A stretch of 64,000 nucleotides of DNA from Podarcis bocagei (GCA_964188305.1 OZ076885.1); one strand, 5' to 3'; positions 1-64,000 are shown, counted from the stretch's first letter. Program-made: numbers and translations. Notes: generated by a model not told the origin, from the sequence alone.

Positions 1-639
1 GGAGGCAGGCGGGAAAAGCCCCCAAGAGCCGCACACAAGCTCCGTGCGCTCTTGCGGGCTTTTCCACAGGAGGGAGAAGGGACTGACTGGCCGCATCAGT
101 CCCGTCTCCCACCTCCCAGAAAAGCCAGGAGAAGCCGCAATCTCTTTAAAGGGGTTGCGCGGCTTCTGCGATAGGTGAGGGAATCCCCCCACCCTCCCAG
201 AAAAGCCAGGAGAAGCCGTGCAGCCCTTTTAAAGTGCACGCGGCTTCTGTCGGTTTTGCGGGAGGTGGGGGAATTTCCCCACCTCCTAGAAAAGCCAGCA
301 GAAGCCGCACAGCCCCTTTAAAGAGCGCACGGCTTCTGTGGGAGGTGGGGGAATTCCCCCACTTCCCGCAAAAGCAGGGAGAAGGTCTGGGAGAAGCGCA
401 CAGGCTGCACGCTTCTGTCCCCTTCTCCCCAAACTGTGGGCTTTTGCGGGAGGTGGGGGAATTCCCCCACCTCCCGCAAAAGCAGGAAGAAGGTCTGGGA
501 GAATCGCACAGGCTGCCTGCAGCCTGTCCGCTGCTCCCATAGCTGGGGGGGGGGGAATCATATTTTTTTCCTTGATTTCCCCCTCTGAAAACTAGGTGCG
601 CCCTATGGTCAGGTGCGCCCTATGGTGCGAAAAATACGG
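1..639. mobile_element. TcMar-Tc2-type non-autonomous DNA transposon, right part, with GC-rich internal repeats
   Basis: Ends in GGTGCGCCCTATGG...AAAAATACGG followed by TA, the same terminus as the elements at 14858, 17266 and 35974. Interior is repeated GGAGGTGGGGGAATTCCCCC units. Confidence 0.75.
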
Positions 640-949
640 TAGATGGATGGAAAACTCATCCTTTCTCCAGTCCCACTGCCCACCTAAGGCAGAGTAAGGG
701 CACTGATTGAAAGCCAATGTTCTGTTTTGCTCTACTCCAGTAAGAGTAAAAAAAAAAAAGAGAGAAAGGCAAAGTGCCGAAATAGAGGGCAAATTTTGCA
801 ACCCTCAATTTAATAAAAAACAGTAACTTGTCTGCAAGAAAAAGACATATAAAAGAAAATTTAATTCATTGATAACATCTTTTTCCTCCTTGGGAGTCTT
901 ACACACAACCATTTTTATTAAAAACAATCAGTATTTAAACAAAGGATTA

Positions 950-1054
<105 letters not shown>

Positions 1055-2179
1055 TCAAGAAAAAAGTAACAGGTAAATTTATCTAACAATTTATAAGTGA
1101 TATGTACTGTGGTTTTCACACCTGCATGATGAAATTGAAGAGGAGGGTATCAAAGCCCAAATCTTTCCTAGGTTCAGGGGGCAGTGCTAACCTCAGCCAC
1201 TGCCTGGTGGGCCTTAACGATGATCAGGGCAGAATGTGGAGGACAGGCAGATTGCTGTGCCAGCCTGGAGCTGTTGCAGCAATCACACTCAATCCTGTCA
1301 CCTGACAGCAGCAGGGCTGACTTGGGATCCAATGGATCCAAAGGAGTTTTGGATTGTTTTACCTGGGATCTCATTTAAGACTTAAAAAAAGTGTGACTGT
1401 TGAATTGTGATTTATGCTCTATAGTGTTTTGGAACAGTCAAGCTATAATGTTTCTGTTTGGAGCTCTGGAATAAGGTCTGTTCATTCTGTTTTATAGATC
1501 TAGAGGATTGTGGAATACGGGGCAATCCCTTTAAAAAGTCTTTTCTCCCTTTGGCCTCCTGAACCCGTAAGGAGTATCTGGCAAACTATGTGATACAAAA
1601 GTTCATAGTCCTGTAGATATGTGACTCAACAAAATACAGGCCAGCTTCATGTACCAAGGATAATGTGAGGATAAATAAGATAACCCTTATAGGTTAACAC
1701 AAACTCAAATTAATCTGTATTACCAACATTTGTGGGCATGTCTCCATTCATATCAATAGAATTAGGTTTCCTCCAGATTGGTGTTTTATTGTGGGTGCAT
1801 TTTGCAACATATTTTTGATACAGTAATAATGCATTGGTGCTGAATTTATCCTGCTTTGGTTTGTTCTGTAATGCTTCCCCATTGCCACCACATTATTGCT
1901 GTTTGGAGGGGCTATAGCGCAACAAAAGTGGAGTGTGAGAGGAATAAAAAGTTATAAGATTTCAGCAGAAAGTAACGGGATATGCACTGATTGGAAGTGA
2001 AGCAGTGTGACTACCCCAAAGCTTTTGCAGATGCAAACAGTATTGAGAGCGGAATTGCGTGTGGCCACTCTGATAGCATCATGAGCACTATCAGCATGAA
2101 TTTGCAATAAAAAGACCATCTGGAGGGCCCCATAAATGTAAGTTTTTAAATGGGTAGTGGATTAAACATAAAGCAATAC

Positions 2180-2316
2180 CAGTGCAATTTTTCTAGAAAA
2201 AGAGGTGCCAGAACTCACCATGAATGCCTCTCTTATTCACTTATAATAGCAATGTTGCCCACCTGAGAGGTGCCGGAACTGGGTTCTGGCGAGTTGTGGC
2301 TGAAAAAAACACCCTG
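2180..2316. mobile_element. Short hAT-like MITE
   Basis: CAGTGCAATTTTT...AAAAAAACACCCTG termini; internal GAGGTGCC(A/G)GAACT repeats. Confidence 0.5.
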
Positions 2317-2375
2317 GCTCCAGCTTTCCTACGCATATTAACAGCATCACTACAATAGTGAGACCTTACACTTGC

Positions 2376-2458
2376 CTTTTTTCTTTTCCCCAAGGCATTT
2401 GGGCTTCTGAATCATTGAGCCAAGGTAAAGCAACATTTATGGCCAGGTCATAGTGAGC
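2376..2458 (-). CDS. C2orf80: C2orf80 coding exon 3 (AHYDLAINVALPWLNDSEAQMPWGKEK)
   Basis: tttag acceptor; matches human 'AHYDLAISVALQWLD'. Donor is either AG|gcaagt (exon ends 2376) or GT|gtaagg (ends 2370); both are phase 2. Confidence 0.85.
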
Positions 2459-2519
2459 CTAAAAGAGAAAAAAGTTTGTGTGTAATGTCAAACTACATGA
2501 TTTCTTTGCACAACAGCTT

Positions 2520-2726
2520 AAAGGTAAAGGTAAAGGGACCCCTGACCATTAGATCCAGTCATGACATGAGCTTCCAGGTCATGTGGCCAGCATCACTAAG
2601 CCGCTTCTGGCAAACCAGAGCAGCACACGGAAACACCGTTTACCTTCCCGCCGGAGTGGTACCTATTTATCTACTTGCACTTTGACGTGCTTTCGAACTG
2701 CTAGGTTGGCAGGAGCTGGGACCAAC
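2520..2726 (-). mobile_element. Sauria SINE, truncated and internally deleted
   Basis: (AAAGGT)n tail, GGGACCCCTGACC and GGTACCTATTTATCTACTTGCAC core. Confidence 0.9.
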
Positions 2727-3234
2727 AGCTTAGTGCAACTCAAATGTGTTACATGTGTGATGCTGACCCACAGGGTTTGGGTTGCTTTGGTCTACTTTTG
2801 GATTGCTTTGACCACCTGCTCTTGAAAAGAGAACTTAGCACAGGTCAAACATGTGTGCTGTTGACTCACAGGGTCTGTGTTATCTTTGGTTACGTTACAC
2901 AGCCTATCCTGCAAATAGAGTTCCCAATAGGCAGCACTGGTCGCTGCATGGATTCAGTGCATTTGTGCAAAAGTGTCCCAATATTCCAGGGACAGCCCCT
3001 AAATTATGAAAGCCATCCCAGCTTCTGATTTGATCCTGAAATGTCCTGATTTCCCCAGCCAGTGCTGCTGCTGAGCTCAGAGAGGAGGAGGAGCCTGTGT
3101 TTGTCCTGATAGACTGCAGCTGTGGCAGGGGTGGAGCATCTCGTTGTCTCTCCATGGCTGCCACTGCTGGCCTGCTCCCCCTAGGAGCAGAATTCCCTCA
3201 AAGAATTCTTTGAGGAGGAAAATGTGTTTTGAAT

Positions 3235-4064
3235 ATAGAATCATAGAATCATAGAGTTGGAAGAGACCACAAGGGCCATCGAGTCCAACCCCCTGCCAAG
3301 CAGGAAACACCATCAGAGCACTCCTGACATATGGTTGTCAAGCCTCTGCTTAAAGACCTCCAAAGAAGGAGACTCCACCACACTCCTTGGCAGCAAATTC
3401 CACTGTCGAACAGCTCTTACTGTCAGGAAGTGCTTCCTAATGTTTAGGTGGAATCTTCTTTCTTGTAGTTTGGATCCATTGCTCCGTGTCCGCTTCTCTG
3501 GAGCAGCAGAAAACAACCTTTCTCCCTCCTCTATGTGACATCCTTTTATATATTTGAACATGGCTATCATATCACCCCTTAACCTCCTCTTCTCCAGGCT
3601 AAACATGCCCAGCTCCCTTAGCCGTTCCTCATAAGGCATCGTTTCCAGGCCTTTGACCATTTTGGTTGCCCTCCTCTGGACACGTTCCAGTTTGTCAGTG
3701 TCCTTCTTGAACTGTGGTGCCCAGAACTGGACACAGTACTCCAGGTGAGGTCTGACCAGAGCAGAATACAGTGGCACTATTACTTCCCTTGATCTAGATG
3801 CTATACTCCTATTGATGCAGCCCAGAATTGCATTGGCTTTTTTAGCTGCTGCGTCACACTGTTGGCTCATGTCAAGTTTGTGGTCAACCAAGACTCCTAG
3901 ATCCTTTTCACATGTACTGCTCTCAAGCCAGGTGTCACCCATCTTGTATTTGTGCCTCTCATTTTTTTTGCCCAAGTGCAATACTTTACATTTCTCCCTG
4001 TTAAAATTCATCTTGTTTGTTTTTGCCCAGTTCTCTAATCTGTCAAGGTCGTTTTGAAGTGTGA
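3235..4064 (-). mobile_element. CR1 LINE 3' fragment (young; RT C-terminus open)
   Basis: ORF 3313-4113 contains '[18 protein letters not shown]' and 'RLRGDMI'; (ATTCTATG)n tail. Confidence 0.95.
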
Positions 4065-4902
4065 TATGTTTTAAGGGTAAAGTGTGCATGCAGCCAAAGC
4101 TGTAGTGCACCATGAAAGTATTTGTTTCCTGTACTCCTGACTCACTTCTGAATGGGAGATGCCACTTTTTGGCATGCTACAATTAAATGGCCACCTCTAC
4201 TGGTAGCTGTGTCCAATGAGCATGTCTGCCAGCAGCACAGAGCTGACACAATGAGCCAAAGGGTCCTTCTCCACATGCAAGGAAATTACATCCTTTATAC
4301 ATCATTCCTTAGTGGGGAAATAAAGTTTGTCTGATTGATAAAGACATTAGATTTGTTGTTGTTGTTGTTGTTGTTGATTTCATTTCTATACCGCTTTATA
4401 TTTTTAAGAAAAATCTCAAAGCTGATTACAAATATTAAAACATCAATAAAACAACCTGAAGGAAGTTAAATATAAAGTATACAGTCAAAGCAACATAATT
4501 AACAGAAAACTAAAACTAAAATGTTATCTTAAAGATTTCAAAATAAAACATTACAAAGGAGGACTACAGAATACATATTTAACACAAAGTTAACAAAAAA
4601 ACTTAAACATTTCAAAAAATAAATAAATAAGAAACATTGCTAAGTGAAGTCAAATACAAAATGCACATTTAAAACAGCAAAATTAACAAGAGAATAAAGT
4701 ATTATCATAGTTATTATGCATCACCTGGATTCTCCTTATTGCCTTATACTGAGTCAGTCAATTTCTAGCTCAGGATTGTCTACACCGAATGACTGTCTAC
4801 AATGCCCTTCCATACTGCTAGGCAGGGAGCACTCCCAGTCCTCCCTAGAGATGTCAGGGATTTAACCTGCGAGCGTCTGCATGCAAAACAGATGCTGTAC
4901 TA

Positions 4903-5088
<186 letters not shown>

Positions 5089-5237
5089 TCAGCCACTCAG
5101 TGCATTATTACTTGTGTGCGCTGGGGTGGGATAGGAAAGTGTGAGGTGCTATGCACATTGGGTATAAAATGCAGCTATTAGATATGAATCTACTTGAAAG
5201 TACAGTATATATAAAAAAGATAGAAGGTGGTACTTAC

Positions 5238-5278
5238 AAGAGTTTTTCAATCTCTTGTTTCAAACGTTTTCTCTCCAT
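5238..5278 (-). CDS. C2orf80: C2orf80 first coding exon (MERKRLKQEIEKLL)
   Basis: ATG at 5278, gtaagt donor, phase 2 joins the next exon. Matches human 'MERRLIKKEMKKLL'. Confidence 0.88.
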
Positions 5279-5373
5279 TAATTTGTGTGTTCTTTCTCCA
5301 CGTGCCAGTTGCAAAGGTCCAATAAGGTAAGAACTATGTACAATGAATGAACATAAGACATTAAGGATAGGTA

Positions 5374-5619
5374 TTTCCTATGGGCTTGCTTCGCAAGACG
5401 ACAATGTCTTGCGAGTTCCTGCTGGTTTTTTCCCCCTCCCCCCTTTTTCTAAGCCGCTAAGGCACTTATCAGCTGATCCGATCAGCAGATAAGCCGCTAA
5501 AAGCCGCTAATACCCGCTAATAGCGCTAATCCGTCAATGGGCTTGCTTCGCAAGACTAAAAAACCGCTAGACGAAGAGAATCACAGAACGGATTCTTTTC
5601 GTCTTGCGAGGCACCACTG
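5374..5619. mobile_element. Tigger-like MITE, one end missing
   Basis: TTCGTCTTGCGAGGCACCACTG|TA terminus; body matches 8556-8897. Confidence 0.85.
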
Positions 5620-5754
5620 TATCTTTTATCCTCCTCTTGGCATTGCCCATAATGTTACTCAGGTCTAGCAGCAGCTGCAGCATTCTTTACAAAGTTAACA
5701 GCTGCATGCTATGCAACACACAAAGAATTTGCACATGTAATTCTACCTTGGGAA

Positions 5755-6205
5755 CAGTGGCGTAGCGTGAGTTGTCAGCACCCGGGGCAACGCAAGTAAT
5801 TTGCGCCCCCTAACCCGGGGCAAGGGACGTAATTTGCGCCCCCCCTAACCCCTAACCTGCGAGTTGCCGCTGGCGCTGCCGCCCAAACGACGCCGCTTGC
5901 CCGGAGGAGGAGGGGGGCAGAGAGGCGAGGAAAATGCAACGGCCCAGCAGCTGCAGCAGCAGCGGCGGAGGCGGGGCTGTGAGGAGGGGCTGCCTGGCGC
6001 GTCCTCCGCGGCGAGCGCTGAGAGCCGCTGCCTGCCGGGCGCCTTCAGCCCGGACGCGCGCACAGCTCGTCGGTTCCGCGAGACATGCAGCTCTGCTACA
6101 GCCTGCGCCCGAGGCTCTTCGGCGACTCCAGAGGCAGCGAGCGCCCCCCCCAGATGTTGCGCCCGGTGCGGCCTGCACCCCCTGCACCCCCACACTACGT
6201 CACTG
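5755..6205. mobile_element. hAT non-autonomous transposon, GC-rich
   Basis: TIRs CAGTGGCGTAG / CTACGTCACTG; perfect 8-bp TSD CTTGGGAA at 5747-5754 and 6206-6213. Confidence 0.9.
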
Positions 6206-8458
6206 CTTGGGAACCCACTATTCCCTGTACACACCTTCCTCCAGGATCCAATAATATAAAAATCTTCCATTGTATATTAATGGTACATTTCCCTACTATA
6301 TATGCACATGTTTAAGGATAAGAAACCACAGAAAAAATAGAGGTAATATATTCCAGTGGTGATATTTCACTGTAAATACTGATATCAATGGATTCTATTA
6401 ACAACAAAAACCCATCCACAGATTCCCATACCTGAAACATGAATGCGTAACATACTTGTAAACCGTATTTTAAACATATCTGATGTGTGAAAGATAATTA
6501 TTTTGTGAGCAACTGTTGAGTTATTCTTATTGTTTATTCTCTAAGATCCTAATTTCTTTTCTAAGAACCTAAATTGGCATGGTAAGGTCTACACATTCTG
6601 TTCTAATGAAATTGTATTTTTATTAACAACAAAATAAATTTGAGGTTTCAAGGGAGATTCTGGGCTAAATCAAAAAAACCATCAAAATAAATTTAGCAGC
6701 TACAAGTACTTTGTTTGTAAAGCAAAATTGCATGCTACCTTCTGTCCATTTAGCAGTGAGATAAATGAATTGACTGTCAGCTGTGAAAAGAATGCAACAT
6801 CTTAAATAGCATCTTAAAGATGATACAGTGTGGTACTTCTACATAAATGGATGAAAAATAAGCCATTACCTCTTCCCACGCAATGGTTATTAAAAAGACT
6901 CAGGTTCTGGATTTCATTGACTTGGTATCATTAGAAAAGCCTTCTGTCCAGATGATGTTATTTTCTTCTTGCTTGTCCTGCTGAGCCTTATCAGAAATGA
7001 AAGCCTTGCTCAGGGAAAGCAAGAGAATGAACCACTTGTCTGTTGCTTAGAAACACAATATTGCTGAACTGAATATTTAAGAAAAAGAATACAGACCTGG
7101 CAAGCAGCTCCCCGTTGGGCTGAGCTGCCTGGTCAGAGTGCAAGAGATCCTTTTACATGCCAAGGCATTGGATTTCAAAGCTAAATGTTTTATCTGAAAC
7201 ACTGATAGCTGGTTGATAAATGAGAACTGGTCCCTCTTCTGCCATGGACCTTATTGGATGTAACAGTTTGCGTCAACAATCACTTGCATTAAAAGGAAGC
7301 AAGGGGTCAAGAAAACAAAGAATTGACATGTTCCTAGGGACACTTGAAGTCTAATCCTGTGTGGATTGAAGCACACCTAAGGACACTGAAATCAAATGGA
7401 TGTTAAGTGTGTTTAATTTAATGCAGCGTTCAACTCAACAGTATTTGTTGCATAACACCCCAATCTCTGAGTGGTGCAAGGTTCCAGGGGTTTACCCAGG
7501 GTTTGTTTTTTTCTCAGAATGAGGGACAGCGGAGACTGTGGTGTCTTTATGATACATGGTTTATTACACATATATACAACCTGAGCCCACGATGGAGGGT
7601 TTCACACCATTAACACCCCAAAAAGGTCTTGCTTCTCCCATAGCCACAGCCTTGGATTCAAGCAGAAATCAGGCATTCTGTCTTCCTGGCTTCCTAGCCT
7701 GCCACTTTACGCCCAGCTTCTAGCTCACATAACTCAATTCTCCACTCTGGCACAGAGCAACTTCCTTTGTTACCTTAATGACCCATACTCAGGCCACTAC
7801 CTCACCAGGAAGCTAGCCTGTCTTATTTCAAGATAAGAATCCTCGTTTTACCACTTTTTTCACTTGCTGGATCCAGGAATTAGAAGGGGCCCTTGCATAC
7901 AAGCCTACCCCTGCTGCACAAACTCCTAACAGTATTATACAGAATATGAATGTCACGGTCCGGTTCACAGGCGATCAAAGTCCTGGCAGGGGGCAATAGG
8001 GCGGGGTGGGAGCAGGAACGGGAGTCCAGAAGCCAGGAGTCAGAAGCCAAGAGTCTGAGGGTCAGGAAGCAAGGAGTCAAGAAGCCAAGGGTCCGAGGGC
8101 CAGGAAGCAGGGAGTCAAGAAACCAAGGGTCCGAGGATCAAGAAGCAGGGAGTCAAGAAGCCGAGGTTCAAGGATCAGGAAGCAAGAAGCCAAAGGCAGG
8201 AAGCGTGCTGCTGTGGCAAAGAGCTGAAGGGAAATGCTGACCTTATATCTCTTCCCAGCTCTTGCCACCAGGTGCTATGAGTTACCAATTGGCCTCACCT
8301 GTGAGGCCGCGCCTTGCCTCTTCAGAACAAACTTAGGAAGGCCCCAGTCCTGCAGAGTCCTATTGGTCACAGGGCCTGGCTCCTGCACACGCACCTGACA
8401 ATGGGGGAAGGTAGGGCGCTTCTCAAATTCCCTTAAAAAATAATAATTAAACATGCAT

Positions 8459-8545
8459 ATTATAATATAATATAATATAATATAATATAATATAATATAA
8501 TATAATATAATATAATATAATATAATATAATATAATAATATAATA
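8459..8545. repeat. (TATAA)n microsatellite
   Basis: Pentamer tandem repeat read directly. Confidence 0.95.
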
Positions 8546-8555
8546 CAATACAATA

Positions 8556-8897
8556 CAGTGGTGCCCCGCAAGACGAATGCCTCGCAAGACGGAAAACTCG
8601 CTAGACGAAAGAGTTTACCGTTTTGGAGGTGCTTCGCAAAATGAATTTCCTATGGGCTTGCTTCGCAAGACGAAAATGTCTTGCGAGTTCCTGCTGGTTT
8701 TTTCCCCTTCCCCCCCTTTTTCTAAGCCGCTAAGGCGCTTATCAGCTGATCCAATCAGCAGATAAGCCGCTAAGCCGCTAAAAGCCGCTAATAGCGCTAA
8801 TCCGCTAATCCGTCAATGGGCTTGCTTCGCAAGACGAAAAACCGCTAGACGAAGAGAATCACAGAACGGATTCTTTTCGTCTTGCGAGGCACCACTG
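8556..8897. mobile_element. Tigger-like MITE
   Basis: TA|CAGTGGTGCCCCGCAAGACGAA...TTCGTCTTGCGAGGCACCACTG|TA. Confidence 0.92.
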
Positions 8898-9558
8898 TAT
8901 AATAATATAATAGTATATTCCAGCATATCAGGATGGGTGTGGTATAAATTATTATTATTATTATTATCATTATTACAGCTAGCTATACCCTGGGAACCAG
9001 TTGGTTAGAGACACTCAATCAACTGTTACCATCTTAAGAGTCCACATAAATCTTGTGGGGCTATTGATTTGTTTTCGGTTCCGTTCTTTCTTTTTTGCTA
9101 CGTATTTTGCACCAGGTGCTGTGAGTTACCAATTGGCCTCACCTGTGAGGCCGCGCCTTGCCTCTTCAGAACAAACAGGAAGGCCCCAGTCCTGCAGAGT
9201 CCTAATGGTCACAGGGCCTGGCTCCTGCACGCACCCCTGACAATGAAGACCAATTGCGATTTTTGTGTGCGTGAATGCAGGTGCAAAAACTTGTTGAAAT
9301 GTGTGACAGCTGCTACAAACTGAGTAAAGCTGCACTCTCTCCATCAAACAGTGGGGTTTGATCAAACGTGCATGGGATTGCGCCTTTAGAACATGAGCTG
9401 CTGCAGAAGCCCACAGTGCTATTAAAAGTAAAGGTGGGACAATTCGCACGGGGGAGCACCCCACGTTTTCCTGCCAGGGATCTTGGCGCACCTTTTGTCG
9501 ATCTGAACTACTAGGCCGCCCAGCCCTGACGCCACCAGCATCTCTGCTGGGTTTGGCC

Positions 9559-10013
9559 CAGTGCTTTTTTCCTGGGGGGACGCAGGGGTACCCTTAAACA
9601 TTTTGAGAATCGAAGTTTGGCCTGAATTTAATATCTGAACTGGAATACAAAATGGGAGGTGTGAGGAGGTCAAGAAACTAGTGAATGAAATATAAGATTT
9701 GAAAATATTAATCTATTTTCTGTTTTGTCTCTTGGCTTTTCTCTTTGTTCTTATTTTTTCTTTTCTTTTTCTCTCTTCTATTGCTAACTGTTTCTTATTG
9801 TGTATTCTTTATGTGTTTTGTTTTTGTATTTTTATATTTTAGTAGTTTTTTAATGTATAAATTCTGGAATTTTTTATTGTTTGTGAAACTTTAATAAACA
9901 TTATTTTTTTAACAAAATAAATAAGTTTGGCCTCATTGAGGGGCAGTATTTCAACATGAGTAGGAAAATGAGAGTACCCCAAACATTATTATTTTTTTAG
10001 AAAAAAAGCACTG
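9559..10013. mobile_element. hAT MITE containing an L1-like 3' fragment (9624-9922)
   Basis: TIRs CAGTGCTTTTTT / AAAAAAGCACTG; 8-bp TSD GTTTGGCC. Inner A-rich insert flanked by AAGTTTGGCCT direct repeats. Confidence 0.8.
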
Positions 10014-10166
10014 GTTTGGCCCAAGACATTTTGGCACCTGAGGTAAACCACACAATGGCATTCTCTTGGTCCTCGCCAGGGAAAAGGGGGCGAGCGAAGA
10101 CCAGGAAGAAGGGAAGAAAGTAAAGGTCTACTTTGAGGTCTGCTGCCCCTGTGAATGCTGCCGCCT

Positions 10167-11620
10167 GTTTGCTGACTGGGAACAGTTATGGACCACAGGT
10201 ATGAAGTTTACGGCATGCAATGCCTTAAGAGAGAATATTATGAAAATGATATACAGGTGGTACATAACCCCAGTCAAGCTTGCAAAAATCTACCATTTGC
10301 CCGATAATAAATGTTGGAAATGTAAAGAAACTGAAGGTACATTCTTTCACCTTTGGTGGACGTGCCCAAAGATTAAGGCTTTTTGGGAAATGATATATAA
10401 TGAATTGAAAAAGGTATTTAAATATACCTTCTTGAAGAAACCAGAGGCTTTTCTCCTGGGCATGGTTGGCCAATTGGTGTTAAAGAAGGATACAGTGGTA
10501 CCTCGCAAGACGAACGCCTCGCAAGACGGAAAACCCGCAAGACGAAAGGGTTTTCCGTTTTGGAGGCGCTTCGCAAGATGAATTTCCCTATGGGCTTGCT
10601 TCGCAAGACGACAGCCCATAGGGAAATATCCAGGACAGCGGGGAAGCGCAGCGCGTCTTCCCCACTGTCCTCGGACCTCCTCCGAAGCCGGGCGGCGGGG
10701 CGGGAACACCTTCTGAAGGCGGGCGGGGGGCGAAAGTCTTTGTCCCCCCTGCCTGCCTTCCCAGGGGCTTTTAAATCACCCCGGACAGGGGAGAAGTCCT
10801 CCGCTGTCCCGGGGCGATTTTAAAATGCCGCCCGCCAGCATTTTAAGATCGCCCAGACAGCGGAGAAGTCCTCCACTGTCCTGGGGTTTTTTAAAATGCT
10901 GGGGGTGGGAAGAAAAGCCCTTGCCCCCCCCCCCAGCCTTCAGAAGTGGTCGGGGGACAGACTGTCCCCGGACCTGGTCTGAAGGCGGTTTCCCTAGGAA
11001 CGCATTAATTGATTTTCAATGCATTCCTATGGGAAACCGTGCATCGCAAGACGAAAAACTCGCAAGACGAAGAGACTTGCGGAATGAATTAATTTCGTCT
11101 TGCGAGGCACCACTGTAGAACTTTCTTTATGTATGCTACAACAGCAGCAAGAATGCTTATTGCAAAGTATTGGAAGACACAAGATCTACCCACCCTGGAA
11201 GAATGGCAGATGAAGGTGATCGACTATATGGAACTGGCGGAAATGACTGGCAGAATCCGAGACCAGGGAGAAGAGTCGGTGGAAGAAGACTGGAAGAAAT
11301 TTAAAGACTATTTGCAGAAATATTGTAAAATTAATGAATGCTAGAAGGATGTTGGATAGAAACTAAGTGGTTTCCAGCTGTAATGCTTTAAGAGATATGA
11401 AAAAAGGTTTGCAAAAGCTTAATGGAAAGATTTGCTGAACTAACAAACTGAAGTGGAATACAAAAAAGGGAGGTATGAGGAGGTCGGGGGAAACAAGTGT
11501 AAGGAAGATATCTTATGGAAAATCAATGTGTTTTTTAACTGCTTTTATTTTGTATGTTTCTTTTTTTATTTTTACTGTTATACTTTAAAAACTTTAATAA
11601 ATATCTTTAAAAAAATAAAA
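10167..11620 (+). mobile_element. L1/Tx1-clade LINE 3' fragment, split by a MITE
   Basis: ORF2 C-terminal 'CWKCKETEGTFFHLWWTC' zinc knuckle; AATAAA and A-rich tail; 14-bp TSD GAATGCTGCCGCCT at 10153-10166 and 11621-11634. Confidence 0.9.
10493..11115. mobile_element. Tigger-like MITE with GC-rich internal sequence
   Basis: TA|CAGTGGTACCTCGCAAGACG...GAGGCACCACTG|TA; removing it restores the L1 frame (KKD|RTFFMYA). Confidence 0.92.
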
Positions 11621-11639
11621 GAATGCTGCCGCCTCACCT

Positions 11640-12250
11640 CGCCTCACGGGCAGGCCGGCCCTCATCTCTGGGCAGAAGCTGCGCGGGTTTCCATGGCGAC
11701 GCAGCCCGCTCACCTGGAGGGAGTTAGGCCTCGCCCTTCCCTCACACGCGGGAGGAGGCAAGCAGGCCAAAGGGCTGCCGGAGGAACAGAGCGGCTCTTA
11801 AGAGCGCACAAACAACAACAACAACAACAACAACCTGTTTTTATTTATTTTGTTCCTTTTAAAATTTAGGACAGGAAACTCCTCAGCCCCTCAAGGAATT
11901 CTGGGCGTTGTAGTTCTTGGAAGGTGAAGGGGGCGGAGTCAACGCCGCGGCTGACAGAAGGGCCAATCCCGTCGCTCGGAGGGGATCACATGATAAAGTC
12001 CAAACCCAAACGCGGTTTTTGCTTATAGAAGGTGACAGAGGAATTAGAAGAAAGGAGAGGCGAGAGGAAGAGCGAGGGCGGACTTTCTTTATCCAGGGCA
12101 CTAAGGGGTTCGGGAACCCTAGCACATCTTTGTTGCTCTTGTTGTTTTCTTTCAAAATGAAGTTCTAACTACAGTCCCGCTTTTCGGAGGAGGCTGAGGC
12201 CGCTTGGAGGATTGAACTGGGTTATTTTTTTGAATGAAAGTGGTAAGTAT
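11640..12250. promoter_or_regulatory. CpG-rich, probably bidirectional promoter (SGO2-like plus, C2orf80 minus)
   Basis: X-box GTTTCCATGGCGAC 11687-11700; ZNF143-like ACTACAACGCCCAG (minus, ~11901-11914); GC box ~11930; CCAAT 11963; TTCAAA 12151 and TTTGAA 12229; donors CAG|gtgagc (minus, 11714) and GTG|gtaagt (plus, 12242). Confidence 0.7.
12160..12242 (+). other. Probable non-coding first exon of the SGO2-like gene (start approximate)
   Basis: Strong donor GTG|gtaagt at the CpG island edge. Confidence 0.55.
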
Positions 12251-12654
12251 GTTTTCCTTCTAATTTAATGGTTATGATTCGGGGGCGGGGGGGGGGATGT
12301 ATATATCTGCATGTACAACACCTTAGCCTTAAGTCCTTTGCTTCTCCAGCCACGTTTCTTTTGCTTAATTCTGTTTAAAAATGCACTTATTATTTATTAA
12401 ACGTATGGGGCAACCTTCACCCGAAGACCCCGAAGGGCAGTTCAAGACAGAAAAATACAGGATGGGGATACAAAACACATAAAACAGTTCTCTTGCTTTT
12501 TCTGTAACTTGTAAACTCTTAATAAATATCTTTTAAAAAAACCAAAAAACACATAAAACAGAAACAAGCCAGTAAACACTTTCACAAACACATTTCAAAA
12601 GCCGAATGCCTGGTTGAAGGGAAACATTTTTACCTGTCACATAAAGATATGTGG

Positions 12655-13485
12655 TTTGGGAGCTGCACGGTCAGGGAAGAAAACAGTGCTGTCCAGGGTT
12701 GTAAAGATGGCGGAGAGAATAATTGGGCGCACTCTTCCCACCTTGGATCAAATCTATGCTTCCAGGTACCATAAGAAAGCTGCAGAGATAGCGCAGGATA
12801 GTGCGTACCCCAGAAATGACCTCTTTCAGCTTCTGCCTTCTGGAAGAAGGTACAGGGTTAGAAAGACTAGGACTAGCCGCCTGAGAAACAGTTTCTATTC
12901 AAATGTGATTTTGGTTTTTAACGCAGTGTAAGGAGTCTCTGGGGGACGCGAGTGGCGCTGTGGGTTAAACCACAGAGCCTAGAACTTGCCGATCAGAAGG
13001 TCAGCGGTTCGAATCCCCGTGACAGGGTGAGCTCCCGTTGCTTGGTCCCTGCTCCTGCCAACAAAGTAGTTTGAAAGCACCTCAAAGTGCAAGTAGATAA
13101 ATAGGTACCGCTCCGGCGGGAAGGTAAACGGCGTTTCCGTGCGCTGCTCTGGTTCGCCAGAAGCGGCTTAGTCATGCTGGCCACATGACCTGGAAGCTGT
13201 ACGCCGGCTCCCTCGGCCAATAAAGCAAGATGAGCGCTGCAACCCCAGAGTCGGTCACGACTGGACCTAATGGTCAGGGGTCCCTTTACCCTTACCTTTT
13301 AAGGAGTCTCTATAGGAGTGTATTGTATTTTTAAAATGGGGTATCAGAGTTTTTAGGGGGCTAACCAGGCTGGGATAGCTGGGATAGCAGACTTGTTGGT
13401 TTTGAATATCTTATGTAGATTTTTTTTTTCAATTTCCTTGTTCCGTATGGGACAATGACAATAAAGATTATCGTATCGTATTGTA
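12655..13485 (+). mobile_element. Rex1/Babar LINE 3' fragment interrupted by a Sauria SINE
   Basis: 'RVVKMAERIIG...LFQLLPSGRRYR...RTSRLRNSF' motif; AATAAA plus short tandem tail at ~13460. Confidence 0.8.
12941..13299 (+). mobile_element. Sauria SINE, full length
   Basis: GGGACGCG..TGGCGCTG head, (ACCTTT)n tail, 12-bp TSD TAAGGAGTCTCT. Confidence 0.95.
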
Positions 13486-13771
13486 ACTTGTTTCACAGTA
13501 AGCATATACACTGGGCTGCAAAAGTATTCTGTCTCGGCATTGGTTTGCAAATGTGTGAACAAATCGCTTGATTTCTCTACACTTTTGTCTGGTCTATGCA
13601 ATGCATCCATGTGGTAGAGCAGAGGAAGTCCCTTCAGACTCCAAAGGGGCCTGGAGTATAAGTCAGTGCAAACATAAAAGCAATATAATGATGGTAGAGT
13701 ATTTTGCAAATATAAAGGATGATAATGGCAGACTTTTCTTTTTCTGAACAACTGGCAGGACTGCCTGAAAA

Positions 13772-13913
13772 ATGTCACTTCAGGCACTTGAAGAAACATC
13801 CATTTCCTTCACAAGTGAAGTCAGGGAACGGATGAAGGAAAAGAAAAATGGTGCATTGAAGACGGCAAAGCTGAATGCTTCTCTTGCATCAAAGATCAAA
13901 ACAAAAACAATAA
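13772..13913 (+). CDS. SGO2: SGO2-like coding exon 1 (MSLQALEE...[18 protein letters not shown])
   Basis: Acceptor at 13758, gtaagt donor; matches human SGO2 '[18 protein letters not shown]'. Confidence 0.9.
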
Positions 13914-14057
13914 GTAAGTGGCAGTATTTAAAGATAATTTGCTATGCTTGAGCTCTGGCGCTTCACTGGAGACCTGGACTATTCTATTGGGGTGAGTTAT
14001 AAGACAAGAGTTGCTGACCTTTTACAGCCTAAGTGAATGTGACTAAAGTGGTCATCA

Positions 14058-14480
14058 AACTATGGACTATATGGAATTGGCAGAAATGACTGGCAGAATC
14101 CGAGACCAGGGAGAAGAGTCGGTGGAAGAAGTCTGGAAGAAATTTAAAGACTATCTACAGAAATATTGTAAAATTAATGAATGATAGAATGATGTTGGAT
14201 AGCAACTAAGGGGTTTCCAGCTGTAATGATTTAAGGGAATATGAAAAAAGGGTTATAAATGGGTTAAAATCTAATGGTAAGGATTTGCTGAACCAATAAA
14301 TTGAAGTGGAATACAAAAAAGGGAGGTATGAGGAGGTCCGGGAAATAAGTTAAAAGAAAATAAGTAAAAGGAAAAATGTATGTTTTTAACTGTTTTTATT
14401 TTGTATTTTTCTTTTTTTCTTTTTCATTTTTACTGTTATATTTCAAAAAATTTTAATAAATATTTTATAAAAAAAATAAA
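14058..14480 (+). mobile_element. L1-like LINE 3' end, same family as 10167-11620
   Basis: Near-identical to 11215-11620; flanked by AAAGTGGTCATCAAACT direct repeats. Confidence 0.85.
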
Positions 14481-14520
14481 GTGGTCATCAAACTCATGCA
14501 TACATACTGCACTTACACAC

Positions 14521-14630
14521 AGAATCATAGAATTGTAGAGAGTCTAGTCCAACCCCCTGCAATTCAGGAATCTCAGCTAAAGCATCCATGACAGATGGCA
14601 ATCCAACTCCTGCTGAAAAACCTCCAACAG
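14521..14630 (-). mobile_element. Old CR1 3' end
   Basis: AGAATCATAGAATTGTAGAG tail and TCCAACCCCCTGC. Confidence 0.6.
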
Positions 14631-14638
14631 GTTGGCAC

Positions 14639-14682
<44 letters not shown>

Positions 14683-14857
14683 GCGCACACTCATCACTGT
14701 CAACAATGGGCTGAGGCGAGAGGTTTAAATCCATCACATGGCTGGGCTATGGGGCGATTTCCCCATCACAGAGCTGAGCTTGCATGCTGGAAAGGTTTAA
14801 TCTTCAACCGCAAGCACAGCCAATATAGGGCATTATCAGAACAAAAGCCTTATAGGA

Positions 14858-15116
14858 CCGTATTTTTTGCTCTATAAGACTCACTTTTTCCCTCCTAAAA
14901 AATAAGGGGAAATGTGTGTGCGTCTTATGGAGCGAATGCAGGCTGCACAGCTATCCCAGAAGCCAGAACAGCAAGAGGGATCGCTGCTTTCGCTGCACAA
15001 TGATTCCTCGTGCTGTTCTGGCTTCTGAGATTCAGAATATTTTTCTTCTTGTTTTCCTCCTCCAAAAACTAGGTGCATCTTGTGGTCTGGTGTGTCTTAT
15101 AGAGCGAAAAATACGG
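14858..15116. mobile_element. TcMar-Tc2-type MITE
   Basis: CCGTATTTTTTGCTCTATAAGAC...TCTTATAGAGCGAAAAATACGG TIRs. Confidence 0.85.
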
Positions 15117-15772
15117 TATTTCCCCCTACCTGTTCCGCACAGCAAAACCACAGATGGTGCAGCTTGAGTTGGTTATACAGATGGAGTGCTGTGTATTTGC
15201 ATGAGTCTGGTTTAGGGAATGCCAGCCTTGGTGTTGCTGCATATCCCTGCAATGTGGAGAAACACTAGGTTTCAGTAAATGGAGGGAGGAGGAGAGAAGA
15301 TGATAACCCAGCTGTTAGCAGGATTGGGGAAGATTTGACCACTCAAGAAAAATGGCACAGGAAGTGATTTATAAGTATCACCACTGCCCTTAGCTGTGTT
15401 TTCAGTCCCAGTGCAGTGGCATTTGACAGTTCTTTGGCATTTTTGTGTTCTCTGAAAAAGATGTATGATTTATGGCATAGGTCTTATGACTCTAAACAGC
15501 AGCATAATCATAGCAATTGAAACTGCATTTGTTCAACCTTGCCAAGCCACTGCTGATTGCCCAGGGGGAGACCAGTAAGAATTTGCTTCATAATACACAG
15601 CATAAGTCTGTGGTAGGGTACACAGGTTTCCTATGTTGATTGGAGCTCACCTACCAATTTTGGCTGCCGACTTCTGTTCTTGTCTTGATAAGGCAAAATT
15701 TTGGAAGGGGTTGGCCACTAAAGCTAACAAAAACCACCCATTTTCTCTCTCTCCCTCTTTTGAAAAATACAG

Positions 15773-15948
15773 ATAACTCCTCTATAATTAAGTTCTCCCT
15801 AAAACAGAACAACAAAGCGTTGGCTTTAGCTCTCAATGGTGCAAAGGGAGCTAGTCAAAGACTAACTGCTGAAAAGATGCTACTGCAAAAAGAAGTGGAA
15901 TCGTGTCACTTTGAAAATGCTTCACTGCGCCGAAAGCTCTTCTCTGTG
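15773..15948 (+). CDS. SGO2: SGO2-like coding exon 2, N-terminal coiled coil ([20 protein letters not shown]...[10 protein letters not shown]...[10 protein letters not shown])
   Basis: ag/gt sites, 176 nt; matches human 'NSSIFKISLKHNNRALAQAL...[16 protein letters not shown]'. Confidence 0.93.
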
Positions 15949-16064
15949 GTACGGTATTTGCAGCCATGTTATTTGTCTCTGCGGTAACTGGAACCTTTTC
16001 TTCAATGGTGCATAAACCAGGGGTAAAACTAGGCTTTATTTTACCCAGTTCAAAGACCCAGTTT

Positions 16065-16101
<37 letters not shown>

Positions 16102-16665
16102 CCATTAGCATTTTGGAAGGGTGTAACGAGGAATTGTGTGTCTTGAGTCACAGAAGGCTGGATTAGGGAACCTTGGTCAAGGGGATACACACATTGACAT
16201 GGCATATCCTACAAATACTTGATAAGGCCCATGAGAACCAAAGTCATAAGAAACAAGAGAGGCAAGTGTAGAGAAACAAATTTTGTTAAATTTTGGAAGC
16301 TCTTGTTACTAATTTATGGATTAAGATTCATGGATTAATTAATAGATCATGCATACTTTACAACACAGAGATAAAATCATATTTAAAACTATAAAAGAAC
16401 CCATGGGGAAATTATTAGGAATGTTATTTATGTTAATTTGTATACTGCCCCTCTTCCAAAGGTTTCAGGGCACTTCACAGCATTAAAATTCAAAATGAAA
16501 ACACAGAATTCATAATAAAAAGAGGAACATTATTCTAATTGCTTCTTTGAAAATACTGTAAAGAGTCTTTAACCTAAGCTTTCCAATGCTTATTAGGCCT
16601 GGTTTGCTTGTTTTTTATTTAAACTCGATAGGTTTAAAAATGTTAACCCTTTTGTTTGTATGCAG

Positions 16666-16792
16666 AACAAATCTATTCATGAACTGCACCAATATATGAA
16701 CAGCCACTTGCAAATAGCAATCAAGCTGAGCAGACCTCAGGATGAAGAGGATGACACTGCATTGGCACGTGATCGGGACACGCCTTTGGGTG
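16666..16792 (+). CDS. SGO2: SGO2-like coding exon 3 (NKSIHELHQYMNSHLQIAIKLSRPQDEEDD...)
   Basis: tgcag acceptor; similar to human 'NKKLIDIEALMNNNLITAIEMS'. Donor at 16789 or 16792, both phase 1. Confidence 0.75.
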
Positions 16793-17265
16793 GTATAATA
16801 GAGCTTTTATCATATAATTACTTCTACTTTGGCTGTATGCGGCAGATATCTGGCAGGCAACCCCAATAACCTTCAAACATCTCTTGAAAACCTTTTTATA
16901 TGCTGACAAATCTATTTGTTGAATTTCTTTTTAGGTGAGCCACTCATTCTTGTGATGATTCTCTATTTTATGATTTTTATTTTGTGCACCTCCTTGATAT
17001 GTTATGTGAGTGGGCGGGATATAAATACTTCCATAAATTAAACATAGCACCCTCTGTATGAGTGAGAGACACATGTTAACTGGAAAGCCATATACTTGGG
17101 ATGGCCACATCTGTGGTCTTGGGAGTAAGCCTACTCAGTGGGATTTACTTCTGAGTAACCATGTATAAGATCAGGCTGCAATTTATTAATTGCCTGAGCT
17201 TATGTGGCACTGAGGTTGTCTCTTCCGTCTAACTACAGATGTGGTACAGAATCATTTGAGGACTA

Positions 17266-18377
17266 CCGTATTTTTCGCCCTATAAGATGCACTTTTTCCG
17301 CTCCAAAAATGAAGGGGAAATGTGTGTGTGTCCTATGGGGCGAATGCAGGCTTTCCCTGAAGCCTGGAGAGCGAGAGGGGTCCGTGCGCACCGATGCCTC
17401 TCGCTCTCCAGGCTTCAGGAAGCTATCCCAAGTCTTGCAAGCCCGGCGGGATGTCCCGCGGGCTCGCAAGGCTTGCGGGCAGCAGCCTGCACCCAAAAGC
17501 TGGGGACAGCGGGGAGGCGCAGAGCCGCCACCCCGCTATTCCCCGACCTGAACTGGAGGCTGGCGGGGGGAGAAGCAAGCCTGCTTCTCCCCCACACCAG
17601 CCCCACAAGCTCGCGGGATAGGGGGATGGCGAAGCCCCGCCATCCCCCTATTCCCCGACCTGATCTGGAGGCTGGGGGTGGGAGAAGCAAGCTTGCTTCT
17701 CCCCCCCCCCCCAGCCCCACAAGCTCGGGGGATAGGGGGATGGCGAAGCGCCGCCATCCCGCTATTCCCCGACCTGATCTGGAGGCTGGGGGTGGGAGAA
17801 GCAAGCCTGCTTCTCCCCCCCGCCAGCCCCACAACCTCCAGATCAGGTCGGGGAATAGCGGGATGGCAGCGCTCCGCCATCCCCCTATTCCCCGACCTGA
17901 TCTGGAGGCTGGCGGGGGGGAGAAGCAAGCCTGCTTCTCCCCCCCCCCGCCAGCCCCACAAGCTCGGGGGATAGGGGGATGGCGGAGTGCCGCCATCCCG
18001 CTATTCCCTGACCTGATCTGGAGGCTGGCGGGGGGAGAAGCAATCCTGCTTCTCCCCCCGCCAGCCCCACAAGCTGGGGGATAGTGGGCCAAGCTGTCCC
18101 TGAAGGCAGAAGAGGGAGACGGAGCACTCCATCTCCCTCTTCTAGCTTGGGATGGTTGCGCAAAGCCTCTGCTGGGCAGCGCAGTGCGCTGCCCCACAGA
18201 GGCTTGGGAGGCTGTCCCTGAAGGCAGAAGAGGGAGACGAAGTGCTCCGTCTCCCTCTTCTAGCTTGGGGATGGCTGCGCAAACCTGGGGGGAAATCAAT
18301 TTTTTTCCTTTGATTTCCCCCCTCAAAAAATAGGTGCGTCCTATGGGCCGGTGCGTCTTATAGGGCGAAAAATACGG
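17266..18377. mobile_element. TcMar-Tc2-type non-autonomous element with internal ~120-bp repeats
   Basis: TA|CCGTATTTTTCGCCCTATAAGA...TCTTATAGGGCGAAAAATACGG|TA. Confidence 0.9.
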
Positions 18378-19295
18378 TATTTCCAGTTACTCCTGGCTCA
18401 ACCTGACACTGGAACGTACTTTGCAGTGCAAGATGGGAATCTGCGTCTTATGTATTTATTTACTGTGCCGTTGGGTGCTGGCAGTATACCAGTCAGGAAT
18501 GCACAATTCTGTTCCTTTTCAGTACTGGGCAATAGGTTCAGTGTGCATCATGCTTAATTATTCTCTTACAATCCTGTGAGCATTTGGGGGAAGAAATAAG
18601 AGCCAAATCTCTATAACCTTGTCTTTAGGGTTTGTTTAGTCCCAAGTGATGGTCCTTTAACTTAAGTCAGTTGTGGGCTGTGGATAAGGAATGGCAAGCA
18701 CATTTGGCCAAGACTATATCGTGGAGGTCTGGATGGAACCCCACCTATTGCATCAGACTGTGAGTGTTACACTCAATGTAGGCAACATTGAAAGGCATAG
18801 CTTTGCCTGTCTTCAGTACCAAATACCATTTTTCCTAAGCAGGCACTTTTTTTTTCTGATGAGGGCTGTGTTCCCACGAGGGAATTACATGTCAGCTGGC
18901 AGAAGATCTGAGTGGGGACAGAGTAGAAAGTAGGCAGGGCTGCTTCCCCCCTTTTCTCTTTCTGCTGCCACCTTCCTTCTTCTCACTCCCCCTTCATGCA
19001 ATGGGAGCCACAGCTTGTTTTGCCTGAGGTTTCATCAGATTGCTTGCAGTGGGCTTTTGGAGTTAGGTCTAGAATTGTATAAAAGAATGCCTTGCTGTTT
19101 GACGTGTGCTTTAAAGAACAGCAAAGACTTCGTGCCCGATCTAAGTGCCATTTGATGGTTGCCACCAAAAAGCTTTTGTAATTACAGAATGGGCATAGAT
19201 GTCAACACACACACACACAATTAGAAACAATTTTATGCACGCTTATGTGGGTTAGAAAGCTGGCTTGTTGAAGCTAACTAGATTCACCACTAACT

Positions 19296-19543
19296 GCAGC
19301 CAGTGTGGTGTAGTGGTTAGAAGCGATAGACTCGTAATCTGGGGAACCGGGTTCGCGTCCCCGCTCCTCCACATGCAGCTGCTGGGTGACCTTGGGCTAG
19401 TCACACTTCTCTGAAGTCTCTCAGCCCCACTCACCTCACAGAGTGTTTGTTGTGGGGGAGGAAGGGAAAGGAGAATGTTGGCAGCTTTGAGACTCCCTAG
19501 GGTAGTGATAAAGCGGGATATCAAATCCAAACTCCTCTTCTTC
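19296..19543 (+). mobile_element. tRNA-derived CORE-type SINE (Squam3-like)
   Basis: A box TGGTGTAGTGG, B box GGTTCGCGTCC, GGGTGACCTTGGGC core, (CTT)n tail; near-identical inverse copy at 28469. Confidence 0.85.
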
Positions 19544-19865
19544 TAACTACAGTTTCCGGTTCAGACAACATGGGACGCCACAATTAACTGAAAATGGAAA
19601 CAAATGCTTCTGAACTCCTTGGTTGTGCAAGGGAAATGAAAAATGCATGAGTCCAGGAAGCGGCTAGGCTCATTTGCATACTAAACATTGCCATTGTTTA
19701 GTATAATGTCTGAATATTAATTGTGGGGCATGGCGCACAATGTGAAGTGGGGGGGAGGGTTGTGGCTTTAAAGCCCTATTTGTGGGCTTCCTGGAAGCAT
19801 CTGCCTGGTCTCTGTTGGAAATGAGATGGGCCCTTGGTTTGACTGAGAACTACTTTTCTTGCTTT

Positions 19866-20047
19866 CTTAGATAGATATCTTTATTGTCATTGTCCCATGC
19901 AGAACAATGAAATTGAAAAACTACATAAAACTACATAAAAACTACATAAAACTACTGCAGAACTACATAAAACATTCAAAAACCCCTAAGAACTCTAAAA
20001 CCCCATTTTAAAATACACTATACTATAGAGACCCCTTATGCTGCGTT
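19866..20047 (-). mobile_element. Rex/Babar-like 3' UTR fragment with (AAAACTACAT)n
   Basis: Reverse complement resembles 13312-13480 (GGGACAATGACAATAAAGAT). Confidence 0.6.
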
Positions 20048-20137
20048 TATTGCACAAGCTTAATGGAATGTTCATGGATTCTTTAAAAAAAAGCAAGTTT
20101 GTGTTCACCTACTAAATTCAGCTATTTGTCATTGTAG

Positions 20138-22261
20138 GAAACCTTTTGAGAACACAACAATGTCCCAGGAGCGGCTTGCTGTCTGTCCTGAATAATAGTT
20201 CACCTCTGCAGCACTGTGAGGTGACTACGGCACCACTCATTGGTAGCGTGTTGTTATCAGGTGGTCACGTGACTCAGAGGAAGAAACGCAGAATAAGCTC
20301 ATCAGCTGCATCTGGAGGTGATTCTCAAAAGAAGTCCTCAGAGATGCTTCAGTGGACAAAGGAATCGGAGCAGGCTGTTAAAGAGTATTTTGAAGTCGGT
20401 CAGGTTGGTGAGCTTTTGGCACCAGACACCAATGATAAAAGCTGTGAGACGATCAAAGCCAATGAAACCACAGCTGTAAAAAAAGTGAGTATGGGGAATG
20501 TGCACAGGAGGTCTTCTGCTGTCAGGCAGTCCAAAGGACATTTGGTTAATTATAACAGTGGAATAAGGAATACTTTTGTGGTAGTACCATACAAAACCTC
20601 TGAATCGAACAGTAGCGCGATGACAATTCCGGAACCTGCACGTCACACTGAAGAGTCAAGTCAAGTCGATTCTCTGGAAGAAAGACCACCACTGAACATC
20701 TGCAGTCAGAAGGAGGCGGATAGTACCCAGCCCCGTGATAAAGGCAGAGGTTGCAGATTGACATATGTAGTGCACCAGACTATTCCAAAGCAGGTAGATG
20801 ACTGCAACACTTTGACTCAGGAAATTGAAAAAAGAACATTCTTGGGAAAAATGAAGAATTCAGAAAGTCAGTTCCAAAATCCAGATACTATCTCATTAAG
20901 CAATAAACTACAAGATAAAAAGAGCCATGCCTGCAATGTGAAACATACTTCCCAGTGTTCTGAGAAAACCAGGGATTGCAGAAGGACCTATGTAGTGGAC
21001 CAGACTTCTCTAAGCAATGTAGATGACAGCAATGCTTTGACTCAGGGAATTGAAAAAAGAACATTCTTGGAAAAAATGAAGAATTTAGAAAGTCAATTCC
21101 AAAATCCAGATACTATTTCATTAAGCAATGTGAAACATACTTCCCAGTGTTCTGAGAAAACCAGGGATTGCAGAAGGACCTATGTAGTGGACCAGACTTC
21201 TCTAAGCAATGTAGATGACAGCAATGCTTTGACTCAGGAAATTGAAAAAAGAACATTCTTGGGGAAAATGAAGAATTCAGAAAGCCAGTTCCAAAATCCA
21301 GATACTATCTCATTAAGCAATAAACTACAAGATAAAAAGAACCATGCCTGCAATGTGAAACATGCTTCCCAGGGTTCTGATAAAACCAGGAGTTGTAGAA
21401 GGACCTCTGTGTTAGAGCTAGGCCCTTTAGATTATCAGAACAATTCTGCTCCCCTTGCACATGAAGGAAATGCACCCTCAGAAAACTTAGAGGATCGAGG
21501 AATTGTGTTCCGAAGTCCGGAGCTTAGTTTGTTAAGCAACAAGGCACCACTGCATGCTCTTGGTACAAAACAGTTGGTTGGTTTCCAAAAGCAGATTCCT
21601 GGCAAAGAAGCAACACTGGATCTGAATGTGAAGCATAAAAAACCCAAGAAGGCAACCCAGGAAATTTGTTTACAACAGGAGATCAGTGAGATGGAGCTAC
21701 AGAGCTTCAGTGTTGATGTGCAGCCTCAAGAAACCAAGGCTAAAGAAGGGCACAAACACAAAACAGTTAAAGCGGGGAAGGATAATGCAGGGAAAGAACA
21801 TGGGGAAACAGACACGGGTCTGAGTGCTCAAGGAGCCAATAAAAGGAAGAGGAAGAATTTGAGTTTCACTTCTCAATCGACAAGTCAAGCAGATGCAACC
21901 CCTGTTTTCTCTCTAGGGAATGTGCATTCCGCATTTCGAGGTTCAGGTTCCAGGACTCAGCAAGATTCTTTCCATAGGGATCTTCCTAAGGCTTCGCCTC
22001 AGGCTGATTCTATGGCTGTATGTCCCAAAACTCCTGAGTCTTCCGCAGTTGGTCTTTCTAAGACCACCTTACCGCATTCTTGTAGTTCTGTTCAGTCACA
22101 TTCTGCACTTCAAGATCAAGTGAGCCCAGAAAGAAACTCGTCTCTGCCCAAAGTCTCAACAGCTTTAAAAAATGATTCAAAGCAAGTGGCTTCTGGCAGA
22201 TGTGAGAAAAAGACAGCACATGCAATTCCTGAAACCTTGCAAAACACAGCACAAGGAAAAG
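20138..22261 (+). CDS. SGO2: SGO2-like large central exon (708 codons)
   Basis: 2124-nt open exon, tgtag acceptor, gtgagt donor, phase 1-1; 'VTQRKKR' corresponds to human 'VTERKKR'; R-x-T-[FY]-V motifs. Confidence 0.88.
20752..21420 (+). repeat. In-frame coding tandem repeat, units of 225, 192 and 225 nt
   Basis: Unit starts at 20752, 20977, 21169 and 21394 (fourth unit degenerate). Confidence 0.92.
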
Positions 22262-23117
22262 GTGAGTGATGAAAAGGGGCTGTTGATAGGAGGTTCAATA
22301 GGTGAATTGCGGTGGGGTGCGTGAAGCCCTCCATCTAAATCTTGACATTCACCTCTTTCTGTGTGCATATCTGTGCACTCCTATTGGGTTTGCTTGATTT
22401 AAGCTAACCTGAAGATCTGGTTTTCTCCCCCAACCAGCCCAGAGCTTTTATTGCTCTGCACCTAAAATGAAAGCTAGACTGCAGTATAGTGGCAGCTCAC
22501 TGTGAGAAAGCTCAGGAAAGCAAAAGGCCTATGGTCAGATGGAGGTTTGTCCCATACATGTACTAGACATTTGCCAATGCAAAAAGTGAAGAAACAGATG
22601 GTTTTTTTACTTGTTTTCTTCACTGTGACTGGAGGGGGATGGGAGTCCAGCTAAGAAACACAATAGCTGCTTTGTGCTCCCTTACAATATCCACAAATTG
22701 CCCAAAGCCAAGAATCAAAGATGCGAGTAAAGGATAGTGTGCTGGTTTTATCTCCTGCCTCTTAACCTTGTGTGAATTATTACTATTAGGTATTAAGGGC
22801 ATGTCCACAAAGGAACTTCCTTTGCTGCTGTGCTTCTGCTTTAGTGGAAGAAGAGAAGTATAGGAAGGAATATTTATGTTAAAGAGGTGCCCTGAAATCC
22901 AGAGATGTTTTGCACAAGTTGCATGTGTGAATCTCTGAATGATACCTTGTCTGGGAAATAAACCTGCACCTTTGGGAACAGGAGAACATTAGTAACCACT
23001 TGCTGTTGGGAACCATGTGGAATTTAAACTACTGCTTTTGAAATAAAACCCAATTTGGTAGCCAAGCAGGCCTAACATTGAATTCTCAATTGACTCTGCA
23101 TGTTCAGAGTTTAGAAA

Positions 23118-23462
23118 TGCAGGTGGTGCTGTGGTCTAAATCACTGAGCCCAGGGCTTGCCGATCAGGTCAGCGGTTCGAATTCCTGTGAAGGGGTGAGC
23201 TCCCGTTGCTCTGTCCCTGCTCCTGCCAACCTAGCAGTTCGAAAGCACGTCAAAGTGCAAGTAGATAAATAGGTACCGCTCTGGCGGGAAGGTAAACGGC
23301 ATTTCCGTGTGCTGCTCTGGTTCACCAGAAGCGGCTTAGTCATGCTGGCCACATGACCTGGAAGCTGTACACTGGCTCCCTCGGCCAATAAAGTGAGATA
23401 AGCGCCACAACCCCAGAGTCGTCTGCGACTGAACTTAACGGTCAGGGGTCCTTTACCTTTAC
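23118..23462 (+). mobile_element. Sauria SINE
   Basis: Same body as 12941-13299. Confidence 0.92.
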
Positions 23463-23542
23463 TCTGAGTTTATTTATTTTTAATAGGTTTAAAGTTAGGC
23501 TCAGTGTAGCTTAAGCAGTGATCAATTCCTGACTCTTCACAG

Positions 23543-23651
23543 AGAACAAGGTCCTGCAAGATTCAACCAATTCTGTACCTCTGGAATCACCTCCAACACG
23601 GCCAAGAAGACAGACAAAAGAAGTTCGCTATGCACTGCCCAAGATTAACAC
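23543..23651 (+). CDS. SGO2: SGO2-like exon, first half of SGO motif (ENKVLQDSTN...PRRQTKEVRYALPKINT)
   Basis: cacag acceptor, gttagt donor; 'LQDSTN' corresponds to 'LQDLSN'. Confidence 0.85.
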
Positions 23652-23842
23652 GTTAGTATTCTGTTTGATGCCGAGTGCCCTTTTATAAGAGAGGGAGTCG
23701 AAATATAGATCATGGGAATCCTGTGCTGTCTGTGGCCTGAAACCTTGACTGTCTTGCTGCGGGTGCTGTTTCCCGGAATATAAAAATCAAAAACAGTCTG
23801 TGTACAACAAATTATATTGCTTCTCTCTCTTCTCTGCTGCAG

Positions 23843-23954
23843 CAAACTGAGGAGCGGTGACCCATTTACATTTTCTATCTACCCCGGGTCCCCTGTGTAC
23901 AACACTAAAAGAAAGAAGTTGACCAGAGGATCTGGAAAGTCCAAGGAAACCTAA
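23843..23954 (+). CDS. SGO2: SGO2-like last exon (KLRSGDPFT...KET*)
   Basis: Polypyrimidine-cag acceptor; KLRxGDPF shugoshin motif; TAA 23952-23954; AATAAA 24086-24091. Confidence 0.85.
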
Positions 23955-25144
23955 AAAGAGGAAATCGACTGTTGCAAATTCACGGTTTTTAGTAGGAAAC
24001 AAGTGTGTTACTGTTTAAAAAAACTTTGGGGTCTCCAGTATTCCCCCTTACCTAGTCTTTTTTGTTCTGGTATTTGCATTTCAGAAATAAAACATTTCCA
24101 CCTGAAGTTCAATTGGATGTTTGAAAGCCTGTCAGAATTCCAGGAATGTAGAACGTTTAACATTTTATTGAGTTGTAGATCATCTGACTATTAGCTTGCA
24201 TGAAAGTGTCAAAGCTGAGTTCCAGGGAAGACCTGACCCCATTTAAATGCTGCTTAGGCCGTGCACTAGATCTGCAAGTTACCCAGCTATCCTACACCTG
24301 TTCCACGTTCAAGGATTATTTTGTAAATTGAACTACAGTTTACCAGTTGTCTCCTTACAATTCATAAACAAGTTGACACATAGGGATGGATATTAGTAGT
24401 TTATTTATGCCAAATATCCCCCGTAAAAAGAATAGGAGCCATGGATGGGACAATGTTTAATGAGAATAAAAGATAATGTTCAAATGGTTGAAAATAGTCT
24501 GAGAAACTGCACCATTAACCTATCTGAAAGGAAATAAAATACACCTGGCCTAAACACAGGAGTAAATCATTCCTGCACTTCAACTTGGGTACTATACATA
24601 AGAAAAGGACTGCATTTGTCTAAGTCTTGCCCTATTGAACTGTGGCAAATACTCACAACTCTAACATTAGTAGAATCCTCTTACAATCCTGCCAACATGA
24701 GGCTTTACAGGGCACTTCTAACCATGTCTGTTCAGAAGCAAAGCCTACTGAACTCATTGGGCCTACTCTCAGGCAACTGAGGTTAGGATTGCAGCCTTTG
24801 TCCAATTTCACTAGGTCTTTAAATCTTGCAGTGCTTTACGTACTCCAGTAAAGGCCCAGCAGCTAGCTAGAAAACAAAACCTATTCCATTATTTAAATCA
24901 TTCACTGTAGAGCTCATCTCCACCCCCAGTAAGGTCTGTCACTGTGGGTTTTGGTTGGCAAGAAGGCTAACAGCTTAATTCACAGAGGCAGCCATCTAGC
25001 CTGCCCTGTGTGCCTTTTTACAAAAAAACAAAATCTGACAATGTAGACATATTTCCCCCCCCTCCCCAAGTGCTATACTACACAACAGTGCGATTCATTC
25101 ATGTGGCAGGCGACCTTTCCGGAGCAATTCTTGAGGCCTGTTCC

Positions 25145-25238
25145 TTAAAGTCTTGGCTGGGAAGAGAGCTTTGCCTTTAGGTTTTCAGCAAGTTTATCCA
25201 TGAAGTCAAATGTGTTCAAGTAGTCAGAGCGCGTCACA
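25145..25238 (-). CDS. IDH1: IDH1 last coding exon (VTRSDYLNTFDFMDKLAENLKAKLSSQPRL*)
   Basis: ctcag acceptor, TAA at 25147-25145. Confidence 0.95.
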
Positions 25239-25883
25239 CTGAGATGAAGAAAGAAAACCGTAAATGTTACGGTAGTATGAGATTTAAAATTGATCTTAAA
25301 CATTAGCTAGTTTTGCAGGTTTGTGTCAGTCAGGAGCAGCGTGGCACAAACTTTGGCTGTTCTATACACACGCAAGAAATGTTCTGACATTGTTTTATGC
25401 CATCTGATTTTTTTCTCATTCTTGGGTGGGGTGAATCTCGATCCACTCCTTTCCACCCCTCAATCTAGTATCTCAAGGCTTCCTTTCCTTTGGTTAAGAA
25501 GAAAAAACATTGGGGGGGGGGTCATTCCTTTCTCAAAAACCTACATTTATAGGCATGAGAATGTATTTTAGATGCACGTTCCCTAAACTTGGGCCTGTGT
25601 GGCGACTTTGGCATGAAATACAGAATAAGAGCTTTCACAATTTGGCAGAAGAAGGATTAGCTGCTACGACCCTGGCAAAGAATGACTTAAAACACTGCAG
25701 TCATATTTTACTGGAGACCCGAGTAGTTCTGCTTTCAGTTATTGTAATTGCCCGTCTTTGGGATGCAATTCAGGTCTATGCTACAATGAACACCAAACAA
25801 GCAGTTTAGTGTTTTTTAATTGTACAAATTCTACCATTATGTAGTAACAAAATTCCTTTTCCTAATGGGCTGAGTTTACTCAC

Positions 25884-26046
25884 TTGGGTAACCCTTTGAT
25901 ACAAGCAGCCAGATCTTTTGTCATAAAGCCAGCTTCAATGGTCTCTATGCAAACATCTTCCAAGGCAGAAGCAAAGTTCTTAAGGTCTGAGTTGTTATCC
26001 AACTTTGCTCTGTGAGCAAGACCTCTAGTCCAGGCAAAGATGGATG
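25884..26046 (-). CDS. IDH1: IDH1 exon ([18 protein letters not shown]...[15 protein letters not shown])
   Basis: 163 nt, GT-AG. Confidence 0.96.
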
Positions 26047-27194
26047 CTGAGAAAGGTCAAAAGGAGAGAAAGAGAGAGAGAGAAAAAAGATGAATTGAGC
26101 CAATGGTTCCACTTCTGAAATTATGACCTTCTCTATTACCACATTACTCCCTCCTGCACCATGAGCACCTAACAATCTAATTTTGATTTCAACTGGCAAA
26201 TGCACTCCTTGAACTGAATTATCAAAACTTCCCCTGTGAAGAGTTTTCCTCTGGAGTCTCTTAGCAAGTAGCCTCCTGACACACAGCAACCCATCTGCGT
26301 CTCCCCCTATGGGAATCTCGTTCCTCAAATGGTGTCAAGATTTCCAATTTCTGCTTCACAGTGTTTTCCCATTAAGAGAATGATGACAAAGACATCCAAG
26401 TAATAGAATTTAAATGCTTTCCTGCCACACATTTCTTCTTGCACCTCTCACCTGGCACACGCGTTTCCTGAGACACTATGGAACCATAAATACGGAATGA
26501 CAGACTACGTGAATCCTGGAAACAGTTTGGGTTTCTGCCTTTATTCATTTTGAATTCCACAGACTACACAGCAATATTTTCATCTGTGCTGTGCAAACTA
26601 CACAGCACGCACCCCACACGATTATTTTGCTATCTGATATGTCTGCAGAATCCATTCCCTCCTATCTGCTGCTGTTCCACCTGCAGAATGACTCTTAACA
26701 GAGGGGTCCGCTAGGGTGAAACAAGGGGAGGTGATTCTTGCCAGTCCCTTTTTTGAATCTCACCCCCCAAATTTGTCCCAGACTGTTGGGGGGTTCTCCA
26801 CGTCAGCACAGGAAGATGCCTCCACTGGGTCAAAAGCCATTCTGCAAGTGAAACAGCAGCACGTTGTACACTGGGTAGCATTTTCCTAACTTGTCCTACC
26901 CGCGCAAGGATAACTGCTACCACAACAGGATCCTGCCTCCACGCCCTCTATGAAATCTGCTCTGGAGGCTTGGAGAAATTGATTCAAAACAGATTGGGGG
27001 GGCACAGGTGGGAGGAGAGGGAGGGGGGACTTCCTTTGCACTAGCAGTAATCCTTGCAGTGAAGGGACCCTGAAACAGCGCTGCAGGAGGCAGAACCTGC
27101 TGTTCCTACAGGCATAATATTCTATACCAATAGATACAGCTTAACAAAATAAGCACGAGAACTAAACGAGACTTTTATTCACGCACATTTTCTA

Positions 27195-27488
<294 letters not shown>

Positions 27489-28468
27489 TCAATCTAGTAA
27501 TTTGGAACAAAATATGCAAGTGGTTTCCAATTCTGTCAGAAATGAAGGAGAAATGTGAGGAAATAACAAGACAACAATTAAGGAAAGTGAGTTAAGTATA
27601 TGCTTAGCTGGACTTGACTTGAATTTGCCTGGAATTCACAAAGTGCTTTCCACTGGTGAAATTGAAGAAGGCAATAAAATTCTGATTACAGGATCGTGGT
27701 GGCCTAAAGGCATGTGATCAAATGCTATGCAGAAGCCACTGCCCTTAGGAGTTCTGTAAATTGCTGAGCCATGTGGGACAATTGTCAGGGCCAACAACAT
27801 CGCGTCTGCCATTAGGCTACATAGTAATTTTATGACAATTCACCTTAAGGCTAATTGCGAACACCCATCACTTGTCTTTCAAGCAAGGCTAGCTCCTTAA
27901 CAATTAGAATTTGCTGCTAACTCTTCCTCTCAGCCCTATCATCTCCATTCCTTCAGAAAGTTTCCTGCCTCCCAAGCACGTAAGTGTGGCAAGACCAGTT
28001 TTGCTTCCCAATACTCAAGAAAGCAGCATACGTTTTCCTTGCTGTTACAGGCCACATACAATACCTGGGTAAGAGCAACATAGCCATAAAACGTTATGGC
28101 TGCTACCAGTGCAAAGAAACCGCAAAACTTGCTTTGAGCCACTGATTAAAGGCAGAGAACACGTCTCCTCTCTCGTGGCCCCTTGCCATTCTTGGAAACC
28201 ATGTATTGCTGATACAGGAATTTTTATCGGAAATAGGTGTTCCTTATATCAACATGATGTACAATAATTTGTAACTCCCTGCTGGCCGATCCATTGTACA
28301 CATTCATGTTTGATGTAGAAAGGTTTGTTGGAATTGTTACATAGCTGAGTGGGTACCATCATCTGTACAAGCGAACAACCTTGTTTTGTATACCGCAGGG
28401 AATTTAGTTGCTTTCCCCTTCTGTGACAAATCCTGTGCTATGTGAAAGCTTGCACATTTTGCCACCAG

Positions 28469-28723
28469 GAAGAAGAAGAAGAAGAGTTTGGATTTGATAG
28501 CCCGCCTTTCACTCCCCTTCAGGAGTCTCAAAGCGGCTAACATTCTCCTTTCCCTTCCTCCCCCACAACAAACACTCTGTGAGGCGAGTGGGGCTGAGAG
28601 ACTTCAGAAAAGTGTGACTGGCCCAAGGTCACCCAACAGCTGCATGTGGAGGAGCGGAGACGCGAACCCGGTTCCCCAGATTACAAGACTACCGCTCTTA
28701 ACCACTACACCACGCTGGCTGCA
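28469..28723 (-). mobile_element. tRNA-derived CORE-type SINE
   Basis: Reverse complement of the 19296-19543 family; (GAA)n tail. Confidence 0.85.
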
Positions 28724-28899
28724 GTCTTTGTAGGTTTTTCAGAAGCATCTAACTGTCCACTGTTGGAGACAAAATGCAGAGCCAGGACACCCCTTGGCCT
28801 GCTGTAACAGGGCTATTCTTATGTCCCAACAATCATTAAGCCACTCCTCACACAGCCAACCCACGTTTTGCCAAAGATAAAGAATTTACCGTAATCTCA

Positions 28900-29127
<228 letters not shown>

Positions 29128-30153
29128 TCACAGGTGAAAATTGCAGGTCCGGTATATACAACCCATGAGAAGAAGGGAAAGCGGCTTACACCTTGCATAA
29201 AGGATGTGGGAATGTGGTGGGGAAGGGGAGGAAACCTGCCTGAGTTTCCATACTAATGTACCTTACGATATTTCTGGCTTGCGTTTCATGAGGGCAGATT
29301 TCAGTCAGAATATGAGAAGCTGCATGAAGGTAAGGGCAGTCCAATAATGGATCCAAGTACTTAAAAGATGGTGTGGGGAACCTTTGCTCTTCCAGATGAA
29401 CTACAAGCTTCCATGATCCTTGGCCACTGGCTGTGCTTTCTGGGGCTGGTGGGAGTTGGTGGCCTCTCCTTTGCTGGTGGTCTTTAAGCAGAGGCTGAAC
29501 AGCTGGGGATGCCACCTGAACTTCCTGCAGGGGACTGAACTAAATGGTCAGCAAGGACCCCTGCAACTAGGATTCTGTAGCTCCTTAATCCCTCATCCTC
29601 TTCTACAGAGTAATCAGCAGCAAAGCTGCGGACTACCATTTCCTTCCAGTGTGGTCAGTGCAGTGGCAAAGAGCCAAGGTCCACAGTACAGAGAGAGAGA
29701 GCTCTGCCCAGGCAGATCCTGTCCAGAAGTGGCAGATCTAGAGTCCTCTGCCTGTGTTTCAGCCTGGAAGAATGAGGTTGTCCTTGGGATCTTGGGCTAG
29801 GATGGAAGGCAGCCAATGAACCTTAGGGGACTGGATTTTATGTCTGGGACTCCAGCGTCTCTCTTGTCGGATTTTTATTTTCATATGAAATATGAAAATC
29901 AGTTCTTCATTCACTCAGGTTCATAGCTTTCCTCCACCTCATGTTTCTGTAGGAGTTAACAGAAAGAGGTTTTGCAAAACGAATGACTAACTGGTTCAGC
30001 TTCCAGTGGCATTAAGAAATAAGATAAAAAACGTGAAATTTTGAGGTAGACCTTTTTGCCCAAAGACTCAAAGATCAGCTACCCTGACTAATAAGACAGT
30101 TCTTTAAACAAAGATACACCTGCAAGATGAATATATAACAAAATATTGATTAC

Positions 30154-30331
30154 TTCTCATAGATCTCCTGAAAGATGTCCTTAAAACGCCCATCATATCG
30201 CTTCAAAATGGTGTTTTTGGTGCTCAAATACAGAGGCCATGCTTTAGACAGCGCCATCTGGAAAGAACTGTGGGCAAAGTCTGCAATGGACTGGTCAAGG
30301 TTGAACATTCCCAGAGCCACACCTCCACAGT
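30154..30331 (-). CDS. IDH1: IDH1 exon ([10 protein letters not shown]...[25 protein letters not shown])
   Basis: 178 nt, GT-AG. Confidence 0.97.
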
Positions 30332-32361
30332 CTATACCACAGGAGAGAGAAAGAAGAAAGTAAAAAAAGGGAGTCAGGTAGAACAGAAACATCTGCTTTT
30401 GAGCAGCACAGTATTTTTATAGCGTGTACCACTCCTCTCTCTGACACCACCCCCCTCAATATTTTTATATACTTTCATTTTAAGAAAACAGCAAACCACT
30501 CTGACATCTTTTAAAATGGAGAGTATAAAAATATTTTAAATAAATATTATGAATTTTCAACTCGCTTAAGTGGTTTTTTTAAATCTTTACTCCTTTTTCT
30601 CATTAAAATTTAAAAAAATTAAAACAGGACTCTAAATCAGTCTTTTCAGAAACTGGGATGCCTTCTGGTGATAATTCCATACTTGAACATTTTAACGCAA
30701 GACGACTAAAGTAATGACTGATAATTGAACATTACTCTGTGACATGACAATTGACCTCCTTGGAATGATTCTGTGGGGCTTAGAACACGCATCGATGCGT
30801 GCTGTGTAATGCAACAGTAATTAATGGCTAAGGAGGGTTTTGAGCAAGGCTGCTTTAGTTCAAATCTCAGCTCTGGATGGTCTTAGGCAAGTCGCTATTC
30901 TATTACACCCCAGTCTGACATACAGAAATAATACTACCATACCTTACAGGGTTATTGTAAGGATTGTTTTGCAGTTTCCCAGGCTATCTCTCTCTCTCTT
31001 TTTTAATGCCTGGAGTACCACTGAGGAGTTGCAAAGTATGAAGTTACGCTGGGCGGGGACGAAGGACAAAAACCTCAGTGTGTCTGAACGGATTCCACCC
31101 AGTCTCCGCTTGTCACAGTCTGTGAGCTGGCACACGGCCTACAACTGTTCATTCATGGCCATGGCTCAATGGAGAGAAAGCGTACAGGGAACATTCCCAG
31201 AACGTTTAAGGACTGTACTGCAGCCACCAATTATTTTTGTACGGCCTGATGCGTGGCACATATGTCCAGTTCAATGCAGCATTCATTACATCATTACATC
31301 TCTACATCAATGAACACAACCATATACTAAACATACAGATCTAGTCCACAGCTTAAATGAATGAAGCCTCTCATTTATACAGAAGGCTGGGAAATCACTT
31401 GCTTCTCCATGCAAACACAGCCGCCTAGCAACTTTCCCAAGTTCCACTAAAGGAGTTAAGAAGGCAGAAGCAGAATTCCTTTCTCCCTTTAAGAGTAGTA
31501 AAGAACCTGATCGGAACTTTGTGGGACATGCGAGCACAAACGTCTCCAGTGCCTTCAGACAGGAATCACCAAACGCCCATTTAATGCTTATGGATAGTAT
31601 GCATTTGCAAAGCACTTTGAGTATTCAGAGTGCTCTGTAGATATTGTCCAAGTGATTTATGGAACCATCATGAGAGGGCGGTAAGTGACTTGGGCCAAGT
31701 CTACATTCTGCAGGCTCTCTCCTTTCCTGTGCAGATTCCCTTCCTTTCAGCCTCTTCCTTCTTAGACTCTTAGGAGTTTCTTGGTTCCAACATGTGCATG
31801 GAACCAAGATGGAAATGGGTGTGTTGTATCCCTTCTGCAACATTCTTCCAATTCAATCTCTCAAGACTCCTGGGCAATCCAGGCAGGGAAACACAGTGCA
31901 GCAATTCCCATCCTTCAGCAAACATACATTTCAAGAACTCTGCATCTGCGATTGCTAGAATCAAGCCTTCCCCTTGTAGCCCTTTCATCCTATCTATACA
32001 CATCAAAGCTAGAATTACCCCAAATTACATTATTGCCTTGCGCAGAATGAAGCAAGACATTGAAACACATGTAAATCACAAGTTGGTTTTGCAACCACCG
32101 ACGCCAGTTTCACAACTGTTTGAGCAACACCAAAGCAACTTTGGGTTCCTGGGCTGCGCCCTTGCCTCTGGCAGAAAAGAACAGGCCTGTATGTAACAGG
32201 AACAATGGTGACAGGTGACAGAACAGCATGTACAGAACAGAAATGCTGTTGTTGTTTTTCATACTTCATGTGCTCCTTGATCTAATATTATGGAAAGACC
32301 ACAAGGAATTGTTGGAAGGGAGACCCTGGCTCACTGCTAAGATCACCAGCCTATAGCTATA

Positions 32362-32588
32362 CAGTGGTACCTCGCAAGACGAATGCCTCGCAAGACGAAA
32401 GAGTTTTCCGTTTTTTGAGTCGTTCCGCAAGACAAATTTCCCTATGGGCTTGCTTGGCAAGACGAAACGTCTTGCGAGTTTGTTTCCTTTTTCTTAAAGC
32501 CGCTAATAGCCGTGCTTTGCAAGACGAAAAAACCGCAAGACGAAGAGACTCGCGGAACGGATTAATTTCGTCTTGCGAGGCACCACTG
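32362..32588. mobile_element. Tigger-like MITE (short variant)
   Basis: CAGTGGTACCTCGCAAGACG TIRs, TA TSD. Confidence 0.92.
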
Positions 32589-32903
32589 TATAGGGTATGA
32601 TTCAACTAAATGTTACTCAGAGTGGACCCACTGTAGTTAATGAACATGACTAAGTTATGTGGGTCTAGCGAGGAAGACTTAGTTGAATATCACCATAGTT
32701 ACTAGTTCCTCTGCATTCTGTTCCCACATTGGCAACTTGGGATGGAGGGCAACTGGGACTAGGTTTGGTCCATGGTTCCCCAGTTGTGGATCCCTGGTTA
32801 AAGGCCTGGCTCAATCCATTATTCAGGCTAGAAGCCTAACTCTACTTAACATGCCTCCCCAATTCTCCACATTCAAATATCCTTTATATAATCCAACACT
32901 TAC

Positions 32904-33009
32904 TTTCAAAGTTATGGACCAAATAAGTTATGGGTTTGCCTCCATTCTTCGGTGTGTAGGTCATCTCTACCTTTCCAGGGCCAGAAACGACAAAGTCTGT
33001 GGCTCTGTA
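32904..33009 (-). CDS. IDH1: IDH1 exon ([20 protein letters not shown]...VHNFE)
   Basis: 106 nt, GT-AG. Confidence 0.96.
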
Positions 33010-33257
33010 CTGCAGAAGAACAAACAAAATGGCTGCTTAGGTCAGGGATGATCAACATGCAGCTTGCCAGTACCCCCTCCCTAGCAGAATTATATACCAT
33101 GTATATGTCAGGTCAGATTTCCATTATTCCCCTTTTCCAGGGAAGAAAGGGGGAGGGGGGGAATAGTACTTCCTTTAAATAATTTCCAGACCAAGGCAAA
33201 CAGCCACAGCTGTAGCTTGCAGAGATTTCAACACAGCTCAATCTATTTTAATCATTA

Positions 33258-33758
<501 letters not shown>

Positions 33759-34660
33759 TTAAGTGCCTTACAGACCCATCCAAGGCCTTACTAAACATGT
33801 GCATCATAGTTCAGGGTGGAAAACATGCTCAAAAAGAAGAGAAGAGATAGGAAATGGCACAAACAGAGTAAAATGACCATCTTCTGCAGGTGTGAGGAAC
33901 CGTTGGCCCCCCAGATGTTGCTGAACCACAACTCCCATCGTCCCTGCAATTGCTTGCTGACGCTGATGGGAGTTGGAGTCGCCATGAAAGAAGGAGCTAC
34001 TTCATATACAAGTGGATAATTTCATGAAGTTAACACTTGGAGGAATGAGCAAAAGCCGCTTGGACAGCAATGTTGATGCTCTCCTTCCAGTAAAAACAAA
34101 TGAATGAAAATGTGTCTGGACTCAGATGTGTGGGATTGTACAGCTATGCTATCAGATACCTATTCTGCTTTGGCAGTGTCAGCACGAGCAAAGCAGTACA
34201 TCTGGTTAGGCAGGTATCCGGAACAAAAAGCAAAGTGCAAGAGAAGTAGGGGAAAGGTTAACGACTCAACGGTTTAATCTACAACCGGTGGATGCACTGA
34301 AAAGATTTTGCTGTACTTTTCTCCATGGTCCTCTTGCCAATGGTACTCTGACAGTGTGTGGTGTTAGCGGAGGGGTAGTACCTCTGGGGGGGGGGACACA
34401 TTGTGCTCCTTCTGGGGTATTTTGTCCACCTTTGCCCCCCAACCTGCACTCAGTTCTGCACTGTGGCTCCTAGAAGCTGTCACCATGTGACAGCAGCCAC
34501 ACCCCGGGAACGGCTTTGACTGAGGGGAGCTGATGGGTCTCAAGCCCTTAGTGAGTTAGGGACTTGCCCTGCATGCAAAGACTGGCTCCAGAGGATTGCG
34601 CAGACGAGAGCAAGAGTGGGTCCAATGGTCAGGAAGGCAGTTTCTGAACATGCTGTAGAG

Positions 34661-34797
34661 CAGGCATCCCCAACCTGCGGACCTCCAGATGTTTTGGCCT
34701 ACAACTCCCATGATCCCTAGCTAACAGGACCAGTGGTCAGGGATGATGGGAATTGTAGTCTCAAAACATCTGGAGGGCCGAAGGTTGGGGATGCCTG
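34661..34797. mobile_element. Palindromic hAT-Charlie-like MITE
   Basis: TIRs CAGGCATCCCCAACCT / AGGTTGGGGATGCCTG; 8-bp TSD CTG(T/C)AGAG. Confidence 0.88.
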
Positions 34798-34953
34798 CTG
34801 CAGAGGGAAGTGAGGGGCAGATGGGGCTCATCAGCCTGGGAATGTAGCCCATCGAGGAGAAGGAAAACTCTGATCCTTAACCTCTGCTGCCTTAGGATAT
34901 CTTTGGGAGAAGAAAAGGTAAACCCTACACAAAACAGGAACGGAGTCCCTAAG

Positions 34954-35277
34954 ATCATAGAATCATAGAGTTGGAAGAGACCACAAGGGCCATCGAGTCC
35001 AACCCCCTGCCAAGCAGGAAACACCATCAGAGCACTCCTGACATATGGTTGTCAAGCCTCTGCTTAAAGACCTCCAAAGAAGGAGACTCCACCACACTCC
35101 TTGGCAGCAAATTCCACTGTCAAACAGCTCTTACTGTCAGGAAGTTCTTCCTAATGTTTAGGTGGAATCTTCTTTCTTGTAGTTTGGATCCATTGCTCCG
35201 TGTCCGCTTCTCTGGAGAAGCAGAAAACAACCTTTCTCCCTCCTCTATGTGACATCCTTTTATATATTTGAACATGG
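34954..35277 (-). mobile_element. CR1 3' fragment (young)
   Basis: Nearly identical to 3240-3562. Confidence 0.95.
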
Positions 35278-35973
35278 AAGGAGGGCACTTTGTGTGCCTC
35301 CTTCCGGCAACTCCTGCAGCCAAGCTGGTGCTAAACGTATTACTCTGCTTTCCTTTGGACCACATCGGAGAGGCTGAGAGTCTTGTCATCTGGGAAGCCC
35401 AGGACCTCCACACACACGGCCCAAGACTGTGCCAAAGGGAGGTCACTTGGTGCTGGTAAGGCAGCGGTTTGATTCCAACAACAATGTGTGGAATAGCAGG
35501 TTGACTTATTTTCTCAACACTGTAAATGCCCACCGCAGGCTCACTTGGTTTGAAGGCTGAAGAAAGTGGGGATGAGTCATTGTGGCTACAGTTTTGCTGC
35601 TAGCAGGTGATGCCCAGGTGGTGACAGTGGGGGTGGAGTTCTTCTGAATAGCCATAACATTGGTAGCCGGCAGAGCTCTTCAGAAGCAGAAAAATGGGTG
35701 AAAGTGCTGCTGTGGGGTTGGGGTGGATTAGTTCACTGAGCAGATCTAACAGAAACCTGAAGCTGCCTATTGTGTTGCTACTCTCCCCAGACTCCACTGC
35801 AGAATCCCTATGCCCTTAATAAGCTGCAGGAGAGAGACAGAACACCAAAACATGGGTCTCTCCTTAGCACAGAGACGTCCATGGAAAAAGAACTGCAAAC
35901 CTCTTATACTGCTGCCACTTGTGGCAGGCTTTTGTGCCAACTGGCACAGGAGCAATGCAAGAAAAGAAAAGTA

Positions 35974-36285
35974 CCGTATTTTTCTCTCCATAAGACGCAC
36001 CCGACCATAAGACGCACCTAGTTTTTAAGAGGAAAACAAGAAAAAAAATATTCTGAATCAAATGTTGTTGAAGAATGCAAGACAAAGCCTCTTCAGCACA
36101 GCGGTAGGAACGTTCCCGCTGCCCTGAAGAGGCTTTGCGTGGCTATCCCAGAAGCCAGAACAGCAAGAGGGATTTGCTGGCTTCAGCGATAGCTGCGCAG
36201 CCTGCATTCACTCCATAAGACGCACACACATTTCCCCTTACTTTTTAGGAGGGAAAAAGTGCATTTTATAGAGGGGAAAATACGG
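35974..36285. mobile_element. TcMar-Tc2-type MITE
   Basis: TA|CCGTATTTT...AAAATACGG|TA; inverted relative to the 14858 copy. Confidence 0.85.
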
Positions 36286-36567
36286 TAAGTGGCAACTTAG
36301 TTTGCCTAGTTAATTCACAGAGCCACGGCCTAGCATGAAAACTATTAAACTGGTAGATGCATGAAAAAATCCTGGGCTGTGTGGCCGGAGGACAGAGCAA
36401 GGAACACTTGTCAGGTTCCTATTTTCTGAGCAGTTCAAGCTTCCCTGGACCCCAAGGTTTTTGTTTTAAAAGAGAAGTTTGGCCAACAGAAGCATCTTCT
36501 GTTCTAAGCAAGTTTGCACTGGCCACTTACAAGAATTTACAAGCCAAAATACCTCACTCTTTTAATA

Positions 36568-36792
36568 CAGTGGCACCTTGGTTTAAGAACAGCTCTGTTT
36601 ATGAACTTCACAAAACTGGAAGTAGTGTCCCAGTTTGCAAACTTTACCTCAGTCTAAGAACGGAATCTGAACAGTGGAAGGGCACCGGTGGCAGGAGGCC
36701 TCATTAGGGAAAGCGCGCCTCGGTTTAAGAATGGTTTCGGTTTAAGAACGGACTTCTGGAACGGATTAAGTTCGTAAACCGAGGTACCACTG
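36568..36792. mobile_element. Tigger-like MITE, second family
   Basis: TA|CAGTGGCACCTTGGTTTA...TAAACCGAGGTACCACTG|TA. Confidence 0.85.
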
Positions 36793-37110
36793 TAATAATA
36801 ATTTTATTATTTATATCCCGCCCATCTGGCAAAGGGTACCCATTTGAGAATTGGCATTAAGTGTGAACACACAGTCACGAAGTACTTAACAGAATTTGCC
36901 TCTATTTGACAATTATTTATAATCAAGGCACACCATTTCAAAGTGGATATTAATCTTGGGGTCAGCAAAAGTAACATGTGGATAGTCCCTAAGAGAGAAA
37001 GAAAATATCAAGCAAGACTCTCCCAAATACAAGAGCTAAGCAGTCGACAAACACCCACGTATAAACTGGAAATTTCCTCACAATACAGAGGACCTGTGGA
37101 AATCCAGTTA

Positions 37111-37239
<129 letters not shown>

Positions 37240-38083
37240 CTAATGGGGAGGGGGAAAACACAAACACTAAATACAGATTATGGTGACATCCATTGATCAA
37301 ACTGGGCTGCTAGTTGGCAACAGAGACATTACGAAGGGGATGTTCATGTCTGAAATGATCCCAGTGCAATTCAGATTTTGGGGGCAAGTTATGCACACCC
37401 ATGACATTCATGCTCCATTCTGATTTTTTAAAAAATAAAATTGTAGTTTCTTGGAGCATAGAATGGAGTTTATTTTTCCATAAGCAGCAATAGCTGGACT
37501 ATCTCTGAGCATTGCTAAGCGGAAGGACCACGTATCTGCCACAAGCCCAGATTCTCCTGTGTGCATGAACCACTCCGGAGAATATCAAATTGGACATTTC
37601 CGCTGTCTGCAACCAAAATAGCACCCATCTTTCCCCCCCTCTTGCACCAAGGGGGAATGGACAGTAGCAAGCCAGGAGAAAGCAGAGAGGAGTATTCAAG
37701 GCCAGACCAGTTCAGCCACAACAGGCGGAGGGAAATCTAGATGTTTCTAGACCAGTATAGTTGTTTCACATTGGCTGCGTTGCTTTGGAAGACCAAGGTT
37801 ACATGGCTCCTGTCCTTCAGACATTCCTAGAATTGCATGGGATGAAGGCACAGGAAATTCCCTCTCTGGAAAAGGTACACACTAGACTAGAGCACAAAGT
37901 CTGCATATTCTATGGGGTTTCCAGCCACGTGTCTCCTGGCATTGAGGACGGGCCACGGCAGGTTTTGGCAAGCTTCCTTCAAAGCCATGCCATCTAAGTC
38001 ACAGGGGCTGGAAACGTTTCGGTTTAAATACTCATACAGTGCCTACGATTTGCAAGGTGCCTTATATGAGCGCTCACAGATCT

Positions 38084-38874
38084 TGTGTTTTTGGGGGACA
38101 GGAGGCGGGCAGGTTTGGAGGATTCCCTGGTCCTGAATGGGGTAACTGTGCCCCTGAAGGACCAGGTGCGCAGCCTGGGAGTCATTTTGGACTCACAGCT
38201 GTCCATGGAGGCGCAGGTCAATTCTGTGTCCAGGGCGGCTGTCTACCAGCTCCATCTGATACGTAGGCTGAGACCCTATCTGCCTGCAGGCTGTCTCGCC
38301 AGAATGGTGCATGCTCTGGTTATCTCCCGCTTGGATTACTGCAATGCGCTCTACATGGGGCTACCTTTGAAGGTGACCCGGAAACTACAACTAATCCAGA
38401 ATGCGGCAGCTAGACTGGTGACTGGGAGCGGCCGCAGAGACCACATAACACCGGTCTTGAAAGACCTATATTGGCTCCCAGTACGTTTCCGAGCACAATT
38501 CAAAGTGTTGGTGCTGACCTTTAAAGCCCTAAACGGCCTTGGTCCAGTATATCTGAAGGAGCGTCTCCCCCTCCATCGTTCTACCCGGACACTGAGGTCC
38601 AGCGCCGAGGGCCTTCTGGCGGTTCCCTCACTGAGAGAAGCCAAGTTACAGGGAACCAGGCAGAGGGCCTTCTCGGTAGTGGCGCCCGCCCTGTGGAACG
38701 CCCTCCCACCAGATGTCAAAGAGAACAACAACTACCAGGCTTTTAGAAGACATCTGAAGGCAGCCCTGTTTCGGGAAGCTTTTAATGTTTGATGTATTAT
38801 AGTATTTTAATAGTCTTTTGGAAGCCGCCCAGAGTGGCTGGGGAAGCCCAGCCAGATGGGCGGGGTATAAATAA

Positions 38875-38917
<43 letters not shown>
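38084..38917 (+). mobile_element. L2 LINE 3' fragment with (ATT)n tail
   Basis: ORF 38085-38792 contains 'LVISRLDYCNALY' and 'LQLIQNAAARL'. Confidence 0.93.
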
Positions 38918-39299
38918 GCCGCTTGGATGCTTGTGCACGCAGCCTAAAGCTCCAAGATATGTCTTTTAGATCGCAGAAGTTGCCATGTGTGACACGGGAG
39001 CACAAACAGGATCTCTTTATGCAAGCGAATGACCCCCGCGAGTTAAGAGGCCTGCAGGAAGTTCTGCTGTATATTACTTTTCTGAAAGTGAGAGAGCCAG
39101 GCATTCAAGTAAATAGGAGGAAAAATTGCAGCTCCTACTTGGCCCTTGATCCCTGTCAACAAAAGCACTGTTCTAAAACAATCCATGGCTTACTTATAAT
39201 CCCCACGGGTATTTGCCGATTATGAAAGAGCAATGACTTGGCCATTTTTGCTTAAAATATTTTCCATTTATCCTATGCTTTTTTGTTTAATGCAAAAAA

Positions 39300-40080
39300 T
39301 TACCTTTACCTACAAAACTGCCTTGCTCTACATGTGCCCACTCAAACGCTTCGATCGGCAGAATCGGCGCCATTACAGGTGTCACATGATACCCATTCCG
39401 GATTTGTAAGACCTCAGTTGTTTAGTGTGGCAGCGCCTGAACTTTGGAACTCCCTGCTTGAGATCAAGCAGGCGCCTTCACTGTACCCTTTCTGGAGCCT
39501 GCTAAAAATATTCCTGTTTAGGCAAGCCTTCCCAGCTGCTTGGGACGCGGGTGGCGCTGTGGGTTAAACCACAGAGCCTAGGACTTGCCGATCAGAAGGT
39601 CGGCGGTTCGAATCCCCGTGACGGGCTGAGCTCCCTTTGCTCAGTCCCTGCTCCTGCCCATGTAGCAGTTCGAAAGCACCTCAAAGTGCAAGTAGATAAA
39701 TAGGTACCGCTCTGGCGGGAAGGTAAACGGCGTTTCCGTGCGCTGCTCTGGTTCGCCAGAAGCGGCTTAGTCATGCTGGCCACATGACCTGGAAGCTGCA
39801 CGCCGGCTCCCTCGGCCAATAAAGCGAGATGAGCACTGTAACACCAGAGTCGGTCACGACTGGACCTAATGGTCAGGGGTCCCTTTACCTTTACCCAGAT
39901 GCTTAGAAAGCTGAGGTAATTTTAATCTGTTTAGCATTTTAACTTTAGTATGTTTTATAGTAGGTTTGTAATTTTTTTGGTGATTTTACTGTTTTATGTT
40001 TTGTAAACCCCTTGAGGATTTTGTTTTACAATCAAGTAGTGTAGCAATTTTATGAAATAAAATATAAATAATATAAAAAC
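39300..40080 (+). mobile_element. Older L2 3' fragment carrying a Sauria SINE (39542-39893)
   Basis: 'FSVAAPELWNSL' motif; SINE flanked by CCCAG(C/A)TGCTT. Confidence 0.75.
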
Positions 40081-41101
40081 AGAGCTTTAGGCTGTACTCC
40101 GCACATTTTTATAAGTTATCATTCACTCAATGTGCATGCAAGTCTTCTTTCTTGTTATTATTATTAATTGAATGTATATACCACCCTATAACCGGAGGTC
40201 TCAGGGCAGTTCACAGAATAAAATCAAAATATAAAACTAAAAAATAAAAATAAAAACCACAACCCAATAACACCCCCCCACAACAACCACATTTTAAAAG
40301 GGTTAGGATGTCAATCAAATTAACCAAAGGCCTGGTTAAAAAGGAACGTTTTTTTCTGGTGCCTAACGGTGTATAATGAAGGCGCCAGGAAAACTTCCCT
40401 GGAGAAGTTTCCTGCTTGTACAACCAGGATTATTCATTCACAATTACATTTCACAATGTTTCATGGAATTACTTTCATCATCACAGGTGACTGGGTGTGC
40501 GCACACACAGAGTTATGCAACAATTCATTATACAGCACAGCTAAACCACTGATCACAGCGACCGATTACTGCCGAGTAAACCGCTGCCATTATAGTAGGA
40601 AACCCAATGGGGCTGGGAGGGCAACAAATTCGACTCTTACCTTTGTAAGGTAGGCTAAATCCTTCACAATCGCACGTCCCTCTCTACACTCCATGCGAGT
40701 AAGCAAGAAGCATTAACAGAATTCGAGGATATATTCTAGCCAGGCAAAAGCACCCCCAGGGAGGGTGCAAAGCAGGTGTGGGCTGGGAAGAGTCCAAGGG
40801 CCAGATACATAGGCTTAGAGGGCCACCTTTGCCCCCAGGACCAGAGTCCCCCCACCCTGGTTTAGCATTATGTGTGAGCCAGACCCTTATGACAAACTTC
40901 ACCTCTGATAGAAGCGATAGTGTGGGGCATTGGGAAAAGATCTTAATGTTTGGGGCAGGCTGATACAGGTGGAGACTCCTGCAAGCATGTGGCCTCTGCA
41001 CAAAAAGTGTACTATTATTACCATCATCATCATTTATATACTGTCCATCATCATCATTGATTGATTGATTGATTGCCCTTTTTCAGAAGATCCTAGGGCG
41101 G

Positions 41102-41344
41102 TAAGGTAAAGGTAAAGGGACCCCTGACCGTTAGGTCCAGTCGTGGCCGACTCTGGGTTGTGGCGCTCATCTCACTTTATTGGCCGAGGGAGCCAGCGTA
41201 CAGCTTCCGGGTCATGTGGCCAGCATGACTAAGCCGCTTCTGGCGAACCAGAGCAGCACACGGAAACGCCGTTTACCTTCCTGCCAGAGTGGTACCTATT
41301 TATCTACTTGCACTTGATGTGCTTTTGAACTGCTAGGTTGGCAG
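41102..41344 (-). mobile_element. Sauria SINE (5' truncated)
   Basis: (AAAGGT)n tail and conserved body. Confidence 0.92.
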
Positions 41345-41779
41345 TTAATATTGTAATAATACAATATTAAAAACACATTACGGAACATCAGTGATATAAA
41401 CAATTTTAAAAACATACTGACAAGAATGCCAATAATACTACAACTCTGCCTTGCCAGGAATCCCAGCAACATATCTTCTCAGGCACCATAATTCCAAGCA
41501 TTTTGCTAGTTTAGGAATGGCATACCTTTCTCCCAGATTGTTCACACACCCTGGAATGTGTGTGCGTGCCGCAATAGAAAAAGGAGGGCTTTAAGGGAAG
41601 TATTGACATCAGTACTCATAATTTAAAGGAGGTCTTTCTGAGTGCAAATTAAACATCTGTATGAACATGACCTCAGTAGGTGAGTTTTACTATAAAATAA
41701 TACTGGGCCCAACTAATACCTGAGTACAAGGAACACATTTGGAAAGCAGTCTCGAATTCAGAAATAAACATACTCTATC

Positions 41780-41940
41780 CAGCACAACAAGAAGGGGAAG
41801 ACAGAGGACGAGATGGTTGGACAGTGTTCTCGAAGCTACCAACATGAGTTTGCTCAAACTGCGGGAGGCAGTGGAAGACAGGTGTGCCTGGTGTGCTCTG
41901 GTCCATGGGGTCACGAAGAGTCGGACACGACTAAACAAAA
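41780..41940 (+). mobile_element. RTE-BovB 3' end
   Basis: 'RRGRQRTRWLDSV' and GGGGTCACGAAGAGTCGGACACGACT terminus. Confidence 0.88.
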
Positions 41941-43555
41941 AATCCAGCATAGTGCAAAGATTAGGGGTAAGGAACCTGGGGGTCTCCAGATATTGTTGAA
42001 CCTCAACACCCATCAGCCACAGTCAGGAAGAGCAATGGCCAGGGATGATGGGAGTTGTAGTCCAACAACATCTGGAAGGCCACAGCTTTATGTCTTGGGA
42101 TTGATATTCGGAGGCCCAGCTGGAAATCAGAGGTGGATTTAGGGGAGCATGACCGGCTCAGCTTCACTGGGTGCAGAGCCTTGAGGGTACCGCAACTATG
42201 ATGTAGACTGGAAAGCAAGCGGCAGGTGCTGAATTTTGGCACTGCACAGGCAGCCACTGAAATTTGAGACCCCAAATCCCTGCTCTGTCATGAAGCTCAC
42301 TGGAGTGATTGTCACTGAGTTAACTGGAGGAAAGGCAGGATAGAAATATAAATAATGCTTGCAGTCTTACACTGTTTGCCATGTGGCGTTTTCAGTTTCT
42401 ACTTACTCTTTGGTTTTGTTTTCCTCACTATAACAGACAGATTACATGTGATTATGAAAAACCGGAATGAAACATTTAAATTGTAAAAGAATGTATTTGC
42501 AGTGCATTGTGCAGCACTGCAAACATCATACAGCAGAAATGCTATTATTATTTGTACCCCACCTATCTGACTGGGTTGCCCACCCCCTTGGGCAGCTTCC
42601 AACATATATAAAAAAAGTAATAAGCAAATCTAATCCCCATTTCAAAATGGTACACACCCTACTTTCTGTGCTACACTTCCTTTAAGCCGAAGAGCAATTT
42701 GAAAGTGGAGATTGTGCAAAACTGGCATAAGATACAGATAAGGTATCGCAGATAAATATAACCGATTATGTAAAAAGAAGAAGCAGCAGCAAACATTGCA
42801 TTGCTAAGCAAAAGGCATTTTCGATTGGAAGAGGCGCCTGGGTGCCTTGGCAAGATCTTAAACACATTATAGTCAAGCAGACTGTTTGGAACACCAACTC
42901 TGTCAAGGGCAGAGTTCAGACAGAAGGCTGCTGAAATGTTCAGATTGTGTAATTTAGCTGTCCAGTAGATTAGTACTGGGATTTCATTGCCTTGATGGGA
43001 ACACAGGCATGCAATCTAAAGTTGTGCCATTGGGGTCAATTAATCTGGAATAATGAACCACCCACTGGTTTTTCTGCTGCCATACTTTCACCACGCAGGG
43101 CGCCACCCTATGCAGAAAACCTGGACTGAACTGAAAAGAGGTGGGGGAGCCGATCCTTTAGCCATACATCTGCAGGGACAAGACACTGTGTACGTTACTA
43201 CAGCATGCTATAAAGGAACCGATCTACATAAAACGATTCCCAGCCGATCAGATGCAAGCCCAGGTTGGCTAGCTGCGTAACAAGGGGGTGGCAACGGCCT
43301 TCCCTTGTCATTTTGATGTCTCCAATTTGCAGAGATGGCAAATGAAGCGCGGACAAAGAGATAAAAAATAAAAAATAAAGATGCGGGGAAGGGGTCATAA
43401 CAAAAAGGAAGACGCATCTATAGGCGTGTGTGGTATCTAGTTTTAGTTGCAGGGTGGTTTGCAACAGAAAATAAAGACCCACCCCATAGTGCATGCCAAT
43501 GAAGAGAGAGAGAGAAGACCCGCAGACAAAAGAAGTTGCGATCCAGCAAACTCAC

Positions 43556-43700
43556 CTCTCTCTCGGCTTAGATGCAAGTCACTGAACGTCTCCGGTGGTC
43601 TTGGAGGCGAAGTCAATGCAGATTTCCCCGCTGAGCTCTGCGCCGGCGTCCCCTCCGCAACCACTGCTCGCTGCTGCCGTTTCCCAGGGCGCTTGCAAGG
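43556..43700 (-). other. IDH1: Probable non-coding first exon of IDH1 (5' end approximate)
   Basis: Donor GAG|gtgagt at 43555 in a CpG island, downstream of a TTTTAAAA box. Confidence 0.6.
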
Positions 43701-44150
43701 GGATGCCCGTGGCTGATTTTAAAAGAAGGGCGGCTGGGGCCACGCCTCCTCCCTCGGCGGCCCTCCGTCGCCTTAGTCCCGCCTGTGCCGCCGTATTCCC
43801 CCATTGAGAGGAGAAGGGAGGATCCCGCCTCGCCAATGCGCGCTTCCCACGCAGCTTGCAAGGAAGCGCGCCCAGAGAAAGGGAAGGGCGGCCTCGGGGG
43901 CGATCTGCCAATGGGGAGGGCAAGGAAGCCAAAATGCAGAGCAGGGAAAAGGAGGAAGTTGACGATCCCCAAGAAAGAGATCTCTCGCTGCTGGGGATCT
44001 GGGAGGAGGAGGAGGAGGGCTTGGATATTTTGCAAAGTGTAACGCATCTCTGAGCCCCCAGGCGCGCAGCGCAACCGCCAGTCTGATCCTGGGCACCAGG
44101 CTGCGCGGTGGCACTGCGCAGTGTTTCCCCAAGTTGGGAACAATCTGAAC
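43560..44150 (-). promoter_or_regulatory. IDH1 CpG-island promoter
   Basis: High CpG density, GC boxes, CCAAT boxes near 43833 and 43908, TATA-like TTTTAAAA at ~43717. Confidence 0.7.
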
Positions 44151-45304
44151 GTGAGGATCCTAGGATCTTAAGGGGCAGTGCTTAGATATGGGCAGAGAAT
44201 GGCACCTGGCTGGTAGGAAGGGGGCAAAGACTTTCAAGGCAATGAAAAACAAGAACGCCCAAGCCCTGGCCTGTCACAGCCAGAGATGTTGCTGTTTCCT
44301 CCGAAAATCCAAGAAAGCCGAGATATTTCAGACCACACCTTGAGAGAAGCATGGTTACAGTTCCTTCCTTGCATGGAAGAATTCATGGCAACTCTAGCGT
44401 ATGAAAATCAAGATTCTTCTCTGCATTTTCCCTTTGGGCTCTGTATGATGGTCACACTAAGCTGGCGGTTGGAGTGTAAAGGATGTATGCAAAATTAGCT
44501 TTTTATACATTTGAGAAGACTATCGTGTACCACCGCTTTTTACCAGTTAAAAAACTGAAGGAGGTACTTCTATTTCCTCACAGCTTGGACAATGATTTTA
44601 TGGGGTAGAGAGCTGAAGGCAAAATAAATGTCTTATCCAAGGCCGTCCACTGACGTTATTTGATGTCTCAGCTCCAAGCCGAACATGTTGTCACTGGGCA
44701 AACAGTCAGTGTCCCACTGTGGGGAGCTGGGTGGGTCAAAAAATTACACAAGTAATTCTGAGAGCTGCATCTGAGCTTGTGGCATTCAAAATCAGACCAC
44801 AATGGCATGTTGCTCAATGTGTACATTGACGCACACACGGCTCTTTTCTGCCTTTCTGTCTCAAATTAACAATATTCATAATTTACATACATTGAGAATG
44901 AGGAACCACCCCATTCATGGAGGAAAAGAAACTTTGCACATGCTCAGGGGCACACAATTCAAGTGGTCAGAATACTTGTGAGTATAATGTGGCAACTCTA
45001 CTTAGGATGTCTCGTATATATTTATGTAGAGAGAGGTTTTTTTTTAAGTGACTGAAATTTGCATCAGCTTGGTTAACTCCCAGTTCTGATCCAGATCTCA
45101 CTGAAATTTGAGGCATGCCATTTCTGACTTCAGATGGATGAAATCGTTCCCCACACCCACAGTATAATCCTTCCTGGTATGGTCAAAGCAAAAAGTCCTA
45201 ACCTGGCATACGATTATCCTCTCCTCCCCACCCCAACCCTCAGCACTGGGCATTTTTGTGTGTACGGGTGAGCTTTCTTTCATCCTCCAAATGTTGCTGA
45301 AATT

Positions 45305-45705
45305 TGTCTATCTCTGGATACAATGAAGGAGTTGCCCTTTAGGGGTGAAGTCAAACTGTTGGAAGGTTGTAGCACCTGCTGGGGCTGTAGAGACTGATAC
45401 GGGAGAGACATGTTTTGTTGCAGCCGGGGCAGATGAAGGCATCTGGTTGTGCTGCTGCAGATGCACCAAGGCGTTTCTTCCCTCTGTGGTCATTCCTCTT
45501 CTGGCCACTGCTATGGATGCCCCACCTGACACTCTGTCTCCAGGCACTGCGGTCATCGGCAAGGGGTTCCCAGTCTTCACACGTTTGCAGAAATCCTTGT
45601 AACGCAGTTGGCTCTGCCAACGGGCCTGGTGCCCCCCCCCCAGTGGACGTCCTTGGGGATCCTGCCATCTTCCGTTCCGTGGCCATGACCAAGCAGGTGT
45701 AGACA
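45305..45705 (-). mobile_element. RTE-clade LINE 3' fragment
   Basis: 'LRYKDFCKR' and 'FICPGCNKTCLSRISLYS' zinc-finger remnants in shifted frames. Confidence 0.75.
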
Positions 45706-46278
45706 TAACAATAATAATATAATAATAATTTATTATTTATATCCCGCCCATCTGGCTGGGTTTCCCCAGCCACTCTGGGCAGCTTCCAACAAAACACTAA
45801 AATACAGTAACCAATTAAACATTAAAAGCTTCCCTAAACAGGGCTGCCTTCAGATGTCTTCAAAAAGTTTGGTAGTTATTTTTCTCTTTGACATCTGGTG
45901 GGAGGGTGTTCCACAGGGCGGGTGCCACTACCGAGAAGGCCCTCTGCCTGGTTTCCTGTAACGGCTTCTTGCAGCGAGGGAACCGCCAGAAGGCCCTCGG
46001 CGCTGGACCTCAGTGTCTGGGCAGAACGATGGAGGAGGAGATGCTCCTTCAGGTATACTGGGCAGAGGCCGTTTAGGGCTTTAAAGGTCAGCACCAACAC
46101 TTTGAATTGTGCTCAGAAACGTACTGGGAGCCAATGTAGGTCTTTCAGGACCGGTGTTATATGGTCTTGGTGGCCACCCCCAGTCACCAGTCCAGCTGCC
46201 ACATTCTTAATTAATTGTAGTTTCCTTCAAAGGTAGCCCCACGTAGAGCGCATGGCAGTAGTCCAAGCGGGAGATAAA
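45706..46278 (-). mobile_element. L2 LINE 3' fragment
   Basis: Reverse complement of the 38330-38890 region. Confidence 0.9.
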
Positions 46279-46355
46279 CTACATCTTATCACAGCAGATG
46301 AAGTGCCTCCAAGGACATGAGTTTGGCATTGCTAAACCCAATGTTCTGTCAATTC

Positions 46356-46783
46356 AGTGTAGGTCTTTCAAGACCGGTGTTATATGGTCTCGGCGGCCGC
46401 CCCCAGTCACCACTAGCTGCCGCATTCTGGATTAGTTGTAGTTTCTGGGTCACCTTCAAAGGTAGCCCCACGTAGAGCGCATTGCAGTAGTCCAAGTGGG
46501 AGATAACCAGAGCATGCACCACTCTGGCGAGACAGTCCGCGGGCAGGTAGGGTCTCAGCCAGTGTACCAGATGGAGCTGGTAAACAGCTGCCCTGGACAC
46601 AGATTTGACCTGTGCCTCCATGGACAGCTGTGAGTCCAAAATGACTCCCAGGCTGCGCACCTGGTCCTTCAGGGGCACAGTTGCCCCATTCAGGACCAGG
46701 GAATCCTCCACACCTGCCCGCCTCCTGTCCCCCAAAAACAGTACTTCTGTCTTGTCAGGATTCAACCTCAGTCTGTTAGCCGC
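46356..46783 (-). mobile_element. L2 LINE internal fragment
   Basis: 'LRLNPDKTEVL' and 'HLDYCNALY'. Confidence 0.9.
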
Positions 46784-47019
46784 TGAGACAGGAGTGCGAA
46801 ATGGGATGGGGGAAACCAAGTGTCGAGATCTCTGCTGTGTTGCAAGGGGCTGGACTGGATGACCCACGGGGTCCCTTCCCACCTATGACCCCCTCCCCCC
46901 GCCACTTGAGAACTCTGTCCCATAGCTGTCACCTTTTCCCTTTTCTTGCGAGGAATCCTATTCGGAATAAGGGAATTTCCCTTTAGAAAAGGCAAACGTT
47001 GACAGCTATGCTCTGTCCA

Positions 47020-47660
47020 TCGAAGCAACTGCACTCGAACCGACGGCCTGCGTGGACGACGACGATCGCGGGGCTCGTTTGCTCGCGCCTGCGCCGCTCG
47101 CCGCATTTTGCGTCGCTTGCGTCGCCTGCGGCGGCGGCCCCCCCTCCTCCTGGCTCCGTCCCTCGGAGGTTGATTGCGTTGCCTGCGGCGGCTCCTCCTC
47201 CTCCTCCTGGCTCCGTTTCTCGGGGGTCGATTGCGTTGCCTGCGCCGACGTCAGCTCCGCCTCCTCCTCCTCCTCTTGCCCGTGGCCGGCCCAGGAGTGG
47301 AGGCCGGAAGTTCATGCAAAGGCGGAAGCGCGTCCAAGTCGAGTCAGGTGCTGCCTTTGCCGGGCAATCCGCGCTCCCTCTGTCGCTGTTATTGTTATTT
47401 TTGTTGTTGTTGTTGTCCTGCTGGCGGTGTTGGTGTCGCTTCCGGAGTGGGAAGCGCAGCCTGCTAAGGGAGGCAGGCGGCAGGGGCTGCCTGGCTGGGA
47501 GACAGGGAAGGAGAGAGCGGCCAGGGCAGGTAAGATGCTCGCCGCCCCCATCCTCATTAAATAGCGTTCATGAGTATTAATAGCATTAATATCCTTCCTA
47601 TTCCCTGCAGCGGGGTCTGGAGGGCGTTTCGTTTCTGAGCCAAGGCGAGGCTGCCAGTTT
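47020..47660 (+). promoter_or_regulatory. PIKFYVE: PIKFYVE CpG-island promoter and non-coding exon 1 (ends 47529)
   Basis: CpG-dense; ETS CCGGAAGT ~47304; CRE-like GACGTCA ~47247; donor CAG|gtaaga at 47530. Confidence 0.75.
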
Positions 47661-49928
47661 GCCCTCCTGCCTGCGTGGAGGCAAGCAAAGAAACCCCACT
47701 TGTCCACCGTTTTCTAAAGTGGGGTTTGTTTGCTTTTAAAGTATGCAGGTGGCTTATTTTGTATGTGTGAATCCTTTTTTTTGGGGGGGGACATTTTGAT
47801 TCTCACAATGTAGCTTTTTTTAGGGGGGGAAAGGTTTGATAGAACACCAAACTAAGGCTAGGAAAGGAAACGAAGGAACCCAACGGCTTGTTTTTACTTG
47901 TTTTATGCAGCCTACATACGCAACTCGGGTTTGTAGGACGTGGTGTTCGAATCCTGGCACCTCTGCCTGGGTCCTCCGGAGGGGAAAGTTGCAGTGTGTG
48001 TGTGTGTGTGTGGTAGTGATGTACCTTGCTGCCTCGTGAAAATGAAGAAGGCAGGAGGCTGCCCGACACTCCTGTGTTAAGGTGAACAGGTGCAAAGGAA
48101 GAGAGGGCTGTGGTAACCTTTGAGTATTGAGTAGTACCTGGAATGTGGGATCCTTCACCCTTGTAATGAGCTGCACCTGGCATTCCCCCTATTAAAGGTG
48201 CAGGAACACACTTTTGTCACGCTTTTTATACAGAAAGTGCTGTGTAAATGACTATCTTGTACCTCTGGTAGTATATAATTTATGGGTGGGGAACTGATGC
48301 TGAGAGATGACTTGTACAGGGTCACCTCGTAGGATGATTGGGAGAGGATCTGAGTCCGGATCCAACACTCGTTAACTTGACCGCAATGACTACAGCACAT
48401 TTTGTGGTGCTTTCCATGGCAAGGGGGCACTCTGTTATAAAACCTGGGGTGGCCAGTATGAGAACTCCACCCTTTAAAGCTGAAAGTAGGGCAGCAATTT
48501 CAGGAAAACTCTTGGTCTGGTTAAAAAAGAAAGAAAAAGAGGTGTTGCTAGTCATATATTGATATGGGTGCCAGCAGAAAGTGGCTGGGCAGTAAGAAAA
48601 AGAGGTGTTGCTACTTTGTACTATTGAGTATTGTCACAAAAAGAGCCCCAAGGTCGGATAATTGTTGGAACCTGTCTTCAAGAGAGTAGCTGGTCTTAAG
48701 ATGCAAGCCTGGAATAGTTTGTGTAGAGAAGTGTAAAATATGCATGCGGTTTTTCTCCTTTGAAAAAATATATCCAAGTGACCCACTAGTAGGACAAACT
48801 GTAGCAGGAAAGGAGGAAATGGCTGTTGCTTGAATCAAAACCTGCTACAATCTTTGCTTTGTTGAGCTTGTAAAAAAATATTCTCATGACTATATTAGAC
48901 AGCATCAATTGCTTGGACTAACGATGAATGGAATCTTTATTTTTAAGGTTGCTGAGAGTGTGATGAAATATTAATTATCACCCTGTTGTGTTTGTGTGTG
49001 AGAGAGAGGTGGAGAGAACATTACTTTGGTATATGTGTTGGAAATCCCCTTCCATTTGGATCAACAGGATTTATCCAGTGAATGTCCTTAAATTTGCTAG
49101 GAATTGTTCTGTGTTACATCTTTATTTTTTGGTGAGTGTTTACCTCTGTGTTAAAGCCTAACATGCCAGCAATGATTAGCAACATGCGGGAATTTATTGG
49201 GAGGTACAGTATAGCGTACCCTTCAGTTTCTAGAGACAGATGTCAGCTGTCTCAAGTTAAGTATGTTGAATAGCTCTAAGCATATAATAATCTAAGCATC
49301 TAATAGATATTCATTAATATCTTGAAGTGGTCTTGAATTAAACTAAGAATTAAATTAAAATCCAGACAAAAATGGAATCCCCATCTCCCCTTGCTTGAGC
49401 AGCGCACATACTTTTTCATTCCTGGTAAAGCAGTTACTGCAGTTTAATTGAATGCTTGAAGCTTGCATTTTTGAACTATTGACCAGAGCAACCATAAATC
49501 TCATTACTCCTTTCAGCTTTGATAAGCTATTGTTGAGAGTAATGAAAAATTAACACTTAACTTTTAACAGGGGTCTCTCTGCAATTTACTTAATTGTCAT
49601 ATAACTTCTTTATGATGACCTGCATTTGCTGAAACTGCCACATCTGCATAACAGCATAACAAAGCACCAGTGGCAGAGATCACAGATAAGAATGCCATTT
49701 TCTACTTTCTGAAATAGTCCCCATTCCCCACCCCCACCCCGTAGTCAAATGTCAACCTACACCTTTCTTTTCCTGGGGTTTAAATGTCAACCTATTCTTG
49801 TTAAGGCAGATTTCTAAACAGTTGGTTTCTGTGCTGGATGCAGAGGAAGGATGAAGCATTCCATCCCTCCTCTGCCAACCCTCTTACTTGCCACATGAAG
49901 TTACTTGTTATCTATGGCTAACAAGCTA

Positions 49929-50470
49929 CTATAGATTCTGGCGCATTAGGCGACTGGGTGTATTAGACGACCCCCAACTTTTCCTGTTAAAATATAGAGT
50001 TTGGGATATACTCGCCGTATAAGACTAACCCCGCCTGCAGCCAACTAGCAGCAGCCCAAGGCGAGTGAGCCCCGATCGGCCAGCCAGCAAAGCGGAGGGC
50101 TGCGCTTACTGGCTGGTAGTTCTGGCAGTTGTGGGGATGCCCAGCTCCTTGGAGCCCCGGCCGAAGCCACGCACCACCTTGCTGCGGGAAGGGGAGGCTG
50201 CCGCGGTTGCTGCTCCTTCGGGATAGCTGCCTCCTATCCGGTGGTCCCCATGGTGGCAGGGCGAGCGAGCGAGAGGGCAAGTGCTTTGAACGGGGGGTGG
50301 GGTGGGAAGAGTTGTCGCCGGTTCTTCTCTCGAGCCCGCAGCTGCTGCCTGGCTGCATCCCGCGCAGCTGCCGCCACCTGCCACAACCATACCCAGGGTA
50401 TAAGGCGACCCCCGACTTTGGAGAAGATTTTCCAGGGTTCAAAAGTTGCCTTATATGCCAGAACATACGG
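49929..50470. mobile_element. Degenerate TcMar-Tc2-type element
   Basis: GTATAAGGCGACCCCC / TTATATGCCAGAACATACGG|TA terminus. Confidence 0.65.
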
Positions 50471-51158
50471 TAGTTCTGAATTAGTGTGTATAAAAATTAG
50501 TCTGAATTAGTGTGTGTAGGACTGAATTAGTGTGTATAAAAACATGGCCTAGTATTTATTTAATACTCTGGCCTTTGATGCTTGAGATGTATATTTTTAA
50601 GACCAATTTTATTTCTGTGATTGTAAGTTGTTTTAAGCAGTTATTAATATTGTGTTTAAATTGTTGTGTAACCTTCCCTGGTACCTTAAGTGTGAAGGGC
50701 AAGTAATTAATAATAATTAATAATTAATAATTGGAAGGCTTCGTTGAGCTGACTTTTAAGAAGTGGCATTCGAATGATTATTCCCAGTGAGTGGGGTGAG
50801 ACTGATACCTTCTTAAGGGTGTAACTTCACAATATAAGAAAAATGGAGTTTCTGGCGCCTCCAAGATCTCACTTGTCCTGAAATCATTACATTGTGTAGT
50901 TTCCCTCCCATTCCCATGTCAGCAGACAGTGATGTGGAGCAGGGCTGAGAGATGTTCAGCATAATGCTGCCCACGAGTTAAGCTCTTCGATTCATAACCT
51001 GTTGTAAAACTTATCTCAAAGCTATGGTTTGGGGCTGCAGCTGTGTGCATCTTAAGTGGGCAAAACTGACCCCAGTTTTGCATGGATAGCTTTGTTCTGT
51101 TTCTTTTCCTTAGAGTCTCTTGGGCAGGACAGAATATTCCCATGCTACACTTAACTAT

Positions 51159-51521
51159 TGGACGCAGGTGGCGCTGTGGTCTAAACCACTGAGCCTAGGG
51201 CTTGCCAATCAGAAGGTTGGTGGTTTAAATCCCCGCGACGGGTGAGCTCCCGTTGCTCGGTCCCTGCTCCTGCCAACCTAGCAGTTTGAAAGCACGTCAA
51301 AGTGCAAGTAGATAAATAGGTACCGCTCCGGCGGGAAGGTAAACAGCGTTTCCGTGTGCTGCTCTGGTTCGCGAGAAGTGGCTTTGTCATGCTGGCCACA
51401 TGACCTGGAAGCTGTCTGCGGACAAACGCCGGCTCCCTCGGCCAATAAAGCGAGATGAGCGCTGCAATCCCAGAGTCATCCGCGACTGGAATTAACAGTC
51501 AAGGGTCCCTTTACCTTTTTA
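51159..51521 (+). mobile_element. Sauria SINE
   Basis: Full body; TACACTTA(A/G)CTAT flanking repeats. Confidence 0.92.
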
Positions 51522-51973
51522 CACTTAGCTATGTTTTCCTGACCTATGCTAGCTGGCACATGAATTTCCGACCTTGCACTAGCAGTCCTACGCTGCCTCG
51601 CTTGATGAAATTGTTCTGGGCCTGCTCTAGAATTATGGTGAAAGGAAGCTATACTGGTGTTTCGGGAAGAGATCACACAGCACAAAACAGTTCTAGAGTT
51701 TGCACGAGTTTGGTAGGACTCTGGTTCATCTGCAGTTTACTAATGCAGAAGTCACTTCTGACTAAGTGATCCAGTTTGCCCTGTCATCCTCTATCGGGGA
51801 AAACAACCGGCTTAAAACAGTAACTATGGAAATTGTGATGTCAATTGTGTTGGTGGTTGCTCCATATTTAAGGTGTTTTGTTTTGTTTTCCGGATGGCTG
51901 TCTTGTCAGCTAAGCCTGATGGTGAGTTAAGCCATAGCTGTTCCCAATATGAATCTGCAATTGTATAGGAATA

Positions 51974-52378
51974 CAGTGGTGCCTCGCACGACGAAAAGAA
52001 TCCGTTCTGTGATTCTCTTCGTCTAGCGGTTTTTTTTCGTCTTGCGAAGCAAGCCCATTGAAGGATTAGCGCTATTAGAGGCTTTTAGAGGCTTTTAGCG
52101 GCTTATCTGCTGATCGGATCAGCTGATAAGCGGCTTAGCGCTATTAGCGGCTTTTAGCTGCTTTTAGCGGCTTATCTGCTGATCGGATCAGCTGATAAGC
52201 GGCTTAGCGGCTTAGATAAAGGGGGGAGGGGGAAAAACCGCAGGAACTCGCAAGACATTTTCGTCTTGCGAAGCAAGCCCATAGGAGATTCGTTTTGCGA
52301 AGCACCTCCAAAACGGAAAACTCTTTCGTCTAGCGAGTTTTCCGTCTTGCGAGGCATTTGTCTTGCGGGGTACCACTG
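51974..52378. mobile_element. Tigger-like MITE
   Basis: TIRs with TA TSD; internal (TAGCGGCT)n expansion. Confidence 0.92.
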
Positions 52379-53293
52379 TATTCAGTTGAATAGGAGAACA
52401 AATGAGGAATTTGTTGCAGCTGCCCCTCCTGTCTTCCCCCAACCTGCACTTGTGTGCTCTTCTGTGCACTCACATCTTCTCCCTGCTTCTCTTTTCCTTC
52501 CCCCTTCCCTTTTCTGTGAGTGTCAGCAGGTGACAGAATGCTGTAAGGGGTGCTATCCTGTGAGCTGTTACACAGCCTGACCGCTTGGCGGTGAGGGCAC
52601 TTGAAGGGATGAGGAACTGATCCTGCTCAACTTCCCCAATTCCTGAAGATAGTGGAAGGCAGGGGGAGGAAACTGGGATCAGAGTTCCCTGCTCTGGCAG
52701 GCTGAGTGAGGACTTGTGCCTCTGTTCCATCCTCTGTTCCTGAGCACACAAAGGAGCAGCACAACTTCTCAGACAACTCGTGTGCTGGGTTTTTCTTGGG
52801 GGTGGGGCAGGTGTTAGAGGAGCCAACCCCTTATCTTTGTCTAAAGAGAGCTTGAAACTTTACCATCTTATAGCTTGCAGAACTTCCCTTTTATGTGTGT
52901 ATCTGAACTTTAGAGAGATTTATATAGGCTCTCTTAAGAGGATTATTTAGATTTATTTGAGGTACATACATGCTGCCTTTCAGGGGAAGCCCTCATAGCC
53001 CACCTCCCAAATAGCTTATTCAAAAGTTCCAGGAGGAACGTCCACATATCTCTTGGTGCTTCTGGCCACTGCAAAGTATGTGGGTACTTTCAGTTGTTTC
53101 AGGAGGCTTTGAAGACCTGCCTCTTTCAGGTGGGCCTATGCATACGAGCGGCATTCTTGGCTGAGTTGCATGCTTGGTTTTTAGCTGTTTATTATACTGG
53201 ATAATTAATTAATTAATTGATTAATTAATTAATTGTGGAGGGATTGCAGTAGTGTTTGTCTTCTGTATTATTGATAATTGTATTAGCACTTTT

Positions 53294-54195
53294 AGAATCA
53301 TAGAATCCTAGAGTTGGAAGAGACCACAAGGGCCATCGAGTCCAACCCCCCGCCAAGCAGGAAACACCATCAGAGCACTCCTGACATATGGTTGTCAAGC
53401 CTCTGCTTAAAGACCTCCAAAGAAGGAGACTCCGCCACACTCCTTGGCAGCAAATTCCACTGTCGAACAGCTCTTACTGTCAGGAAGTTCTTCCTAATGT
53501 TTAGGTGGAATCTTCTTTCTTGTACATTGGTGCCTCGCAAGACGAAAATAATCTGTTCCGCAAGTCTCTTCGTCTAGCGGTTTTTTCATCTTGCGAAGCA
53601 ACCCTATTAGCGGCTTAGCGGATTAGCGCTATTAGCGGTTTAGCAGCTATTAAAGGCTTAGTGGCTTAGCGGCTTAGAAAAAGGGGGGGAAGCGAAAAAA
53701 ATCGCAAGACTCGCAAGACGTTTTCGTCTTCCAAAGCAAGCCCATAGGGAAATTCGTCTTGCGAAGCGCATCGAAAAACGGAAAACCCTTTCGTCTAGTG
53801 GGTTTTTCGTCTTGCGAGGCATTCGTCTTGCGGGGCACCACTGTAGTTTGGATCCATTGCTCCGTGTCCGCTTCTCTGGAGCAGCAGAAAACAACCTTTC
53901 TCCCTCCTCTATGTGACATCCTTTTATATATTTGAACATGGCTATCATATCACCCCTTAACCTCCTCTTCTCCAGGCTAAACATGCCCAGCTCCCTTAGC
54001 TGTTCCTCATAAGGCATCGTTTCCAGGCCTTTGACCATTTTGGTTGCCCTCCTCTGGACACGTTCCAGTTTGTCAGTGTCCTTCTTGAATTGTGGTGCCC
54101 AGAACTGGACACAGTACTCCAGGTGAGGTCTGACCAGAGCAGAATACAGTGGCACTATTACTTCCCTTGAGCTAGATGCTATACTCCTATTGATG
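53294..54195 (-). mobile_element. Young CR1 3' fragment interrupted by a Tigger-like MITE (53525-53843)
   Basis: Matches 3235-3816 apart from the MITE, which sits at a duplicated TA. Confidence 0.95.
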
Positions 54196-55630
54196 TATAT
54201 ATTTTAAAATGCCATGTTGAAAGAGTACCCAGAAAGGTAGCTCATAACTATTTCACCATAAGCAACTAAACTTCTATAATAAATAATTCCACCATTTGAG
54301 GCATAGTTAAGGAAAAGAACTCACACCATGTCAAAAATGGAGGGGGGAGACCTTTTTTGGGAGCAAAAGATGTATGTATGTGTATGTGGGGAGCTGAACC
54401 CTTCCCAAGTTATGCCTTAACTCCTCGCAGTTTCCCCCAGGTGCTTTTTCCTTCAGCTGAGTTTTTGTACCCAAAGGAACTCACATGTGTGAAAAACACT
54501 GAAAGAGAGGACCTGGGGGTGTTTTCTTCTGCATGCCTCCTTTGCTCTGAAACAGCAGTGAACAGCTTGCAGAACTGATAGTGCCCGCCAAGTCTCCCCA
54601 TTTGGTCTGTGGCACCACCAACCTGTCAATCCCCTGACACCATACAATGTTGGGCTTGGACCAGGTAAATCAAACAGGAAGACTTGGGAGCACACTCTGA
54701 TATATGCTATGTATTCTTCCCTTCTAGCCACTGGTAGAATTCAGTGCTTTTGGAATTTGGTGCCCTTTTCTGTCTTCTGGGAAGAATCTTCCTTTGCCAC
54801 TGCGGCTTGAAGTCACGATGGAGCTGTGAAGGAGGAAGGGAAAGAACTGAGAGTGCACTTGCAATGCACTCTTGAGTCTTCATTTGCAAGCCTCAGGTTT
54901 AAAGGTGAGTTGCATGGCATCACATGATATCAAGTGATAGACAGGTGTGCAGCCCCACCTATCTGTCAGAGGTGCACAGAGTGAAGGGGAGTTCTGGATC
55001 TGGCTGGCCGTTCCTGTAACAGGAGACTATAGCCTAAGGTAACTCAGATTGATAGATCAATCCTTGCTAACTTAAGCTACAGTTCTCTTTTGTCAGCAAC
55101 TGGGCACTATGGTCTGAATTAATCAGGATCAGGCCTACTGCCACTGTGTCTAATTTGCACCCAACTTGAAACACAAACTGGTTTCTCTGGACAGTTTTAC
55201 TGTGTTGTTCAAATAATGGACAAACTTCACTTCCTTATTGCTATGAGACAGAGTCTTACTTTTCTTCTGAATCATCTGGTTTTAGTACTTCCTCTAAAGT
55301 CATGAATGTGCTTTTTCAAAAGTGAATAATTGTTTAGCTACTCTGTTCCAATTTCTTCCCTATTTCTGAATTCACTTCTGACTGCATCATAATTTGGTAC
55401 CTCTTTTAAGCTGACTACCTGTTCCTCCTCCTAAACTGGGTCTTCTTTGGAATTTATATCCTACCCTTCAGTGTTACCACACCAGGGGACACTTTAAATA
55501 ATATAAAAGTCATCAGAATAAACTGAACTGTGAAAAGCAGAATTCTTAAGCAGCAGGATGGTAACATGCAGTGGCTTATGTTTCATTGGGGCATCACATG
55601 TGCACCTTCAATTTTCTTAGGATCCATGAA

Positions 55631-55802
55631 ATGGCCACAGATGACAAAGCATCTCCGACGTTGGACACTCTGAACGACCTGCCCTACTCTCCTGGCAGCC
55701 CGTCTCACCTTACGCACTTCAAACCTTTGACTCCTGACCAGGATGAGCCGCCATTTAAATCTGCCTATAGTTCTTTCGTGAATCTCTTTCGTTTCAGTAG
55801 AG
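55631..55802 (+). CDS. PIKFYVE: PIKFYVE first coding exon (MATDDKASPTLD...FKPLTPDQDEPPFKSAYSSFVNLFRF)
   Basis: Acceptor at 55620, ATG 55631, gtaagt donor; matches the recalled human PIKfyve N-terminus. Confidence 0.96.
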
Positions 55803-55934
55803 GTAAGTACTAACTTCCTTCCATGGCTGTACGTTGATTGATTAATAGTTATGAGTGAAGACTTGCTGCCCAAAGTGGGAACAGCCTACTCAAAGCATGC
55901 AAAAACCACATGCCATTGGGCTCATTAACATGTA

Positions 55935-56289
55935 CAGTGGTGCCTCGCAAGACGAAATTAATTCGTTCCGCGAGTTTTGTCGTCTTGCGATTTTTTTCGT
56001 CTTGCGAAGCACGGTGTCGGGAAAGTTTTGGAAAAGCTTCAAAAATCACCAAAGTCTTTAAAAACCTCAAAAAAGGCTACCACACCGCGTTCTATGAGTT
56101 GCTCCTCGAAGTCAAGTCGCAACTGTATTAACGGTGTTAAGAAAAAGGAAACAAACTTGCAAGACGTTTCCGTCTTGTGAAGCAAGCCCATAGGGAAAAT
56201 CGTCTTGCGAAGCAGCTCAAAAATCAAAAAACCCTTTCGTCTAGCGAGTTTTTTGTCTTGCGAGGCATTCATCTTGCGAGGTACCACTG
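55935..56289. mobile_element. Tigger-like MITE
   Basis: TIRs with TA TSD. Confidence 0.92.
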
Positions 56290-57236
56290 TAACACTAAAC
56301 TCACTGGTTTATTGAAACAAGCCAACTTCACACTAGCCACAGTTCCTGGTTAGCATGTAACACGAAACTGTGGTTAGATGAAAATTGAGTGAAAACTTCC
56401 AATCTCTTCACAGCAGCACCAGAGGAAGAGGGAGAGCCCATGAGCACACACAACCCTAGTATTAAGCGCAATGCAGTCATTTTAGTGCAATGTAACATGG
56501 ACTGCACATTGTTGTTGTAACCAGCCTTGTGCAGATGCCCATTTTGTGAAATGAGTGTGTTCTAGGATGGATTGATCTTGTTCCCACTGCTGCTGCCCTC
56601 TACCTCCAAGCATTCAAGCCAAAGTGGGTGACTTGTTTGCCAAAGTGGATAATCGTATCCAGTGTCTGGCTTGCACGTGCAGGTCTGGGTGCACAAATAT
56701 AGGTCCCCATGTTACTGAGCGCTGGAACTCTGAGCACGCCCCAAGACTGTGTTTGCTCTGAGCAATGGCCGTGTCATTGTGGTAGACCAACAAGAGCCCC
56801 TATGGTGGCAGATGACATTGATCCCAGGCACGAGGTTGTAATTGCCTAGTTGATCTCCAGTCCCAGTGCCATATCTAATACAAACAATGCCTGTAACTGT
56901 GTCGTTAATCATCCATTGTGAGTTAATGGGTACCAGTCAGTCAGCATATCTTTCCTTGAGTCGAACAAGTGTCTGTTCTACTATATTTATGAAGAGGCTC
57001 ACATGCGTCCTCTTTCAGGAGAGAAATGAGCATGTCACTAAAGTGAGATCTGGCAGTCAGGGGTGCCCCTGTGTCTTGCTTTAAGTCCTCAGGCAGAAGA
57101 CATAACTCTTATAACTCTGGCTGATCTAGGAAAACTCATCAGCTGTGTCTTTTGTTTAAAAAACAACACTCGTGTGTAGCCTGGACCTTTGTGAAAAGGC
57201 CTTTTCAGATTCAAGTTGAAGTTCACTCATGAAGTA

Positions 57237-57478
57237 CAGCGGTACCTCGGGTTACATACGCTTCAGGTTACATATGCTTCAGGTTACAGGCTCTGCTAAC
57301 CCAGAAATAGTACCTCGGGTTAAGAACTTTGCTTCAGGATGAGAACAGAAATTGTGCTCCGGCGGCACGGCAGCAGCAGGAGGCCCCATTAGCTAAAGTG
57401 GTGCTTCAGGTTAAGAACAGTTTCAGGTTAAGTATGGGCCTCCGGAATGAATTAAGTACTTAACCCGAGGTACCACTG
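57237..57478. mobile_element. Tigger-like MITE, third family
   Basis: TA|CAGCGGTACCTCGGGTTA...TAACCCGAGGTACCACTG|TA. Confidence 0.88.
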
Positions 57479-58930
57479 TATTCTATAATCGAGTGTATGT
57501 TGCACCCACAATTTGTTCAGCTTTGGGGGATTTTCACCCAAAGGTACTCCACACTGCCTTTTTTTGCCTCCTCAGATGTTGAACCCCCCAGTGGTTGACT
57601 GTGGAGCTGGAGTCTCTGTTTAACTTTAGCTAGAGCTTCTCCTTGTCACCTCTTTCCTCATTCCCCTGATTTCTCAACCGTGTTGGTTATTTCGCTCAGC
57701 CAGTGCCGTTCTAAAGAGAAAAGTTTTTTATTTTTAGACTGGAATAAGGAGGTTCAATGGAACCCAAAATAAGATTAAAAGTGGAGTAACTTGAAGAAGT
57801 AGGTGAAGTGGCTTATCCTTTTTGAGAGTATTGGTGGATGAAAAGAATCATGGTCTGGGAAGGCAGCGAATGAGCATCTCCTTTGGTTAAGAGACCTGGT
57901 CTGGCCTAACAATGCAAAAGAAATTCTCACTGTCCTAATTTTTTGTTTAATAAAGTGAGTCACATGTTGTGCTTTTTCCTCCAAGTATGACCAACCCCAG
58001 TCAACAGTAAGCTTCCAGGTTGTGATGATAATTCTTGTAGGCATGAGAAACAAGTGGCCAAAGAAGGAGGGCCTCCCAGACCAAAGGAACTGGGAGGTAC
58101 TGAAGCCAAGAACTAGTTCCTCATTGCTTCGTAACTTGTGGGTTGTGATCCCCCAACACCTGAATTTATAGCTATAAGCTGCCTAGAATGCCATTGGCCT
58201 AGAACTTCCTGCTGGAAGGTCTGATGTGTCTTTGCACCCTGTGGAGGTTTGGCTCTGAAACTGGGGCTTGGTACTAGCAGTTATGAGAGGCAGGGGGCAG
58301 ACCTACTGCTCTTGCTAGATGCAGTTTGTAGTTCCATGATTCCTTTCCCCTGTTACTTAAAGTGATGGACGGTGGTAATTGTTGGGAGCAGAGTGAGGGG
58401 ACTGTTTCCTTGGAACTGTCTTTGAAGAACCATAAATAAGGTTTGGTCCTGATTTTCTTCTCTCTTTTGCTAATAAGAGTTGTAGGTGAGTGCTGGCAGC
58501 CTAAGCACTGTTTGTGCTGGCAATATATAACAGGCTGCTGGCCTATGATAAGTTTTTAAAGAGGTAAGCCCAGTGGGACTTATTTCGGGAGGTGGGGAAT
58601 GCAGAAGATTGGGCTGCCAAAGAGTTCTTTCTTTAGATCTAAGTCTTTCACTATGACTCAGTGTGGGAACTGTGTTTCTAGAGAGATTTATGAGAAATCT
58701 GGTAAACACTGGTATACTAGAGAAGAGGCTGTAAAATAACGACATTTCTGTTTTGTGTATATTTTGTACACACACCTATTCACCAGGTGGGACGATCTTT
58801 CCCAGGTTCATAAGTCATGGCTTATGTGTGAACAAATGCTAGTGTCTGATTTATTTGAGAATAATATAAAAAGGTAGTTTTCCAGTTCACATATCTCCAC
58901 ATTGATTAGACTAACACTTCCTCTTTCTAG

Positions 58931-59116
58931 ACGATGGTCGTCTTGCTTCCTCCGTGGAGAGAGCAGAGACAGGACAGGGTGATCAACAGACGCTGAATGC
59001 AAGTTGGTCAAGTCCGCAACATACTTTGAGGTCGCAGTCGCTAAGGTCGTCACCGGTACCTTACAAAAAACCCCAGCCCTCTGGGGAGTTGCAGAGAAGA
59101 TCTTCAGCGTCTTTAG
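58931..59116 (+). CDS. PIKFYVE: PIKFYVE second coding exon (DDGRLASSVERAETGQG...PYKKPQPSGELQRRSSASL)
   Basis: ttctag acceptor, gtaaga donor, 186 nt, phase 1-1; matches human 'ERAEGGQG...PYKKQLNEELQRRSS'. Confidence 0.92.
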
Positions 59117-60662
59117 GTAAGAGATAAGAGTTTGAAAAGAGGTGGTCTGTTCTTTATGGGGCTTTGACATTTTCCAAGCCCCATTCAGTTCAAGAGATGC
59201 TTCCAAGGAATCTTCTAACACAGTTCTTGCTTTAAAAAACTACACACTCCTAGATTTGGCAATGTGAAAACTCAGTTTTTCTGTGTGTGTGTTTGGGTGT
59301 TTTTTTTAAAATTCATCTAAGCAAGAAGGAAAATCTGCATGTGTTTCCTGCTGCTTTATTTTGTTACCCTACTTGGGATTTCTAATGTATACATTTATGG
59401 AATTTCTAATGCCATCCTTTTTGTTGGGAATGTGGAAAACAGGAGGGAAGTACGTATGTGAGAGCAGATGGACGAATGTCTGTCCATGGTGACTTGCTTA
59501 CCTTTGTGCCCACTGAAAAGTCCTACTTTCCAGACCTCTTTTCCATTCTTGGTGCAAAGCCAGAAGAACACATGAAGACTTGCATTTTCCCACCTTATTA
59601 TGTTTCGAAGCAATGAAAACATGGTTTTTAAAAAAGATAACTTCCAGCGATCTGCAGAGTGGGGGATGGTGCAATTTGAGTCTGGGGCCATGAACCCTTA
59701 AAAGCGTTATCAAATGATACGTAAATCGCTGGCTCCTGTGCGCGGTCCTGAAGCCCTGATGTGGGCAGTCAGATCCCCCATTCCTTGTTACTGCCTCCAG
59801 TAGATGTGAACAAAACCCTGGTGTACAAGATTCAGCTGGCATTCCAAGGTCGCATAACAGGGCTGTGACCTAAGTAGATTAGATTTCAGCTGTGCCCAAG
59901 TCTAAAAGTCCAAACAGTTATTTGAAATGAAATGCCCTCTGTTCTGTTAGGAATCATTTTCAGGGAGAGACTTGAGAGCTGAGGCAAAACTACCGGTACA
60001 TGTTACACTGAGAGGTCTGTGATTAACGCTCTCACTTCTGTTGAATCAGATGGTCCCACAGGAGTAGGGTAGTGCGTGCTCATTTGTTTGGGGCAATAGC
60101 ATGGGGCCATTTAACCCTGGCCTTACACCATTTCCTGTTATACAATGCCCCCCCATAAGTTGCTCTTTGCTTTGGAAAGAGGAATACAAGCACCTTTCCC
60201 CTCCTGCAAAGCAAATATCCCCTGGGAGAGCATTTACATTGGGGGAAATGGTCGATGTGGGACGGGGTTAAATCCTGCTTTCCTGATCCTAGTAGCAATG
60301 GGAAGCTGGCTAAACTCGGTACAAAAAATATCAGGCCATTAGTTTTTGTTTAACTTAGCCACAGAAAGCTGGAGTTGTTAGCTTTTCCAGCATTTCAGAT
60401 CGTCAGGCCTAGACTTATAACTAACTGCTGAAAAATATTGAAGAGCAGAATCAGGCTGCGCTCCTCTTGGGACAGATAGCCTCCAGGGGGCACTCATGTC
60501 AATTGGATGCGCTGGTTTCTTTTCCTTGTCTCCAAGAGCGTTTACAGCGATCAACATTAGCCTGTCTTGGATAAAAAGTGCTTAACCCCAGTAGGAAATA
60601 ATGAAGAAGATCATTCTGCATACATAGACCAGGTTTCTCTGATTTCAGAACAGAGAAAGCAA

Positions 60663-61133
60663 TAAGGACACTGACAAACTGGAACGTGTCCAGAGGAGGG
60701 CAACCAAAATGGTCAAAGGCCTGGAAACGATGCCTTATGAGGAACGGCTAAGGGAGCTGGGCATGTTTAGCCTGGAGAAGAGGAGGTTAAGGGGTGATAT
60801 GATAGCCATGTTCAAATATATAAAAGGATGTCACATAGAGGAGGGAGAAAGGTTGTTTTCTGCTGCTCCAGAGAAGCGGACACGGAGCAATGGATCCAAA
60901 CTACAAGAAAGAAGATTCCACCTAAACATTAGGAAGAACTTCCTGACAGTAAGAGCTGTTCGACAGTGGAATTTGCTGCCAAGGAGTGTGGTGGAGTCTC
61001 CTACTTTGGAGGTCTTTAAGCAGAGGCTTGACAACCATATGTCAGGAGTGCTCTGATGGTGTTTCCTGCTTGGCAGGGGGTTGGACTCGATGGCCCTTGT
61101 GGTCTCTTCCAACTATATGATTCTATGATTCTA
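60663..61133 (+). mobile_element. Young CR1 3' fragment
   Basis: ORF 60709-61056; (ATTCTATG)n tail. Confidence 0.95.
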
Positions 61134-62608
61134 AGGGGGAAGTTATTTTAAGCCTACTGAGACTTCTCTTTAATACAAGATGCATTTGCATAGGCTACAG
61201 CTACTTTGGCAGACTTTAGATGTTCAAGTGCAAGGAGCAAGGAGCACAAGAAACGCTTAACACTATTCTTATTCTCAAAGGGGCAGCAAGGGCCAAGATT
61301 CTGAGGGCACTCTTGCATCCATCTACGTTGCTAGAGGGCCAGGTGACGCCAATGGCTGGGGGTGCCTTTTGCCAGCTTTGGTTGGCAAGACAGCTGCGAC
61401 TGTTTCTGGATCAGAAAATCCAGACCATTGTTCTCTTATTTGCTGGCACCCTCCAGAATGGATTGCAATGCTGTCCTCGTGGCTGACCTGGAAGGTGCAG
61501 CTAGCAGAAAATGCAGCATCTCAACTGCTCCCTTGGGCAGACTATCACTGTCATAGTAGGTCACCGCTGAGAAAATTGCACTGGCTGCCAGTTAGCTTCT
61601 AGATAAAACATTCATGTTGCACATATTGGTGTACAAAGTCCCATACAATTGGAGACCAGAAAACACGTAATGGGTAGGCCACAGATAGTGGTGGAGTTTT
61701 CTAGAAATCTTTCTGTCAAGCTTATGCATGCAGTTTCCCCCTCTTAATTACTGTCTCAATCTTTAATTTCTATGAGATGGAAGTTGTCCCCTTTCCCCCC
61801 TGTTTCACTAAAAACGTGAGCGATTGCTATGTTACCGTTCACATAAATTATACACATACTTCAGGATTTCTAAAGTAAACAGCACATATTATATTATAGT
61901 GTATGTAACTGTATAAAAAACAAATGTATTAATATAAAACTTCACTGTAAGAATAGCACAGCATGCGGCTTGACTCTCTTATATCTATAATACGGAGTGG
62001 GTGTATTTTGCATATAATTTTAATATAATTAGTTGGGCTTTTAAAACCCCCCGATGATGCACGAGTGGCTTAGACGCAAGCAGGCGCTTGATACAAGGGG
62101 AAGTCTAATGCAAGCAAAGATCAGTCAGTTTTGGACAGTCAAGTTCTGTGTATAAATCTGGTTAAAATGGATTCCTCACCCCCAGCCATAAGTTTCCCAG
62201 CCCTATTAGCGTTGTGCCAATATTTTGCTTGCTTTTAAAAAATCCATCCATGTGAGGGATCAGCAAAAGTAAATAATATGTGACCTTTGGGGGGGGGATT
62301 GTGTGTGAATGGTCATGAGAGGTTTTGCCTATTGTTCTTCCTCTAAAATCATTGACCTTAAATAACCTCTTCGCTTCTTTAATAAAACAGTCTCTGGAGA
62401 CCTTCAGTGCTGGTCTCCTTGGGGAAACCTCTGGAGATGATCTTGCAGGCAAGCGTTCCAAGAAGCTGGCTCAGAAGCTGATGCAAAGTTGCTGTGATTT
62501 TTTCCAAATAATAATATAATATATGCACCAATCACCCACCTTGTAGTGATTTTAAGGTCAGAGCAGCAAGCAAGCTTTTCTCTCCCATACACATGAACAA
62601 GAAAGTTG

Positions 62609-62610
<2 letters not shown>

Positions 62611-62649
<39 letters not shown>
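62611..62649. repeat. (GT)n microsatellite
   Basis: Read directly. Confidence 0.95.
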
Positions 62650-62651
<2 letters not shown>

Positions 62652-63959
62652 GTGGAGGGACCTCTTTTGCCAGTAGCAAATACATTGGTGAAATGCAGGG
62701 ACAGGGAGACGAGGATTTGGCACCCTACAATCTGAAATCTGTCTCTTGCTGCATTTGAAGCAGCAGTGTTGTTAATACTTCAGGTAGGATTCCCCTGATC
62801 TGTCTCTGAACAGCTCTTGAGAACTCTGCTCAAGTTCTCCATGAGGATTGGGGTGTGCAAAACAAATGATAAGTTCCACAGAGTGGGAGCCAGATGGGTT
62901 TGCGCTATAGCATAAAGGCAGTTTTGTGAAAGCTCAGTTACATGGCGGGAGAGATCTGCTTCCGGGCTCTGCCATTTCAGACTGCAGATGGAGGCCCACA
63001 AGACTGGATGCTCCTCCATGCAAGAAGTATTCGTTGGTCACTGAAAACTGACATGTTGTGGCAGCAGGAGGCTAGCCCTCTCTGGCATACTCAAAGCTCA
63101 GGGATTTAGCGTGCAGAGATTTGTTTTAAATGGAGCCATCCAGTCGTGCAAGCCCCAACCTGCATCCTGGTACAGTCCAGGAACAGTGGTCCGCCCCTCA
63201 GTGCAAACTAGGTGATGGGGAGCAGAACTTTTCAGTGCAATGCTTGGCTGTAATAAGAGCCTAGAGGCAGAGTAGCTGCATTCAAGCTTAACTACAGGTC
63301 ATGATTTGTTGAGCAAGCCAGGAGGCAGCTTGCAATTTCTTTGCTCATCTGTGGTTTGCTTCACTTGGTTTGTCTCTTCCCACCCCCTTCTCTGTGAATA
63401 CTTGGACTGCTACCCAAATGCCTGTGTGGCACTTGAAGACTGGCACGGCCACCTCATGTCACCAGTTCTCATGCTATTGGTTGGCTGCAGACATGGGGCG
63501 GGGGAACAGCAGTGATCTCCTCCTCTGAACTCTTCATCTGTTCTCAGCAAGCGCAAGCCAATCACAGTCCTAAAGCTTCCCTCCTCCTCCGTATTTCTAG
63601 ATGTGGTGGGTAGAAACTTGCTGGCTTTGTTTCCTAACCCCTTGATCCCAAACCTCCTGAACAAAAGGATCTCTCGCTGCAAGACTCTGCCTGCAATTTC
63701 ATGGTGTGTTTTTTTCTAGTATCCCCCAAAGGCGAAGGGAGTGGTGAAAGCTCTCTGTTAGATTCTCAAATCTCTGAGACAAATCCCCCGCCCTTTCCTG
63801 TCTTCAGCCCTCACTGCCTCCCAGCCTCCAGCCCAAGCCTAAATGGATTTTGTCATCTCTTCCTATCAGTTCACCCAGCAAACCCATATGACTGGCACGA
63901 ATCCCTAACCTGGTTATCATCACCCATCTCCCTAGCTGTAAGAGGTGTAAAATGCACTT

Positions 63960-64000
63960 CTTCTGGGCACCACAGTTCAAGAAGGACACTGACAAACTGG
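63960..64000 (+). mobile_element. Start of another CR1 fragment, running off the window
   Basis: TTCTGGGCACCACAGTTCAAGAAGGACACTGACAAACTGG = '[13 protein letters not shown]'. Confidence 0.85.

Follow-up and report, generated by a model that had tools for sequence, protein, structure and literature searches.

The window, that is the whole 64,000-nucleotide stretch of Podarcis bocagei DNA that was analyzed, carries between C2orf80 and IDH1 an intact and spliced shugoshin gene, paralogous to SGO2 and maintained by purifying selection. It is designated here by the working name SGO2L, the RefSeq name of the same gene being 'shugoshin 2-like'. With a probability of roughly 0.85, this gene represents, in lacertids, an old SGO2 paralogue, a DNA-level duplicate located a few Mb from SGO2, which occupies a fixed C2orf80 - SGO2L - IDH1 position in sauropsids and is predicted to act as a centromeric adaptor.

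The gene model was rebuilt from the sequence. It displays six coding exons on the + strand (13772-23954), with AG acceptors and GT donors throughout and consistent phases. The coding sequence of 2790 nt ends with a TAA stop, contains no internal stop and specifies exactly 929 aa, in agreement with the uninterrupted protein of about 929 aa that a previous sequence-only reading had proposed from six phase-consistent exons. The gene end suggested at that time, 24091, is the end of an AATAAA signal, and the suggested start, 12160, agrees with a possible non-coding first exon. No N runs were found in the window. For the first exons, identical junctions are used in the RefSeq models of Podarcis, Zootoca and Lacerta, and the CpG o/e is 0.69 over positions 11701-12400, around the possible 5' UTR exon. 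The features are as follows:

1925..5373, - strand: region collinear with the DUF5563 (C2orf80 family) gene of P. lilfordi and Lacerta agilis
12160..12243, + strand: possible non-coding first exon (5' UTR) ending in GTG before a GTAAGT donor, called from sequence only
13772..13913, + strand: coding exon 1, aa 1-47, ATG and conserved head, 99% identity to L001
15773..15948, + strand: coding exon 2, aa 48-106, core of the predicted PP2A-binding coiled coil (by alignment)
16666..16792, + strand: coding exon 3, aa 107-148, AIKLS at the AIEMS position of SGO2
16793..20137, + strand: intron in place of two small exons (about 120 aa, MAD2-interaction block)
20138..22261, + strand: large coding exon, aa 149-856
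20755..21414, + strand: repeated modules of 64-75 aa inside the large exon (TRF and motif counts)
23543..23651, + strand: coding exon 5, aa 857-892, LQDSTN box and first part of the SGO motif (RPRRQTKEVRYALPKIN)
23843..23954, + strand: coding exon 6, aa 893-929 and stop, KLRSGDPFT tail
24086..24091, + strand: AATAAA polyadenylation signal
25148..25303, - strand: last coding exon of IDH1, matched by phmmer in PDB to residues 385-411 of cytoplasmic isocitrate dehydrogenase (E = 1e-7)

Both ends of the protein are of the shugoshin type, as previously read. The N-terminus aligns over its full length with SGO2 coiled coils. The PP2A-contact residues of mouse Sgol2 are L51, N54, N55, R56 and E82 (PMC3816256); they correspond by alignment to L57, N60, N61, K62 and E88 of the window protein, in which LLQKEVE is also present. 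The replacement of R by K at the contact site is the state of all aligned non-mammalian SGO2-type proteins. Pfam Shugoshin_N gave no match on the single-exon pieces of the window, the domain being split over exons. At the other end, the P. lilfordi orthologue P0002 scores 27.4 bits and that of Zootoca 30.0 bits with Pfam PF07557 Shugoshin_C (cut-off 23.3), and the window protein differs from P0002 by a single residue (R for C) across this stretch. The SGO motif of lacertids reads Y-A-L-P, with Leu in place of the Glu of the Y-x-E-P found in every other aligned SGO2-type sequence, and KLRS replaces KLRR in the window and in P. lilfordi. With these substitutions, the chromatin docking of lacertid SGO2L could be weakened.

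A tree had been proposed as a check on the gene. The window protein falls in an SGO2L clade (support 99/97) which is sister to a group made of canonical sauropsid SGO2 and mammals (98/88). The SGO2L clade also contains crocodilians and tuatara, the latter represented by an SGO2L-type fragment, and its branching mirrors the species tree. In a further tree, rooted on sharks, amniotes are grouped with 96/93, SGO2 and mammals with 99/94, and SGO2L and the opossum 'shugoshin 2-like' gene with 96/81, amphibians being placed outside. As the amniote proteins are thus split into SGO2 with mammals and SGO2L with opossum, the duplication is probably older than the mammal-sauropsid split, the copy having been lost in eutherians. 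An origin later than this split is nevertheless also compatible with the AU tests. The duplication would then be specific to sauropsids, and the opossum gene would be an independent, fast-evolving marsupial duplicate drawn to SGO2L by its long branch, with no loss in mammals. This alternative is judged unlikely. In its favor, neither the grouping of sauropsid SGO2 with SGO2L as one clade (p = 0.087) nor that of the opossum gene with mammalian SGO2 (p = 0.21) is rejected, and the opossum gene has a very long branch (0.95). It is opposed by the placements in the maximum likelihood trees given above and by the 12 best BLAST matches of the opossum gene, all of which are SGO2L proteins, opossum SGO2 being absent from the top 40. 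It is opposed as well by two derived states common to canonical SGO2 and mammals, an IKR[RH]V head and the KEN box, and by the basic residue which occupies the Glu position of AIEMS in both SGO2L and the opossum gene. The window protein carries the SGO2L signatures, namely the ancestral head and the basic residue at this position.

Lacertid SGO2L is a real, expressed gene that is still alive. The open reading frame is intact in three lacertid genera (854-929 codons) and every indel is in frame. Against Lacerta, the overall omega is 0.50-0.55, significantly below 1 (binomial p = 4e-4 to 2e-5), and the coiled coil and C-terminus give lower values of 0.32-0.40; this answers the proposal that dN/dS be used to recognize a decaying copy. 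Spliced reads had been named as a further check. Contigs of run X5, which is RNA by guess only and was obtained at a depth of 3-4 from a close relative with a divergence of about 1-3%, show the predicted GT..AG joints 22262/23541 and 23651/23843, and one contig end is located at the exon-5 acceptor. An X5 contig begins at 20137 and extends 49 nt upstream off the stretch. A drift of lacertid SGO2L toward a pseudogene is therefore very improbable, these data standing against the signs in its favor. Two exons are lost, a further 105 aa are deleted in Podarcis only, the SGO motif has a replacement at its conserved Glu, and evolution is about twice as fast as in the paralogue (amino-acid identity within lacertids of 84-86% for SGO2L vs 92-94% for SGO2, SGO2L orthologues ranging over 84-96%). 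In addition, the two bulk RNA runs bearing the species label have almost no reads over SGO2L, and the few reads of run X24 have an orientation compatible with read-through from IDH1.

The neighborhood of the gene was confirmed on both sides, IDH1 by its exon matched in PDB and C2orf80 by collinearity with DUF5563 loci; in the window, C2orf80 lies upstream of SGO2L, which is followed by IDH1 in tail-to-tail orientation. The C2orf80/DUF5563 - SGO2L - IDH1 order is found in Podarcis lilfordi, Lacerta agilis and the bird Chiroxiphia, and SGO2L adjoins IDH1 in the turtle Pangshura and the snake Candoia, where the IDH1 side of the locus was seen. Quail and ptarmigan are among the galliform birds in which SGO2L is present. 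In mammals, SGO2 is located between KCTD18 and AOX1. This is not the position of the window gene and is occupied by another gene in Lacerta, Candoia and Chiroxiphia: canonical SGO2 is found there beside KCTD18, AOX being seen as well wherever the flank extended to it, on the same chromosome as SGO2L at a distance of 4.06 Mb in Lacerta agilis, 4.1 Mb in Candoia and 2.8 Mb in Chiroxiphia. Annotated 'shugoshin 2' proteins separate from SGO2L exist in Zootoca and Podarcis muralis, and the two paralogues share only 29% identity within lacertids.

The extra shugoshin that the sequence-only reading had suspected beside SGO2 is thus present, by gene context in Lacerta agilis and by annotated proteins in Zootoca and Podarcis muralis, and its origin as an intron-retaining duplicate agrees with the layout of 8 coding exons that SGO2L outside lacertids has in common with SGO2. 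The notion of a relocated SGO2 is abandoned, canonical SGO2 being still at KCTD18/AOX alongside the IDH1-side gene in Lacerta, Candoia and Chiroxiphia. According to the same reading, a gene that was the only SGO2 of its genome and sat beside IDH1 in most sauropsids would be the ordinary orthologue. The gene does lie beside IDH1 in most sauropsids, yet it is not the sole SGO2. It is therefore an old paralogue, and both the ordinary orthologue and a novelty of lizards are set aside. A single ordinary SGO2 whose position is merely unlike that of mammals would fit the SGO2-type N-terminus and the IDH1-side location common to lizards, snake, turtle and bird. This possibility is nonetheless extremely remote, given the second gene at KCTD18/AOX, which groups with mammalian SGO2 in lacertid, snake and bird, and the distinct lacertid proteins; for Lacerta agilis it is refuted by the KCTD18-linked SGO2. 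A recent duplicate specific to squamates or lacertids and endowed with a new role would account for the long lacertid branch (0.33-0.41) and the lineage-specific exon loss, but it is scarcely credible and is refuted by synteny, since the gene is present in the C2orf80-IDH1 interval of a bird and beside IDH1 in turtle. Crocodilians, snakes, tuatara and probably opossum have the gene as well, and the qualification as a 'squamate' shugoshin is therefore dropped. Identity with SGO1 was rejected, as the window protein is devoid of an SGO1-type head and lies outside the SGO1 clade.

Losses of conserved motifs had been noticed previously and are confirmed in the window copy, from which the MAD2 block, the KEN box and the AIEMS Glu are missing. 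The KEN, AIEMS and MIM patterns of SGO2 are described in PMC12017502. The entire SGO2L clade is devoid of the KEN box of canonical SGO2 and, in the AIEMS separase-pseudosubstrate region, displays Lys/Arg at the position of the SGO2 Glu. Within SGO2L, the loss of the MAD2 block is restricted to lacertids, whose gene has six coding exons vs eight in the other SGO2L and SGO2 genes mapped. Every other SGO2 or SGO2-like gene that was examined contains the two small exons carrying the MAD2-interaction block (R..P-M-R-[VI]-P..DD), and a tblastn search with five SGO2-like proteins found no relic of them with E < 0.3 in intron 16793-20137. Their absence is a derived loss inside the SGO2L group and no ground for exclusion from it. 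The PP2A coiled coil, the R-R-T-Y-V-V modules and the C-terminal SGO motif have been retained by lacertids. Coding exon 3 of lacertids is about 16 codons longer, via a new donor, and the lacertid-only N-L-L-R-T-x-x-C-P at the new exon junction fits x-psi-psi-R-x-x-x-x-P, the pattern of the MAD2-binding motifs of Cdc20 and Mad1.

The modules of the large exon each contain one R-[RL]-T-[YS]-V-[VL] site (aa 355, 430, 494 and 569), and TRF detects in this region a 192-bp unit with 2.0 copies at 96%. The number of modules varies between lacertids, run X5 differing by an in-frame 417 nt and P. lilfordi being 75 aa shorter. The motif R[RK]T[YE][VI][VI] is common to SGO2L and to the eutherian NRKTEII repeats, and is amplified in lacertid SGO2L. 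In the eutherian protein, T537 and T620 are Aurora-B sites in N-R-K-T-E-I-I involved in MCAK recruitment (PMC3816256).

Judging from conserved residues, SGO2L would be a centromeric shugoshin adaptor made of three parts. Recruitment of PP2A-B56 would fall to the N-terminal parallel coiled coil, with its PP2A-contact residues, and docking on Bub1-phosphorylated H2A (H2A-pT120) to the basic SGO motif at the C-terminus; the R-R-T-Y-V-V modules would be counterparts of the eutherian Aurora-B sites that recruit MCAK. Given the absent KEN box, the basic residue at the AIEMS Glu and the lost MAD2-block exons, lacertid SGO2L is expected to ensure cohesin protection and microtubule regulation while being uncoupled from MAD2, separase binding and KEN-dependent APC/C turnover. 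Jobs joined in the single eutherian SGO2 would be split between paralogues. A broader scenario can be sketched, although it is speculative and rather doubtful: amniotes would have had three ancestral shugoshins (SGO1, SGO2 and SGO2L); eutherians would have lost SGO2L and folded all jobs into one SGO2; squamates would have divided them, canonical SGO2 losing the MAD2 block and SGO2L keeping it; and in lacertids, where both are devoid of the block, shugoshin-MAD2 coupling would have been given up or rebuilt at the new exon junction (N-L-L-R-T-x-x-C-P).

The textbook view holds that vertebrates have two shugoshins. SGO2L adds a third one, an old paralogue that persists in birds, reptiles and probably marsupials, with an exon loss specific to lacertids; no paper treating it as a distinct paralogue was found in the literature searched. 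The same gene bears inconsistent automatic names (shugoshin 2, shugoshin 2-like, shugoshin 1-like, uncharacterized), which will mislead orthology-based comparison of rapidly evolving centromere proteins. The RefSeq 'shugoshin 2-like' or 'uncharacterized LOC' models of Podarcis lilfordi, Alligator, Chiroxiphia, Candoia and, probably, Monodelphis domestica are orthologues of the window gene, with the same synteny wherever checked; unlike lacertids, the non-lacertid 'shugoshin 2-like' models have retained both small exons and, with them, the MAD2 block. Knock-outs or antibodies directed at avian or reptile 'SGO2' may reach only half of the activity. SGO2 and SGO2L constitute a natural separation-of-function experiment, as the KEN box, the separase-pseudosubstrate Glu and the MAD2 block differ between copies and lineages.

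Canonical SGO2 (SGOL2/Tripin; mouse Sgol2/Sgo2a) and SGO2L both possess a coiled coil with PP2A-contact residues, a long and disordered central part in which Aurora-B-type R-[RK]-T-x-[VI]-[VI] sites are repeated, and an LQDLTN box followed by the C-terminal SGO motif. The two genes lie 3-4 Mb apart on the same chromosome, and canonical SGO2 and non-lacertid SGO2L further share 8 coding exons. SGO2L differs by its C2orf80/IDH1 rather than KCTD18/AOX locus, its separate clade, the lack of KEN and the Lys/Arg at the AIEMS Glu, and in lacertids by the absent MAD2-interaction block and the low identity between the two paralogues. SGO1 has the same shugoshin architecture and, in some cases, a KLRRGDPFT-type tail after the SGO motif, but that of lungfish and coelacanth has an IKERMKEKR..K.AKV head, is shorter (about 600-860 aa) and forms a separate long-branched group, distant from the window protein. 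In the work on mouse and human SGO2, one protein unites cohesin protection (PP2A), MAD2 binding together with checkpoint silencing and separase inhibition, and the recruitment of MCAK. All rodent SGO2 sequences that were sampled are placed within the canonical mammalian clade. Mouse, too, has an extra SGO2-type gene, Sgo2b, in addition to its main SGO2.

Rebuilt from the window sequence, the plus-strand gene between C2orf80 and IDH1 reproduced to the residue the six-exon, uninterrupted 929-aa model of the sequence-only reading. The 2790-nt coding sequence is stop-free, all introns are of the GT-AG type with agreeing phases, and the window contains no runs of N. The first three coding junctions, those of exons 1-2-3 among them, are based on concordant RefSeq models, from three lacertids in the case of exons 1-2-3, and not on reads.

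Features of the gene and of its downstream neighbour in the window (coding exons according to the GT-AG model)
12160, plus strand: start of a candidate non-coding exon, its GTAAGT donor lying at 12243, proposed from sequence only; matches the gene start of the sequence-only reading
13772-13913, plus strand: coding exon 1
15773-15948, plus strand: coding exon 2
16666-16792, plus strand: coding exon 3
20138-22261, plus strand: large coding exon (4)
23543-23651, plus strand: coding exon 5
23843-23954, plus strand: coding exon 6
24086, plus strand: AATAAA, coinciding with the gene end of the sequence-only reading
25148-25303, minus strand: C-terminus of IDH1 (residues 385-411 of cytoplasmic isocitrate dehydrogenase are matched in the PDB)

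At two lacertid loci, the part collinear with the upstream stretch of the window holds the DUF5563 (C2orf80) gene. The large exon is 88-90% identical to the Podarcis muralis and P. lilfordi proteins, with a dS of 0.05 between the window and P. lilfordi. A Pfam search with single-exon translations detected neither of the two short shugoshin domains, since each is interrupted by an intron, and the domain call was made on full-length orthologues instead.

Two SGO2-type proteins per species were retrieved in many sauropsids using the first 150 residues of a turtle homologue. The first gene, here named SGO2L (RefSeq 'shugoshin 2-like'), is found on the IDH1 side, in the order DUF5563 - gene - Iso_dh in P. 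lilfordi, Lacerta agilis and the bird Chiroxiphia, and as gene - Iso_dh in the snake Candoia and the turtle Pangshura. The canonical SGO2 is located between KCTD18 and AOX in Lacerta agilis and Chiroxiphia and adjoins KCTD18 in Candoia, on the same chromosome as SGO2L and 4.06, 2.8 and 4.1 Mb away, respectively. An annotated "shugoshin 2" other than SGO2L also exists in Zootoca and Podarcis muralis, and within lacertids the two proteins share 29% identity. The window gene had been proposed to be either a relocated SGO2 or an intron-retaining duplicate, possibly an extra shugoshin of squamates. An eight-coding-exon layout is common to SGO2 and SGO2L in turtle, bird, snake and lizard and therefore indicates a DNA-level duplication in which the introns were kept, which bears out the duplicate. 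Relocation is contradicted by the separate canonical locus coexisting in Lacerta agilis, Candoia and Chiroxiphia, and restriction to squamates by the IDH1-side gene of Pangshura and Chiroxiphia. The window gene is a paralogue, neither the SGO2 orthologue nor a lizard invention.

Individual species may depart from this arrangement. In the gecko Sphaerodactylus townsendi (CM037627.2:5870943-5900029, locus L003), the gene of a 'shugoshin 2' protein (P0012) that falls in the SGO2L clade on a long branch is flanked by ATMIN (ASCIZ zinc fingers) and CENPN and not by IDH1; a relocation in geckos or an assembly issue is possible. The softshell turtle Pelodiscus sinensis displays two distinct SGO2L-type proteins, P0024 and P0038 (LOC102449629 and LOC142830212), on contigs differing in length; the pair either reflects the existence of two assemblies or is due to another recent duplication.

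The age of the duplication was addressed by maximum-likelihood (ML) trees. In the first, built from the alignable N- and C-terminal parts and rooted on amphibians, 27 IDH1-side proteins form one clade (support 99/97) whose sister comprises mammalian SGO2 and canonical sauropsid SGO2 (98/88). Queried with the turtle protein, an exhaustive HMMER search returned only 264 relatives at 50% clustering, and a tree of the unnamed relatives added a tuatara fragment and the Anolis carolinensis and Hemicordylus genes to the SGO2L clade. Unexpectedly, a "shugoshin 2-like" gene of Monodelphis domestica, distinct from the opossum SGO2, was also placed there. The second tree, in which shark, coelacanth, lungfish, paddlefish and frog serve as outgroups, groups the amniotes (96/93) with amphibians outside, SGO2 with mammals (99/94) and SGO2L with the opossum gene (96/81). 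Residue signatures agree with this grouping: canonical SGO2 and mammals have in common the derived KEN box and IKR[RH]V head, the ancestral [VI]RERMKEK head, which coelacanth and amphibians also have, is retained by SGO2L and the opossum gene, and the AIEMS Glu position is occupied by a basic residue in SGO2L and the opossum gene and by Glu in all others. In BLAST, the 12 best matches to the opossum protein belong without exception to SGO2L; its gene has a long branch (0.95). An opossum-plus-mammal clade was not rejected by the AU test (p = 0.21), nor was a duplication confined to sauropsids (p = 0.087). We favor, with a probability of about 0.7, a duplication preceding the mammal-sauropsid split and followed by loss in eutherians.

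All three lacertid copies compared have an intact open reading frame, of 929 aa in the window, 854 aa in P. lilfordi and 875 aa in Lacerta agilis (the last in the six-exon reading, the 599-aa RefSeq model LOC117058902 at L009:10001-18776 being truncated and mis-spliced). Nei-Gojobori omega values for the three lacertid pairs are 0.53, 0.55 and 0.50, decreasing to 0.32-0.40 against Lacerta in the coiled coil and C-terminus; the synonymous excess is significant (p = 4e-4 to 2e-5), and the ratio does not approach the value near 1 of a decaying copy. A point against a functional copy is that, among lacertids, the evolutionary rate of SGO2L is about double that of SGO2. Spliced reads, the other sign of a functional gene considered in the sequence-only reading, were recovered in part. 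Among the read runs X1, X5, X23 and X24, spliced contigs were obtained only from X5, a presumed RNA run of a relative diverged by 1-3%, and contain the joints on either side of exon 5 (22262|23541 and 23651|23843, GT..AG). One X5 contig starts at the acceptor of exon 5 and carries 49 more letters upstream, which have no match in the intron. On the other side, the raw bulk RNA reads of X23 and X24 gave almost zero coverage of the gene, and read-through from IDH1 in antisense could account for the few reads in X24; X1 is DNA-like, its contigs running across exon-intron borders. On present evidence, the lizard copy of SGO2L is alive.

In lacertids, SGO2L is a lineage-specific variant. In other SGO2L and SGO2 genes, two small exons of about 37 and 88 aa separate the large exon from those of the coiled coil; the lacertid gene has neither, and use of a new donor has made its third coding exon about 16 codons longer. 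Comparison of five SGO2L proteins with positions 12000-24500 using TBLASTN yielded only noise in the 3.3-kb intron and no relic of the missing exons. The missing part contains the block R..P-M-[RK]-[VI]-P..DD, which in the mouse-lineage sequence of Mus caroli includes H150, the central residue of the motif to which MAD2 interaction was mapped in mouse Sgol2 (PMC3816256).

Distribution of the MAD2-interaction block
Amphibian SGO2: present in four of the five sampled
Mammalian SGO2: present
Canonical SGO2 of turtles, crocodilians and birds: present, with one exception
SGO2L of turtles, crocodilians, birds and non-lacertid squamates: present except in two probably incomplete models
Canonical SGO2 of all sampled squamates (P0117, P0124, P0126, P0130-P0135, P0137): absent
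Lacertid SGO2L: absent

Non-lacertid squamates carry the block only on the SGO2L copy. With both the squamate SGO2 and the lacertid SGO2L lacking it, wall lizards seem to be devoid of any shugoshin with a recognizable MAD2 block. A lacertid-only sequence, N-L-L-R-T-[QP]-[QR]-C-P, is found at the start of the large exon (20140-20166, aa 150-158), at the new exon junction; the corresponding segment of other SGO2L proteins is devoid of the Pro. The MAD2-binding motif of Cdc20 and Mad1 has the spacing x-psi-psi-R-x-x-x-x-P. The lacertid N-L-L-R-T-x-x-C-P fits this spacing and, speculatively, could be a replacement motif.

Other changes affect the large exon and the C-terminus. A 314-nt, 105-aa in-frame segment present in Lacerta, Zootoca, Rhineura, a skink, snakes and iguanians is absent in Podarcis only (window and P. 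lilfordi), with the deletion point at 21942-21945. The 64-75-aa R-R-T-Y-V-V module occurs in three copies and a degenerate fourth in the window, 2+1 in P. lilfordi and Zootoca and 1+1 in Lacerta, and X5 displays an in-frame 417-nt difference in this region. The lacertid SGO motif (23599-23651 and 23843-23861 in the window) reads Y-A-L-P, against Y-x-E-P in every other SGO2-type sequence aligned. The Ala was considered as a loss of the Lys reading H2A-pT120 and dismissed, Y-A-E-P being usual in salamander SGO2 and in the SGO2L of turtles, squamates and some birds; within Y-A-L-P, only the change from Glu to Leu is lacertid-specific. In the window and P. lilfordi, KLRS additionally replaces KLRR.

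The introns contain repeats of their own. A GC-rich tandem array (17502-18088; about 5 copies of a 114-bp unit, 85% alike) lies inside an insertion of about 1.1 kb absent from P. lilfordi and generates long spurious ORFs on both strands. All four runs cover the interspersed repeats at 19344-19687 and 23128-23471, the second with a tRNA-like GGTTCGAATCC box, at very high depth, and many of the reads continue into unrelated sequence; these repeats are SINE-like elements, dispersed and transcribed, and do not belong to the gene.

RefSeq and UniProt models of SGO2L already exist under inconsistent names. A full-text literature search found no paper on a third shugoshin paralogue in vertebrates, on its synteny beside IDH1 or on its distribution; birds and reptiles go unmentioned in a 2016 survey of shugoshins across eukaryotes, and the "SGO2L" of a Cell 2024 paper is an antibody name for SGOL2.

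The comparison with SGO2 suggests which activities would be kept and which lost. The KEN box and the pseudosubstrate-region Glu described for SGO2 (PMC12017502) are absent across the whole SGO2L clade; with the MAD2 block also missing, the lacertid copy would be expected to be uncoupled from MAD2 binding, separase binding and KEN-dependent turnover. The PP2A-contact residues of mouse Sgol2 are L51, N54, N55, R56 and E82 (PMC3816256), and the alignment gives L57, N60, N61 and E88 as their window counterparts, with K62 for R56, which is replaced by Lys throughout the non-mammalian forms. The R-[RK]-T-[YE]-[VI]-[VI] sites represent the same motif as the eutherian N-R-K-T-E-I-I repeats, whose phosphorylation by Aurora B (human T537/T620, mouse T521/T600) leads to MCAK recruitment (PMC3816256). 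Together with the SGO motif, which exceeds the Pfam threshold in the near-identical P. lilfordi orthologue P0002, these kept elements point to SGO2L as a putative centromeric adaptor for PP2A and MCAK.
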